This document shows positions 1 to 64,000 of a stretch of 64,000 nucleotides of DNA, piece after piece. Under the pieces are notes generated by a model. It had not been told where the DNA came from, ran no database searches, and was given only the letters and a program-made list of their open reading frames with translations. Position 1 is the first letter of the stretch, and each line of letters begins with the position of its first letter. This DNA is from an uncultured bacterium (GTDB taxonomy: Bacteria; Babelota; Babeliae; Babelales; Vermiphilaceae). A program made the position numbers and the translations under genes. The stretch spans positions 448,001 to 512,000 of the forward strand of contig OY970172.1 in the NCBI GenBank assembly GCA_963707655.1, written 5' to 3'.

Positions 1-1
1 C

Positions 2-3000
2 GCTGTTGTAGCCGGTGGTGGAACGGGTTCAACTTCGTTTAATACTCATGGTGTTGTCACTTCAGGCTCTTCAGCCACATCCCCATTAACCGCGCTCACC
101 TTAACTAATGGTCAACTAGTGATTGGTAGCACCGGAGCCGATCCGATCGCTGCTACATTAACTCAAGGCACCGGTATCTCTATTACCAGTGGTGCAGGCA
201 GTATTACTATCGCATCATCCGGATCGGTACCCACAACGTTTACTGAAAACAGCGGCACCGCGACGCCGGCAAGCAATAATTTAAATCTTTTGGGCTCGCC
301 TACTTTCGGTATTACCACTGCGGGCAGCGGGTCAACCGTTACTATCAGTGGCATTAATGCAAGCACATCCCAAAAAGGTGTCGCCTCATTTAGCCCAACC
401 AATTTTACGGTAACTAGCGGCAACGTTGTCTCAAACAACTTTACTATCACCGCTGGCACCGGATTAACCGGTGGTGGCGCACTGACCTTGGGCGGATCAA
501 CCACTATCTCATTATCTACACCGGTTTCAGTGACCAATGGCGGTACCGGATTATCAACATTAACGGCACATAATGTGCTTCTTGGTGAAGGCACTTCAAA
601 TGTAGGCTTTGTTGCTCCTGGATCTGCGGGCATTCCATTAATTTCTAATGGCGCTAGCAGCGATCCTATATTTGGCACAGCTGTTGTAGCCGGTGGTGGA
701 ACAGGCGCAACATCATTTACTTCATTCGCGCCACTTATTGGTAATGGAACAAGCGCGGTGCAAACTGCTTCCAGTGGACAATCTACTAGCGGCTACGTTT
801 TCACCAGCACCGGTTCATCATCCGCTCCAACATGGCAGCCAGTAAGTGCAAGTGGCGCGGTAACTTCAGTAACTGGTGGCAATAATATAGCAATTACCGG
901 CACTGCAACGGCACCAGTCGTGAACGTTGCCGGAACAACAGCCAATGCTGTGCAGGTTGGCTCTCCAAACGGCGCGCTTCATTCATTACCGGTCGGCACC
1001 AATGGCCAAGTGTTATTAGGGGCTACCGGGGCGTATCCTGCATTTGGCACCTTAACTTCTACAAGCGGCACGATCAGCTACACAACCGGCGCAAATTCAT
1101 TATCTATTGATCTTGTACCCGTTACCGTTGCTCATGGTGGCACCGGTGCAACAACTCTTACGCAATACGATGTGTTAGTCGGCAACGGTACTTCTGCGAT
1201 AACAACCGTAGCTCCTTCTGCGACAACGGGCGTTCCATTGATTTCAAACGGTTCTGCAGCTAATCCATCATTTGGCACCGCATTAGTAGCGGGTGGTGGC
1301 ACGGGTTCGACTTCATTCAATGCCAATGGAGTAGTGATTTCAGGAACAACGGGAACTTCAGCATTGAGTTCGCTCAGCTTGACTAACGGACAAGTAGTAA
1401 TTGGTAGTAGCTCCGGCGCACCTGCAGCTGCTACTTTGACAAATGGCACCGGTATTTCTATTACCAACGCGGCCAACTCTGTTACCATTGCAGCTTCTGG
1501 AGCAGTTCCTACAACGTTCACTGAAAACAGCGGCACCGCAACCCCGGCAAGCAACAACTTAAATATTATCGGATCACCTACTCAAGGCATTACCACTGCG
1601 GGCAGCGGATCAACCGTTACTATCAGTGGCATTAATGCGACATCAACACAAAAAGGTATCGCATCGTTCAATTTAACCGAGTTCACGGTAGCCTTGGGAG
1701 CTGTAACTTCAAATCCATTCACCATCACTGCCGGCACCGGCTTAACCGGCGGCGGGTCGTTGAATTTGGGTGGATCAACAACAATCTCATTATCTACACC
1801 GGTTTCAGTAGCCAATGGCGGCACCGGTTTGCCAACACTCACCGCGCACAATGTTCTTCTTGGTGAAGGCACTTCAAATGTAGGCTTTGTTGCACCCGGA
1901 TCTGCAGGCATACCATTAATATCAAATGGGGCTTCAAGTGATCCAATCTTTGGCACCGCGACGGTACCCGGCGGCGGCACCGGCGATACGAGCTTTACTG
2001 CCTATGCACCAATTACCGGTGGTTCGACATCCACAGGAAATTTACAAAGCGCTTCTTCAGGACAAAGCAATGTGGGTTATGTGCTCACCAGCACCGGTAC
2101 AACCTCTCTGCCAACATGGCAAGCAGTTACCGCAGGTGGCGGCATTGTTACTTCAGTTAGCGCGGGAAATAATATAGCAATTACCGGCACCGCAACGGCG
2201 CCAATAGTAAATGTTGCCGGAACAACACCAAATGCGGTACAGGTTGGTTCTCCCGATGGGGCGTTGCATTCATTACCGGTCGGTACCAATGGTCAAGTAC
2301 TTATTGGGGCAACCGGGGCGTATCCTGCATTTGGCACCTTAACTTCTACAAGCGGCACGATCAGCTACACAACCGGCGCAAATTCATTATCTATTGATCT
2401 TGTACCGGTTACCGTTGCTCATGGTGGCACCGGTGCAACAACTCTTACGCAATACGACGTGTTGGTCGGCAACGGCACTTCTGCCATAACAACCGTGGCA
2501 CCTTCTTCAACAATCGGGGTCCCGTTAATTTCCAACGGTTCTTCTGCCAATCCATCATTTGGCACCGCATCGGTAGCGGGTGGTGGCACGGGTTCAACTT
2601 CATTCAATGCTAATGGAGTAGTGATTTCAGGAACAACGGGAACTTCAGCATTAAGTTCGCTCAGCTTGACTAATGGACAAGTAGTAATTGGTAGCAGTTC
2701 TGGCGCGCCTGCAGCTGCTACGTTGACAAATGGCACCGGTATTTCTATTACCAATGCAGCCAACTCTATTACCATTGCAGCTTCTGGAGCGGTTCCTACA
2801 ACTTTCACCGAAAATTCAGGTACTGCAGCCCCGGCAAGTAACAACTTAAATATTATCGGCTCACCAACCTTCGGCATTACCACTGCGGGCAGCGGATCAA
2901 CCGTTACTATCAGCGGCATTAATGCGACATCAACACAAAAAGGTATTGCGTCGTTCAATTTAACCGAGTTCACGGTAGCCTCGGGAGCTGTAACTTCAAA

Positions 3001-6000
3001 TCCATTCACCATCACTGCCGGCACCGGCTTAACCGGCGGCGGGTCGTTGAATTTGGGTGGATCAACAACAATCTCATTATCCACGCCAGTTTTAGTTACC
3101 AATGGCGGTACCGGCCTATCAACATTGACCGCGCACAATGTACTTCTTGGTGAAGGCACTTCAAATGTTGGCTTTGTTTCGCCCGGAGCGGCAGGCATTC
3201 CATTAATTTCTAATGGCGCTAGCAGCGATCCGATATTTGGCACAGCTGTTGTAGCCGGTGGCGGAACGGGCGCGACATCATTTACTTCATTCGCGCCACT
3301 TATTGGTAATGGAACAAGCGCTGTGCAAACCGCTTCCAGTGGACAATCTACTAGCGGCTATGTGTTCACCAGCACCGGTTCATCATCCGCTCCAACATGG
3401 CAGCCAGTAAGCGCAAGTGGCGCGGTAACTTCAGTAACTGGCGGCAACAATATAGCAATTACCGGCACCGCAACGGCGCCAATAGTGAACGTTGCCGGAA
3501 CAACACCAAATGCAGTACAGGTTGGTTCTCCCGATGGCGCGCTGCATTCATTACCGGTCGGTACCAATGGTCAAGTATTACTCGGGGCAACCGGCGCAAA
3601 TCCTGCATTTGCCACACTGATCTCTACCGGCGGAACACTCACTTATACACCAGGCGCCAATTCACTCAATATTGATCTTACCATACCGGTTACCGTTGCT
3701 CATGGTGGAACCGGCGCAACGACTCTTACCCAGTACAATGTGCTGCTTGGCGAGGGAACAGCAGCTGTTGGTTTTGCCACACCAGGATCTGCGGGCATTC
3801 CATTAATTTCTAACGGTTCTTCTGCCAATCCATCATTCGGCACCGCATTAGTAGCAGGCGGTGGCACGGGCCAAACAAGCTTTACCCCATATGCGCCCAT
3901 TATTGCCGGTGCTACTTCAACAAGCGCTCTTATAAGCGCCACGAGCGGCATAGCAAACAGTGGTTACGTGTTCACCAGCACCGGCGCATCAACGTCACCA
4001 TCGTTCCAATCTCTCGGCTCTCTAGGAGCAGTTACAAGCGTTAACGGTGATACCGGATCTATAACACCGACCTCAGGTGTAATAGCATTCAATGCACTGT
4101 CTACCGCCGGTTCAACGGTGATGTTCTCACCAACCAATAGTTCAACAATGGCATTGTATACAACCTCACCAACGCTGCTCAACACGCTCATTGGTCTAGG
4201 TGCAGGCAATAGTAGTGTAACGGGTACTGAGAATACCGGTGTTGGCTATCAAGCATTAAATAAATTAACTTCAGGATCAAACAATACGGCTTTTGGTTAT
4301 CAGGCTTTGACTGTGAATACTGGCGGATCAAACAATATTGCTATGGGAAACAAGGCCCTGGCAGCTAATGTCACTGCATCAAATAGTGTTGCTGTTGGTA
4401 ATAGCGCTCTGGCCGCTAACACCGCAGCAAACAATACCGCTGTTGGTACCAGTGCTCTGGCAGCAAATACTACCGGAACTCCCAACACCGCTATTGGTTA
4501 CAATGCATTGCTGGTCAACAACACCGGTATAAATAACGTTGCCCTTGGTTATAGCCCACTCGTACACAACACAACCGGCTCTGCAAATATTGCTATAGGG
4601 AACAAGGCTCTTGCAGCGAATACCACTGCATCAAATAGTGTTGCTGTTGGTAATAGCGCTCTGGCCGCTAACACCGCAGCAAACAATACCGCCGTTGGTA
4701 CCAGTGCCCTGGCAGCAAATACTACCGGCACTCCCAACACCGCTGTTGGTTACCAAGCATTAACAGCAAATACTACCGGTATGAATAATGTTGCTATAGG
4801 TGATCAAGCATTAGCTGCAAATACTACAGCTGTTCAAAGCACCGCTGTGGGTCATGTTGCGTTAACGCTCAGTAACGGTAGCTATAATACTGCCGTGGGA
4901 TCTCAAGCATTAACTGCAAATACAACAGGCATTGCTAACACGGCTATAGGGACGGCTACAATGCAAAGCAATACAACAGGGACGAACAATACTGCTGTTG
5001 GATTCCAAGCACTAAACGCCAACATAGGTGGAGGAACCAATACCGCTGTGGGCTATCAAGCCCTTAAATTAAACACATCCGGTCAAAATAACGTTGCAAT
5101 TGGTAACCTTGCCTTGGGCGCAAATCTCACTGCTTCAAATAGTGTTGCTGTTGGTAACAGCGCTCTAGGTGGTAACACCGTTGCAAACAATACTGCTGTT
5201 GGCACCGGCGCTTTGGCCGCCAATACCACCGGATCTCCCAACACTGCTGTTGGTTATAATGCCCTTACAGCTAATACTACGGGCATCAATAACGTTGCTT
5301 TGGGTCATCAAACTCTTGATGCAAACACAACCGGTTCCGCCAACGTCGCGATAGGTAATAATGCCTTGGGTGCCAATGTCACCGCTTCAAATAGTGTTGC
5401 CGTTGGTAGCAGTGCCCTTGCTCTTAACACGTCGTCAAATAATACCGCTGTTGGCTGGAACGCTTTAACGAGCAGCACTGCGAGTCCAAACAGTGCATTT
5501 GGCTATGCTGCATTGCAAAATACTACAACAGGTACCGGTAATACTGGCATCGGCTATGAGGCTTTACAAAACAACAGTTCCGGTGCCACCAATATTGCTC
5601 TTGGTTATCAAGCCGGTTCTGCTTTAACAACCGGATCCAACAATATTGATATTGGCAATAGCGGAGTAGCGGCTGAATCAAACACCATACGTATTGGTAC
5701 TCAAGGCACTCAAACATCGTGCTACATTAGCGGTATCACCGGAATAACCACCGCAAATACCAACATTGCTACTATCAATTCATCAACGGGACAGCTTGGC
5801 GCGACTAATACCGTTTCAGTTGCCAATGGCGGAACCGGCGCGAACAGCCTTACTGGTGTGCTTATTGGCAATGGCACATCTGCAGTTACCGGAAATCCGA
5901 TTACCCAGTATGATGTGTTGGTCGGTGGTGCAAGCAACGCGATTAGCTCTATTGCTCCTTCAACAACAACCGGCATTCCGTTCATTTCTAACGGTTCTTC

Positions 6001-9000
6001 TGCCAATCCAGCATTTGGCACCGCTGTTGTAGCAGGCGGTGGCACGGGCTCAACTTCGTTTAATACTCATGGTGTTGTCACTTCAGGCTCTTCAGCCACA
6101 TCCCCATTAACAGCGCTCACCTTAACGAATGGTCAACTGGTGATCGGTAGCACCGGAGCCGATCCAATCGCCGCTACCTTAACTCAAGGAACCGGTATCT
6201 CTATTACCAATGGCGCAGGAAGTATTACTATCGCATCATCCGGATCGGTACCAACAACGTTTACTGAAAATAGCGGAACCGCAACCCCGGCAAGCAACAA
6301 CTTAAATATTCTCGGCTCGCCTACTCAGGGCATTACCACTGCGGGTAGCGGATCAACCGTTACTATCAGCGGCATTAATGCGACATCAACACAAAAAGGT
6401 ATTGCGTCGTTCAATTTAACCGAGTTCACGGTAGCCTCGGGAGCTGTAACTTCAAATCCATTCACCATCACTGCCGGCACCGGCTTAACCGGCGGCGGGT
6501 CGTTGAATTTGGGTGGATCAACAACAATCTCATTATCCACGCCAGTTTCAGTTACCAATGGCGGTACCGGCCTATCAACATTGACCGCGCACAATGTACT
6601 TCTTGGTGAAGGCACTTCAAATGTTGGCTTTGTTTCGCCCGGAGCGGCAGGCATTCCATTAATTTCTAATGGCGCTAGCAGCGATCCGATATTTGGCACA
6701 GCTGTTGTAGCCGGTGGCGGAACGGGCGCGACATCATTTAATACTCATGGTGTTGTCACTTCAGGCTCTTCAGCCACATCTCCATTAACAGCGCTCACCT
6801 TAACTAATGGTCAACTGGTGATCGGTAGCACCGGAGCCGATCCAATCGCGGCTACACTAACTCAAGGCACCGGCATCTCTATTACCAATGGTACAGGAAG
6901 TATCACTATCGCATCATCCGGATCGGTACCAACAACGTTTACTGAAAACAGCGGCACGGCAACCCCGGCAAGTAACAACTTGAATATTCTCGGCTCGCCT
7001 ACTCAGGGCATTACCACTGCGGGTAGCGGATCAACCGTTACTATCAGCGGCATTAATGCGACATCAACACAAAAAGGTATCGCTTCGTTTAGTCCAACAA
7101 ATTTTACAGTAACCGGCGGCAATGTAGTCTCCAAGATTTTCTCCATTAATCCGGGCACTGGCTTGACCGGTGGCGGTCATTGACCTTGGGTGGTTCAACC
7201 ACCCTCTCATTATCTACACCGGTTTCAGTCGCCAATGGCGGCACCGGATTACCAACATTGACCGCGCACAACGTGCTTCTTGGTGAAGGCACTGCAAATG
7301 TAGGCTTTGCTGCGCCAGGAACTGCCGGACAAATACTCGTTTCAAATGGAGCAACTGCTGATCCGTCATTCGAATCATTGAGCAGCGCTGGCGCAATTAC
7401 TCAGATTAATGGCGACGCTGGATCAGCAACGCCGGCTTCGGGGATCATTACCTTCAATGCAAATTCAAACGCAGGATCAACGGTTGAGTTTAGCGCCTCA
7501 GGATCAACGGTTGATTTATTGGTTACCAATCCAACGACACAAAACACATTCATAGGTCTTGCTGCAGGAAATACTAGTTCACCATCGGCGACCGGCAACA
7601 CTGGCATAGGCTACGCTTCCTTGAATAACAACAAGGGCACTTCTAACACAGCCTTAGGATTTGAGGCCCTGTTTGCCAACACCACCGGTGGCGGCAACAC
7701 CGCCATAGGATACATTGCTTTGCCAAACAATAGCACGGGCTCTTCTAATACCGCCATAGGGTACGCTGCCTTGAACAGCAACACCACTGGCTCCTCTAAT
7801 GTTGCTATTGGTAACAATGCACTCCAAAATAGCAACGGCAATAATAATGTTGCTTTTGGCTATCAAGCAGGTTCTGCATTGACAACCGGATCTAACAATA
7901 TTGATATCGGCAATAGCGGTGTAGCTGCTGAATCAAACACCACTCGCATCGGCACTCAAGGAACTCAAACATCGTGCTATATTAGTGGTATAACCGGAGT
8001 AACCACTGCCAATACCAACATTGCTACTATCAATTCATCAACCGGACAGCTTGGCGCGACTACTACAGTTTCCGTCGCCAACGGCGGAACCGGCGCTAAC
8101 AGCCTTACCGGCGTTTTAATAGGTAATGGCACATCTGCAGTAACCGCTAATCCGATTACCCAATTTGATGTGTTAGTTGGTGGCGCAAGCAACACGATTA
8201 GCTCGATTACACCAAGCACCGCGGATTTTGTATTGACCTCCAACGGCACAAGCGCCAACCCATCGTTCCAATCTCTCAGCTCTTTAGGAGCGGTTACAAG
8301 TGTTAATGGTGATACAGGATCTATAACACCGACCTCGGGTGTAATAGCATTCAAGGCACTTTCTACTGCCGGGTCAACGGTAATGTTCTCGCCAACCAAT
8401 AGTTCAACAATGGCATTGTATACCACCTCACCAACACTGCTCAACACGCTCATTGGGTTAGGTGCAGGCAATAGTAGTGTAACGGGTACTGACAATACCG
8501 GTGTTGGCTATCAAGCATTAAATAAATTAACTTCAGGTGCGAATAATACCGGTATCGGCTATCAGGCTTTGGCTGCGAATACTACCGGATCAAACAATAT
8601 TGCTATGGGAAACAAGGCCCTTGCAGCTAATACCACTGCAGCAAACAATACCGCTGTTGGTACCAGTGCTCTGGCTGCAAATACTACCGGCACTCCCAAT
8701 ACCGCTATTGGTTACAATGCATTGCTGGTCAACAACACCGGTGTAAATAACGTTGCTCTGGGCTACAGCCCACTGGTAAGCAACACAACCGGCTCTGCAA
8801 ATATTGCTATAGGGAACAAGGCCCTTGCAGCGAATACCACTGCATCAAACAATACAGCCGTTGGCACCAGTGCTCTGGCAGCAAATACTACCGGCACTCC
8901 CAACACCGCCATTGGCTACAATGCGTTGCTGGTCAACAACACCGGTGCTAACAACGTCGCTCTTGGGTATACAACTTTAGATGCAAACACAACTGGTTCT

Positions 9001-10500
9001 GCCAACGTTGCGGTAGGTAACAATGCTTTGGGCGCCAATGTCAGCGCTTCAAATAGTGTTGCTATCGGCAACAATGCTCTAGCTGCTAACACCGCTTCAA
9101 ACAATACCGCTGCTGGTACTAGTGCTCTGGCAGCAAATACTAGCGGCACCCCCAATACCGCTATCGGTTACAATGCGTTGCTGGTTAACAATACCGGTGC
9201 GAATAACGTCGCCCTTGGTTATCAAGCTCTCAAAGCAAACACAACAGGTTCTACCAACGTCGCGATAGGTAATAATGCTTTGGGCGCCAATGTCAGCGCT
9301 TCAAATAGTGTTGCTGTTGGTAACGGTGCTCTGGCTGCTAACACCGCTGCGGATAATACCGCCGTTGGCGCTAGCTCTCTCGCTGCCAATACCACTGGAA
9401 TCGAAAATAGTGCCGTGGGCTTTCAAGCGTTACAAAATAATACAACAGGAACTTGTAATAATGCGTTGGGATGCTTTGCATTACAAGATAATACTGGCGG
9501 ATCATTTAACATTGCCATAGGACATGATGCATTACTAACGAATACCAGTGCTTCTAACAATGTCGCTATCGGAGAAAGCAGTTTGAAAGCAAATACCGCA
9601 GCAAACAATACCGCTGTTGGGTATAGCGCTTTGACCGCCAATACCACCGGATCTCCCAACATTGCTGTTGGTTATAATGCCCTAACTGCCAATACTACGG
9701 GTATAAACAATGCCGCTGTTGGTTACAATGCTCTTTATATAAATACCACTGGTTCATACAATACCGCTCTGGGAATGCTTGCGCTAAGCACCATTGCTAC
9801 AGGGTCTAACAACACAGCAATAGGTTTTGATGCTGCCCAAAGTCTTACAACGGGCAGTAATAATATTTTTATTGGTGTAGGATCCGGTGGCACCCTAGGA
9901 AACGGCAGCAACAACGTGATAATCGGTAATGAGGCGCAGCCCGGCAGCCCCACTGGTACCTGGAGCAATAATATATACCTAGGAAATGGCATCACTAATT
10001 ACGCGGACCAGAACTACATCAGAATAGGAAATCCCTCAACCGGTTACAACGCATGCTTCATTCAGGGCATATATAATATGACAAATTCTGGACTCCCAAA
10101 CGTCTATGTGGATGTCAATGGACAACTCTGGAAATCTACCACCCCTTCATCACGTCGCTACAAAGACGACATTGCATCGCTCAGTCCCGTGACAGGCAAG
10201 CTTGCTCAGCTTAATCCGGTCAGCTTTGCCTATAAAACTGATGACAACAAAACTAAGAACTATGGGCTTATTGCAGAAGAAGTACAGGAAATTGATCGCT
10301 CATTGGTCATGTACAATGATAACGGCTCCCCTGAGACCGTCTACTACCAGTTCCTGCCACCATTGCTCCTCAAGGGTTGGCAAGAACAGCAGCATGAATT
10401 AATGGCACAACGCGCCGAGCTTGACGAATGCAAGCGCATCATGGCAGAACAACAAAAAAGACTCGATGCACTCTATGCGCATATGGGATTAGCAGCATAA
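2..10500 (+). CDS. Giant Gly/Thr/Ser/Asn-rich repeat fibre/adhesin-like protein with C-terminal peptidase S74 (intramolecular chaperone) domain; 5' end outside window, one frameshift at ~7177
   Basis: Frame is open from base 2 to 7183 and continues in the 7180..10500 ORF. The junction ggtggcggtcattgaccttg is one base short of the repeat consensus GGGSLxLGG. Contains repeated 'VxxGGTG' modules and 14-aa NTAxGxxALxxNTTG repeats. C-terminus SSRRYKDDI..LNPVSFAYK..YGLIAEEV plus coiled coil matches S74/ICA. Confidence 0.85.
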
Positions 10501-10528
10501 CAAAAATCGAATGTATTGTACCCGCTAA

Positions 10529-10560
10529 AAAAGGGGCCTTCAGAAATGAGGGCCCCTTTT
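10529..10560 (+). terminator. Rho-independent terminator (possibly bidirectional)
   Basis: aaaaggggccttca-gaaa-tgagggcccctttt hairpin just after the stop at 10500. Confidence 0.8.
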
Positions 10561-10675
10561 GTTATTTCACTCGCAGCTTATTATATTTTTGCTAAACTTG
10601 ACTATGGCGCAAAAAAGAAATCTTTTTACCGCTTATCATCTGAAAAAATTTTATTCGGTCACACGGGAGACATTA

Positions 10676-12136
10676 ATGCTTTTGGACCATCAGTTTTTGC
10701 AGTTAGCTGTTCCGGAATTAGAATTGATAACATCATTCTTTCCTGAAAACTATGTTTTTTCTATCGATTCTCGCACGATCAAACGGGGAGAATTGTTTGT
10801 CGCGTTGACGGGAAAAAAAGTTGACGGACATATGTTTTGCGAGCAGGTATTGCGCTCCGGCGCAGCCGGCTTGGTTATAGAAAAGAACAAAAAAAATCTG
10901 CTCAAAAACATTTCTTCCGATTTATTAGACAATAAACTCATTATCGCGGTGCCCGACACAAAACAAGCATTGGTGCAATGGGCAACTACATGGAGACAGC
11001 AATTTTCTATCCCGGTAGTTGGCATAACCGGCTCTGTAGGAAAAACGTCAACCAAAGAGCTTTTATCTGCAATTCTTGCAGCCGAATCCATTCATCATCT
11101 CTCTTCCGCCGATAATCAAAATACGCTCCTGGGTATTTCATTAAACATGTTGCGATTGCGCACAGAGCATACCGTTGCCATTTTTGAAATGGGCGTGAGC
11201 AAGCGCGGTGAAATGGCTCAATTGGCACACTTGGTAAAACCAACATTGGCGCTCATTACCACGATTGGCCATTGTCATATGGAAGGACTTGGCTCATTGC
11301 AAGATATTGCGCTTGAAAAGCGTGACATCTTTAAATTTTTTACCGAACAGAGCATTGGCGTTATTAATGGTGATGTGCCGCTTCTTTCGCAAGTAAGCTA
11401 TATTCATCCGGTAGTTAAATTTGGTTCAAAAACTATTAATCAAGTGCAAGCGCGCAAGATTGAGATCGGTGACAAACAGACTAATTTTGTGATGAAAGTA
11501 TATAAAAAAAAGTATGCGGTGTGTGTACCGCAGACGCATGAAGGAGCAGTATCAAATGCTTTGTCGGCAGCAACTCTTGCTCATATGCTTAATATTCCAG
11601 TTGAAACCATTATACAGACTATTCAGAAGCCGCTAACCATCAGTGGCCGCTTTGAAGAAAAAAAATTACGCAATAATGCGGGAACAGTTATTAATGATTG
11701 TTACAATGCAAACCCGGAAAGTATGAAAGCAGCGTTACTGGCTTTTGAAAAATATGACACCGATGCACAAAAGGTAGCAATTTTGGGCGACATGCTTGAA
11801 CTCGGTATTAACAGTGCATTTTGGCATCGACAATTGGGCAGATTTTTGCGCAAAGTTCCTTCATTGAAAAAATTAATTTTGGTTGGCTCGTGGGTGCAAT
11901 GCACAAAAAAAACCGCACCTATCACTTTACCTGTTGAAATTGTTGCAACATGGCAAGAAGCGCTTGAAAAAGCACAAGACGCCATGAAACAAGCCAAGTC
12001 GGCAATATTGGTTAAAGCATCGCGCGGTATGCAATTGTCTTTGTTGGTTGACGGCTTAATGGTGGCTGATGAGACAATAAATGCGAGCCCCCTGCTCACA
12101 AAAACAAACAACGCTACTCCCTTAATACATGGATAA
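10676..12136 (+). CDS. murF: UDP-N-acetylmuramoyl-tripeptide--D-Ala-D-Ala ligase
   Basis: IDSR, GITGSVGKTSTKE, FEMG, INDCYNANPESM and LGDMLELG motifs; gggaga RBS before ATG 10676. Confidence 0.95.
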   Translation: MLLDHQFLQLAVPELELITSFFPENYVFSIDSRTIKRGELFVALTGKKVDGHMFCEQVLRSGAAGLVIEKNKKNLLKNISSDLLDNKLIIAVPDTKQALVQWATTWRQQFSIPVVGITGSVGKTSTKELLSAILAAESIHHLSSADNQNTLLGISLNMLRLRTEHTVAIFEMGVSKRGEMAQLAHLVKPTLALITTIGHCHMEGLGSLQDIALEKRDIFKFFTEQSIGVINGDVPLLSQVSYIHPVVKFGSKTINQVQARKIEIGDKQTNFVMKVYKKKYAVCVPQTHEGAVSNALSAATLAHMLNIPVETIIQTIQKPLTISGRFEEKKLRNNAGTVINDCYNANPESMKAALLAFEKYDTDAQKVAILGDMLELGINSAFWHRQLGRFLRKVPSLKKLILVGSWVQCTKKTAPITLPVEIVATWQEALEKAQDAMKQAKSAILVKASRGMQLSLLVDGLMVADETINASPLLTKTNNATPLIHG

Positions 12137-12142
12137 TTATTA

Positions 12143-13044
12143 ATGTCTGAAATGCAGCTTTTTCATAAAACAGTTCTTGTACAGGAAGTTCTTGAATATC
12201 TTAATCCTCAACCGGGAAAAACCTACCTTGACGTAACGTTTGGTTCAGGTGGCCATACCCGCGCTATTTTGGAAAAAGAGCCAACATGCAAGGTTATAGC
12301 TCTTGATTGGGATCAGGTCGCTCTTGATACCTACGGACCGGCACTCAGAGCAGAGTTTGGTGATAGGATCAGACTTGTGTGGGGTAACTTTGCGCTTCTC
12401 TATAAATTATTACGCAGTGAAAAAATAGACAATGTTGACGGTATCCTGGCCGATTTTGGAACCTCTCAAATTCAAATTATTAATCGCGCCGGTTTTTCGG
12501 TGCATAGAAATACGCCGCTTGATATGCGCATGTCTCCATCACATCAAAAAATAACTGCTGCTGAGTTATTAAATAAAGCCACGGAGGAAAAGTTACGTGA
12601 GCTATTTTGGCAATTTGGTCAAGAAAGAAACGCTCGGCAAATAGCTGCTGCCATTATTCAGGAGCGCGCAATTAGACCATTTAAAATGACTAAAGATTTA
12701 GCAGATCTCATCGCGCGCATTGCACCGAGCAAAAACCGCCGCATTCATCCGGCAACGCAAGTTTTTCAGGCATTGCGTATTTATGTAAACAAAGAGCTTG
12801 ATAACATTAGCGCTTTTTTGGCTGCAGCAACTTCAGCATTGAATGATGAAGGCGATTGGTATGCATCAGCTTTCATTCCTTGGAAGACCGCATCGTCAAA
12901 CAGTTTTTCAAAGAAAAAGAGCAAGAGGGAATTCTTACTATACTTACTCCCAAGATGATAAGCGCCGGTGAAGAAGAGCTCAAAGCAAATCCGTCATCAC
13001 GCTCTGCATGTTTGCGCGCTGCTCAGAAGAATGAAGCTAAATAG
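12143..13044 (+). CDS. rsmH: 16S rRNA m4C1402 methyltransferase, frameshift at ~12853
   Basis: [15 protein letters not shown] and [12 protein letters not shown], then [12 protein letters not shown] and NPSSRSA in the next frame. Confidence 0.93.
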
Positions 13045-13056
13045 CGAGAATTTTTG

Positions 13057-13084
13057 TTGACAAAAAAGGGGCGTTGTATACAAT
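13057..13084 (+). promoter_or_regulatory. sigma70-type promoter for spoVG/tRNA-Gln
   Basis: TTGACA-N16-TACAAT upstream of spoVG. Confidence 0.6.
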
Positions 13085-13149
13085 TAAGGGACAATTATAT
13101 ATTGTACTCACACTAAAAAGGGATTGTAGTATCTCTAAGGGTTGCGACC

Positions 13150-13443
13150 ATGGAAATAACAGAAGTAAAAGTATATCCGGCAAAAGAAAATGGTAGACTT
13201 AAAGCATATGCAACGGTGGTCTTTGACAATAGCTTTATTGTACGCGATTTAAAAATAATCGAAGGCAATAAAGGTTTCTTCGTATCGATGCCATCGCGTC
13301 GTAGAAAAGATGGAACATTCCGAGATATAGTTCATCCGCTGAATTCTGACACTCGCAAAAGAATTGAAGATGCCATCACCAAGGAATATGAGCGCATTTT
13401 GGCAACCGGTGAAACATATACATCGGCAGAAGACGAAGAATAA
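13150..13443 (+). CDS. spoVG: SpoVG family nucleic-acid-binding protein
   Basis: MEITEVKV..LKAYATVVFD..FVSMPSRR..FRDIVHPLNS. Confidence 0.95.
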   Translation: MEITEVKVYPAKENGRLKAYATVVFDNSFIVRDLKIIEGNKGFFVSMPSRRRKDGTFRDIVHPLNSDTRKRIEDAITKEYERILATGETYTSAEDEE

Positions 13444-13497
13444 TAATCGTTTCTGAGTAGTAAAAAAGTTCTTTTTTTAGCACATCAAAAAATTTGT

Positions 13498-13572
13498 TGG
13501 GGCGTGGCCAAGTGGTAAGGCACCGGTTTTTGGTACCGGCATTCGGAGGTTCGAATCCTTCCGCCCCAGCCA
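13498..13572 (+). tRNA. tRNA-Gln (TTG)
   Basis: tggggcg acceptor stem, ccggt-ttTTGgt-accgg anticodon arm, ggttcgaatcc T-loop, encoded CCA. Confidence 0.97.
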
Positions 13573-13631
13573 GTCTTCGCTCTTACGAGCTGCGCCTGGC
13601 GCGGCCATCAAACTGGATCCTTCGCTTAGAA

Positions 13632-13883
13632 TTAACGGTGAGGACACCCGGGCCAACAGCATGGTCGTCGCTTTCCATTTTTAAGGCTTGAACAGCCCCA
13701 CTTGATCCGGTGACTTCTAGTTTCTGATTTTTTAGCTGATTCAATCCAACATATCCACTCATTGCGCGCGAGTGCCGTGATATCCTCCCACATTGCTAAT
13801 GCCTTCGGGTTGGCTATAAGCGCTTCTTTCAGATCCGCGGGCAACTCATGTACTATTCCGCTAGCAATATTTTTTTGTGTCAT
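13632..13883 (-). CDS. YdeI/OmpD-associated family protein
   Basis: LPADLKEAL..W..ITALARNEWICWIESAKKSETR..R and RPCCWPGCPHR tail. Confidence 0.8.
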   Translation of the reverse strand: MTQKNIASGIVHELPADLKEALIANPKALAMWEDITALARNEWICWIESAKKSETRSHRIKWGCSSLKNGKRRPCCWPGCPHR

Positions 13884-14323
13884 GGATCATGTAACCATAA
13901 TTAAGAATCTGTTTGTAATTTTTTAATAAATATAGTTATTAATATAATATCAATGCAATAGATTTGCAATGTGCCGTACTGGTATACACGGAGTGTCTAT
14001 TTATGGGGAGTCTTATCACCGCTGTAGGAAAACTTTAATAATACATAGCGAAGACGGGCCGGCCTCTTTACCTGTATCATATAAATAACCCCCCCTTCTT
14101 TCAGACCCTCTGATCACCAACGCTAACCGGATTGTTATCAAGCATCGTTACTATCGTGCTTTCTGATGCTCACAACTTCTCTGGCTCACTATTCAAGATG
14201 TCGACAGTTGTCGATATTTTGCTTATACTATCCATGTCATTCACTTTTATACCGCTCCTTTGTTAATATTTCTCTTAGCATTTAAGGGATGGTGTTATAC
14301 ATTTTTTCATATAGGTTGTTATT

Positions 14324-16193
14324 ATGAACAATAAAAAAGGCAAAAAAAATCAATTTTTTAATGGCGGACCGGGCAATATGTTTCTGTTGGCAATTATCTT
14401 TCTTGCCGGCATTGTACTGCTCGCCAAAATGACTGAATTCACCCGCCATACTAAAACTCTCGCCTATTCGGAATTTTTAGAAAAAGTTGAGCGCAACGAA
14501 GTCAAAGAGGTTCAGTTAGTTGGTCAAGATGTCTATGGCATTCTTGCCGATGATAGCCGCTTTGAGGCAACAGTAGCCAATAACCCAAACGATTTAGAGC
14601 TCTTAAAAAAGCATAACGTAAAGATGTCGGTGGTCAGTGCTGCCAGTCAAAACTTCTTATGGTATTTACTCCCCTTCATTGGACTCTTGCTTGCCTTGGG
14701 CGCAGCGGTCTGGTTCTTTATTAAGCAGACCAGAGGTAGCGGCAACGGCAATGGCAACAATACTATTTTTACTATGGGTAAAAGCCGTGCTCGTTTGTAT
14801 ATGCCCTCGACCATTAAAGAAAAATTTAGCTCCGTAGCCGGAGCCGCAGAGGCAAAAGAAGAGCTGCAGGATGTGGTAGAATTCTTGAAAAACCCTGAAA
14901 GATATCAGTCGCTTGGGAGCAAAAATTACCCGCGGCGTATTATTGGTGGGTGAGCCAGGAAATGGTAAAACATTGTTGGCAAAAGCGGTTGCCGGTGAAG
15001 CAAATTGCCCATTCTTCAGCATTAGTGGATCAGATTTTATAGAAGTTTTTGTGGGCGTTGGTGCTTCTCGTGTGCGTGATTTATTTGCACAGGCGCGCAA
15101 ACAATCCCCCTGCATCATCTTTATAGATGAAATTGATGCAGTCGGCCGCCAGCGCGGTGCCGGATTGGGTGGTGGTCATGATGAGCGTGAGCAGACCCTG
15201 AACCAGTTATTAACAGAAATGGATGGCTTTCAAACCATCGGTGGATCAGTCATCGTTATAGCGGCGACCAACAGACCTGATGTTCTTGATAAAGCACTGT
15301 TGCGCCCCGGCAGATTTGATCGCCAAGTGATAGTACCGTATCCCGATGCAAAAAGCAGAGAACAAATCTTACGTCTTCATGCACAGGACATTAAACTTGC
15401 TTCTGATGTTGATTTTGAAAAACTTGCCCGCGCTACTCCCGGATTTACCGGTGCCGATTTAGCTAATTTGCTTAATGAAGCAGCGCTTCAGGCATCAAAA
15501 AACCCTAACAAGCAGCTGGTTACCGAAGCAGACATTGAAGAGGCCCGTGATAAAGCGATTATGGGTAAAAAATGGCAAACAAAGGTGATGACCGAAGAAG
15601 ACAAGCGGGTTACAGCGTATCATGAGGCAGGACATACCCTGATGATTGTTATGCAACCCGATTGTACCGACCAACTGCACAAAGTAACCATTTTGCCTCG
15701 TGGTAACTCATTGGGCTCAACCCACCCGCTCCCTGAAAAAGAGAAATTTACTGATTCCAAAGAGCAAAAACTTGCTACCATCAGAATCGCTTTGGGTGGA
15801 CGTGTCGCAGAAGAACTTGCATGCAATATTAAAGGCAGCGGCGCATACAGTGATTTTAAAAAAGCAACCGAACTCGCCCGTCGCATGGTATGCTTGTATG
15901 GCATGAGTGATGAAATGGGTACGGTGGTTTATAGCCAAGAAGAAGGCGCATATCAATATTCCCCAAACATAGCGTCAAAAATAGATGCTGCAGTTGAAAA
16001 GATGATGAATCAGTGTATGCAAGAGACCAAGGATCTTTTAATACAGAACCGCGACAAGCTGGAAATTGTGGCGCAAGCCCTTTTAGAGCGTGAGACTCTT
16101 GATAAAAAAGATATTTACGCCCTTTTAGCTATCAAGGAGCCGGCTCAAGAGCAAGAATCTGCTTCAACTATGGAGAGTCAACCGACAGCGTAG
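14324..16193 (+). CDS. ftsH: ATP-dependent zinc metalloprotease FtsH, frameshift at ~14915
   Basis: Two TM segments, [48 protein letters not shown] and HEAGH. Confidence 0.95.
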
Positions 16194-16336
16194 GGCTAAA
16201 TGCTCCCCTGGGAATGAGGGGGGTGACAATGGATTTGATAGAAATTGTGGAAAAAACACTATTACATTTGAAAAAAATGACTTTTTTAGTACACTAGAGA
16301 AGTAAATAGATTTTTCGATTGAAAGGATAAACATCA

Positions 16337-16540
16337 ATGGCAAGAGTGTGTGCGGTGTGTGATAAAGGACCGCAAGTTTCAAACTTAGTGAGCCACGCTA
16401 ACAACAGAGTGAAGCGATGGGTGTATCCTAACGTGCATCGTATGCGTTTCATAGAAACAGATGATGTTAAATGCAGGGTGCAACAGGCTAAGGTCTGCAC
16501 TAAATGTGTTAAAGCTGGCAAAGTAAAAAAAGTTGTATAA
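16337..16540 (+). CDS. rpmB: 50S ribosomal protein L28
   Basis: MARVCAVCDK..VSHANNRVKRWVYPN..CTKC. Confidence 0.95.
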   Translation: MARVCAVCDKGPQVSNLVSHANNRVKRWVYPNVHRMRFIETDDVKCRVQQAKVCTKCVKAGKVKKVV

Positions 16541-16560
16541 ATTAGATCAAGGTTTTATCG

Positions 16561-16863
16561 ATGGCCAATATTAAATCTGCCAAGAAACAAGCAAAACAAA
16601 GCGAACAAAGAAGAAAGATTAATCTTTCTCGTAAAACAGCGATCAAAACAGCAGTTAAAAAATTATTGACTGAGATTGCCAATAGCGATGTTACCAAAGC
16701 TCAAGAAGCGCTCAAAGATGTTGAAGCAAAATTAGCGCGCGCTAAAGGTAAAAGTGTTATGCACAAAAATACCGTTGCACGCAAAGTGAGCCGTTTGGCA
16801 AAACGCGTTGCTGCAACAAAAAAAAGCTGCCACAAAGACAAAGTAAGCTTTTTGTTACGATAA
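16561..16863 (+). CDS. rpsT: 30S ribosomal protein S20 (true end possibly ~16846 if the A-run has one extra base)
   Basis: MANIKSAKK..HKNTVARKVSRL. Confidence 0.95.
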   Translation: MANIKSAKKQAKQSEQRRKINLSRKTAIKTAVKKLLTEIANSDVTKAQEALKDVEAKLARAKGKSVMHKNTVARKVSRLAKRVAATKKSCHKDKVSFLLR

Positions 16864-16869
16864 CATTGA

Positions 16870-16906
16870 AGAGCAGGACTTTTAAAAAAGTTCTGCTCTT
16901 TTTTTT
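16870..16906 (+). terminator. Terminator after rpmB-rpsT
   Basis: agagcaggact..agttctgctct stem followed by a T-run. Confidence 0.7.
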
Positions 16907-17129
16907 GTGCAAAAATAATCAACGATTGACTTTGTGTATTGAAGGTAGTTTAAAGTGAAAAGCCCCTCTTATTATCGCTGATAAAAGGGGCTTTGTTTTT
17001 TTAATACACTTCTCTTGTGATTGCCTTCAAAATTAAACAGATCCTGAATAGATATTTGTTTTCGTGCAAGATCGGTGCTACGATGAGTCGATAATTTTCA
17101 TTATTTGTTTAAAGACTAAGGAGCAAACC

Positions 17130-17576
17130 ATGTCTTTTAAGCGTTTATTTATCACATTAACCTGTGTTGTCTCACTTTCATTGGCTGCGCATGAGGGTGA
17201 AAAAGAAGCACAATGGGGTAAGTTTGTACAAAAATATGGCGCATCGCTTGCCTTGGGCACTGCAATTGGGGCCGCCTCCGGAACCGCTTGTTTTCACATG
17301 GATCAATTGATTCCTTTTCCCATCGATTGGTCTTTATGGTACGCAATCCGCTGGCAAACGATCTCTTCATGCGAAGAGACTCTGCGCGAAGCCGATATAG
17401 AATTTGATGCCGGCGTTGTTGAAAATAGCGCCTGGGCAGCCGCATGGCTTTCCTATTTTACGGTGAATGCCCACTATGCATGCAACCCCGTAGAAAAAGT
17501 TTTTGCCCCCATAGAAAAAGTTTTTGCGCCCATAGAAAAAGTTTTGATCTTCTGTAAGGATTTGGAAAATATTTGA
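17130..17576 (+). CDS. Hypothetical signal-peptide/membrane protein
   Basis: aaggag RBS, N-terminal signal peptide, C-terminal 21-bp tandem repeat (P[V/I]EKVFA). Confidence 0.7.
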   Translation: MSFKRLFITLTCVVSLSLAAHEGEKEAQWGKFVQKYGASLALGTAIGAASGTACFHMDQLIPFPIDWSLWYAIRWQTISSCEETLREADIEFDAGVVENSAWAAAWLSYFTVNAHYACNPVEKVFAPIEKVFAPIEKVLIFCKDLENI

Positions 17577-17578
17577 TA

Positions 17579-19297
17579 TCAATAAGCTTTTTTATATTTA
17601 ATTAAAAAGTTTTTGGCAATATCGGTGGCAACGCGGGCAGTGCCTGCATGCTCAACTAAAATTACCAGCGTAAGTGGTCGGTGATCTTTGTATTTAAAGT
17701 AGGCCACGAACCAACCATGTTCCAAATATATACTGCCCATGCAGCGCTTGTTATAGGTGCTCGTTTGGGCAGTACTTGTTTTTGCGTATAGTTCTATATC
17801 TTTAATTTTAGCCCCTCTGCCGGTACCGTCTTCTACCACGTAGCGCATTGCTTCTTGCAAAAACTCTCGTGTACTTTGAGCAATAGCCAAGGGTTGTTTA
17901 ACGATCGGCTCATTCATGAGTATGCGCGGCGTTACCAAATAGCCGGTAAAAATGCTCGCAATCATGCGGGCCACCTGAATTGGCGTTACCAATAAATAAC
18001 TTTGACCGATAGCGGCAGATAATGTCTCTCCCGGCCACCAGCGTTCACCCTTTGTTTGCAGTTTCCAACGCATTGAAGGAATAAGGCCTGTTTTTTCCGG
18101 GAAAATAATATTGGTCGGTTGGCCAAGACCAAACCTGTGCGCGTAATCTGCCAACAAATCAATGGGTATCTGTTTGCCTATCTCAAAGAACATGGCATTG
18201 CATGATTTGACCAACCCCGAATGCAAGGAAAGCTTTCCATGACCATCTCGATTACTGCAATGGTACTGACGATTGGCGAAAGATACATGACCCTTACAGT
18301 ACCATGTTGCATCGGGCTGTATAATGCCCTGCTCGAGTGCGGCACTCGTAGTGACTAATTTAAAAATAGATCCGGGTGGATACGATGCATTAAAGGCACG
18401 GTTTAAAAAGAGCTGTTTTTCTTGTAATTGTTGCCAACTTTCTTTTTTCATATGTTCTAAAAACAATGCCGGATCAAAATTGGGGCGTGAAACAATACCA
18501 AGAAGATCCCCATCATGTGAATCCATAACAATAAAGGTACCGCTATACTCTTGAGGAAATACTTCTTCCAGCATCTGCTGCAATTCAATATTGATGGTAA
18601 TTTTAATATTATTACCGGCAAGCGATTGTTTTATTTCTTGCTGATCCAAATGTCTGCCCAAAGAGTTAATCGTATTAAGGATAACCCCCTGCTCCCCTTG
18701 CAGCATATTTTCAAAAAGCTGTTCCAATCCCATCTTGCCAACCGCTTTTAATTCAAAATTCCCCAAATAGCCCACAATATGACTTGCGTATGAATGAAAG
18801 GGATAAAAACGTTTAAAGCTGCTCCGCAGCAGAATATTGGGATTACCTGAGCATTGTTCTTCAATTTTGCAAATATGCTCAAAAGGCATATCAAGTGCAA
18901 GCGGAATTGCCTTGTGCCGTTTTTCGCCCAATTTTATGGTATGCATGAGCGGTTCATTGCTCATAATAGGGGTGCCAAGAATATTTTCAAGACGTTTTAA
19001 TGTTTCACATTGATCAACGCTTATGCTGTTTTTTCCGCTCCCCTGCCAATAAAGGTCTATGGTTGGGCGGTTTGTCGCCAAGAAAAGGCCATTTCTATCA
19101 AGAATGTTGCCGCGGGGAGAAGGTATTTTTTCTGTGCGCAGAAAGTTTTTCTTACTTTGAATTGAAAAAAAATCACTCAACGTAATCTGCAAATAAAAAA
19201 GACGTAAAACAATAATGCTGCTTAAAATACAAACGACAATGATAATTTTTACTATTTTATTGCTGGGGTTCGGCCAGATAATTTGCATGGGCGCCAA
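17579..19297 (-). CDS. mrdA: Penicillin-binding protein 2 (class B)
   Basis: RLFYLQI, RGNILDRNG, PGSIFK (SxxK), SCN (SxN), KTS(KTG-like)TAQ. Confidence 0.9.
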   Translation of the reverse strand: MAPMQIIWPNPSNKIVKIIIVVCILSSIIVLRLFYLQITLSDFFSIQSKKNFLRTEKIPSPRGNILDRNGLFLATNRPTIDLYWQGSGKNSISVDQCETLKRLENILGTPIMSNEPLMHTIKLGEKRHKAIPLALDMPFEHICKIEEQCSGNPNILLRSSFKRFYPFHSYASHIVGYLGNFELKAVGKMGLEQLFENMLQGEQGVILNTINSLGRHLDQQEIKQSLAGNNIKITINIELQQMLEEVFPQEYSGTFIVMDSHDGDLLGIVSRPNFDPALFLEHMKKESWQQLQEKQLFLNRAFNASYPPGSIFKLVTTSAALEQGIIQPDATWYCKGHVSFANRQYHCSNRDGHGKLSLHSGLVKSCNAMFFEIGKQIPIDLLADYAHRFGLGQPTNIIFPEKTGLIPSMRWKLQTKGERWWPGETLSAAIGQSYLLVTPIQVARMIASIFTGYLVTPRILMNEPIVKQPLAIAQSTREFLQEAMRYVVEDGTGRGAKIKDIELYAKTSTAQTSTYNKRCMGSIYLEHGWFVAYFKYKDHRPLTLVILVEHAGTARVATDIAKNFLIKYKKAY

Positions 19298-19309
19298 TCG
19301 ACATCGTAA

Positions 19310-20273
19310 TTAAGTAATTTTTTTTGGATTTAAGCTGTCGTTTATTGGATGAATATTCTCACATAAATCAGCCAAATCTTCAAGAGACACATGGGTATAC
19401 TTTTCCGTGCTCGATAATGTTTTGTGACCCAAAAGCTCTTGCACAACGCGAAGGTCTGCCCCTTGATTAAGGAGATGAGTAGCAAATGAATGACGTATTT
19501 TATGCGGAGTAATAGGACGCTCTACCTTTAAGAAATTTTCTAAAATGTTCGCAAATTCTTTGAATGCTTCGTGCAGTAAGCGGTTGATAACGGCAGTTTA
19601 AAAAGAGTTTTTCTTCACCGTCGCGCACCAATGAGCGTTCTTGAGCTAAATAATCGGTTATTCGTTGATGTGCCTTTTGGCCAAAGAGAACGATCCGTTC
19701 TTTATTTCCCTTCCCCATTATTCTGATTGTTTTTTCATGCATATCAATGTCTTTAATGCTGATGTTAATCAACTCGGAGCAGCGAATGCCGGTTGCGTAG
19801 AGCAATTCTAAAATTGCTTTGTCGCGTATTGGATTGCGGGTGAGTAGATCAGCATTGCTTACCGAATCAAGAAGATAAAATATCTCATCAACACTGAGAT
19901 AAATGGGTAATTTTTTATCCAGCCGAGGACGTTGTAATTTTAAACTGAGGGTTATCCCTTGTGAGCGTAAAAATTTTTCAAATGATTTAAAGCAAGAAAA
20001 TTTACGGGCAATTGAACTTTTATCTATTTTTTTGTAAAACAAACTCATCAGATAACGTTCGATCATCTGACGCAATGATAAATGCTCTTTATTATCTTCA
20101 GGTGATGATTCCCAAAAGAAAATGAATTGTTCCAAATCACTTTCGTATGCTTTTCTGGTATTGACCGCGAGATTTTTTTCTACGGTGAGATACTGTATAA
20201 ATTCTTTTTTCTTATCTTTAAATTGAGACAATGAAAAAGAATTGTCTGGCGCGGTTTCTTGTTTTATATTCAT
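19310..20273 (-). CDS. xerC: Tyrosine recombinase XerC/XerD, frameshift at ~19528
   Basis: [19 protein letters not shown] and GKGNKER. The next frame gives [36 protein letters not shown], ending at 19310. Confidence 0.85.
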
Positions 20274-20368
20274 ATACCGTATCCCTTTTTGAGAAATTGC
20301 ATGACTTGTATATACCTATTATACTGATTCATAATATTTTCACCCCAATTATAACAAGTCTGCCCGGC

Positions 20369-20797
20369 ATGGCCCATACAATTGAACAATTACTCGATAA
20401 AATTCTTGCATCTGATGAGAGTTGGCACCATATGCTTATTCGCAATTGGCACACTGTCATCGGCGCATTGCACAACAAGGTGCAACTTGAAAAAATAGAA
20501 GATGATATGCTCTTTTTAGGAGTCTATGACGCATGCTGGATGCAGGAATTATATCTTTTAACCCCACTGCTGTTGCGTACCATTAATCAAAAGCTAGACC
20601 GCCCGCGCATAAAACAGCTACGCTTTAAAATGGTAGGCAAACAGAAAGCAAAAAAAATTACATCAAGCGCCCCGCCCAAAGCTGAGAAAGTGGTGGTGCT
20701 GAACAGGCGCGAGCTAGAAGCATTAAAAAACGTAGACGATCCGCAACTACAAGAGGCATTGAAGCGATTTTTAATTCGCTGTTATCAGGAGAAGTAA
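20369..20797 (+). CDS. DUF721/DciA family protein
   Basis: W..VIG..L.LGV...W.QEL..L...L...INQ..I..LRF pattern. Confidence 0.75.
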   Translation: MAHTIEQLLDKILASDESWHHMLIRNWHTVIGALHNKVQLEKIEDDMLFLGVYDACWMQELYLLTPLLLRTINQKLDRPRIKQLRFKMVGKQKAKKITSSAPPKAEKVVVLNRRELEALKNVDDPQLQEALKRFLIRCYQEK

Positions 20798-22437
20798 TGA
20801 AAAACGTAGTAAGAAGCATTTTTTTGATAAGCACCCTAACTCTTGTTGCAACGGATAAAGAAAGCATACATCGCTATGTATGGGCCAATTATCAGCAATA
20901 TAAAAACAATCTTCCTCAAGCAAAACAACTCTACGAAGCGTTACTCAAAAAAGAAAATTCTCCCTATGCATATAAAGGGTACATTCATCTATTACAGGAA
21001 GGCAACCTGTGGCAACCCATTGCTCAGCTCATTCCCAGCCTTGATAGCACATTTGCCGATGATCTTGAAATGCAGATGATTTTTGCACAGGCATTGGAGA
21101 ACACCGGTGACCATAGCGGCTGTGATGAACGTTTAATAAAAATTAATGAGAAGCATAAAAACAATCAGGATATCGCTTTTGCTACGGTACAGTGCTATAT
21201 TCGCCGCAAGGAGCCGGAAAATGCTTTGCGGGTGATTAACGATTTTCTTAACAGCGTGCCGAGTAGGCCAAATAATTTTGTTTTTTATTTTATCAAATCA
21301 CAAATCTACGTGCAGCTGAATAAAAAAAGTGAGGCACTTGAATCGGTAAAAAAGAGCATTGAGCTCTATCCTAAGTTTGATAAAAGTTGGCTCATGTTTG
21401 CCATTCTTGAAGAGCAAGCGGGACAGATTGAGCAAGCCATTAAAGGTTATTCGCATTTCTTGGAAGAAACAAAAGAAGGCGCTGAAGCAGTTAAAAAACA
21501 TCTCATGGAACTCGCCTTAAAACATGAGGTGAAGGTACCTGACAAGAAGTCAGACACCAAAATTTCTTCTTTTGAACAGGCGCTTGTCTGCGCGCACGGT
21601 AAAGAGCATGACAAAGCGTTGGGATTGGTTGAAAATTGCCTGAAGCAAAAGCCGGATAACATGCAGTATCGCTTATTTAAACTAGATATGCTTGCAGCAC
21701 TTAAAAAGCATGATGCTCTGCTCAATGTATTAAAAGGGTGGATCCTTGAAGTTCCCTCGCATGATTTTTGGTACAACACATTGCATATAGCGACGAGGCA
21801 AAGCGCCAGTCTGCAGGGAGCTATTGATATTCTCAGGCATGTTGAATCAAAAGATCCAACCAATGTATTGCCTGTTTTATATCTTGCTGATTTATATATT
21901 CGTGCGAAAAAAGAATCAATGGCATTATCGTATTTAAAAAAAGCACTGAATCTTACGAGTAATAAAGAAACTAAGGCAAAAATTTTGTATCAAACGGCGC
22001 TCATCTATTATGATAAACGTCAGTTTCAACTCATGAAAAAAACATTGCTCACTGCGCAGCGATTACAAGCATCATTTTTGCCACCGTTAAACTTGTTGGC
22101 CTATCATTACGCGAGTAAAGAAAATCATGCCGATAAGGCATTGGCATTAATAGAACAGGTGGTGAGCAAAGACAGCACCAATCCCCATTATCTTGATACG
22201 AAAGCTTTTGTTCTGTATAAAAAAGGTGATTATGCGGGTGCAATAGCTATTTTAGAAAAAATCGTTGACCAGGCTCCCAAAGATGTTACTATTTTACGAC
22301 ATCTGGCAAAGGCATTGAACAAGCAAGGGGAAAAACAAAGGGCACATGCCATGATTCAACAAGCTATGCATCTTGCCGTTCCAATACATGAAAAACAAAA
22401 ATTACAAAGAATAGCTCAACGATGGAACAAAAAATAG
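20797..22437 (+). CDS. Tetratricopeptide-repeat exported protein
   Basis: Signal peptide, helical TPR-like repeats, LNLLAYHYA and NPHYLDTKAFVLYKKG. Confidence 0.85.
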   Translation: MKNVVRSIFLISTLTLVATDKESIHRYVWANYQQYKNNLPQAKQLYEALLKKENSPYAYKGYIHLLQEGNLWQPIAQLIPSLDSTFADDLEMQMIFAQALENTGDHSGCDERLIKINEKHKNNQDIAFATVQCYIRRKEPENALRVINDFLNSVPSRPNNFVFYFIKSQIYVQLNKKSEALESVKKSIELYPKFDKSWLMFAILEEQAGQIEQAIKGYSHFLEETKEGAEAVKKHLMELALKHEVKVPDKKSDTKISSFEQALVCAHGKEHDKALGLVENCLKQKPDNMQYRLFKLDMLAALKKHDALLNVLKGWILEVPSHDFWYNTLHIATRQSASLQGAIDILRHVESKDPTNVLPVLYLADLYIRAKKESMALSYLKKALNLTSNKETKAKILYQTALIYYDKRQFQLMKKTLLTAQRLQASFLPPLNLLAYHYASKENHADKALALIEQVVSKDSTNPHYLDTKAFVLYKKGDYAGAIAILEKIVDQAPKDVTILRHLAKALNKQGEKQRAHAMIQQAMHLAVPIHEKQKLQRIAQRWNKK

Positions 22438-23492
22438 TTACTGCCGCGCATCCGGTTATCTGTTTTGTTGCCGGTAGATCCGGTGGTCATATTATCCCGT
22501 GTTTAACGCGAGCCAGAGAACTGATTAAGCGCTATCCGCAATATCAAATTCTCTTTTTTTCAACACATGTACCACTTGATATGAAAATTATTGGTCAGAG
22601 CGACCTTGTCTGGCAACATGTCTCATTAACGCTAGACAATTTTCCTTATAAAAAAGTGCTGCGCTATCCCCATTTTTTGTGGCAATTCATACGATCATTT
22701 TTTGCAAGTTTATATTGGTTAAAAAAGGCGGCCCCCACACAAGTGATAACCACCGGCGGTTATGTTGCCATTCCCGTCTGTTTAGCAGCGCGATTGTTAA
22801 AAATTCCGGTAGAACTGCAACTGCTCGACTTAGTGCCGGGAAAAGCATTGAGCCTTCTTACACCACTCGCACAGTCGATTGCTATCTGCTTTGAGGAAAG
22901 CACAAAATTTTTGCCAAAAAATAAATGTATGATAACCGATTATCCGGTGCGCTTTAATAAACAAAATAAACAGATGAGTAAAGAGTCTGCACGCGAACTT
23001 TTGCAGCTTGACCAGAAAAAATATCTTATTTTTATTTTGGGCGGTTCACAAGGGTCACTATTTTTAAATAATGTATTCAAAGCATGGCTGGAAAGCAATT
23101 CTGGCATGCATGGCCATATTCAAGTTATCCATCAAACCGGACCGCATGAAACAGATGAATGGCAGCAGTTGTATGCCGCTCACGGCATTACCGCGTTTGT
23201 ATTTGATTATTATCATGAATTACACAACTGTTATCGCGCAGCTGATATTGTCATTTGCCGTGCCGGAGCGGGAACTTTGTTTGAGATTCAATTTTTTGAT
23301 CTACCGTGCATCACCATTCCACTTGAAACCGCCACAACAGCTCATCAGAAAGATAATGCTTTGGCGTTTGCTCAACGCCTACCACATAGAGTTACGGTGC
23401 TCATGCAAACCAATCTTGAGCAAACAAAAGAAAAACTCGCGCAGTTATTAGCCCCTTCTATCATGGCCAGACAAAGTAATCAAATCACTTAA
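22422..23492 (+). CDS. murG: MurG glycosyltransferase
   Basis: AGRSGGHIIP, GGYVAIP, GGSQGS, ICRAGAGT, HQKDNA. Confidence 0.93.
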   Translation: MEQKIVTAAHPVICFVAGRSGGHIIPCLTRARELIKRYPQYQILFFSTHVPLDMKIIGQSDLVWQHVSLTLDNFPYKKVLRYPHFLWQFIRSFFASLYWLKKAAPTQVITTGGYVAIPVCLAARLLKIPVELQLLDLVPGKALSLLTPLAQSIAICFEESTKFLPKNKCMITDYPVRFNKQNKQMSKESARELLQLDQKKYLIFILGGSQGSLFLNNVFKAWLESNSGMHGHIQVIHQTGPHETDEWQQLYAAHGITAFVFDYYHELHNCYRAADIVICRAGAGTLFEIQFFDLPCITIPLETATTAHQKDNALAFAQRLPHRVTVLMQTNLEQTKEKLAQLLAPSIMARQSNQIT

Positions 23493-23507
23493 TAAAAAGG
23501 ATTGTAT

Positions 23508-23828
23508 ATGTTAAAAGCAATGCTCCTCTCTTTAAGTCTAATAACAACCGCCCTGGTTGCGATGAGTGATAGTGATGATGAAGCTGGTTATGTGGGTGAT
23601 ATTGATGATGAACTCGCCACGGAGCCCCTTTCAAAGCAAAGGCCATCCAAAGCAAAAAAAATTACTCGCCCTGGCGCAGCGCCATCCGTTTTTGTAACTC
23701 TGCTACTCCCTGTCGATGCTGATGAAGCGAGCAGACATACGCCGCGCAGAGAACAAAGCACACTTGGCACAATACCAGAAACCGGAATAGAAGAAGAGGA
23801 AGAAGGGTCAACAGAAAAAACAGACTGA
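23508..23828 (+). CDS. Acidic hypothetical secreted protein
   Basis: aagga RBS, signal peptide ending LVA|MSD, low-complexity acidic body. Confidence 0.7.
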   Translation: MLKAMLLSLSLITTALVAMSDSDDEAGYVGDIDDELATEPLSKQRPSKAKKITRPGAAPSVFVTLLLPVDADEASRHTPRREQSTLGTIPETGIEEEEEGSTEKTD

Positions 23829-23839
23829 AAGGATTATCT

Positions 23840-24223
23840 ATGTTAAAAAAAATTATATGTTTATCACTGCTCACCACGTTACCCATAGCATCACGATACA
23901 TTAAACCGACACTGCACAGCGTTCCAGCGTCATACATTGCCATTGCAAAACTATTTCCCGACGCCAATTTGCAGCTTAAATTGAACGATACTATGACCAT
24001 ATTAGATGTTAAACAAACTTGTTTTAAATCGAAAAACAGTTCATGCAAAGGTGCACTCAAAAACATTGATGAACTGATTATAATGCCGGTTCTCTCTGAA
24101 GAAAAAATATGTATACCGCTGCAAGAACTATCTTTGCCAGACGACGCGCTGGTGTGTGAAGTTATACGCTGTTATAAAACAGCAAAATTTCAAGCGCTTA
24201 TTGCCAGTGAAATACCGCAGTAA
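23840..24223 (+). CDS. Hypothetical secreted protein
   Basis: aagga RBS, MLKKIICLSLL signal peptide. Confidence 0.7.
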   Translation: MLKKIICLSLLTTLPIASRYIKPTLHSVPASYIAIAKLFPDANLQLKLNDTMTILDVKQTCFKSKNSSCKGALKNIDELIIMPVLSEEKICIPLQELSLPDDALVCEVIRCYKTAKFQALIASEIPQ

Positions 24224-24253
24224 TACCTATTTTCTAGCAAATCCCCTTTGCTT

Positions 24254-24826
24254 TTATTTTCCGTATACGACGAGTATCTTTTTCCAATCAATAAACACTT
24301 TTTCATAGGTTGTATCAAGAAAGAGAGCAAGTCTATTTACGACTTCGCGTGCATTTTTGTGATTCGATTTTTCAAATAACGGCGCTTTTTCAGAATCTTT
24401 GAATATTTCTTTTATTTTTTTCTGGATATCGCGCAAGTCAGCAAGTCTTTTTTCAACTCTTCCTCTATTTGCATCATTTAGGGCAAATGGCTTTTTGCTG
24501 AATGTTGTTGCATAGAATTCTTTTAAAGAATTAGTTAAATCAGCGCTTGCTTGCCAGAGATCATCAACTTTTTTATTAAGAGAAGATGAAGGAACTTGCT
24601 CTTTAACAAAAGTGCGTATCTCTTTTATCAGATCAAACCATTTATTTGAGTCTTCCGGCTTCATCCGTTCAAGCAGAAGGTTATCTTTACCGAACACAAG
24701 AGTGTGAGTGCTGGTGATTGCCATAAAAAGACTGTCTTTGGTCACTGCGGGTTTAGCTGGTGCGGCGTGGGTTAAAGGGCTGATGCCGGCTAGCACGAGA
24801 GCGAGTGAAATAAGTACTTTATTCAT
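24254..24826 (-). CDS. Hypothetical secreted helical protein
   Basis: aaggag RBS, signal peptide ending THA|A. Confidence 0.75.
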   Translation of the reverse strand: MNKVLISLALVLAGISPLTHAAPAKPAVTKDSLFMAITSTHTLVFGKDNLLLERMKPEDSNKWFDLIKEIRTFVKEQVPSSSLNKKVDDLWQASADLTNSLKEFYATTFSKKPFALNDANRGRVEKRLADLRDIQKKIKEIFKDSEKAPLFEKSNHKNAREVVNRLALFLDTTYEKVFIDWKKILVVYGK

Positions 24827-25114
24827 TATAGAACTCCTTATTTTTCTTTTTTTAATGAAGCATTATTAGACTAACTGAAGTGAATATTAGTTTTCAATAA
24901 AAAATTACCCCTACCGTGTAAGCCCCCACACAATCATTAAGGAAACAGGGCAAAATGGGGTTATACCCCTCACAAACATTTCTATATGAATTTTTATTGA
25001 TTAATTGATAGTTAATAAAATTCATTTTTACAATAATAAAATTGCTATTTTCGTGAAAATCGTTATATTTAGGGGATAAATGGTCAGGTTATATTATAAA
25101 ATGTGAGGATACGA

Positions 25115-27583
25115 ATGGAAGTCTCAAAACGCTCCCTTCTGCTTGTTGTTACATTACTTGTTTCAACATCTCTTATGTATGCGAATGAGCCTGTTAAGGG
25201 TTTCAAAGCGCTTGTCGGCACCGTTCCTGCAGAAATTCAAGAACTGGCAGACTATTTTAAGGGTAAACAATCTGTTTTTAACGATTATTCGGTTAAGTTG
25301 CCCAAAGGTATTTTGTTAATGGGGCAACCGGGCATAGGAAAAACAAGCCTAGCCAAAGCATTATCTGAAGAAATAGAGTGCAATTTTATCTATAAAAATG
25401 CCTCTGATTTGGAAGATGCCGATGCTGTAGAAGAATTATTTGAACAAGCACGTGCCGATGCCAAAAAGAACAAATATGGCAAAACAGTTATATTTATAGA
25501 CTATTTTGATGTTTTTTGTTTACAAGGCAATAATGCCGGTGCCGATACAAGAAGCAATGTCTTGGCTCTGATTAATGAGATGGACGGCTTTAAGTATGAC
25601 GATTCAGTTCTTGTAATTGCTGCATGTCATGCTGACAACTTTGATAAATCATTAATACGCGCCGGTAGATTTGATAAAGTTGTTGAAATGGCTTTGCCAA
25701 ATCCCGCGCAACGTATTGCCATGATCAAAAAATTTCATGAAAATTGTAAAATTCCTTTCGATGCAGCTATCGATTTCAATAAAATAGCCGCTCTATCTTT
25801 TAATTTTACGCCCGCCGATCTTAAACAGTTAGTTAATCATGCCCATGCCTGTGCAAAAGCAGAATCAACAAAGACTATTACTGACAAACAGATGCTGTCA
25901 TCTCTTATTACCATATTGCGTACCAAGAGCCGCAGCGATAAAGATTTAACGGTCAGAATTAAAGTGATAATGGATTTGCTCAATAAAAAGAAAGATGAAA
26001 AAAGAGGGTTTGCCCGTTTAGTCGGTTCCGTGCCTGATGAGATAAAAGAATTAGTTGAACAAATACGGGATGATGCTCGTTTTAAAAAATTTAAATTAGA
26101 TATTCCCAAGGGGATATTGCTTTCCGGTCCTCCAGGTACAGGTAAAACTACCCTGGTAAGAGCGCTTTCTGAAGAAGCGGGCTGTGAATTTATGGCAGTC
26201 TCCGGCGCTGAGTTTGTTGACAAATTCGTCGGCGGTGGTTCGCAAAAAATAAGAGATCTTTTTAAAGAAGCACGCCAAAAAGCGGTAAATAGTGAATCAA
26301 AAAAAACCATTATCTTTATTGATGAAATAGATGCAATTGGTACGCGCCAGGGTAACTCTATGGATTCTACCATTACTGAATTGCTAACACAGATGGATGG
26401 TTTTAATGAGGATGATTCTATCATTGTTATGGCTGCGACAAATAATCCAGGCAATCTTGATGCCGCATTGCTCAGACCGGGAAGATTTAATAAAATTCTC
26501 CAAATTGGATTGCCTGATCTTGCAAAACGAGAAGATCTTTTAAAGTATTACACGCAATCAATTCCTCTTGCTGCTGGGATTGATTTGAAAAAAATTGCAA
26601 AAGTAGCCAATAATTTTAGCCCTGCTGATTTGCGAGAATTGGTACAAAAGGCCTCTTCATTGGCACTTAAAGGTGGCTCGACCCAGTTGCAAGAAAAACA
26701 TTTTGTTGAAGGACTGAGAAAAACTCTTACTGAAAGAATGATTAAGGGTGAAAAAGATATCCAACAACAATTAGATGCTTTGGATGCTTTATTTAATGGT
26801 AAAGAAAATACCAAAGGCTTTAAACGCCTTGCCGGTGGTGTTGAACCAGAAATTGAAGATCTGGTAAAAATGCTCAATGGTGAATTTGACTATGCGAGTT
26901 TTGGCTTGCCATTCCCTAAAGGCATCTTGCTTGCGGGCCCTCCGGGTACCGGTAAAACTGCCTTGGTAAGAGCATTGGCTGAAGAATCTGGTTGTGAATT
27001 TATTCAAGCAAAAGGTTCTGATTTTATTGAAAAATATGTTGGTGTGGGTGCTCAACGTGTTCGTGAGTTATTTGATGAAGCACGAAAAAAAGCCAAAGGC
27101 AATGCTTATGGCAAGACCATTATATTTATTGATGAATTAGATGCTATTGGATCACGCTCTACTTCTGATAACTCAGAAACACAACGTACGGTAACAGAAT
27201 TGCTTACTCAAATGGATGGATTCTACAAAGATGAATCAGTAATCGTGATTGGTGCTACCAATGCACCCTCAGCGCTGGACCAGGCTTTATTGCGTGCAGG
27301 AAGATTTGATACGATTATCGAAATACCGTTGCCAAACCTTGCCAAGCGTAAAGCATTATTTACTTTCTATGGTAAAAATAGACCTATAGCACCAGCTGTT
27401 GCGATTGACAAACTTGCGATAGAGATGGAAGGCTGCAATGCCGCTGATATTAAAAATCTTATCGATAAAGCTGCCCAACTTGCTATGAGGGCAAAACAAA
27501 AAACTATTTCGCAACAGCATTTTGATCAGGCGCTTGCTGCAATTCAAGCTGCTGAAGATAAAAAAAATACTCGTTATGTATAA
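25115..27583 (+). CDS. Signal-peptide protein with three tandem classical (FtsH/Cdc48-clade) AAA modules
   Basis: Three PKGILLxGxPGxGKT motifs; Walker B IFIDYFD / IFIDEID / IFIDELD; three SRH motifs (RAGRFD, RPGRFN, RAGRFD). Confidence 0.9.
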   Translation: MEVSKRSLLLVVTLLVSTSLMYANEPVKGFKALVGTVPAEIQELADYFKGKQSVFNDYSVKLPKGILLMGQPGIGKTSLAKALSEEIECNFIYKNASDLEDADAVEELFEQARADAKKNKYGKTVIFIDYFDVFCLQGNNAGADTRSNVLALINEMDGFKYDDSVLVIAACHADNFDKSLIRAGRFDKVVEMALPNPAQRIAMIKKFHENCKIPFDAAIDFNKIAALSFNFTPADLKQLVNHAHACAKAESTKTITDKQMLSSLITILRTKSRSDKDLTVRIKVIMDLLNKKKDEKRGFARLVGSVPDEIKELVEQIRDDARFKKFKLDIPKGILLSGPPGTGKTTLVRALSEEAGCEFMAVSGAEFVDKFVGGGSQKIRDLFKEARQKAVNSESKKTIIFIDEIDAIGTRQGNSMDSTITELLTQMDGFNEDDSIIVMAATNNPGNLDAALLRPGRFNKILQIGLPDLAKREDLLKYYTQSIPLAAGIDLKKIAKVANNFSPADLRELVQKASSLALKGGSTQLQEKHFVEGLRKTLTERMIKGEKDIQQQLDALDALFNGKENTKGFKRLAGGVEPEIEDLVKMLNGEFDYASFGLPFPKGILLAGPPGTGKTALVRALAEESGCEFIQAKGSDFIEKYVGVGAQRVRELFDEARKKAKGNAYGKTIIFIDELDAIGSRSTSDNSETQRTVTELLTQMDGFYKDESVIVIGATNAPSALDQALLRAGRFDTIIEIPLPNLAKRKALFTFYGKNRPIAPAVAIDKLAIEMEGCNAADIKNLIDKAAQLAMRAKQKTISQQHFDQALAAIQAAEDKKNTRYV

Positions 27584-27596
27584 AGTGGAGAATACT

Positions 27597-27908
27597 ATGA
27601 ACATGAGAATACAACCATTAATCTGTTTATTACTGTTATGGGCTGCCGATGCATGCACAATGCAACAACAAGTACAAAATCAGCAGGTAGCTGCAGTTGC
27701 GGCGAAAAAAAAGCAGAAAAAACAGAAAGTCAATGCTGAAACTAAAGAGAGCGAAAGCGCTACTGCGACTAATGTTGTAACTGAAGAAAGCAATGTTGCC
27801 AACACTCCCGTCGCAGAAGAAAAAACAAAAGAACATAAAAAAAGAGTTCTTCTTTGTTCTCTGTGTGGAGACCCAAAGTGTCCTTGGTCCCAAGAGGTTG
27901 AAGATTAA
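27597..27908 (+). CDS. Hypothetical secreted protein, paralog A (Lys patch, C-terminal Cys cluster)
   Basis: ggag RBS, signal peptide, KKKQKKQK, CSLCGDPKC. Confidence 0.7.
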   Translation: MNMRIQPLICLLLLWAADACTMQQQVQNQQVAAVAAKKKQKKQKVNAETKESESATATNVVTEESNVANTPVAEEKTKEHKKRVLLCSLCGDPKCPWSQEVED

Positions 27909-27929
27909 TTGTACAAAGTGGAAAATATT

Positions 27930-28448
27930 ATGAATAAAAGAATGCAATCATTGATCTGTTTATTACTGTTATGCGCTGCCGATGTCTGCGCAATGCAGCA
28001 ACAACAAGTTCAACCACAAGATCACCAGGTAGAAGCAGGTGCAGTGAAAAAGCATAAAAAACAGAAAGTCGATGTAGATGCAGAAACTAAAGAGAGCGAA
28101 AGCGCTGCTCCGGCCGATATTGCAACCGAAGAAAAAAATGTTGCCGATACCGCTGCGAGTGAAAATACAACCACTGATAATGCTTCGCAATCGATAGAAA
28201 CAAATGCAGCAGATAATAAGACAGAGGCAAAAACAAAAAAACATGTTCGCATGTGTCATCATGGTCGTCATTGTGGGAAACCTGCTGCTGATTGTCCGCA
28301 TGAGCAGTATTTTGAAAGCAGGGGTATTACAATGCCTTGTGGATGCCCTGAATGCCGCATGACGGAGGAATTCGAGAAGACAATTCAAGCTGCCATTGCA
28401 GAGATGAAAGTGAGAGGTATTCCGTTTGGTTATGGGTACCATTCTTAA
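27930..28448 (+). CDS. Hypothetical secreted protein, paralog B (Lys patch, Cys/His cluster)
   Basis: N-terminal half similar to paralog A (AETKESESA shared); CHHGRHC..CPH..CGCPEC. Confidence 0.75.
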   Translation: MNKRMQSLICLLLLCAADVCAMQQQQVQPQDHQVEAGAVKKHKKQKVDVDAETKESESAAPADIATEEKNVADTAASENTTTDNASQSIETNAADNKTEAKTKKHVRMCHHGRHCGKPAADCPHEQYFESRGITMPCGCPECRMTEEFEKTIQAAIAEMKVRGIPFGYGYHS

Positions 28449-28472
28449 TTGCTTATGACCAATCTCGCCGAA

Positions 28473-30392
28473 TTAGACATAGAGCGGAATAACCCCTGGT
28501 CCGCTCTTGCTCACCTGCTCGCCGGTTTTTTCATCAATAAAAATTTCTTGTAATGACGGGTCGTATGAAAACTGCTTTTTAGTGCAGTTCATTTTTTCAT
28601 ACAATCTCTGCCAGATAGGAAAAGCGGTATGAATAGGAAATACATTTATCCCTAATGATTGATTATCATCGCAGCCGATATAAATACCGGTGGTTAATGT
28701 GGGCGTTGCTCCAATGAACCAGCAGGTACGCGAATCATTGGTTGTTCCCGTTTTACTCACCACCTGCGCATCAACAATCTGATTTCCCAGTTTGCAGCGC
28801 ACCCTATTTATGCCAAGTTCTAAAACTTTTGCAATTTGTCCGTTGATACGGCTTTCAATCACCCTTCCGCCGATACTGTTTTGTTTAAAGATTTTTGTAC
28901 CCCATCTATCTTTAACCCATTTAACACAATGCGGCTCAATGTACGTGCCATCATGCGCAAAAATATTAAACAGCCCGGTGGCCTGCATGAGTGAAACATC
29001 AACACAGCCCAATGCCAATGACGGGTACGGATTGTGACGCGCATCGATGTTGCATTTTTCTGCCAAGGCAATGATTGGCGCCGCTCCTGTTTTTAAAAAT
29101 GTTTTTATCGCAACAATGTTATTTGAATGAGACAGCGCATAGGCGCGCGTAATTTCCCCAAGAAATTTATGGTTATAATTTTTTGGCTTCCACAAAGAGC
29201 CGCTACTTTCAAATTCGAATGGTTCATCAACTTCTGTATCTGCCAAGCTTAATCCTGCATTCAGTGCTGCTGCGTACACTATCGGTTTTAAAATAGAGCC
29301 CAATTGCCGCTTAGCTTGCAAGGCGCGATTAAACTTTGATTGCGTGAATTGATAGCCGCCAACCAGCGCTTTTATTTCACCCGTATCGGGCTGCATGCTG
29401 AGCAATGCCCCATCAACATTCATGTTGAGCGCTGCGCGTAAATCAGTAATTTGCTGAGCAAATGCCTTGTTGGCCTTTTCTTGCAGTGCCCTGTTGAGCG
29501 ATGTCTGAATAGTCAGACCTCCCGCATACAACTCTTTGCGACCAAAAAGCAGTTCTAGCTGTTGCCGTATCATTTCTTGCGCGTGGGGTGCCAGTGCTGC
29601 TTCTTCTGAAACAATGAGCTTAAGCTCTTTCTGACTGAGTTCTGCATAGTGCTCTTCGCTGATGAATGACAGTTTTTGCATTTGCGAAAGCACCACATTC
29701 CGCCGCTGTTGCGAAGACAGTGGATACAGCAGAGGACAATATCTGCCCGGTGAGCGAATAATGCCGGCCAAAACCGCCGCTTGATCAACAGTAATTTCAG
29801 TTGCTGAACAATGCCAAAAGCGTTGGCATGCCGCTTCGATGCCGTAAATACCACAGCCAAAATAGATATGATTAAGATAGGTTTGCAAAATCTGTTCTTT
29901 GGTGCATTGATATTCAATAATCAGCGCATACAGCTGCTCTTTGATTTTGCGTTTAAAGGTTTTTTGTGGGTCAAAAAAAAGTAATTTTACCAACTGTTGC
30001 GTAATGGTACTAGCTCCCTGCATTTTTTTTCCATGATAGAGATTAACCACCATAGAGCGAATGATCCCTTTTAATGATATGCCTACATGATTAAAAAATT
30101 GCCAATCCTCTGCGGCAACAAATGCCTGAATAAGATGCGGTGGCATTTGATTCAGCACAATAGGCTCGCGCCGATCAAGCTGGAATCGAGCCCACTCGTT
30201 GCCTTCATCATCAAGCAAAAGAGAAGGCTTGCCCGCCTGATATGCAGCTAGCGGCGAAAAATCTACCGTGATGTGATTGATAATAAAAAAAATCACACCG
30301 AGTATAAAAGCAGAACTGATAAAAAGCGCTGCTCCTGCATAGTTAAGAAAAGAGCTTAAAAAAGGAAAACGGTGATTGAGCATGCGTGGCAT
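28473..30392 (-). CDS. Class A penicillin-binding protein (PBP1A family)
   Basis: AAEDWQF, GASTITQQLVK, YLNHIYFG, GSILKP, SNN and KTGT motifs. Confidence 0.92.
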   Translation of the reverse strand: MPRMLNHRFPFLSSFLNYAGAALFISSAFILGVIFFIINHITVDFSPLAAYQAGKPSLLLDDEGNEWARFQLDRREPIVLNQMPPHLIQAFVAAEDWQFFNHVGISLKGIIRSMVVNLYHGKKMQGASTITQQLVKLLFFDPQKTFKRKIKEQLYALIIEYQCTKEQILQTYLNHIYFGCGIYGIEAACQRFWHCSATEITVDQAAVLAGIIRSPGRYCPLLYPLSSQQRRNVVLSQMQKLSFISEEHYAELSQKELKLIVSEEAALAPHAQEMIRQQLELLFGRKELYAGGLTIQTSLNRALQEKANKAFAQQITDLRAALNMNVDGALLSMQPDTGEIKALVGGYQFTQSKFNRALQAKRQLGSILKPIVYAAALNAGLSLADTEVDEPFEFESSGSLWKPKNYNHKFLGEITRAYALSHSNNIVAIKTFLKTGAAPIIALAEKCNIDARHNPYPSLALGCVDVSLMQATGLFNIFAHDGTYIEPHCVKWVKDRWGTKIFKQNSIGGRVIESRINGQIAKVLELGINRVRCKLGNQIVDAQVVSKTGTTNDSRTCWFIGATPTLTTGIYIGCDDNQSLGINVFPIHTAFPIWQRLYEKMNCTKKQFSYDPSLQEIFIDEKTGEQVSKSGPGVIPLYV

Positions 30393-30457
30393 CGAGAATA
30401 ATTTTAGAAAACATTATATAGCTTCATGATATAATTTTTTGATCAAGACGGAAAGTA

Positions 30458-30877
30458 CTATGTTGGCTGCGCGCCCAAGATATCGCGGGTAATGGCGAGT
30501 TCTTTTTGGCATTTTTCCATCGCGGCAACGAAGGCTCCCAGAGAAGGAAGCAAAGAGTTAATTTCATTTGGCATGCGCGCAAGGGCGTCACTAGCCTCAT
30601 CAATATATTGAATTACCAGAACTGTATTACAACTCACCGTTTCATCTTGAATTTCTAAAATGTTTTGCCTATTTTTTTCCAATGCACCTTTTATATAGGC
30701 GTATGATATTGGATTTGTTTGCAAATTATCCGATTGCAAGCGTATTTGTCTTTGCGCGGTGGCGAGAATGGCAAGATCTAAATCTGTTTGATGCATAGGA
30801 ACATGAGGCTTTTTATTATCCATAGCACGCGCTGAAAAAATTATTAGTGTGGCAAAAAATATTTTTGTACTGCTCAT
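30458..30877 (-). CDS. Hypothetical secreted protein
   Basis: ggag RBS, signal peptide ending ARA|MDN. Confidence 0.65.
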   Translation of the reverse strand: MSSTKIFFATLIIFSARAMDNKKPHVPMHQTDLDLAILATAQRQIRLQSDNLQTNPISYAYIKGALEKNRQNILEIQDETVSCNTVLVIQYIDEASDALARMPNEINSLLPSLGAFVAAMEKCQKELAITRDILGAQPT

Positions 30878-30980
30878 GAGCGCTCCACAGATTCTGATAG
30901 AGAGATACATCTGTTGCTAGTATATTACCCCGAACATGCAAAGTGCAATAGCTGAAAAATGAAACTCCGCATGAATAATC

Positions 30981-32321
30981 TCATTCGCCAACATCAGTAT
31001 AGTTTTTGTAAGTGGCAAGATATGATGAGGCAAAAGATTCGCCTACTTTTAGCTCGCCCCACGCATCAAAGCTGTTACCATAGCCGGTATGCGGCGCTAC
31101 CAAGAAGGTGCATACGATACCATCCCAAAGACCATTTTTAAAAATATGTTTTGGTTCCCATAATTTCGCAATGCCATCTTCGAGCATCATTGAAAACAAT
31201 GGTTTATCCGCATGTTGATGGGCTCTAAAAATAGCGCGCAGGTGAATATCGTGCTCATCTAATCGTGTGCGCAAATCTTCTATAAGCGGTTTTCCCAACT
31301 TCCACCCTCTTCCTTCATGATATTCAATGGTAGATGCGCCGGAATCGCACATAAAATCATGCCACAAAAAGCCGAGGTGTACCGGTGTTGTCGGGCCGTC
31401 AATTTTCATGTTGGTAGCATATTCATGTCGCGGTAGATTGTCATGGAGTTCATGCCGCACAGAGTGCGATAGCTTGGCAAGCATACTTTTACGTTCTAAG
31501 GTATCAAAGGCGTGATATTTTACCGATGACCGTGATTTAAGAAAATCCACAGGATCATAGCCGACTTCCCATCCCCCATGGCAGCATAAAATATAATCAC
31601 GCGCTTGCGGTTTTCCAAGACCAAGATACAACGCAACGGGAAGACTATTGTATACTTTTTGCAACAGTTCAATCATAGTAGCATCTGCCGCATTGCCAAA
31701 TTTTTGCGTGAGCTCATTAACAAATCCATAGCGCTCATTCAAATGTAAATCTTCATGATTGCCGCGCACCATAAAAACATGATCAGGATTTTCTATTTTC
31801 AAGCGCAGAATTGTATAGATTGTCTCAACACCAAAATCGCCACGATCGACATAATCCCCCAAAAATATGAGGTAAAAATTATCTTTAATAATGCGAAACG
31901 GATTCTGTTTATCAAGATACCCTTTATGCGCAAGTGAAGCTAAGTAGCTATTAAGCGCATGCACATTGCCGTGAAGATCGCCATGAAAAGCGGCTATTGA
32001 TTGTGCTGGCAAATGTAATTTTTGCACGAAGGGAATAAATGCGTCGGGAAGCTCTTTGTGTATTTTGTTGGTATTGAGCCATGCTTTTGTGTCAGTAATT
32101 TGATTATGCGCAACGCGTAAAAATTGTTTTATAGTATGTTTAAACTGTTCGGCAGATATTATAGTTTCTGATGTGTCTGAGTCGAGCGCATTGTTGCAGG
32201 CATCGTACCATTGAGAGAATGTATGATGCCTGTCCGCCATAGCTTTAGCGACGGCGGAATTGTCAAATGAAGCAGGCAGTGAAAGGAAAAAAAACAAGAG
32301 TACAATATATCTTTTAAACAT
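30981..32321 (-). CDS. Secreted PPP-family Ser/Thr phosphatase-like metallophosphoesterase
   Basis: GDLHG, GDYVDRG, RGNHE, HGG and RAHQ motifs; N-terminal signal peptide; aagga RBS. Confidence 0.88.
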   Translation of the reverse strand: MFKRYIVLLFFFLSLPASFDNSAVAKAMADRHHTFSQWYDACNNALDSDTSETIISAEQFKHTIKQFLRVAHNQITDTKAWLNTNKIHKELPDAFIPFVQKLHLPAQSIAAFHGDLHGNVHALNSYLASLAHKGYLDKQNPFRIIKDNFYLIFLGDYVDRGDFGVETIYTILRLKIENPDHVFMVRGNHEDLHLNERYGFVNELTQKFGNAADATMIELLQKVYNSLPVALYLGLGKPQARDYILCCHGGWEVGYDPVDFLKSRSSVKYHAFDTLERKSMLAKLSHSVRHELHDNLPRHEYATNMKIDGPTTPVHLGFLWHDFMCDSGASTIEYHEGRGWKLGKPLIEDLRTRLDEHDIHLRAIFRAHQHADKPLFSMMLEDGIAKLWEPKHIFKNGLWDGIVCTFLVAPHTGYGNSFDAWGELKVGESFASSYLATYKNYTDVGE

Positions 32322-32569
32322 AATAATCCTTATGTAATGCCTTATAGATTCATTATATTTTGATCGTATAGTGTCTGCCATTTTTGTCAAAAGAGGGTTG
32401 CTGGTCTATTGATTAGGGATGGAAAAAATACCCCTTGGCCTTCTTGTTTTTGTCTGCCAGAAATAGATATGCTGCCAAGCTATTTTGTAAGATTTATTTT
32501 ACCCTTGAATCATCCCCTCATTCTCTATAGACTGCTTCTAAACAGTCCACCCATTTACGGTATTATAGT

Positions 32570-33010
32570 ATGAATTCCAAACGTGTTAACCTTAAGCCAT
32601 ATCTGTTTATTTTTTTATTATTCGTTATTGATATTGTTGCCTTCAATTTTTTGGAAAAACAACTCATATGCGCGCTACTTTGCCTATATATAGTGCAAAT
32701 AACCAGGCCTTTGAAAGCCGGGCACGTATTGTTAAGTACTCTGCTCCTTTTTATCGAATCATCTTTATATTACGGCCGATTTGGGTTGCAATTTATTTAT
32801 CTAACCCCCCTGCTGCTCATCGGCTTATCTATGCAAAAAACATTTTACAAAAGTAGGTTATATCCTTATTTGCTCTTGATTATCGCCCTCTTATGTGCCA
32901 CCGCCGTAGAATATTTTATTTTGGGGTTATCAGTATCATTGAGCTATACAATTTCGCAAATTCTTGTTAATATAGGAATGTTATGGATACTATCTTTGAC
33001 ATATAAATAA
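32570..33010 (+). CDS. Small polytopic membrane protein (possibly a divergent MreD-like protein)
   Basis: About five hydrophobic segments; family not certain. Confidence 0.6.
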   Translation: MNSKRVNLKPYLFIFLLFVIDIVAFNFLEKQLICALLCLYIVQITRPLKAGHVLLSTLLLFIESSLYYGRFGLQFIYLTPLLLIGLSMQKTFYKSRLYPYLLLIIALLCATAVEYFILGLSVSLSYTISQILVNIGMLWILSLTYK

Positions 33011-33011
33011 C

Positions 33012-33362
33012 AAGGTAGACAAGGCAATCGCTTTATGATTAATCGTAAAGAGGAAAGTCCGGACTCCCAACGAACAAGGTACCTCGGAAGAGTAATCAAT
33101 CGAGGGGGGCGTAAGCCCATGGAAAGTGCCACAGAAAATAACCGCCAATCGTCAGTAAAATGGCGTTGGTAAGGGTGAAAATGTGCGGTAAGAGCGCACG
33201 ATTAATGCTAGCAATAGCAATAAGGGGTAAACCCTACCTGGAGCAAGACAAAATAGGCATGTGTCGGTTGTTCGTTCCGGTTTAAACATGCGGGTATGTC
33301 GCTTAGATAAATGGTTGCCACTTGCTCTGCATAGAACAGAATCCGGCTTATTGTTTACCTTT
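33012..33362 (+). ncRNA. rnpB: RNase P RNA
   Basis: gaggaaagtccggactc, agtgccacagaaa, ggtaagagcgcac and acagaatccggctta; termini aaggtagacaa / ttgtttacctt pair (P1). Confidence 0.97.
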
Positions 33363-33477
33363 ATTTTTATATCATTTCGAACAATTCGAAACAGAGATGT
33401 TCATAGTATTCTATAACTAAGTTCTTCTCCCCCCATTCCCATAATATCCACTATAAAAAGGATGAGTAAAAAGCAGC

Positions 33478-34245
33478 ATGAAATTCAATTCTTATTTCTG
33501 GCTTATTCCTTTTATCAGTTTTGTATTTGGTTATTATCTCGTTTCACTGGTGTATCAATCACCGGTGAGCAAAACCCCTTCTTTGGTTGGCACGTCATTA
33601 CAAGATGCTGTTTTGCAAACATCTGAATTAAATCTTAATATCCGCATTGTTGGCCACAAACAAGAAACCGATTTGCCCGAAGCTACGATTATGAGCCAAA
33701 TGCCTCAAGCGGGCACCGCTATTAAAGCAAACCAGGCGCTGTATTGCGTAATTTCTGAAAAGCCTGCTATACCCCATGTCCCTCATCTGCTCAAAAAAAA
33801 TAAAGAGGCAGTTATTGTCGAACTCAACAAGCGTGGCCTCCGCTTTAAAATCTTTTACACAGAAAGCATATTACCCCTGGATACGTGCGTTGCCCAATGG
33901 CCGAATTCAGGCACACAAGGGGATGTTACCAAGAGCGTGATTGTGTATCTTTCTGCCGGAAGCAATAAACCCATTATATGGCCCGACTTTAAAGGCATGC
34001 CATTGCCTGATGTGTTAGAATTTCTTGCCATACAAGGGATTAGCCCGATAGTGAACCATACAACATTACTCGAGCCTGGGCATGTTTGTGGGTATGATTG
34101 CCTGGTTGTTGACCAGCGCCCCGTGGCGGGCTCAATTTTGGCCCTTAACTCGAACAAAAACCTTCAAGTCCAATTGCAGGTTTGTTCACCCAACTCAAGC
34201 ACTGCGCCCAGCATGAATCGTAAAAAAAGCCGCTATCAAACCTAA
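33478..34245 (+). CDS. PASTA-domain membrane protein
   Basis: N-terminal TM; three repeats of P.L.G ... Q.P..G (TPSLVG, VPHLL, WPDFKG). Confidence 0.8.
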   Translation: MKFNSYFWLIPFISFVFGYYLVSLVYQSPVSKTPSLVGTSLQDAVLQTSELNLNIRIVGHKQETDLPEATIMSQMPQAGTAIKANQALYCVISEKPAIPHVPHLLKKNKEAVIVELNKRGLRFKIFYTESILPLDTCVAQWPNSGTQGDVTKSVIVYLSAGSNKPIIWPDFKGMPLPDVLEFLAIQGISPIVNHTTLLEPGHVCGYDCLVVDQRPVAGSILALNSNKNLQVQLQVCSPNSSTAPSMNRKKSRYQT

Positions 34246-34428
34246 ACAATTTAGGTGTCCGCTTTCGCCCCATTACCCATTTGATTTACAAAAATATTAT
34301 TACCTGTATTATTAATACTATGTAGTGAAGAAAGCATTTTTTTGTTGTTCTTCATCAGAATATAACGCGCAATTGCGTGTTGGAAAATGGGTAATCTTTT
34401 AGTTAATCAAAAAATAGTGAGAAATATT

Positions 34429-35211
34429 ATGAAAACGATTTTTAAAACATTATTATTTTCAGTGCTTGTTACCGGCTCAACACTTTTTTCAAGCGAGTTG
34501 ACCCAATTAACAGATGTATCTCCGAACAAAGTAGAAATTGCATGGGATGTGCATGATGTGCTGGTTAAACCGCACCACTGGACAAAAATAGTTTCGCATT
34601 CTTGTAAACACGGTGGTTGGCCTTTGGCGCAAGCCATAGGATCCTTGGTCTTTTATGACTCGGTGAAATCACTCTTTACTCTGCAAATGCAAGGAAGCTG
34701 GAAAGTGGCAAAAGAGAGTTACCAAATTATTAAACAAGGCGGTACCGGTGATAGCATTAGGCATAAGATAAATCAGTATGATGAAAGACTTGGCCAATCT
34801 GCCAATGGGGTTATTGCTAATATGTTTGATCCTATGCCTGGCATGGCGAACGTTACAAAAGAGTTAGCACAATTAGGTTATTCTCAACGTCTATGCACTA
34901 ACGGCGGTTCTGGCGAGATAGAAATCGTAAAACAATCATTACCAGAAGTATTTGAATCACTCGAAGTTGGAAAAACGGTTGTTTATCAAGAAGATGGTAC
35001 TTTCAGTTCCAAAAAACCGTCATTACAATATTTTACTGAGTACCAAGATACCTATAACCCTGACCGAACAAAAACTATCGTTTTTATTGATGATAAGATG
35101 GAAAACGTTATCGGTGCTCGCGAAGCAGGCCTTACTGCCATACTTTTTGAAAATGCTGAACAGGTACGCGCTGATTTTAAAACATTGGGTATTCCTCTAG
35201 CGAATCTCTAA
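34429..35211 (+). CDS. HAD-superfamily hydrolase with signal peptide
   Basis: WDVHDV (motif I), CTN, KKP, FIDDKMENVIGAREAGL. Confidence 0.8.
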   Translation: MKTIFKTLLFSVLVTGSTLFSSELTQLTDVSPNKVEIAWDVHDVLVKPHHWTKIVSHSCKHGGWPLAQAIGSLVFYDSVKSLFTLQMQGSWKVAKESYQIIKQGGTGDSIRHKINQYDERLGQSANGVIANMFDPMPGMANVTKELAQLGYSQRLCTNGGSGEIEIVKQSLPEVFESLEVGKTVVYQEDGTFSSKKPSLQYFTEYQDTYNPDRTKTIVFIDDKMENVIGAREAGLTAILFENAEQVRADFKTLGIPLANL

Positions 35212-35238
35212 TAGAACAATAATCAAATAATTTTTAAT

Positions 35239-35268
35239 AAAAAAGCCTCGAACGTTCGAGGCTTTTTT
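35239..35268. terminator. Bidirectional terminator
   Basis: Perfect palindrome aaaaaagcctcgaacgttcgaggctttttt between convergent genes. Confidence 0.85.
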
Positions 35269-37998
35269 TTATTCAAGGTTATATTCTTTGCAGCGCCTAT
35301 TAACCGATGAGCGGTTTACCCCCAGAAAGGCAGCAATTTGATTCTGGTTTTTAAATTTGTTCCAGAGCATTGCCATTACTTTTTCATTACGCAGCGCATG
35401 CTTGCCCAAATCTGCTGCTTGTAACAGCTCCGGGTCATTGCTAACATGCACCGGCTGAAACTTGGTTTCTTCATAAATATTATGTTTCTTTGATTTGTGT
35501 ATGAGCAAGTTTTGCACTTTTGTTTTGAGCTCTATCAAGCTGACTGGCCGCGCACCGACCAATTTGTCTTTCTCTTTTTCATTTAACTCAAGAATATTCT
35601 TAAAATCATCTGTCTTTACCGTTTGCGCGCTAAATCCTTCTGCCAAATTGTGCAATTCCGATGCAGGCAATGTAGCCAACGGCGGCATGCTCAATGATGT
35701 TTTTTTTAATTCTTCGTACAGCGTTTTTGAAAATCTATTTTCTTCTACGAGTGCTGCGAGATTTTTATCGCTTGAACAGATGATGCGTATATTGCCCTGA
35801 TTTTTTTGATCACTTTTGAACGTGCCCCAAAAACCTGTTTTTAAATATTCAGCTAAATATTCTTGCGTTTCTTTGTCTAAGAAATCAACATTTTTAATAA
35901 ACAAAGTGCCGATATTATCAAGTTTTTCAAAAAGTGGTCGCTCGGTAGTTTTTATGCCAAAAATAGGGTTTATGCCAAAGATTTTTATGAGATAATCATT
36001 GTCCTTGACCGGTTCGTGCAAGCTTATAGTATGCAATGTCTCACGCAAATTAATGTGATGGATCAATTCAACCATTGCCTTTGTATCCTCCTCAGGAAGG
36101 TCCAACAGAAGGGCATTATTGCTCATGCCGATTTTGAGCAGATCGATCTTAAAATTAAGGAGCACTTCCCCTGAACCGGGTATGAGTTGATTAATTAATT
36201 GGCCCGACTTGGTGGTCTCTAGATACAGCAAGTAATCCCACTTGGTTGGGTCTTTAAGAAAAGAAATTTGCTTTTTTATAATGTCTGAAATTTCCGGATG
36301 ATAGATGGTGATAATGACATTGTTTTGCTCAAGATTGGGCACGCCGGATATAATAATTTTTTTACCGTCAGCATCGGTCGAAAAGGTGGTTTTTGAAATC
36401 TTGTATTCTTCTACCTGACTCCCCACTTCGCGTATTGCTTTGCTCAATGGATGACCCTCTTGCAGATTAAGATTTATTTTAATTAATTCTTTTGCAGCCT
36501 GATTGCCAAAAATAAAGCGACGATTTTTATAAAAGATAATGCCAATATCTTTTTGGTTATTCATGCGCAAGAATGAGCGCATGCTTTCTTTATACTGCAT
36601 GATTTCTTGCTCTTTATTATGCAATTCTTCTTTGAGCTCTTTTTCTTGCTGGACCAGTAAATCAAGATTCCTATTTTGTAATAAATTAATGATATTACCC
36701 AAGTAATTGGCAAAGACCAGCATCTCGTCATGGTCAACAATGCTATACAATTTGTTGGGACGCGCATTAAATTCTATGACCATATACGCGATAACTTTCT
36801 GCTTTTGATAAATGGGCAAAAACAGATCCGCATTAATTTTTTCAAGGAAATGAATCAAGGCACTGCGTCGCTTGTCTTCATCATAAAAATTGTTAAAGGT
36901 AAGTTCATCATAAATCAGAATTTGTGATTTTTTTATGAAATCACAAATATCGTTATCATGGGTACCCATAAAATCTTCAATGAATTGTTCTATTGAATGC
37001 AGTTGCTGAAATTGCATTTTACTGCTGTCATTGCGCACAATAAGCGTAACTTTTTTATGGGGAATGGTGAGAGATTTTTTTAAAAATGTTTGGGTAACTT
37101 GGGACAATTCATGAATGCCGCTCACTTTGCTAAGCTGTTCAAGAACTTCTTTAAACGTATCGACAAAGTTTGCGCGCTGCTTGGCGTGCAGATGCTTATC
37201 AAAATTGAGAAATCTGAGACCCAACACCTTTTGAATGCAGTAAAAAATACTATAACTGATTAAAAGAGTAGAGACACCCAAAATACTCGATTCGTAGATC
37301 TGTTGATGGAAAAAATGCTGTGCGGCGATAATACATTCCGCCAAAAGAAAAGGACAAAGCAGGTAAGAAATCAACACGGTGAGTTGTATTTTAAGAATTT
37401 TCGGTAATTTTTCTGTCCGTATGTTCTTGAAGGTAAAGAAAAGTGCCGGCAATATGACAATTGCCAAGAGATACAAGCTTACGTAACGTATGATGTTTAA
37501 CTCAAGTGATGATTGCAATGATGCGTCTGCCAACGCAGCATAGCGCTCCGCTTCATCAGTGAGATTATTATCAAAGAAAGCGATATAAATAAAATAAAAA
37601 ATCGTTGCCCCGCTCAAGGCTGTAGTAAATTTTTGCCACAAATTCAAACGATATTTTTTGTGAACAAAGCTTTCTATAAAGAGAGCAAGGAACTGATACT
37701 GCATAACCATTGCTGCCCACGAACAGCGAACAATAAAGATATGAAGACCGTAGGGAATCCACGGGAAGAAGATTTGTCGCGTTAGCTTGCTTATCCAGGC
37801 AACATCGCCAACCATTGATCCAAGTAATATCAATAGGAGAAAAAGCCACGGAAGCTTAAAAGATGAAGTGCGCAATCCCTTGGGAACCAAGAGCGTTATC
37901 AAATATATTTTTATGCTTAGGGCCACCCACATAGTAAATAAGAGAAAATGGGGCGTTTTCAGCATGGCATAGAGCGAAGATAGTGATTCTATAGGCAT
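35269..37998 (-). CDS. Membrane-anchored one-component regulator 1 (multi-TM / GAF-like / PAS-like / degenerate sigma54-type AAA / Fis HTH)
   Basis: About seven hydrophobic segments in the first 260 aa; GTLFIKNV, NIRIICSS..L..LVEENRFSKTLY and MPPL; C-terminal NQNQIAAFLGVNRSSVNRRCK. Confidence 0.85.
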   Translation of the reverse strand: MPIESLSSLYAMLKTPHFLLFTMWVALSIKIYLITLLVPKGLRTSSFKLPWLFLLLILLGSMVGDVAWISKLTRQIFFPWIPYGLHIFIVRCSWAAMVMQYQFLALFIESFVHKKYRLNLWQKFTTALSGATIFYFIYIAFFDNNLTDEAERYAALADASLQSSLELNIIRYVSLYLLAIVILPALFFTFKNIRTEKLPKILKIQLTVLISYLLCPFLLAECIIAAQHFFHQQIYESSILGVSTLLISYSIFYCIQKVLGLRFLNFDKHLHAKQRANFVDTFKEVLEQLSKVSGIHELSQVTQTFLKKSLTIPHKKVTLIVRNDSSKMQFQQLHSIEQFIEDFMGTHDNDICDFIKKSQILIYDELTFNNFYDEDKRRSALIHFLEKINADLFLPIYQKQKVIAYMVIEFNARPNKLYSIVDHDEMLVFANYLGNIINLLQNRNLDLLVQQEKELKEELHNKEQEIMQYKESMRSFLRMNNQKDIGIIFYKNRRFIFGNQAAKELIKINLNLQEGHPLSKAIREVGSQVEEYKISKTTFSTDADGKKIIISGVPNLEQNNVIITIYHPEISDIIKKQISFLKDPTKWDYLLYLETTKSGQLINQLIPGSGEVLLNFKIDLLKIGMSNNALLLDLPEEDTKAMVELIHHINLRETLHTISLHEPVKDNDYLIKIFGINPIFGIKTTERPLFEKLDNIGTLFIKNVDFLDKETQEYLAEYLKTGFWGTFKSDQKNQGNIRIICSSDKNLAALVEENRFSKTLYEELKKTSLSMPPLATLPASELHNLAEGFSAQTVKTDDFKNILELNEKEKDKLVGARPVSLIELKTKVQNLLIHKSKKHNIYEETKFQPVHVSNDPELLQAADLGKHALRNEKVMAMLWNKFKNQNQIAAFLGVNRSSVNRRCKEYNLE

Positions 37999-38003
37999 AA
38001 CTA

Positions 38004-38032
38004 TTGATCTTCCTTTTGACTGCTATTATACT
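38004..38032 (+). promoter_or_regulatory. sigma70-type promoter of micro-ORF 1
   Basis: TTGATC-N17-TATACT; same hexamers and spacing as at 40963. Confidence 0.7.
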
Positions 38033-38093
38033 ACTACTCCATAATACTAAAGCCACAAATAATTTCTAACAACTTTATGTTTAAGGATTGCTA

Positions 38094-38174
38094 ATGATCA
38101 GTTTGTTTTTCATGAAACTTCTCACTCTTGCTTTTTTTGTTGTTATGCTGCTCCGCTACCCGCCTAATGCGTAA
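38094..38174 (+). CDS. Micro-ORF 1, 26 aa MISLFFMKLLTLAFFVVMLLRYPPNA
   Basis: taagga RBS; divergent from regulator 1; shares C-terminal aromatic-PPN-x-stop with micro-ORF 2. Confidence 0.65.
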   Translation: MISLFFMKLLTLAFFVVMLLRYPPNA

Positions 38175-38263
38175 TAGCTTAGCTTCTCGCACCGAACAGA
38201 AGAAGTAAAGACACACTTGTGATATTATTGCAGAAAAATAGTCTTTTTACTAAAGCCTATTTT

Positions 38264-40957
38264 TTACTCTAAATTAAACTCTTTGCATCGTCTATTGACT
38301 GATGAGCGGTTGACGCCTAAAAATGACGCGATTTTATTCTGATTCTTAAATTTATCCCACAACATTACCATGATCCGCTGATCGCGCAGGGCATGTTTGC
38401 CCAGACGCGCGGCTTGAATAAGTTCAGGAGACGTTGTCTCATACGCAGCATGAAACTGCGGCTCATGTTCTATCTCGTTTTTCTTTGATTTTGCTATTAA
38501 TAATTGCTGAATCTTTGTTTTAAGCTCTTGCAGACTTATTGGTCGGACAAGAGCTATTTTTGTTTTCTCTTTATCGGTAAGCTCAAACAAATTCCCCAGG
38601 GGCTGTTCTTGGAGCGCAATAGCGCTAAAACCATCAGCCAATGTATCAAGTTCATTTTGAGGCAAAGTGAGCAATGATGGCATGCTTAAACTTGTTTTTT
38701 TCAGCTCATTAAACAACGCCGCAGAAAAAGTGCCCTCATGCACGCGTGCGGATAAATTCTGGTTACTTGAACAGATAATGCGCACCGAGCTGCTTATTTT
38801 CTGGTCGCTTTTAAAGACACGGAATATGCCATATTTTAAATATTCAGCTAAATATTCCTGCGCTTCCATCTCTAAAAAGTGAATGTTTTCTATAAAAAGA
38901 GTTGCCGTGTTATCAAGCTTTTCAAGCAACGATTTGTTTGGCGATGTGCTAAAAATAGGATTAATGCCAAACAGTTTGATTGCATTTTCAAAATTGCGTG
39001 CCGGTGATTGCAGAGTGAGAATATGCAGCGTATCACGCAGGCTGATATGGTGTATGATTTCAACGGTGGGCATAAGATCTTCAGTAGACATTTCAAGCAA
39101 AAGCGCTTTTTTGGTGAGCGCCATTTTGAGAAACTCAATTTTAAAATTGAGCAACGTTTCACCCGATCCGGGAATAAGTTGGTTAATTAACTGGCCCGAC
39201 TTGGTCGTCTCCAGATAGAGAAGATAATCCCATTTGGTTGGATCTTTGAGCAAATCAATTTGACGTTTTACAATATCGGAAATATCAGGATGATAGAGGG
39301 TAATGATAACATTGTTTTTTTCAAGATTTGGCACGCCGGCAATAACTATTTTGTTGCCATCATTATCAAGAGCAATCATTGATTGCGGCGATTTATATTC
39401 TTCTACCTGAGTGGCAACCTGCTTTATTGCTTTGGTCAGAGGATGTCCCTCGTGCGTATTAAGGTTGATTTTAACCAATTCTTGTGCTGTTTGATTGCCA
39501 AAAGTAAAGCGGCGACTTTTGTAGAATAAGATGCCGATTTCTTTTTGTTTATTGGAGCGCAAAAATGAGCGAATGCTTTCTTTATACTGGTTTATCTCTT
39601 GATGCTTGCCATAAAGCTCCTCTTTGAGCTCTTTTTCATGAGCAAGCAGTGCTTCCAATTTTCGATTCTGTAATAAATAAATAATATTACCTACATAGTT
39701 GGCAAAGACCAACATCTCATCCTGCTCAACCTTGCTATAAAAATTATTGTTGCGCGCATAGCGGTCAATAATAATATAAGCGATGAGAATATTGTTTTTA
39801 TAAAGAGGAATAAAAACATCTGCATTAAGCGCTTCTAATAGATTGAGCAATGTTTTTTGCGTCTCTTCCTCATCATAAAAATTAGTAAAATCAAGTTCGT
39901 CGGTGATGAGTATTTCTTTGTTTTTTAATACTTCCACTGCTGCCGATTGCGTTGCAAGGAAAGTTTCAATAACCATTTCAACCCTGTTGTTTTCTCCATT
40001 ACTTTCTCCGTTAACAGCCTGCTTGGCGCGGGTATAAAGCAGTGTGCGATTTACCGGAGTATTAAAATTCTCTTTAAAAAACGTCTGGGTAATATGGCTT
40101 AATTCTTTAGGATTGGTAACCATACTCAGCTGTTCAAGAACATCTTTAAAATTGTTTACAAAGTTGAATCGTGCTGCCGCTTGCACATGATCATTCAGAT
40201 TAAGAAAACGCAAACCGGTCACACGGCGCGAGCAATAATAAATCGCGTAGGCAAGCAAGAGGTTTGAAAGCCCAACCGCTGCATAGCTACTGGTAATATA
40301 TGAGGGAATAACAAAATTGAAAGGATATACTTGGATAAAATCAAAGAAAAGGTGGGGGATAATGAATGCTCTGATAATAATAGAAAGCTGTTTTTTAAGT
40401 AAGCGGGGAAGTTGCTTGTTGCGCAATTGCCAATACACATAAAAGAGACTGGGCATGATGAGCGGGAAAAGGCAATACAAAGAACAGATTCTTTGTAGAT
40501 TATAGAGTATGATGCTTTTCACGCCGGTATGCCAACTGACAAAGGCTTCAGATAAGAACGCAACAACAAAGAATGCACTGAGCAAAAGAAAGATGGCTCG
40601 GCGCAGAGTGATTTTATACTGTGGCTCTACAAAGCTTTCTATAAACAGGGCCAATGATTGATATTGTATTACCGGAAATGCCCATGCGATGCGCACCCAA
40701 AGGGTGGAATCCATGTTAGGAAGAAAAAGCCGTGAAATAAGTTCAACGATCCAGGCTGAGTCAACAACTGATGCGCCAATCAATACACCGCACAAAAGCC
40801 AGATAGATCGGTGAGAGTTTTTAGAGGCAGAAAGACTGCGCGTTAAAAGATAAATCAGTAAAAATATTTTAAAACTGAAAGTACACGCAAGAATGGTTAA
40901 CAAATAGTACTGATTACCCAGTATTGTTTCTAGAGAATGTAGAAAAGTTGTTATCAT
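38264..40957 (-). CDS. Membrane-anchored one-component regulator 2, paralog of 35269..37998
   Basis: Same architecture; identical blocks such as LKDPTKWDYLLYLETTKSGQLINQLIPGSGE and FLGVNRSSVNRRCKE. Confidence 0.85.
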   Translation of the reverse strand: MITTFLHSLETILGNQYYLLTILACTFSFKIFLLIYLLTRSLSASKNSHRSIWLLCGVLIGASVVDSAWIVELISRLFLPNMDSTLWVRIAWAFPVIQYQSLALFIESFVEPQYKITLRRAIFLLLSAFFVVAFLSEAFVSWHTGVKSIILYNLQRICSLYCLFPLIMPSLFYVYWQLRNKQLPRLLKKQLSIIIRAFIIPHLFFDFIQVYPFNFVIPSYITSSYAAVGLSNLLLAYAIYYCSRRVTGLRFLNLNDHVQAAARFNFVNNFKDVLEQLSMVTNPKELSHITQTFFKENFNTPVNRTLLYTRAKQAVNGESNGENNRVEMVIETFLATQSAAVEVLKNKEILITDELDFTNFYDEEETQKTLLNLLEALNADVFIPLYKNNILIAYIIIDRYARNNNFYSKVEQDEMLVFANYVGNIIYLLQNRKLEALLAHEKELKEELYGKHQEINQYKESIRSFLRSNKQKEIGILFYKSRRFTFGNQTAQELVKINLNTHEGHPLTKAIKQVATQVEEYKSPQSMIALDNDGNKIVIAGVPNLEKNNVIITLYHPDISDIVKRQIDLLKDPTKWDYLLYLETTKSGQLINQLIPGSGETLLNFKIEFLKMALTKKALLLEMSTEDLMPTVEIIHHISLRDTLHILTLQSPARNFENAIKLFGINPIFSTSPNKSLLEKLDNTATLFIENIHFLEMEAQEYLAEYLKYGIFRVFKSDQKISSSVRIICSSNQNLSARVHEGTFSAALFNELKKTSLSMPSLLTLPQNELDTLADGFSAIALQEQPLGNLFELTDKEKTKIALVRPISLQELKTKIQQLLIAKSKKNEIEHEPQFHAAYETTSPELIQAARLGKHALRDQRIMVMLWDKFKNQNKIASFLGVNRSSVNRRCKEFNLE

Positions 40958-40962
40958 AACTA

Positions 40963-40991
40963 TTGATCTTCAATATTCAAAAAGCTATACT
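40963..40991 (+). promoter_or_regulatory. sigma70-type promoter of micro-ORF 2
   Basis: TTGATC-N17-TATACT. Confidence 0.7.
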
Positions 40992-41033
40992 TGTCTTCAA
41001 ATTTCACCGAGCTATTTCCTTAGGAGGATTTCT

Positions 41034-41141
41034 ATGAACAAACTGAAAAATGTTATCAATTTCCTGTGTTCTCCCTACTTTCAAGTAGCAGTTGCGCTGG
41101 TTATGGTATTTGCATTTGATGAATTTCCACCAAACAGATAA
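41034..41141 (+). CDS. Micro-ORF 2, 35 aa MNKLKNVINFLCSPYFQVAVALVMVFAFDEFPPNR
   Basis: Strong taggagg RBS 6 nt upstream; divergent from regulator 2; hydrophobic core and FPPNR end. Confidence 0.75.
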   Translation: MNKLKNVINFLCSPYFQVAVALVMVFAFDEFPPNR

Positions 41142-41251
41142 ATCATCTTGTTTCTTGATTCTACCATAAATGGTAAACATGAACAAATTGGGTTTTAATG
41201 CGCCTGGAAATTCAATAATGGCAATTAAAATTTTTATTAGAGGTGCATGAC

Positions 41252-41914
41252 ATGACTGAGCGTGAACGGGTGGAAAAAATTATCCATCTCTTGCGCAAAA
41301 ATACCGTTGGTATGGTCGATCCTGCATCTCTTTCTCTTATTAAAAAATTCGGTCACAATCCGTTTATTGTCCTGGTAGGCTGCATGCTCAGCCTCCGCAC
41401 TCAAGATAAAGTCTCTCTCCCTGCATCGCTCAGGCTCTTTGAGCACGCAAAAACTCCTCAAGAAATACTGTCACTCCCGCTCCATTCGCTAGAAAAACTG
41501 ATTTATCCGGTTGGTTTTTATCGTAATAAAGCAAAATATATTCATTTGACCTGCAAAAAGCTAATTCAAGATTTTAATGGCACAGTGCCACAAACACGAG
41601 ACGAGCTTCTTACATTGCCCGGCGTCGGACGCAAAACTGCCAATCTCGTTTTGGGAGAGGCATTTGGCATTCCGGCTATTTGTGTTGATACCCATGTGCA
41701 TAAAGTTTCTAATCGTTTGGGCATTGTAGCCACAACAACAGTTGAAGAAACAGAAGAAGCACTCATGAAAGTGCTTCCTGAAAAATATTGGATCGAATAC
41801 AATCGGCTTTTGGTTATGTGGGGGCAAAATGTTTGTTTGCCCATCTCGCCACTCTGTTCACAATGCGTTCTTTTGCCGCTCTGCCCGCAAAAAGGTGTTA
41901 TCCGCCACCGTTAA
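41252..41914 (+). CDS. nth: Endonuclease III
   Basis: HhH LPGVGRKTAN, VDTHV, and C-x6-C-x2-C-x5-C iron-sulfur motif. Confidence 0.95.
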   Translation: MTERERVEKIIHLLRKNTVGMVDPASLSLIKKFGHNPFIVLVGCMLSLRTQDKVSLPASLRLFEHAKTPQEILSLPLHSLEKLIYPVGFYRNKAKYIHLTCKKLIQDFNGTVPQTRDELLTLPGVGRKTANLVLGEAFGIPAICVDTHVHKVSNRLGIVATTTVEETEEALMKVLPEKYWIEYNRLLVMWGQNVCLPISPLCSQCVLLPLCPQKGVIRHR

Positions 41915-41932
41915 CATGCTTATCTGCGATTC

Positions 41933-43636
41933 TTAAGATACTGTAGCGGCCTTGGCAAGCAATGCCTCAACAGTGAGGCCAAATTCCTGTTTGCCGTCTA
42001 GGTAACGTAGCGTAACGGTATTGTTTTCCACCTCTTTTTTGCCTATGACAATCATCCACGGCACTTTTTCAAGCTGTGCTGCTTTGATTTGCCCGGAAAT
42101 CTGATCAGTTGTCTCATTAAGTTCCACACGAATGCCGCGTGCCTTGAGCTGTTCCATGACAGTCTTGGCATAGGGCTTTTGTTCATCGGTAATGGTGAGA
42201 ATTTTGATTTGCACCGGAGCGAGCCAGAAAGGAAGGTTCCCTTTTAAATGCTCAAGCAAAATAGCAAAGAAGCGTTCAAACGAACCATAAATAGCACGGT
42301 GAATCATAACCGGGCGCTCTTTGTGGCCGCCTGAGGCGATATAGCTGAGGTCAAAGTTTTCTGGCTGGAAGAAATCGACCTGCACCGTGCCGCATTGCCA
42401 TTCGCGCCCCATCGAATCACGAATACCAAATTCAATCTTTGGTCCATAAAACGCGCCGTCACCTTCATTGATTTTGTACGGTATGCCGGCAGCGGTTAAC
42501 GCATTGCCCAAGGCATCGGTCGCTTTTTTCCACAATTCATCACTGCCCATTGCATTAGCCGGCTTGGTCGAAAGGCCAACATCTATCTGCTCAAAGCCAA
42601 ATTTTTTGAAAACTTCCATGTTTAACTTAATTGCTTGCAATACCTCTTGCTCAATTTGTTCCGGCGTACAATAAATGTGACCGTCATCAATAGTAAATGC
42701 GCGCACTCTAAATAAGCCATGCAAAACGCCTGAAAGTTCAAAGCGATGCACAAGCCCAAATTCTGCCAGTCGCAGTGGCAACTCTTTGTATGAGCGTGGC
42801 CGTTCTTTATAAATCAGAATAGAGCCGGGGCAGTTCATTGGCTTGATGGCGTATTGTTTATCTTCAATGCATGAGAAATACATATTATCTTTATAGTGAG
42901 CATAATGCCCTGATTGGCGCCAAAGCTCATCAGAAAGCATCATAGGGGTTTGTATTTCTACGTAGCCGGCTTTTTCAAGCAACCCGCGCAAATAGTGCAC
43001 GAGTGTATTTAAAACTGCTTTTCCTTTGGGATGAAAGAAGGGAAAGCCAACTCCCTCTTCATGAAATGAAAAGAGATCAAGTTGCTTGCCCAGGCGACGG
43101 TGATCGTAACGCATGGCATCTTCAACCTGTTGTTCATAGGTTTTAAGAGCAGCTTCTGTTTCAAATGCGGTGCCGGTAATACGCTGAAGCGCCTGGTTAC
43201 TTTTATCAGCGCGCCAATATGAGCCGGAAATATTCAATAATTTATAATATTTAATATCGCCGGTTGCATGAACGTGACCCCCTTTGCACAAATCATAGAA
43301 GTCGCCTTGGCGTGCAATGCCAACGGTTTCGCCAGGGATGCCATCAATCAATTCAAGCTTGTAGGGATTATTTTTATACAGCTCACGCGCCTTTTCTTTG
43401 CTCATCTGCTCATGAGTGATAGGCAGGTTGCGTTTTTCAATTTCACGCATTCTGGCTTCAATCAATGGCAGATCAGTTTCTTTAAAGTTTTTTTCAGGTA
43501 AGAAATCATAAAAAAAACCTTGCGGCGTTGCCGGCCCAATAGTAAGCAGTGTTTGTGGAAAAAGCTCATGAATAGCATGAGCGAGTAGATGAGCGGCTGA
43601 GTGGCGCAATATTTCTAGATCAATGTTCGATTTCAT
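41933..43636 (-). CDS. thrS: Threonine--tRNA ligase (short form without N-terminal TGS domain)
   Basis: RHSAAHLL, DHRRLG, KPMNCPG, GAFYGPKI, IHRAIYGSFERF. Confidence 0.97.
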   Translation of the reverse strand: MKSNIDLEILRHSAAHLLAHAIHELFPQTLLTIGPATPQGFFYDFLPEKNFKETDLPLIEARMREIEKRNLPITHEQMSKEKARELYKNNPYKLELIDGIPGETVGIARQGDFYDLCKGGHVHATGDIKYYKLLNISGSYWRADKSNQALQRITGTAFETEAALKTYEQQVEDAMRYDHRRLGKQLDLFSFHEEGVGFPFFHPKGKAVLNTLVHYLRGLLEKAGYVEIQTPMMLSDELWRQSGHYAHYKDNMYFSCIEDKQYAIKPMNCPGSILIYKERPRSYKELPLRLAEFGLVHRFELSGVLHGLFRVRAFTIDDGHIYCTPEQIEQEVLQAIKLNMEVFKKFGFEQIDVGLSTKPANAMGSDELWKKATDALGNALTAAGIPYKINEGDGAFYGPKIEFGIRDSMGREWQCGTVQVDFFQPENFDLSYIASGGHKERPVMIHRAIYGSFERFFAILLEHLKGNLPFWLAPVQIKILTITDEQKPYAKTVMEQLKARGIRVELNETTDQISGQIKAAQLEKVPWMIVIGKKEVENNTVTLRYLDGKQEFGLTVEALLAKAATVS

Positions 43637-43686
43637 AATAGTTCATTCCTTGGCGGGAAAAAATAATAACTCTTTTATAAGAGTAG

Positions 43687-43715
43687 GGTACTATAAATCT
43701 GCTTTTCTGCCTAGC
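43687..43715. repeat. 29-bp direct repeat, copy 1
   Basis: ggtactataaatctgcttttctgcctagc; 27/29 identical to 47087..47115. Confidence 0.8.
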
Positions 43716-43916
43716 GGGTCATTCCTGTATCGCAGATTTTGATGAACCATGACGCCTGAGTATATTCAGGGATGTTATGAGTAACTTGCAACGCTTGCCC
43801 AGCATTATTCAGAACGTTAATTTTTTTGGCCGGCCAACAACAAGTTCTGTGTCTGCAAGTATCAGATTATTTGTTAAAATAAACATTAACACTAAAATAT
43901 TTTTATAGTTATACAC
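43711..43916 (-). pseudogene. Truncated/frameshifted paralog of 43935..44381
   Basis: ggagg RBS, GTG start, (M)YNYKNILVLMFILTN..AD; after a shift in an A7 run it reads INVLNNAGQALQVTHNIPEYT; stop lies inside the direct repeat. Confidence 0.7.
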
Positions 43917-43934
43917 AATTACCTCCACTCAGGT

Positions 43935-44381
43935 TTAATAAGTAAAAACAGATTTTTTATCCTGTAATTTTACTGTCTGTTTTTTCATAGTTGCTATCAG
44001 ATTTAGTACCCAGTTTGAGCAATGTTTTAATCGTATTATAACGCTTGAGTAGCATTGTCCATAAAAACGGGGACTTGTTATCTTTTTCTTGATTAATGTT
44101 AGCGCATCAAGCACAGCTTGCCTCATTTTTTCTGAAGTCTCAGCTTCTGTGTCTTGATCTAATGTATCTTGAAACGAATTAATTTTTTTAAATTTAATGA
44201 TAGCTTCGGTTTGTTCTGGTACAATCCAATTAATGTTTACGGAATTAATGTGTAAAGAATGCTCGGTATTGTTTATTATATTAATAGTGTTTGTTGAACC
44301 GCTGGAACTATCAGCATTAATAAACTTCACATTCGTTAATAAGATAAATGCGGATATCAAAATATTTTTATAACTATACAT
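43935..44381 (-). CDS. Hypothetical secreted protein (INIINN..SLHI..VP..T family)
   Basis: ggag RBS, signal peptide, motif shared with neighbours. Confidence 0.7.
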   Translation of the reverse strand: MYSYKNILISAFILLTNVKFINADSSSGSTNTINIINNTEHSLHINSVNINWIVPEQTEAIIKFKKINSFQDTLDQDTEAETSEKMRQAVLDALTLIKKKITSPRFYGQCYSSVIIRLKHCSNWVLNLIATMKKQTVKLQDKKSVFTY

Positions 44382-44422
44382 AACTAAACTCCATTCAAAA
44401 ATAAATTAATAAAAATCTATAC

Positions 44423-44821
44423 TCACTGTATATATAGGTCATATGAACCAACAGACTGGCCATATAATGGCATCATTTCTACCGTTACAAGTGTTTTTTG
44501 TTCTACAGAAGCGGGTTGTAAGTCATGTTTAGACAGTATAGTTTCTTCTATCGTGGGAGTTTCTAATTTGGCTATAACTCGCTCAACAGGAGCACTTGAA
44601 GTAATAAGTTTTTTATGCTCAACGCTTTTATTTTTTTTATATATAAGGGCAGCTATACCAGCAATCGTAGCCACTAATAAAGAGGCAGCGACAATATTAT
44701 GTTGATTAGCAGCGGCATTGTAGAATGATTTAGCATAATCTACCGGGTTTGTAGCATGAATTAATGAAGCTTGCATCAAGCACAGCGCTACAATAAAAGA
44801 AGTTATTTGTTTACGTATCAT
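44423..44821 (-). CDS. Hypothetical protein with signal peptide and one TM segment
   Basis: ggag RBS; signal ending IHA; TM IVAASLLVATIAGIAALIY. Confidence 0.65.
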   Translation of the reverse strand: MIRKQITSFIVALCLMQASLIHATNPVDYAKSFYNAAANQHNIVAASLLVATIAGIAALIYKKNKSVEHKKLITSSAPVERVIAKLETPTIEETILSKHDLQPASVEQKTLVTVEMMPLYGQSVGSYDLYIQ

Positions 44822-44901
44822 AATTAGATCTCCATTTGATAGTTGCTGCATTTATTGTGAGCAAAAAGCAGACAATAAATGCAGCAAATAAAACTAATAA
44901 A

Positions 44902-45291
44902 TTATGCAGCACCACAAGTAATCAAATACTTAACAGCATTGATTTTTTCTAATTCAATTGCGAATACCAATGGTCGTCGACCACCAACTTCTTGATTAAT
45001 GTTTGCGCCTAGGCGTATAGCTTCTTGTATGCCTTTAATAGAATCATTAACGATGGCTTCTAGTAAAAGATTTTGCGCTGACTTAAGATTTACAAGTTGT
45101 GCAATAATCATTGCTTTGGTGTGTGCAGGTACTGTTTGTGTGATGCTGAATGTGTTATTAGCATTTTTAGCGGAAATATGAAGCGATTGATCGCAATCAT
45201 TAACAATATCAATGGCTTGTTTTTGATTGTTAGCATAACTCGCTGTAGCGCTAAGAAGTAATATAGTTGAAAAAATATGCTTAATTTGCAT
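44902..45291 (-). CDS. Secreted protein with C-terminal ankyrin-like repeat
   Basis: ggagg RBS; IDIVNDCDQSLHI; LGANINQ..RPLVFAI....AVKYLITCGA. Confidence 0.75.
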   Translation of the reverse strand: MQIKHIFSTILLLSATASYANNQKQAIDIVNDCDQSLHISAKNANNTFSITQTVPAHTKAMIIAQLVNLKSAQNLLLEAIVNDSIKGIQEAIRLGANINQEVGGRRPLVFAIELEKINAVKYLITCGAA

Positions 45292-45744
45292 ATTGGCCTC
45301 CAAGATAATTAATATTAGTTGAATATAAAAACATCATAATATCAATTTAAATCACAATAAAAATTGTGTCAAACAAGAAATATAAAAAATAATTATACGC
45401 ATTTTAAAATTCAATATGAAACATTGCGGTCAGAAGGGGTTCCTTGGGGATTGGGTTCCTCAATAAATTATTAAAGAACATTGTAAACAACCCAACCGCA
45501 TGCTATATGACTTTGTTTCGCTTTTTCACCGAGTTTTATCACAATGCTTTCTCCCCCGTATTTTATCCTGGGTTACCGGTTTTTATAGCACATTGATCTT
45601 GTCCCCTGCCTCAGTGAAATCTGTTTCTTTAGCCCCATGAGGGGAAATGGGTACGGCAAACCGTTGAGACTTCTTGCCAGATTGTAATATAATTAAGGTA
45701 TAAAGCTTAAATTAAACATTTTTATATGAGTCAGGATATTACTT

Positions 45745-46314
45745 ATGAAGAAATTATTATTAATTATTCTTTACGTTGCGCCATTATTTGGAAAACAACT
45801 TGAAATAGGGCAAGAAGTTGTTGCTCAATTGAAGCAAGATGTTGAGTATGCAGAAGATTATGCACGGTTAAATCCAGATCCAACTGCTAGCCACAGAAGC
45901 GAAGTGCAAAAAATACAACAGCAGATACAGGCATTACAAACGCAACAAAATAGGAAAAAAAAGACAAAAGCGCCGAGCCCTGTGTCGACATACGCTACTG
46001 AGCAAGCACTGATCACAGCTCATGAGCAAAAAATAGTTAAATTACAACAGCAATTTGATCAACAAATGAATGCATTGAAGCAGCAAAATGAACGCGAAAT
46101 GACAACCTATAAACAGCAACAGGGTGCTCTGCAAAAGCAAGAAGAAGATTATAAAACGCAACTGGAAGCTTTGCAGAAAAGGATTGAAGAGCTTGACGCA
46201 GAATTCGCTGAAAAGAAGCATGCATTCGAAACCGCTCAGGCAGCTGTAAAAAAAGCAAAAGAAGCATATAATGAAGCGCTTAAAAAATATCATATTAACG
46301 CTCCAACCTTGTAA
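45745..46314 (+). CDS. Secreted coiled-coil protein
   Basis: MKKLLLIIL signal peptide, Q/K/E-rich heptads. Confidence 0.75.
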   Translation: MKKLLLIILYVAPLFGKQLEIGQEVVAQLKQDVEYAEDYARLNPDPTASHRSEVQKIQQQIQALQTQQNRKKKTKAPSPVSTYATEQALITAHEQKIVKLQQQFDQQMNALKQQNEREMTTYKQQQGALQKQEEDYKTQLEALQKRIEELDAEFAEKKHAFETAQAAVKKAKEAYNEALKKYHINAPTL

Positions 46315-46390
46315 GCATAACATGGGCATCTTCACCGGCTGAGCGATGTTATCTTTTAAAGCATTGTGATCGAGAGTATATCGGCAAGCT

Positions 46391-47044
46391 TTAATCCTGC
46401 TTTTTCAGAAGATCATAGATTTCTTTCCTTGTTGCTACAAGAGCATACGGCTCTTTGGTGAATTTTTCAGCCAGCTGCAATGCAGAAAGGCCAATATGAT
46501 GCGCACGCTGAAAAGCCTGTATTTTTTCATCCGCTTCCACTTGCCCACAGCGACTTAAAAGGACGCAACCAACAACGCGAAGATTATCCGATTCAGCAGC
46601 TATTTCTTCTAATTTAATATCGCTCTCGGCAACATTAGATGCATAGCGGATCTTTTTCATTTTGTCGGCACCGGCGGCAAGTAATATTTTAACACATTCT
46701 AAATTGCCTTGATCAACCGCTTCTTGCAGCGGAGTATGATAGCTCGCCATTACTGTGTCATTAATTTGCTTTTTATACCTTGGGTAGTAGCGGTCAAAAT
46801 CACTAAGATTTTCTTTTGCTGCCAATTTGTGCTTTAACCACCAGGCACAATCTGCATGGGCTAAATATAAATAATCGGTTCTTATGGTGAGCTTTGGGCA
46901 GATGTAGGAGCCTACAGTGTATGCAATGGCGGAAAGATCGTTGCAGCAGCCGACCTCGATTGCCTCTGCTTCATGGTCATCCATAGCGAACAGTGGCATG
47001 GAGACAAATGTTGATAAGGCGAGTATTAAAAGATTTTTTTTCAT
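46391..47044 (-). CDS. Secreted ankyrin-repeat protein
   Basis: TPLQEAVDQGNLECVKILLAAGAD; signal ending LFA|MDD. Confidence 0.85.
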   Translation of the reverse strand: MKKNLLILALSTFVSMPLFAMDDHEAEAIEVGCCNDLSAIAYTVGSYICPKLTIRTDYLYLAHADCAWWLKHKLAAKENLSDFDRYYPRYKKQINDTVMASYHTPLQEAVDQGNLECVKILLAAGADKMKKIRYASNVAESDIKLEEIAAESDNLRVVGCVLLSRCGQVEADEKIQAFQRAHHIGLSALQLAEKFTKEPYALVATRKEIYDLLKKQD

Positions 47045-47086
47045 GAATCTTCCTTTGAAAAAATGATAGCTTAATTTGCGCTCAAT

Positions 47087-47115
47087 GGTACTATAAATCT
47101 CTTTTTCTGCCTAGC
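47087..47115. repeat. 29-bp direct repeat, copy 2
   Basis: ggtactataaatctctttttctgcctagc. Confidence 0.8.
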
Positions 47116-47134
47116 AAATTTCCTTATCAAAAAG

Positions 47135-47164
47135 AGAAGAGGCACTGTTAATAGTGCCTCTTCT
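47135..47164 (-). terminator. Terminator after aquaporin gene
   Basis: agaagaggcact-gttaat-agtgcctcttct hairpin. Confidence 0.75.
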
Positions 47165-47192
47165 TTATACTGCGCGTTTAGTTTTTTGTTAT

Positions 47193-47806
47193 TTAGCGCT
47201 GACTTGCCGGCAGAAAATAATGATATGCCAAGGCTGCTAAATAGCCGCCTAAAAATGCACCGCCAACATACATCAGCAGATTCATCAACATAAGACCTTT
47301 GCCGCTTATCAGACCGAAAAATGCAGCGCCCAATGCTATGGCAGGATTAAATAATCCTCCTGAAATTGGCCCGCCCAGAGCCGCAAGCGCCGGAATGGTA
47401 AAGCCGATAGCAAGACCATATATATGGCTGGCATGTTTTGAAACCGCCACATTTAATATTACCGATGCTAAAACGAAAGCCAATAAAATTTCCACACCAA
47501 AAGCTTGTAGTAATGATGCGTGTGGTGCCGGAAGCGCCACATTGCCTTGTAAAAATGCAGCCATAAGAAATGCGCCAAGGCCGCCGCACACTTGTGCCGC
47601 TACGTAATGAGGAAACTCTTTCCATTTCAAATTCCCACTCAATGCGACCGCCAATGAGACCATAGGATTATAGTCGGCCCGGAAACATACCCGCCGATGT
47701 AGACCCATGCCATAAGCATTGCTGCTATTGCTATTGCATTGCCGGTCATGACAATGGTAAGCACAAAAAAGAATGTGCCGACACATTCCATTACTATTTT
47801 CTTCAT
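47193..47806 (-). CDS. Aquaporin/MIP channel, frameshift at ~47680
   Basis: ECVGTFFFV, SG.DYNPMVS, YVAAQVCG, ISGGLFNPA; aaggag RBS. Confidence 0.88.
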
Positions 47807-47986
47807 ACGTCTCCTTTTGAGATGGTGAAAAGATTTAATCAAAAAAATCTAATCATCAACCATTGTTCAAAGTCAACACTTTTACCAAGCATTTCAAGAA
47901 GCAGAAAACAATTTGACCCTCTCAACAAAAAAATGTTACGCTCACCCTTGAAAAGATGAGTAATAGAATCACCAAAGGATAATAGT

Positions 47987-48304
47987 ATGAAAAAAAGCAT
48001 CATAGTAGTCTCATTATTGACCTGCTCTATTGGTGCAATGGATACGGCCAAAACAGAAAAAACAACCCCGAAATCTTGCACAACAGGCACGCTGAACCAT
48101 GTATCCGGCAAGAATACTATCCAACAGACATCACTTCTTATTGCCGCCTTTGATGCTAAGCTTACGCATGTCCCTATGAAAAAAGATGAAAAGGGCAACT
48201 ACCTTGTCCCTCACTACAAGAATCCCAAGCAAATTTTGAGCATCGATCCGCAATTGGCAGACAAAGCAATAACGATCATATACCCCGATAGCCCGCGCAT
48301 ATAA
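47987..48304 (+). CDS. Hypothetical secreted protein
   Basis: aagga RBS; signal ending LLTCSIGA|MDT. Confidence 0.7.
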   Translation: MKKSIIVVSLLTCSIGAMDTAKTEKTTPKSCTTGTLNHVSGKNTIQQTSLLIAAFDAKLTHVPMKKDEKGNYLVPHYKNPKQILSIDPQLADKAITIIYPDSPRI

Positions 48305-48320
48305 CCCAAGGATAAATAAT

Positions 48321-49116
48321 ATGAAAAAAATTATCATAGTCATCTTATTGCTGACCTGCTCTATCGGTGCAATGGATGATAGCAGCGAACAAGAAATGGT
48401 TACCCTAGATTCCAATCCGGCAGAATTGACGAGTGAAACCCCCTGTCGTAGTATCAAATACATTTCATTTCTCTATGGAATTATGACGCATAGTGTGGAA
48501 AAAGGTGTTGTGGCTCAGACCCTTGCTATTCCACATTACTATGATGGCCAGAAACGCGTGACCATCACCTTGCCTGAGGTGGGACACATATTACTCGCAC
48601 ACCATTATAATGAAACCCTAACAGCTGCCTACCTCGCAGCTTGCTTTGTCTCACCAGTACGCATGCGCGGCGATTACCTCCCCCTTTTTAGACACAATGG
48701 AAAAAAACAATGAACAGAAGAATATCATTGAACGCTACAAAGCTCGCTATGCTTATTGGGATACACACAGCGAAGCCACTCTGTTGGCTGCGCACGCCGT
48801 GTTTAACGAGTGGACGGAAAATGCTGCGAGGCCGAATGAACTAAACGCCATTAATGGCTATCGCTATCCTTCTAACATGAGAAAACTACCAAGATTAATC
48901 GCGAAATTACAAGGGCAGGCGCATGAAAATAAACCGATAGATACGATCATGGAAACTTTTGATAGCATAAACAAATTCAGCGACTACGAATTTGCACGAT
49001 ATAACCCCTTGGATGAGGGGAAATATGACATAGCGACTATCAAACAACGCGTACGCCATGAGTTAGCAAAAAAAATTAACCCTTCAAATAACAACGCCTG
49101 CTGCACTATTCTTTAA
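48321..49116 (+). CDS. Hypothetical secreted protein, probably one gene split by a frameshift near 48680
   Basis: Signal ending LLTCSIGA|MDD; ORFs 48321..48713 and 48646..49116 overlap across a C5/T5 run. Confidence 0.55.
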
Positions 49117-49124
49117 AAGGTTGA

Positions 49125-49589
49125 TCAAATCACACATCCTTCGCTGCGCAACAATTGTATCTTTTTTTCAATACCGCCGGTATAGCCACCCAAAGCACCA
49201 TTTTTGCGCATAATGCGGTGACAGGGAATAAAAGAAGGAATTTGATTATCACCGAGCGCATTTGCCACGGCGCGCCATGCATTTGGGCGCCCTACCGCAT
49301 GTGCTAATTCTTGATACGTGATTGTCTTACCGACCGGTATGGCAAGCGTCTTGTGCCATACTTGTATCTGAAACTGCGTGCCTACCAACACCACCTGTGT
49401 TATAGCAGCCGTTGCAAACGGAATTGTTTCTTCCAACGCAGTATTATCGATAAATACGGCACGATGCACGCCCAGCGTGGTGGCAAAAACGTGTAAGATT
49501 CCTGCGGCAGTTTGATAGTAATAAGAAAAAACTTTATTGCGCTGTAGATGACGCTCAAATTCTTGGGCGGTAAATACACTAATATTCAT
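49125..49589 (-). CDS. ogt: Methylated-DNA--protein-cysteine methyltransferase
   Basis: GTQFQIQVW..IPVGKTITY..RAVANA..IPCHRI. Confidence 0.92.
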   Translation of the reverse strand: MNISVFTAQEFERHLQRNKVFSYYYQTAAGILHVFATTLGVHRAVFIDNTALEETIPFATAAITQVVLVGTQFQIQVWHKTLAIPVGKTITYQELAHAVGRPNAWRAVANALGDNQIPSFIPCHRIMRKNGALGGYTGGIEKKIQLLRSEGCVI

Positions 49590-49766
49590 AAATATAAATC
49601 CTCACTCGCCTCGCGCGCCTTCCGGCATAAAAAATGTATAAAACATTCACGCTCTTATTTTAACACAAAAAGCCGCTTCATAACACGAACAATTTACAAA
49701 ACAAGACACATCTCTTACACTTAATCTAAACTACTTTTACCCCCATAAATAATGCATTAAAAAACT

Positions 49767-51597
49767 ATGGATTTGAAAAAGATCGACCTTAAAGAATTCA
49801 CCCCGGACCGTGCAGAAATTTTTCTATTATTGCCCATATCGATCATGGCAAATCAACGCTATCTGACCGCTTCTTGAAGTGACCGGCACCCTTATCCGAT
49901 CGCGTAAAACATGAACAGTTTCTTGATAAACTGCAGGTGGAAAAAGAGCGCGGCATTACCGTAAAAGCACAAACTGCCTCAATGTTTTATGAGTATAAAG
50001 GCGTAACCTATCTTCTAAATTTGATTGATACTCCCGGCCACGTTGATTTCAGCTATGAAGTTTCTCGCTCACTCTATGCCTGCCAAGGAGCATTGCTTCT
50101 GGTGGATGCAGCTCAGGGAGTGCAGGCACAAACCATGGCAAATTTTTATCTTGCATTTGATCAAGATCTAACCATTATTCCGGTTATTAATAAAATTGAT
50201 ATGGCCAATGCGCAGATCCAGAACGAGTTACTAAGCAGATTGAAAACTTATTTGATTTTCAAGCCAGAAGAAGATTGCTCAAGCTTCGGCAAAAACTGGC
50301 ATTGGCATGCATGAAATTTTAAAGCAGTTATCAAACGAATTCCTGCACCAAAAGGCAACCTGCAAGCACCACTTAAAGCACTGCTTTTTGATTCATGGTT
50401 TGATGAATATCGCGGCGTTATCTGTTTGATTGCGATGCAAAGATGGCATCATTAAAAAAGGTGACATAATTACCCTTGCGCAAATGACAAGTGAACTATG
50501 AAGTGCTTGAACTTGGTCTAATGTATCCTGATGAAGCACCCATGGATGCACTGTATGCGGGCCAAGTTGGTTACTTGATTACCGGCATGAAAACGGTAAA
50601 AGAAGCACGTGTTGGTGATACCTATATATCATACCAAAAAACCGGTCACGCCATTTCCTGGATTTAAACCAGCAAAGCCGATGGTATTTGCCGGTATTTA
50701 TCCCGTAGAAAATTCAGAATTTGAACTATTGCGCGATGCAATTGAAAAATTAACACTCAATGATGCAAGCGTAACTGTTGAAAAGAAAACATCTGCTGCA
50801 CTTGGTCTTGGTTTCCGATGTGGATTTTTGGGATTGTTGCACATGGATGTATTCAAACAACGTCTTGAACAAGAATATAATATTACGGTTATTGCAACCG
50901 CACCAAGCGTACTATATAAAGTAAAATTGACCACATACAGGTGAAATAGTTGATATTGAAAACCCATCAGATTTTCCTGAGCCAAATCAAATCGAAGAAA
51001 TTTTTGAACCGATTATCAATGCCACCATTATTGTACCAAAACAATATTTGGGCAATATTATTAAGCTGTGTGAAGAAAAGCGTGGCAAACAAATTGATAT
51101 GAGCTATCTTGATGAAGATCGCGTTATCTTGAAATACAAACTTCCACTCAATGAAGTTGCTACCGATTTTTATGATCAACTCAAATCGCTCAGTTCCGGA
51201 TATGCAAGCTTTGATTATGAAGAAGCAGGCTATCGAACCGGCAGATTTGGTTAAAATGGATATTTTGCTCAATGGTAAAGCAGTTGATGCACTTTCATGC
51301 TATTGTGCATGAAGATAAAGCATATTATATTGGCCGAGATTTTGCCGAACGTCTTGCGAAAAGCTAATTCCGCGCCAACTTTTTGAAGTTGCCATTCAAG
51401 CAGCTATTGGCGCAAAAATTATTGCGCGCGAAAGCATTTCTGCCTTGCGCAAAGACGTAACGGCAAAATGTTATGGCGGTGATATTTCCCGTAAACGTAA
51501 ATTGCTTGAAAAACAAAAAGAAGGTAAAAAGCGAATGAAACAAGTGGGCAATGTTGAAGTTCCACAAGAAGCATTTTTGAGCATTTTGAAAAAATAA
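49767..51597 (+). pseudogene. lepA: Elongation factor 4 (LepA/GUF1) broken by many frameshifts (pseudogene or assembly errors)
   Basis: [50 protein letters not shown] and [24 protein letters not shown] occur in shifting frames. Confidence 0.85.
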
Positions 51598-51776
51598 ATG
51601 AGCATCCATACGAAATATGTTTTTCCTGCTTGAGTAACATTGATAAGTGCCCACTATGTAGGGGGAAATTTAAAGTAATTGGCACACGCTGCATGTTTAC
51701 TGCACGATTATTGATACAGAGACTACACCGTCATTTAAAATGAGCCATTTTTAAATAATTTTTAAAAGAGGTAAAC

Positions 51777-52595
51777 GTGAAAATACACATCTCACTACTC
51801 TTGCTACTGGCCTGCATGATGCAACAATACAGTTACAACATGGAGGAAGATTTCTCTGATGACAATTATTCAGATTCAAGCGATATCGCCGCAATGGAAC
51901 AGATTTGGGAAAACCTGCCACTAAATTTTTTATTGCCGATATTGCCACATCTGAAGCCATTAGAGCAAAGGAGTACTGTTGATGAAGCGTGGCGCACCGT
52001 ATCGCCGTTTCCCGTTTTAAAAACCAAATATTTTGAAGCGCTCTGTGACCCAGCATGCTACATAAGCGAAGATGATGACGAAATTCGCCGCAACATTGCT
52101 GCCGCTCTTTGTGTGGACGTATCTCCCAACCATCCATTCATGCACCATTATTTTGTGCATTTCATACAGAAGAGTGATTACGATCTCATAAAGCTGATGC
52201 TTTACAAAAAAGTAAATCCTTGTTGCAAAGCAGGTCCCAGCCATGCGCTCTGCTCTGCACAAACAGTACAAATGGCTCAATTATTAGTAGACCAAGGTGC
52301 CGATTGCAACGCCACCAATGAATGTGGCAATCTCATACACAATACCCTCATGAACTCATTCGAACCAAGACTAATTGGTTATTATGCGGCCACAGGAGTA
52401 AGCTTTGAGCATAGAAACAAAGACGGACTCACCCCATTAGATTATTTCTGTCGAAAATCTATGTACACCAGCAAACTTACCAAAAAGTATATTAAGGCAT
52501 TTTTGAACGCAGGAATAACTGAAGAACAAATAGCCGATGGATTTGGACCCTTACCAGAAACGTGGCAAGAAGTTGAACCACGAGATTGGCGATAA
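51777..52595 (+). CDS. Secreted ankyrin-like repeat protein
   Basis: AQLLVDQGADCNATNECG and NKDGLTPLDY; agagg RBS, GTG start. Confidence 0.75.
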   Translation: MKIHISLLLLLACMMQQYSYNMEEDFSDDNYSDSSDIAAMEQIWENLPLNFLLPILPHLKPLEQRSTVDEAWRTVSPFPVLKTKYFEALCDPACYISEDDDEIRRNIAAALCVDVSPNHPFMHHYFVHFIQKSDYDLIKLMLYKKVNPCCKAGPSHALCSAQTVQMAQLLVDQGADCNATNECGNLIHNTLMNSFEPRLIGYYAATGVSFEHRNKDGLTPLDYFCRKSMYTSKLTKKYIKAFLNAGITEEQIADGFGPLPETWQEVEPRDWR

Positions 52596-52609
52596 AGAAG
52601 ATATACTGC

Positions 52610-53554
52610 ATGATTAATAAAAAACAGATACTTTTTTTTGGCATTTTTGTTGCTCCCATACTATTTTTAACCCTTGTACGCACGAATATAGATTATGAAC
52701 AGCACACAAAGCCATATATTCTCTGCACCACCAGTATAATTGGGGATACGGTACAACAGCTGGTTGGCGATACGGTTGAAATACACACCCTGATGGGACC
52801 GGGCATTGATCCTCATTTATATAAAGCGCGCGAAGGAGATGTGCACCGCTTGGCCCGTGCGAACATTATTTTTTATAATGGATTGCATCTTGAAGGTAAG
52901 ATGGCGCATATACTTCACCAGATGAATAGTTACACTGCCAGCATTGCCGTTGCTGATGCTCTTGATGCACAAGATCTTCTGGACGCAGGAATTGAAGGCA
53001 TTCACGATCCCCATATCTGGCACGATGTTATACTCTGGATAAAGGTAGTGAAACATATCACCAGCATTTTATGTGCCAAAATACCACAGCATGCGCAATT
53101 GTATCAAAACAATGCGCATGCATTGTGCACACAGCTGCAAGAATTGGATCATTATATTAAAAATAAAATTGCCACGATTGCTGAAAATAAGCGTATTTTA
53201 GTCACCGCCCATGATGCATTTAGTTATTTTGGCAAGCGTTATGGCATGAGCGTAGTCGGGTTGCAAGGAGTCAGCACCGATGCGGAAATCAGCGCCGGCG
53301 ATGTGCAAAATCTGGTAGATTATCTGGTTGAACAACAACTTCATGCGATTTTTATTGAGTCATCGATCCCGCAACGCAGTATTGAAGCGGTGCACAATGC
53401 CGCTACTGCACGCAATTGGTACGTAACTATTGGGGAAGAGCTCTATTCAGACGCCCTAGGGGATGCACACAGTGATGCTCATAATTATGGCACTATGATA
53501 AAACATAATGTTGACGCGTTGACACAAGCCTTGGCAGCAAACACTCCCTTCTAA
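52610..53554 (+). CDS. troA: Mn/Zn/Fe ABC transporter substrate-binding protein
   Basis: MGPGIDPHLY, YNGLHLEG, DPHIW, TAHDAFSYFG, ELYSDALG. Confidence 0.92.
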   Translation: MINKKQILFFGIFVAPILFLTLVRTNIDYEQHTKPYILCTTSIIGDTVQQLVGDTVEIHTLMGPGIDPHLYKAREGDVHRLARANIIFYNGLHLEGKMAHILHQMNSYTASIAVADALDAQDLLDAGIEGIHDPHIWHDVILWIKVVKHITSILCAKIPQHAQLYQNNAHALCTQLQELDHYIKNKIATIAENKRILVTAHDAFSYFGKRYGMSVVGLQGVSTDAEISAGDVQNLVDYLVEQQLHAIFIESSIPQRSIEAVHNAATARNWYVTIGEELYSDALGDAHSDAHNYGTMIKHNVDALTQALAANTPF

Positions 53555-53678
53555 TCATGTATCATGCGTGCGCCCTGCGCGCCCTGGGTAATCTGTTGCG
53601 CGCAACTCGTCTGTTTATGTACATTGAATAGTAATGGAATAATTCAGGTTGCTGAGTAAGCATTAAAAAGGGGACCAT

Positions 53679-55475
53679 ATGAATCGCCTCAAACAAATGT
53701 TATTGGCTCTGTTATGCATGGGCGGTGGCATTAGCCCCATCTTGTCTGCGGAACAACCATCTGCGGAACGACTTGCTCAAGAAGAATCCAATAATGTCAT
53801 TATACTATTTCAAGACTCGGACACTAAGAAAGAAGTAGATCGCCTTCCTCTGACCAGGCAAGAATTTAATATGCTCAAAAATGCATCTCAAGTCATAGGG
53901 GATATGGTTCAAGATCTTGGACAATCTCAAGTCACAGAAATACCTCTCAATAATAAGTATATTGATAAAGCAATGTTAAGACAGGCGCTGGATATTTTAC
54001 GCGCATACGAAGGGCTAAAGTCTCTATCTTTGCCCGGATATCAGGGTGTAGTTGCGGCAAGCAAAGATAAAAACGTGTTGCAGAGAAATATAGAAAAATT
54101 GATACTGCAAATAAATGCCCTGGGTCAAGGGTTTATAATAGCAGTCGATTATCTGGGTATTGAACTACCGCTCATAAAAACAGCCATGATTAATAAGATG
54201 GTCGCCAAGAATAATCTATTATATGATTTTCCAAAAATCCTAACCGGCCACACCGACGCGGTGTATTCTATTGCGTGCAGCCCTGATGGCAAATATATTG
54301 CCAGCGGTTCCTGGGACAAAACCGTCCGTGTGTGGAATGTTGACCTGGGAACTCTCGCATATACCCTAACCGGCCACAATCAACCGGTGTATTCTGTAGC
54401 ATGGAGCCCTGATGGCAACTTTATCGCCAGTGGTTCGTCGGATAAAACAATCCGCGTGTGGGATGTGCAAACACAACAAATAGCTTATACTCTAACCGAC
54501 CGCACTAACACGGTGTATTCTGTAGCATGGAGCCCTGATGGTAACTCTATTGCCGGTGGTTCTCATGACGCAACTGTCCGCGTGTGGGATGTGCAAACGC
54601 AATCTCTTGCCTATACCCTAACCGGCCATACTGGTGTGGCATGGTCTGTTGCATGGAGCCCTGATGGCAACTACATTGCCAGTGGTTCTTTTGACGAAAA
54701 AATACGCGTGTGGGACGTGCAACGGCGAACTCTCGCATACACCCTAACCGGCCACACTGATGCGGTGCGTTCTGTTGCGTGGAGTCCTGATGGCAACTTT
54801 ATTGCCAGCGGTTCTCATGACAACACGGTCCGCGTGTGGAATGCTCACACGCATCAAGCAGCCTATATCCTAACCAAGGCAGGCTATATTGCGCCGCACC
54901 CTTATGATCATGGCAAATATAAGGTAGGCTCTGTTGCGTGGAGCCCTGATGGCAAATATATTGCCGGCGGTTCGGATGACCGAACAGTACGCGTGTGGAA
55001 TGTTCAAACGCATCAAGTAGCCTATACCCTAACCAAGGCAGGCTTTGTCGCGTGGAGTCCTAGTGACGAATATAAGGTAGGCTCCATTGTATGGAGCCCT
55101 GACGGCAAATACATTGCCAGTGGCTCAAATGACAAAACAATACTCGTGTGGGATCGGAATCCGCTCGAAAGGCTAAACCTTGCTCGAGTGTTATTGATGC
55201 ACACTATCATTGTCTCCAAGAAACTCCCCATCATAATCCCCGAGCAGTCAATACTTCAAGGACCGTCGGAAAAAGCATCTAACATCATGAGTGCCAAAAA
55301 CTCTCCGCAAAATCCGCCCCCGGTGCCGCAGGAGTTGACGCGCGTTGTCTACATGCAACAATTGTTTAACAGCCTGCCCCAGTCAATGCAAGAGTATTTG
55401 TCTACCGTGGCGAAACCTCAACCTCTTCCTCAATCAATAAAAGACGGTATTGATAAAATTTTACGAGCGCAATAG
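53679..55475 (+). CDS. Signal peptide + SKP1/POZ-like domain + 7 WD40 repeats
   Basis: GH..V.SVAWSPDG..IASGS.D.T.RVW repeats; N-domain ASQVIGDMVQDLG..EIPL..IIAVDYLGI. Confidence 0.9.
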   Translation: MNRLKQMLLALLCMGGGISPILSAEQPSAERLAQEESNNVIILFQDSDTKKEVDRLPLTRQEFNMLKNASQVIGDMVQDLGQSQVTEIPLNNKYIDKAMLRQALDILRAYEGLKSLSLPGYQGVVAASKDKNVLQRNIEKLILQINALGQGFIIAVDYLGIELPLIKTAMINKMVAKNNLLYDFPKILTGHTDAVYSIACSPDGKYIASGSWDKTVRVWNVDLGTLAYTLTGHNQPVYSVAWSPDGNFIASGSSDKTIRVWDVQTQQIAYTLTDRTNTVYSVAWSPDGNSIAGGSHDATVRVWDVQTQSLAYTLTGHTGVAWSVAWSPDGNYIASGSFDEKIRVWDVQRRTLAYTLTGHTDAVRSVAWSPDGNFIASGSHDNTVRVWNAHTHQAAYILTKAGYIAPHPYDHGKYKVGSVAWSPDGKYIAGGSDDRTVRVWNVQTHQVAYTLTKAGFVAWSPSDEYKVGSIVWSPDGKYIASGSNDKTILVWDRNPLERLNLARVLLMHTIIVSKKLPIIIPEQSILQGPSEKASNIMSAKNSPQNPPPVPQELTRVVYMQQLFNSLPQSMQEYLSTVAKPQPLPQSIKDGIDKILRAQ

Positions 55476-55597
55476 ATAGAATTGATTCTGCCACTGCGCG
55501 CCCCGGGTAATCTGTTGCGGGCAACTCGTCTGTTTATGTACATTGAATAGTAATGGAATAATTCAGGTTGCTGAGTAAGCATTAAAAAGGGGACCAT

Positions 55598-57337
55598 ATG
55601 AATCGCTTCAAACAAATGTTATTGGCTCTGTTATGCATGGGCGGTGGCATTAGCCCCATCTTGTCTGCAGAACAACCATCTGCGGAACGACTTGCTCAAG
55701 AAGAATCCAATATGGTGGTTATACTATTTCAAGACTCGGACACTAAGAAAGAAGTAGATCGCCTTCCTCTGACCAGGCAAGAATTTAATATGCTCAAAAA
55801 TGCATCTCAAGTCATAGGGGATATGGTTCAAGATCTTGAACAATCTCAAGTCAAAGAAATACTTCTCAGTAACAAATATATTGATAGGAATACGCTCAAG
55901 ATAGTTCTAGATTTTTTACAGCGATATCAAGGATTACAAGATCTCTCTTTTCTAGCAATAGACAATAAGGTATCCAAGCCGCGCTCACATGCTGCGGTTG
56001 CTGCAATTAAAAACAAAAAGTTATTACCCACACCTCAACAATTACCACAATACACGCTATCTTCAGAGTTTATAATAGCAGTCGATTATTTAGCTATCGA
56101 ACTGCCGCTCATAAAAAAAGCACTCATCGATAACATGATTGCCAAGAATAATCTATTGGATGGTTTTTTCCATAAACTAACCACCACTGACGTAGTGGAT
56201 TCTGTTGCATGGAGCCCTGATGGCAGATATATTGCCTGTGGTTCGAATGACACAATTCGCGTGTGGAATGTGCAAACACAACAAATAGCCTATACCCTAA
56301 CCGGCTACACTGCCTGGGTGCACTCTGTTGCGTGGAGCCCCGATGGCAACTCTATTGCCAGTGGCTCTTTTGACAATGAGGTCCGCGTGTGGAATGTGCG
56401 AACACAATCTCTTGCATATACTCTAACCGGCCACACTGGCGCGGTGTACTCTGTTGCGTGGAGCTCTGACGGCAAATATATTGCCAGTGGCTCAGAAGAC
56501 GGCTCAATACGCGTGTGGAATGCGCAAACACAATCTCTTGCCTATACTCTAACCGGCCGCACTGGCGCGGTGTACTCTGTTGCGTGGAGCCCTGATGGTA
56601 ACTATATTGCCAGTGGCTCAAATGACAACACAGTTCGCGTGTGGAATGTGCAAACGCATGCTCTTGCCTATACCCTAGCCGGCCACACTCGCCAGGTGCT
56701 CTCTGTTGCGTGGAGCCCCGATGGTAACTTTATTGCCAGTGGTTCAAGAGACTACAAAGTTCTCGTGTGGGATGTGCAAACAAAACAAATAGCCTACACC
56801 ATAACCGGCCACACTCGCCAGGTGCTCTCTGTAGCATGGAGCCCTGATGGTAACTTTATTGCCAGTTGTTCGGATGGCCTCACTGTTCGCGTGTGGAATG
56901 CGCAAACGCACTCTCTTGCCTATACCCTAAACGGCCACACTCCCCTTGCGTGGTCTGTTGCGTGGAGCCCTGATGGCAAATATATTGCCATTGGATCTGG
57001 GAACAACACGGTCCCCGTGTGGGATGTGCAAGCACCCGAAAGACTGACCCTTGCTCAAGCGCTATTGATACATACTATCATTGTCTCCAAGAGACTCCCC
57101 ATCATAATCCCCGAGCAGTCGATACTTCAAGGGCCGTCGAAACAAGCATCTAACATGATAAATCCGCACCGTTTGCCGCCAGTGATTCCACAAGAGTTGA
57201 CGCGTGTTGTCTACATGCAACAATTGTTTAACAGCCTGCCCCAGTCAATGCAAGAGTATTTGTCTACTGTGGCGAAACCTCAACCTCTTCCTCAATCAAT
57301 AAAAGACGGTATTGACACAATTGTACGAGCGCACTAG
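55598..57337 (+). CDS. Signal peptide + SKP1/POZ-like domain + 7 WD40 repeats (paralog)
   Basis: Same architecture as 53679..55475. Confidence 0.9.
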   Translation: MNRFKQMLLALLCMGGGISPILSAEQPSAERLAQEESNMVVILFQDSDTKKEVDRLPLTRQEFNMLKNASQVIGDMVQDLEQSQVKEILLSNKYIDRNTLKIVLDFLQRYQGLQDLSFLAIDNKVSKPRSHAAVAAIKNKKLLPTPQQLPQYTLSSEFIIAVDYLAIELPLIKKALIDNMIAKNNLLDGFFHKLTTTDVVDSVAWSPDGRYIACGSNDTIRVWNVQTQQIAYTLTGYTAWVHSVAWSPDGNSIASGSFDNEVRVWNVRTQSLAYTLTGHTGAVYSVAWSSDGKYIASGSEDGSIRVWNAQTQSLAYTLTGRTGAVYSVAWSPDGNYIASGSNDNTVRVWNVQTHALAYTLAGHTRQVLSVAWSPDGNFIASGSRDYKVLVWDVQTKQIAYTITGHTRQVLSVAWSPDGNFIASCSDGLTVRVWNAQTHSLAYTLNGHTPLAWSVAWSPDGKYIAIGSGNNTVPVWDVQAPERLTLAQALLIHTIIVSKRLPIIIPEQSILQGPSKQASNMINPHRLPPVIPQELTRVVYMQQLFNSLPQSMQEYLSTVAKPQPLPQSIKDGIDTIVRAH

Positions 57338-57487
57338 ATAGAACCACACATTCGGGGGGCTTACCATGCCCCCTCCATTATCAACTTCTGTTTCAAAGAC
57401 GCGGGACAAGGCTACGACTTTTTGATATACTTTTTTTTACTTTTTCAACGGCAAAAACCAAAACACTTTCAAGCGCACAAAGAGACC

Positions 57488-58231
57488 ATGTCAAAAAGCA
57501 ATACCGCCGCTATAGAAATAAACAATCTTACCGTTGCCTACCACAACAAACCGGTGCTTTGGCAGGTAGATTGCTCTATTGCACAAGGAGCCATGGTTGC
57601 CATTGTGGGGCCCAACGGCGCAGGAAAAACAACATTACTCAGAGCCATGCTTGGTCTGTTATCTCCTCTGGCCGGCACTATTACTTTACTAGGTAAAACA
57701 CATACGCAGATGAAAAAATCTATTGCCTATGTACCGCAACGCTCATTAGTTGACTGGGATTTTCCTGTCACTGCTCTTGATGTTGTCATGATGGGCACGT
57801 ATGGCGCATTGGGCTGGATAAAGCGACCGGGAAAAAAAGAATATGATGCGGCATATCTGGCACTTGAACAAGTTACTATGCTTTCCCATGCTCAATCTCC
57901 TATTGGCCAGCTCTCCGGCGGCCAGCAGCAACGCATTTTTATTGCGCGCGCACTGGTGCAGAATGCACCGCTGTATATGCTTGACGAGCCGTTTGTTGGC
58001 ATTGATAAAAGCACTGAACAAATAATCAGCACACTGCTCAAACAGGAACAGGAAAAAGGGAAAACAATTTTGGCGGTGCATCATGATTTGCATACGGTGA
58101 CCAGCTATTTTGATTCCGCATTACTTTTAAATAAAACCCATATTGCAAGCGGGCCATTGGCGCACAGCTTTACTCATGAAAATTTGCAAAAAACATTTAA
58201 TTATTCATCATTCTCACTGCAGGGACAATAG
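57488..58231 (+). CDS. troB: Metal ABC transporter ATPase
   Basis: GPNGAGKT, YVPQR..VDWDFP, LSGGQQQR, LDEPF, VHHDL. Confidence 0.92.
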   Translation: MSKSNTAAIEINNLTVAYHNKPVLWQVDCSIAQGAMVAIVGPNGAGKTTLLRAMLGLLSPLAGTITLLGKTHTQMKKSIAYVPQRSLVDWDFPVTALDVVMMGTYGALGWIKRPGKKEYDAAYLALEQVTMLSHAQSPIGQLSGGQQQRIFIARALVQNAPLYMLDEPFVGIDKSTEQIISTLLKQEQEKGKTILAVHHDLHTVTSYFDSALLLNKTHIASGPLAHSFTHENLQKTFNYSSFSLQGQ

Positions 58232-58233
58232 AT

Positions 58234-59091
58234 ATGTCTTGGTTCTCCCATTATTACCATCTCTGCATAATCTTATTTGGCAGTTCATTAATTGGGCTGA
58301 TTGCAGGCGCTTTGGGAACCTTTGTCTACCTGAGAAAACAGAGCTTGGTCGGCGATGCCATTTCACATGCAACGCTACCGGGTATTGTGCTTGCCCTGCT
58401 GATCACCGCTAACAAAAACCCCACTCTCTTGCTCCTGGGTGGCGCTATTTCAGGAACCATCGGCATTATTTCTGCCCTGCTCATAACACGTATAACCAAA
58501 TTACAGAGCGATACGGTGCTCGGTATAATTTTATCATTGTTCTTTGGTACCGGATTATTGTTACTATCAATAGTTCAAAAATATCCACGCGCTGACCAGG
58601 CGGTGCTGAATAAATTTTTATTTGGCAACATTGCTATTCTCTTGCCCAGCGATGTGTGGCCGCTGCTCATTGTTGGTCTACTAGCCGGCAGCACACTGTT
58701 CATATTTTGGAAAGAATTAAAGGTTTACAGCTTTGATCAGGAATTTTCAAACGGAATACCGCACCTGAATACGACGATCAATATTCTGCTTACCGCCCTA
58801 CTTGTCATGGTCATTACCATCTGCTTGCAATGTGTCGGCGTAATTCTTATGAGCTCACTATTAATTGCACCCACTGCCGCAGCGCGCCAATGGACCGTGC
58901 GTTTGGAAACAACAACAGTATTGGCCGCCTTTTTTGGTGCAGTATCTGCGGTGATAGGAACACTCATCAGTAACAGCATACATACCCCAACAGGACCCAC
59001 CATTGTGCTGGTAATAAGCACGCTTATTAGCGCATCGCTTATTCTTTCTCCCCGTCGGGGATTGCTGATGTATTGGTTTAAACGCGTTTAG
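58234..59091 (+). CDS. troC: Metal ABC transporter permease
   Basis: LRKQSLVGDAISHATLPG; ABC-3 family TM pattern. Confidence 0.88.
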   Translation: MSWFSHYYHLCIILFGSSLIGLIAGALGTFVYLRKQSLVGDAISHATLPGIVLALLITANKNPTLLLLGGAISGTIGIISALLITRITKLQSDTVLGIILSLFFGTGLLLLSIVQKYPRADQAVLNKFLFGNIAILLPSDVWPLLIVGLLAGSTLFIFWKELKVYSFDQEFSNGIPHLNTTINILLTALLVMVITICLQCVGVILMSSLLIAPTAAARQWTVRLETTTVLAAFFGAVSAVIGTLISNSIHTPTGPTIVLVISTLISASLILSPRRGLLMYWFKRV

Positions 59092-59107
59092 ATAGAAGAT
59101 AACAATA

Positions 59108-60196
59108 ATGAATATGCTCCAATTACACATCATGCTCATCGCCTGCCTGGTTTCTTTGGTAACTGTATTGCCGGGAACATTTCTGGTGTTACAAAACAGT
59201 GCATTTATGAGCGATGCGATTAGCCATGCGATACTACCCGGCATTGTTATTATGTTTTTATGGATCAAGCATTTGGACTCGCCACTATTGCTTATCGGAG
59301 CATCATTGGCCGGGCTCTGCAGCGTGTTGTTAACACAGCTTCTTATTCAAACCGATCGCATAAAAAAAGATGCCGCCATTGGTCTTGTTTTCCCTCTGTT
59401 TTTTTCAGTTGGGGTCATTTTAATAAGCCTGTACGCGCGGAACGTGCATATTGATGCAGATATGGTACTTTTGGGCGAACTTGCCTTTGCCCCTTTTAAT
59501 CGTTTTGTGTTCCACTCATATGATCTTGGCCCAACCGCATTGTGGAGCCTTGGCGCTATAGGAATTTTTACTGCAGCAATTATTACCATTTTTTTTAAAG
59601 AATTTGTTCTTGTATCGTTCGACAAAGAGTATGCGCAAACTAATGGATTCAGCCCACAAATTTTGTTTTACAGCATCATGGCGCTTACCAGTATTGTTGC
59701 TGTTGGCGCATTTGATAGCGTTGGCTCAATTGTTACCATTGCACTCATGATTATTCCTCCTGCCGGCGCACTCTTGCTGTGCACACAAGTAAAGCCACTC
59801 ATTGTAACCAGCATGGGAATAAGCGTGAGCGCATCATTAACCGGTTATTGCATTTCCCATCTGGCAGATGTTTCTATCGCCGGATCAATAGCCGTTGCCA
59901 ACGGCATATTTTTTATAATAATCTTCTTCATAGCTCCGCACAGGGGCCTGCTTGCATACTTCTATAGAAACAACAGACAAAAGCATGAATGGGCAGAAGC
60001 AATTTTGTGCACTACACTGCTCAAAAAAGCGGTATCGGTTCATACGCTTGCAAAAGAGCTCAACTGGTCCTTATCTTATACTCATACGGTAGTTGCCAAT
60101 GTGACGCGCAAGGGGGAACTTATTGTACGCGGAGACATACTTACGTTGTCCCCCGAGGGAAAAATCAGGGCTGAAAAAAATTATACTCATTTCTAA
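59108..60196 (+). CDS. troD: Metal ABC transporter permease with C-terminal winged-HTH-like extension
   Basis: MSDAISHAILPG, VHIDADMVLLGE; soluble tail with TLAKELNWS..LTLSPEGKIRA. Confidence 0.85.
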   Translation: MNMLQLHIMLIACLVSLVTVLPGTFLVLQNSAFMSDAISHAILPGIVIMFLWIKHLDSPLLLIGASLAGLCSVLLTQLLIQTDRIKKDAAIGLVFPLFFSVGVILISLYARNVHIDADMVLLGELAFAPFNRFVFHSYDLGPTALWSLGAIGIFTAAIITIFFKEFVLVSFDKEYAQTNGFSPQILFYSIMALTSIVAVGAFDSVGSIVTIALMIIPPAGALLLCTQVKPLIVTSMGISVSASLTGYCISHLADVSIAGSIAVANGIFFIIIFFIAPHRGLLAYFYRNNRQKHEWAEAILCTTLLKKAVSVHTLAKELNWSLSYTHTVVANVTRKGELIVRGDILTLSPEGKIRAEKNYTHF

Positions 60197-60292
60197 AAGC
60201 TGATACCCGATATATTGCATTGGGCCGTTAATTTTTATTACAATTAGCATTGGCGACATGTGACATAATAAAATAAAAAAAGGGGGAGATTC

Positions 60293-60541
60293 ATGTCACT
60301 TTCAAAGTATGTCCTGTTTTTTATATGCTTAACGCTCTATGGCACTGAACAACATTATTCAGAAAAAGAGCTTTCGTTTTTGATCGCCACTGAGTATAGA
60401 ACATTACGCGCACAAGAAAATATTCTGGCACAATCACCAAGCAATGCGCAGGTTAAAAAGTCTATAGAGCAAACTATTGCGCGCATAAAAAAACGAATCG
60501 GCGAACTGGAGTGCCAAAGAGAAAAAGAGGTGAATCAATAA
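60293..60541 (+). CDS. Small hypothetical secreted protein
   Basis: gggggag RBS, signal-like N-terminus. Confidence 0.6.
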   Translation: MSLSKYVLFFICLTLYGTEQHYSEKELSFLIATEYRTLRAQENILAQSPSNAQVKKSIEQTIARIKKRIGELECQREKEVNQ

Positions 60542-60668
60542 CAGTCAACGTCGCTCAATGTCTGGATTACATATGCTTAAAATAATAAAAATATTAACTT
60601 ATTTGCGTAAAAGTTGTTCTTTCTGCTATTCTGTTGCTGTTAAATAGTTTTTTAAGTAAGGGGCTTTT

Positions 60669-61769
60669 ATGGTAGAGCCAGCCAAATCAATCGCTGAAGC
60701 ACATTTGTTTTCAGGAAACATTTTTATTTTCCATGCTTTTGATGTGGGAGAAGATATCAATCTTGAAAAAGTACGCAATTCAGGAGTAATAATTCCTCGC
60801 CCGCTTACGTTACCCAAATACTTTAAAAATTATCACATTCCCCTTGCTATCGAATTACCCAATAGCAGCCAGAGTAGCCATTGCATCAGTGCCAAAATTC
60901 ATAACTTTGGTGCAATTTCACTCACCTACAAAATTCCTTTTACCGATAGTTTAGAAAATGTTCGTAAAAATCTAGAAAAAATCGATGACCATTTTCAAGA
61001 GCAAAGCCTTGTTGACGGACAAAGCATCTTTCACCGCATAAGCAATATGATCATCAATGCCAAGTTTTTTCAGATGACATCATCGTATGTTATTATTCAG
61101 GTGGATCCTGAACCTGAATTTATTGATACGGTACAATTAAAGGCAAGTTTTGGTTCTCTGATTGCTTCAACATTGCGCTTTGAAACAGAAAGCCTTTCAG
61201 AGTTTCAAAAAAATGAAATTTTAGCCTCGGCAATTGGTTATTTCCGCGGCGATTTGATGGTGATAGATACCGAAGCATCATTTGTGTACGATGCGGAGTA
61301 TGAAGAAATTCTTGATTTCTTTGAGTTTGCCAATATTCAACAGCTTGAATTACGCTATTTTGACCTTGTGCTCGATCAACAATTAAACATGATTTATGAA
61401 GATAAAGTGCGTCGCGTACCGCTTACTTCATATCTTCCTTTTATTGGAGTGCAAACAAAAAGCCCCGTTGATGAGTTGGGTAAATTAAAAGTTGATATTT
61501 CAGTGATTACAGAACGATTGGAGGGCAGCATTAAACTTGCCGGGGAGCCTTATTTTTCTGAACTTTATGCATTATTGGTAGATAAGTTCGATTTACAAGG
61601 TTGGCAAGAAGCGGTAAATAAAAAACTTTCTATTATTTTGGATGTACGCTCGGTATTGCAAAATAAAACCGATGCGATTCGTGAAGATCTGCTCAACGTA
61701 TTGATTATTATTTTAATTTTCATTGAGCTTGTGGTGGGTCTTTTAAATTATATAACACCTGGACATTAA
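60669..61769 (+). CDS. Conserved protein resembling the RMD1/DUF155 family
   Basis: FDVGEDINLE, EFANIQQLELRYFD, GEPYFSELY, C-terminal TM LIIILIFIEL. Confidence 0.65.
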   Translation: MVEPAKSIAEAHLFSGNIFIFHAFDVGEDINLEKVRNSGVIIPRPLTLPKYFKNYHIPLAIELPNSSQSSHCISAKIHNFGAISLTYKIPFTDSLENVRKNLEKIDDHFQEQSLVDGQSIFHRISNMIINAKFFQMTSSYVIIQVDPEPEFIDTVQLKASFGSLIASTLRFETESLSEFQKNEILASAIGYFRGDLMVIDTEASFVYDAEYEEILDFFEFANIQQLELRYFDLVLDQQLNMIYEDKVRRVPLTSYLPFIGVQTKSPVDELGKLKVDISVITERLEGSIKLAGEPYFSELYALLVDKFDLQGWQEAVNKKLSIILDVRSVLQNKTDAIREDLLNVLIIILIFIELVVGLLNYITPGH

Positions 61770-61825
61770 CAAAAAAACGGTACAATTATTTCATCTCACC
61801 TTTCATTTTCTGGACTTTAAAACAC

Positions 61826-62158
61826 ATGATTAACAAAATAATTATTACATCACTTTTGGTCGCTACTACTTTTGGCATGGAAAAAGAAATTAAGCATACA
61901 CGCCGCTTCCTCAAAACGTCTCGAGAAAGTTCTCCGTCTAACGTAGTTGATCCCTTGTTAAATGCCTGGGTTGCTAGTCTAGGAGAAGAAAAACTTTCTC
62001 TTAAGAAAAAAGAAGTTGCGCAGGTAATACATAACACACGATTAAATCAAACTAGCGAAAAACCGTTATCCGTACCCGAACTAGAAACGCTCGTAGAAAA
62101 TTGGCTCAACTCAATGACGGCGCAACGCGCAAAGACGGCGCAACGCGCAAAATTATAG
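61826..62158 (+). CDS. Hypothetical secreted protein
   Basis: Signal ending TFG|MEK; terminal 18-bp duplication (TAQRAK x2). Confidence 0.65.
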   Translation: MINKIIITSLLVATTFGMEKEIKHTRRFLKTSRESSPSNVVDPLLNAWVASLGEEKLSLKKKEVAQVIHNTRLNQTSEKPLSVPELETLVENWLNSMTAQRAKTAQRAKL

Positions 62159-62204
62159 ACCAACAAATGAAGCGCTCGTCTTCTTATCAGGTACACTGTA
62201 AACA

Positions 62205-62783
62205 ATGATCAAAACAATACTGAGTGTATTGCTCTTGTCCAATTCTCTTTTGGGCATGGATACTACACTAGATACAACAAAAAAACTTTGCGCGGTCCTT
62301 GACCGAAAAGATTTTATTTCTTCCTCCACGGCATTTGCCTTGCACGTTCAAACGCTGCAAAAACAGTATGAAGAACACGTGAGTTTATGCCCGCTGGTAG
62401 AAAAATATTTTCAGCATATACGCGACGAGCAGGAATCGTCTGCAGAATATAAAAACAACACAGAGCTCATACGGCAACAGTTTCGCAGCGAACCATTTCA
62501 ACAATGGCAAACGATTATTTTTGGTGTACTACAACAGATACAACGGGAAGAATACACGCAAGAACAAGTATCTGCCATAGTCGCAAAACTTGATGAAAAA
62601 CAGATCAGAACCGGATACCACTATACGTTATTTTTTTCCGGTAAAAAATCGGAAGATTACATCAAGTGCGTAGGGGCAAGCATGAACGCCGCCGACCCGT
62701 CACACTGGTTCGATTGCCAACAATTCACGATTGCAAAAACCGAGACCAAAGGCTGTGGCAACAGACTAATCAATATTATGTAA
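62205..62783 (+). CDS. Hypothetical secreted protein
   Basis: Signal ending LLG|MDT. Confidence 0.7.
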   Translation: MIKTILSVLLLSNSLLGMDTTLDTTKKLCAVLDRKDFISSSTAFALHVQTLQKQYEEHVSLCPLVEKYFQHIRDEQESSAEYKNNTELIRQQFRSEPFQQWQTIIFGVLQQIQREEYTQEQVSAIVAKLDEKQIRTGYHYTLFFSGKKSEDYIKCVGASMNAADPSHWFDCQQFTIAKTETKGCGNRLINIM

Positions 62784-62914
62784 CATACGTTCATGATGAA
62801 TGGAATCCCCATAGATTGCGATCATGCAATATTCTGTTGTGTAAAGCATTTATTTTTTAAGTGCACACAGTATATGATGATCAACGTTAGTAACTAAAAA
62901 AGCATGGGGTACTC

Positions 62915-64000
62915 ATGAAAAAAATTAATTTATTTTTTATTATATATACAGCAGCTCTGTGGTGCGCAGAGGTGCCATTATTGAGTCCAGATTTTATTTC
63001 GACCGCGACGTTTGAAAAGCTATTGGCGAAAAAAGAAAAAACGGCAGAAGATTATCTGGATATCGCCGCCATCGCCTATCAAATCCCCGAGGCAGAAAAT
63101 CTGCTTGTCGCCCGTGCAGCGCAAGATCCACAAATATATAAATCTTTGCTCCTATCGACTGCAGGCAGGCGAGATTTTAAAAAACTTGCTTTGTATGCTG
63201 AAAAAGCTATTGAACAAGGAATAATTGAAGGATACTATTACGCAGCATGCGCCAGGATCAGGCTGGGAGATAAATCAAGTCCTCAAGTTCAAGCATATTT
63301 GGATAAAGCAGCTTTTCAGAAAAATGATACGCAAGATGAAGCAAAGTTACTATTGGCACATATCGCTTTTGGGGCAGGAGCCATGGATCAGGTATCACCT
63401 TTGCTTAAAGAATTAGATGCAAAAAATATAGGCGCTGCCTCACTGATGCTTGGTTATGAGTATTTGCTTCATTCGCGCAATTACACCGATAAGAATAATA
63501 CCCGAAAAGCATATGACTATTTCATGAGAGCGATAAAGGGAAAAGCACTGCCGGCTGATATGTATACTGATACCCCGGGCAATGATGCTAAAACAATGGC
63601 CTCTATAGCTCTGGGAATGATGTGGGAATTAAATAAAGTTCCCCAAGACAGGCGAACGAGCCATGAAAACCACTTTGAAAAGGCGTATCAATATTATAAG
63701 CAAGCAAATAATACTGGTGGATTAGTCAGCATGGCGCGCTTGGTATGGACCGGAAAACGACAGGACCCGGCCATGAGTCTTGCACAAGCAATAGAAATTT
63801 TTAAACATGCTGTCAAAAAATCGCCCCTAGCAGCATTTTTCTACGCTACTATTTTGCTCGAAGAAGAAAAACCCTATGAAGCGGTACACATCTTACAAGA
63901 AGCGCTTGCTGATAAAACTCATCGAGAAGCGCTTACAATGCTGCAGTTGGGCATTGCTTACTACTTTGGACTGGGAGTAGATCAAAATAAGGAGAAGGCA
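62915..64000 (+). CDS. Sel1-like repeat secreted protein, 3'-truncated by window end (absent from ORF track)
   Basis: gggg RBS, MKKINLFFII signal; frame read as open to 64000 with AASLMLGYEY, ALIALGMMW and MLQLGIAYYFGLGVDQNKEKA. Confidence 0.85.
   Translation, partial: MKKINLFFIIYTAALWCAEVPLLSPDFISTATFEKLLAKKEKTAEDYLDIAAIAYQIPEAENLLVARAAQDPQIYKSLLLSTAGRRDFKKLALYAEKAIEQGIIEGYYYAACARIRLGDKSSPQVQAYLDKAAFQKNDTQDEAKLLLAHIAFGAGAMDQVSPLLKELDAKNIGAASLMLGYEYLLHSRNYTDKNNTRKAYDYFMRAIKGKALPADMYTDTPGNDAKTMASIALGMMWELNKVPQDRRTSHENHFEKAYQYYKQANNTGGLVSMARLVWTGKRQDPAMSLAQAIEIFKHAVKKSPLAAFFYATILLEEEKPYEAVHILQEALADKTHREALTMLQLGIAYYFGLGVDQNKEKA

Follow-up and report, generated by a model that had tools for sequence, protein, structure and literature searches.

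Short Pro-Pro peptide genes paired head to head with a seven-helix regulator family in Babeliales: a candidate peptide-and-receptor switch

Peptide-receptor gene cassettes are textbook biology in the Bacillota and, to our knowledge, essentially undescribed in diderm candidate phyla. In the Rgg/SHP and ComR/ComS systems of streptococci (RRNPP family), the gene for a 20-35 aa peptide lies divergent from the adjoining regulator gene, and an SHP has a basic N-terminus, a hydrophobic body, and a presumed active C-terminal part that often begins at an acidic residue. The Phr and PapR pro-peptides consist of a signal peptide, a pro-region, and a C-terminal active peptide. AgrC and ComD are polytopic membrane receptors of small, exported, genome-adjacent peptides, with paralogous systems having distinct peptide specificities, and MgrB is a small N-in/C-out peptide that exerts feedback on the membrane or periplasmic part of the sensor PhoQ. 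The Dependentiae are diderm, obligate parasites of amoebae and other protists, with genomes of ~1 Mb and very few recognisable regulators. The Chromulinavorax genome paper reports an absence of quorum-sensing mechanisms (PMC6561590). Our literature search found no description of a module made of a Pro-Pro micropeptide and a seven-helix regulator, none of the matches listed for Dependentiae and quorum sensing concerned such a module, and a search on sigma-54-type regulators in Dependentiae gave no papers.

Here, we describe two tandem modules within the window (the whole stretch of 64,000 nt that was analysed), in each of which a micro-ORF and a regulator gene form a pair that looks, from comparative sequence analysis, like an undescribed peptide-and-receptor switch. 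Micro-ORF 1 (38094..38174, + strand) encodes a 26-aa peptide whose hydrophobic core is followed by the tail R-Y-P-P-N-A (the R-aromatic-PP class), its partner being the 909-aa regulator B (35269..37998, - strand). Micro-ORF 2 (41034..41141, + strand) encodes a 35-aa peptide that starts with the basic stretch MNKLK, continues with a hydrophobic core, and has D-E-F-P-P-N-R as its tail (the [DE]-x-PP class), its partner being the 897-aa regulator A (38264..40957, - strand). An earlier note on this DNA had proposed both micro-ORFs, and their coordinates and sequences hold: each starts with ATG behind a Shine-Dalgarno site, AAGGA (38083..38087, + strand; 6 nt 5' of the ATG) for micro-ORF 1 and AGGAGGA (41022..41028, + strand; 5 nt 5' of the ATG) for micro-ORF 2, and the different tail codons that it pointed out are present (tac ccg cct aat versus ttt cca cca aac). 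The ORF listing extends the frame of micro-ORF 1 to a TTG at 38088, but the ribosome site in front of the ATG at 38094 is the better of the two. The same note had described both as missing from the ORF track, which is right for micro-ORF 1 (uncalled) and wrong for micro-ORF 2, a called, unnamed protein in public collections; a query of the ESM Atlas with micro-ORF 2 gave a best score of 0.78, to unnamed clusters.

The two regulators are paralogs (51% identical) that share an N-terminal seven-helix transmembrane (7TM) domain, comprising about residues 1-255 of regulator A (40193-40957) and 1-267 of regulator B (37198-37998), a GAF/PAS-like middle, a degenerate sigma-54-type AAA+ module, and a C-terminal HTH. 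The string TM-GAF-PAS-AAA-Fis, as first annotated, is thus partly right: the 7TM domain of regulator A is modelled confidently (pLDDT 89), its GAF/PAS-like folds are seen at the structure level only, with no GAF or PAS match by Pfam in the regulators, and the AAA+ module is degenerate. The Pfam AAA+ match is confined to positions 86-167 of the 168 in the profile, and when regulator A is aligned with PspF, GAFTGA is replaced by PIFSTS and the Walker B DE by EN, in departure from sigma-54 enhancer-binding proteins. The gene rpoN (PF04552) was not found in the window's genome (a single contig, 88.6% completeness by markers), with positive controls in 4 genomes. Because GAFTGA is lost and rpoN was not found, the regulator probably acts at sigma-70 promoters. 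Among NCBIfam models, the C-terminal part comes closest to DhaR, PspF, NtrX, and TyrR, with scores that fall far short of their cut-offs. The window's regulator resembles the sigma-54-independent enhancer-binding homologs TyrR, NtrX, and DhaR in its loss of GAFTGA but differs in that its Walker B is also degenerate, and, as far as we know, neither a 7TM domain at the N-terminus nor a micropeptide partner occurs in any of the three.

How does this putative receptor compare with those of the described peptide systems? The polytopic membrane domain, as the putative sensor of a small, exported, genome-adjacent peptide, recalls AgrC and ComD, but the DNA-binding output here is fused to it in one component in place of a histidine kinase (Pfam finds no such domain in the regulators), and neither a dedicated maturation enzyme nor a C39 exporter was found. 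It is also unlike the cytoplasmic HTH-TPR receptor of Rgg/SHP, as Pfam and NCBIfam give sigma-54-type AAA+ and bEBP-like matches only; re-import of the peptide would be unneeded, the receptor being a 7TM membrane protein. Further differences from Rgg/SHP are the Pro-Pro tail, a diderm host from the Dependentiae and not the Bacillota, and the lack of any sequence relation. In fold searches, the 7TM model matched GPCRs, rhodopsins, and adiponectin receptors (Foldseek best E 7e-4, TM ~0.5; VIA Z <=16.7) at flat scores, as with generic seven-helix bundles, and we do not claim homology to GPCRs. Even with E values up to 10 allowed, Pfam gave only two sub-threshold DUF matches for the 7TM domains, which we take as noise. 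Of the 201 genomes sampled, 151 encode a member of the 7TM regulator family, and among the best 150 of 421 library matches the 7TM domain is confined to ~900-aa proteins or fragments.

Comparison of related genomes confirms the micro-ORFs as real, conserved genes, found beside the regulator far more often than by chance. We defined a pattern (a hydrophobic ORF of 15-70 aa that has PP close to its end and lies upstream of the regulator in divergent orientation) and applied it to 80 related Babeliales/Dependentiae loci. Under this rule, which was fixed after the first batch of loci had been inspected, the pattern occurs on the divergent strand at 58/80 loci, as opposed to 2/80 for the same strand, none for the same strand downstream, and 3/1600 for shuffled sequences; of the 52 loci in the later batch, from L032 on, 35 have it. 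The divergent short hydrophobic peptide gene typical of Rgg/SHP is found here as well. In a comparison that does not presuppose PP in choosing the ORFs, PP lies in the last 8 residues of 59/129 hydrophobic small ORFs divergently upstream of regulators (46%), as compared with 67/4368 in the whole genome (1.5%) and 2/47 on the same strand. Of the 2580 intergenic small ORFs in the window's genome, 7 have the pattern; two are micro-ORFs 1 and 2, the other five look unrelated, and no further peptide copies lie away from regulators.

A strict rule places a peptide gene at 73 of 107 regulator N-termini, and at 26 of the 107 neither rule finds one, whole basal clades included (L079/80, L095/96, and L101-103), so the regulator can exist without the peptide. 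These solitary regulators would suit a real small membrane or exported peptide that merely shares the promoter region, or is a target of the regulator, and acts elsewhere, in the envelope or in the host. Such an arrangement, which we consider unlikely, is also compatible with a peptide-regulator linkage known from genomes alone and with the many secreted small ORFans noted in a part of the Dependentiae literature (PMC6561590). It fits poorly, however, with the confinement of the peptide gene to regulators and with the history of the pair, since genome comparison indicates that the peptide gene is retained at the regulator since before the A/B duplication. In 13 tandem arrangements of the sample, the peptide gene has been duplicated with its regulator and lies between two regulator genes, with no same-strand gene downstream. 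The physical pairing seen in the window is thus borne out across Babeliales, together with co-duplication. The idea that the micro-ORF is a leader for nth was rejected because tandem duplications without nth still carry the peptide together with the regulator.

The coding signature of the micro-ORFs bears on whether they are translated at all. The sister-genus ortholog of micro-ORF 1 ends in RYPPTTVQQD; the two genes have 10 codons in common, and of the 16 changed codons half (8/16) are synonymous and the other 8 non-synonymous. For micro-ORF 2, the orthologs at loci L003 and L035 differ by 8/12/23 and 14/5/20 at the three codon positions; between genera, differences are concentrated at third positions. 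A single diverged metagenome piece covers 41019-41245 with 28 differences, and its indels within micro-ORF 2 sum to zero, but it is too thin to count as evidence. A search for RNA runs that contain the region 37900-41300 gave no match. The DNA contigs from four metagenome runs otherwise held short identical fragments only.

Conserved DNA beside a regulator start might also reflect promoter function, a 5' leader, or RNA antisense to the regulator, with an incidental open frame. Indeed, a sigma-70-like promoter (TTGATC-N17-TATACT) precedes each micro-ORF, at 38004..38032 (+ strand) for micro-ORF 1 and at 40963..40991 (+ strand) for micro-ORF 2, its -35 element starting 5 nt beyond the start codon of regulators B and A, respectively. 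The promoter of micro-ORF 2 is conserved in the alignment with a locus of the same genus (L003), and an equivalent promoter abuts the regulator start at 50/80 loci, compared with 2/80 and 3/80 at control offsets and 32/1600 in shuffles. A purely non-coding role is nonetheless highly improbable given the excess of third-position differences, the enrichment of PP ends, an ATG behind an SD-like site in 59/59 peptides, and the absence of a relevant match in an Rfam scan of the region. In addition, the frame and the motif are kept although the upstream DNA of the two modules is alignable over only ~17 nt, beside the start codons.

What is conserved in the peptide is narrower than first thought. The aromatic-Pro-Pro-Asn end seen in both micro-ORFs had been taken as the family motif, and while divergent short ORFs do lie upstream of homologous regulators, the [FY]PPNx end is not conserved among them and proves genus-specific. 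PPN is not the unit: asparagine follows PP in only 3 of 59 peptides (G 11, A 7, V 7, F 6, I 4), and the real unit is PP plus mostly two residues (35 peptides have 2 aa after PP, 10 have 1 aa, and another 10 have 3 aa). Peptides are 18-47 aa long (one has 62 aa), with K or R before the hydrophobic core in 64 of 73, a median core of 15 residues, and a core-to-tail spacer of 0-3 residues. At loci L065, L073, L074, L082, L087, L092, and L099, a canonical signal peptide with an AXA-type site is followed by a hydrophilic pro-region and the PP end, and some precursors carry tandem tail units (three DDFPPMG-like units in L060; two in L006 and L062). These long and multi-unit variants of relatives point to an exported, processed peptide. 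The long forms, with their signal peptide, AXA-like site, hydrophilic spacer, and C-terminal motif, resemble Phr, PapR, and NprX, whose receptors, in contrast, are TPR proteins of the cytoplasm; the two peptides of the window lack a pro-region and are far smaller.

The short forms, including both peptides of the window, have almost no polar c-region between core and tail; hence cleavage by signal peptidase is not obvious and anchoring in the membrane is possible. By analogy with MgrB, the peptide could be an uncleaved single-pass N-in/C-out micro-protein, whose PP tail and helix dock on the cognate 7TM domain and tune the regulator, for instance by feedback inhibition or as a co-sensor. The basic N-terminus, the hydrophobic core, which has at least 18 residues in 23/73 peptides, and the tail directly after it in short forms would suit such a modulator, the conserved divergent promoter is compatible with co-regulation, and the peptide class tracks the regulator clade (see below). 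Even so, it is on balance improbable, though slightly less so than a peptide that acts elsewhere: 45/73 cores have merely 12-17 residues and 5/73 fewer than 12, and the cleavable-looking long forms and two-to-three-unit precursors at the same position are hard to square with a permanent anchor. MgrB itself differs in not being encoded beside phoQ and in its longer periplasmic part with cysteines, and multi-copy or signal-peptide forms are not known for it.

The short distance from PP to the stop codon, nearly fixed at 2 residues in 35/59, also brings to mind a ribosome-arrest leader, in which Pro-Pro two codons before the stop would stall the ribosome (EF-P-dependent or RAPP-like) and control a neighbour in cis. 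EF-P is encoded in the genome, the B class reads R-x-PP, and RAPP-type and other Sec/YidC arrest peptides (SecM, MifM, VemP, and ApdA/ApdP) are alike in being products of small ORFs, with a localisation signal at the N-terminus and, within a few codons of the stop, a Pro-rich motif (PMC12992588; PMC10987492), RAPP-like motifs being enriched near the C-terminus of small secretory or membrane proteins (PMC12992588). Yet a RAPP motif cannot do without its Arg and tolerates only a small residue after it (PMC12992588), whereas the A class carries D/E and lacks Arg, and in the B class the Arg is followed by F, Y, W, M, or I, leaving no R-(A/G/S)-P-P core. Similarly, monitoring substrates need a spacer of >30 aa, which lets the localisation signal leave the ribosome (PMC10987492), against 0-3 aa here. 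The PP-to-stop distance also varies in multi-copy and long forms. Micro-ORF 2 is followed by nth, but a regulated co-directional gene is missing downstream of micro-ORF 1, which faces the 3' end of regulator A, and in the 12 other tandem cases. An arrest leader is thus very unlikely.

In light of these features, what might the peptide do? It is most likely an extracytoplasmic ligand of the cognate 7TM regulator. In the mechanism that we infer, which takes in topology, cleavage and release, 7TM binding, autoregulation, and biological role, each micro-ORF would be transcribed from the conserved sigma-70 promoter, back to back with the regulator gene start, and yield an export-type pre-peptide. 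With its basic N-terminus and hydrophobic core of 13-18 residues, the product is predicted to insert N-in/C-out, placing a short C-terminal tail ([DE]-x-P-P-x-x or R-aromatic-P-P-x-x) on the periplasmic side. This tail would be the active part, freed by signal peptidase I or an RseP-type site-2 protease, and would then bind as a ligand at the periplasmic face of the cognate seven-helix domain. The signal may pass through the GAF/PAS-like modules and the ATPase-dead AAA+ to the HTH, which would control sigma-70 promoters, probably including the shared divergent one. Because Dependentiae are diderms, the outer membrane would be a further barrier for any signal between cells to pass. Genes for two signal peptidases I and one M50 (RseP-type) protease are present in the genome; portions of the SHP literature describe export and processing via PptAB and Eep, an RseP-type protease (PMC7564271; PMC5167397), with which the genome's content appears compatible and no more. 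We give somewhat less than an even chance to this secreted-tail model as a whole, in which the tail acts on its regulator in an autocrine, quorum-type, or confinement-sensing loop.

The tandem modules of the window might then be two separate channels with oppositely charged tails. Peptide class and regulator clade go together: [DE]-x-PP peptides go with the 897-aa regulator type and R-aromatic-PP peptides with the 909-aa type, all 11 of 11 R-x-PP peptides fall in one regulator clade of 26 rows, and the R-x-PP class requires 5 changes on the tree, compared with a minimum of 8 in 1000 label shuffles. Since adjacent genes are co-inherited, this agreement of class and clade speaks for long-term conservation and not for interaction. 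Co-folding of the 7TM domain with micro-ORF 2, run without controls, scored 0.23 and 0.12, below the mark of 0.32, which counts neither for nor against binding. An acidic insert in loop 4 is present in 9/11 R-class regulators versus 3/36 others. Charge complementarity between tail and periplasmic loops is unsupported: the raw difference tracks the A/B clade split, and the 4 independent pairs show no trend, a number so small that the comparison is powerless.

With the family in 151/201 genomes and a micropeptide at most loci, the peptide/7TM module is a prime candidate for state sensing. Going further, and with rather less confidence, it could be a phylum-specific form of signalling whose parts are unrelated to known systems: a secreted Pro-Pro peptide of 5-8 residues would be read directly by a one-component membrane receptor, in which a GPCR-like seven-helix domain and a transcription factor are joined in one protein. 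Genomes with tandem modules would then have two orthogonal channels, an acidic-tail and an arginine-tail one, and in these obligate intracellular parasites of protists the system could report crowding or confinement in the host vacuole and time the switch between replication and release. The module offers a compact, testable seven-helix receptor wired straight to DNA binding, its short peptides are synthetically accessible, and the natural paralog pairs suit specificity swaps.

Two elements border the peptide genes. Between the stop codons of micro-ORF 1 and regulator A lies an AT-rich inverted repeat (38234..38264; 13-nt arms, 5-nt loop) that may be a two-way terminator for the convergent transcripts; a consensus terminator scan of both modules gave no match, this repeat included. 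In the single-module layout, the 3' neighbour of the peptide gene is nth (endonuclease III, HhH-GPD; 41243..41914, + strand), and nth-like ORFs occupy the same position at many loci, as context outside the module.

Here, we tentatively propose, with somewhat less than even confidence, that a putative tail peptide would be exported and then processed, that it would act at the periplasmic face of its cognate seven-helix membrane (7TM) regulator, and that the regulator would in turn act at sigma-70 promoters, probably including the shared divergent one. In this action at sigma-70 promoters the 7TM regulator would resemble the TyrR-like relatives of enhancer-binding proteins. No description of a regulator/Pro-Pro micropeptide pair turned up in literature searches on Dependentiae and Babela massiliensis regulation or quorum sensing, and a passage of the Chromulinavorax genome paper states quorum-sensing mechanisms to be absent (PMC6561590).

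The proposal starts from two plus-strand micro-ORFs, which on re-reading the sequence lie exactly where an earlier note had placed them. Micro-ORF 1 (38094-38174) encodes 26 aa ending in RYPPNA, with AAGGA 6 nt before its ATG, and micro-ORF 2 (41034-41141) encodes 35 aa ending in DEFPPNR, with AGGAGGA 5 nt before its ATG. Each stands head-to-head with a minus-strand gene of ~900 codons (35269-37998, 909 aa, and 38264-40957, 897 aa, respectively), the two regulator genes being paralogs with 51% identity. Different codons do encode the two PP tails, as that note had claimed, and because the sequences upstream of the regulators align only across the ~17 nt adjoining the start codons, the peptide similarity is not left-over duplicated DNA. 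Between this genome and the sister genus, the three codon positions differ 8/12/23 times in micro-ORF 2 and 7/3/13 times in micro-ORF 1, where half of the changed codons (8/16) are synonymous; that these stretches are instead a non-coding feature we regard as very improbable. Five of the 10 peptides looked up, micro-ORF 2 among them, are present in public collections as called proteins without a name; micro-ORF 1 is absent there. Between micro-ORF 2 and nth, the DNA at 41150-41195 is also conserved with the sister genus and contains, at 41179-41190, a sequence (ATGAACAAATTG) almost identical to the opening 12 nt of micro-ORF 2; a TAG closes the frame in the sister-genus counterpart, and this stretch may represent either a second peptide gene that has decayed or the nth promoter.

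Micro-ORFs of this type recur beside related regulators. We sampled 103 loci around regulator homologs, and an unfiltered ORF listing of the first 29 usable ones showed it nearly everywhere: it begins on the strand opposite the regulator, 75-140 nt from that gene's ATG, with basic residues first, then a hydrophobic stretch and, near the stop, PP. A rule set after inspection of this first batch (ORF length 15-70 aa; a mean hydropathy of 1.9 or more in an 11-residue window; PP followed by no more than 6 residues) was matched on the divergent strand upstream of the regulator at 58 of the 80 loci used for counting, and at 35/52 loci in the later batch alone. Matches were found at 2/80 loci upstream on the same strand, at none downstream on the same strand, in 3/1600 shuffled sequences, and at 13 loci downstream on the opposite strand, where the peptide gene belongs to a second regulator in tandem. 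Because the PP requirement renders PP invariance circular, a PP-free test was also made: PP falls within the last 8 residues of 59/129 divergent hydrophobic small ORFs, versus 2/47 among same-strand ORFs and 67/4368 genome-wide. All 59 peptides have an ATG start behind a Shine-Dalgarno-like site. Only 7 of the 2580 intergenic small ORFs of this genome match the rule, two of them being micro-ORFs 1 and 2.

Under the rules, 26/107 regulators, basal clades among them, have no peptide. Three of these, at loci L101-L103 in the most distant regulator clade, have in the micropeptide position a divergent ORF of 96-131 aa with a signal-peptide-like start, ~78 nt upstream of the regulator and behind the same kind of promoter (TTGACC-N17-TATACT) as at the micropeptide loci. 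The conserved divergent neighbour of the regulator is nth (endonuclease III; 41243-41914 in the window), and the peptide gene occupies the gap between the two. As such a neighbour nth is seen at L006, L016, L025, L056, L057, L063, L085, L095, L096, L102 and L103, with no rule-fitting peptide gene between regulator and nth at L056, L085, L095 and L096.

The tails themselves fall into classes. The earlier note took the PPN end to be the conserved unit, which did not hold: the residue after PP is G in 11, A in 7, V in 7, F in 6, I in 4 and N in only 3 of the 59 peptides, with 2 residues following PP in 35/59, 1 in 10/59 and 3 in 10/59. D or E stands at position -2 in 23/59 peptides; in a second class, R stands at -2 and the residue at -1 is F, Y, W, M or I. 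A tree built from 107 regulator N-termini places all 11 R-x-PP peptides within one 26-row clade that holds the window's 909-aa regulator, and [DE]-x-PP peptides are found in the clade of the 897-aa regulator; R versus non-R requires 5 changes on the tree, the minimum in 1000 label shuffles being 8. Tail classes thus follow clades, and RYPPNA and DEFPPNR are therefore members of two old, distinct classes; the two tails also differ within each tandem genome compared. Since adjacent genes are co-inherited, this match is evidence of long-term conservation of tail type with regulator type, not of binding. The alternative that the peptide is a mere neighbour of the regulator seems to us unlikely.

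What form might the active peptide take? At the same position, longer versions are found at many of the loci that do not match the strict rule. Some (L065, L073, L074, L078, L082, L087, L092, L099) open with a canonical signal peptide bearing an AXA-like site, continue with ~15-25 hydrophilic residues and finish in PP; L060 (1245-1430, minus strand) has three DDFPPMG-like units behind one signal peptide, L006 and L062 have two, and L097 and L087 have tandem peptide genes. These signal-peptide, multi-unit and tandem forms indicate that the hydrophobic part has an export role and that the PP-bearing C-terminal piece, probably released through putative processing, is the functional unit. The main rival, an unprocessed, membrane-anchored modulator comparable to MgrB, is in our estimation unlikely. 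Among the short forms, the median core length is 15 residues (quartiles 13-18), and K or R precedes the core in 64/73. Genes for two signal peptidases I, an RseP-type M50 protease and EF-P are present in the genome; a C39 peptidase was not found in it. A Pro-Pro tail might also belong to a ribosome-arrest leader peptide, which we rate as improbable because tandem modules lack a gene downstream on the peptide's strand, because the spacer between signal and motif is 0-3 aa here versus more than 30 in monitoring substrates (PMC10987492), and because RAPP-type cores require Arg and then a small residue (PMC12992588).

Both modules carry a plus-strand TTGATC-N17-TATACT, in which the -35 box is positioned 5 nt past the regulator start codon. 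A TTG[AC]nn-N16-18-TAnnnT pair that starts no more than 12 nt from the start of the regulator is present at 50/80 loci (TATACT or TATAAT in 41 of these 50). Control offsets gave 2/80 and 3/80 in this test, and shuffles 32/1600. Judged from these counts and from its position, the predicted, conserved sigma-70-type promoter is the peptide gene's own and is interlocked with the 5' end of the regulator gene. A 22-nt direct repeat (40967-40988 and 40994-41015; 77% identical, 27-nt spacing) overlaps the promoter and leader of micro-ORF 2 and is a candidate regulator-binding site.

The regulators match known families weakly. Pfam recognises a sigma-54 interaction domain in its C-terminal half only, and NCBIfam gives weak DhaR, PspF, NtrX and TyrR matches extending to the C-terminal HTH. 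In the alignment with PspF, PIFSTS takes the place of the GAFTGA loop and EN that of the Walker B DE. No sigma-54 gene was found in the genome, a single contig of 1.09 Mb and 41% G+C (completeness 88.6%). The N-terminal 290 residues are modelled as seven long helices (pLDDT 89), and by the positive-inside rule loops 2, 4 and 6 are predicted to be periplasmic, as is the N-terminus. Fold matches of GPCR/rhodopsin type are at the generic level of a 7TM bundle, and GPCR homology is not claimed. Residues 255-640 (pLDDT 90) are modelled as two alpha/beta modules with a 60-residue helix between them, the nearest fold matches being phytochrome PAS-GAF-PHY and PDE GAF tandems. A profile search with the 7TM domain returned 421 cluster representatives, the best 150 of which are all ~900 aa or fragments; the domain is present in 151/201 sampled genomes of the phylum and was not found in some families of that sample (for example f12, 0/23, and f7, 0/9).

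Within the 7TM domains (37198-37998 and 40193-40957), predicted periplasmic loop 4 bears an acidic-rich insert of ~11 residues in the 909-aa paralog type, seen in 9/11 regulators with R-x-PP peptides versus 3/36 with acidic ones, a contrast confounded with clade; a test of charge complementarity between tail and loop had no statistical power. At many related loci (L006, L007, L011, L014, L016, L019-L022, L025, L027, L028, L030), an ORF of ~305-330 aa lies 3' of the regulator on the same strand; the window has none there, and a HAD-family gene (34387-35211, plus strand) converges on the regulator. A bacterial class A RNase P RNA (33012-33365, plus strand, 248.9 bits) accounts for the small overlapping ORFs crowded immediately upstream of the PASTA-domain gene, and the window holds one tRNA (13498-13569, plus strand).
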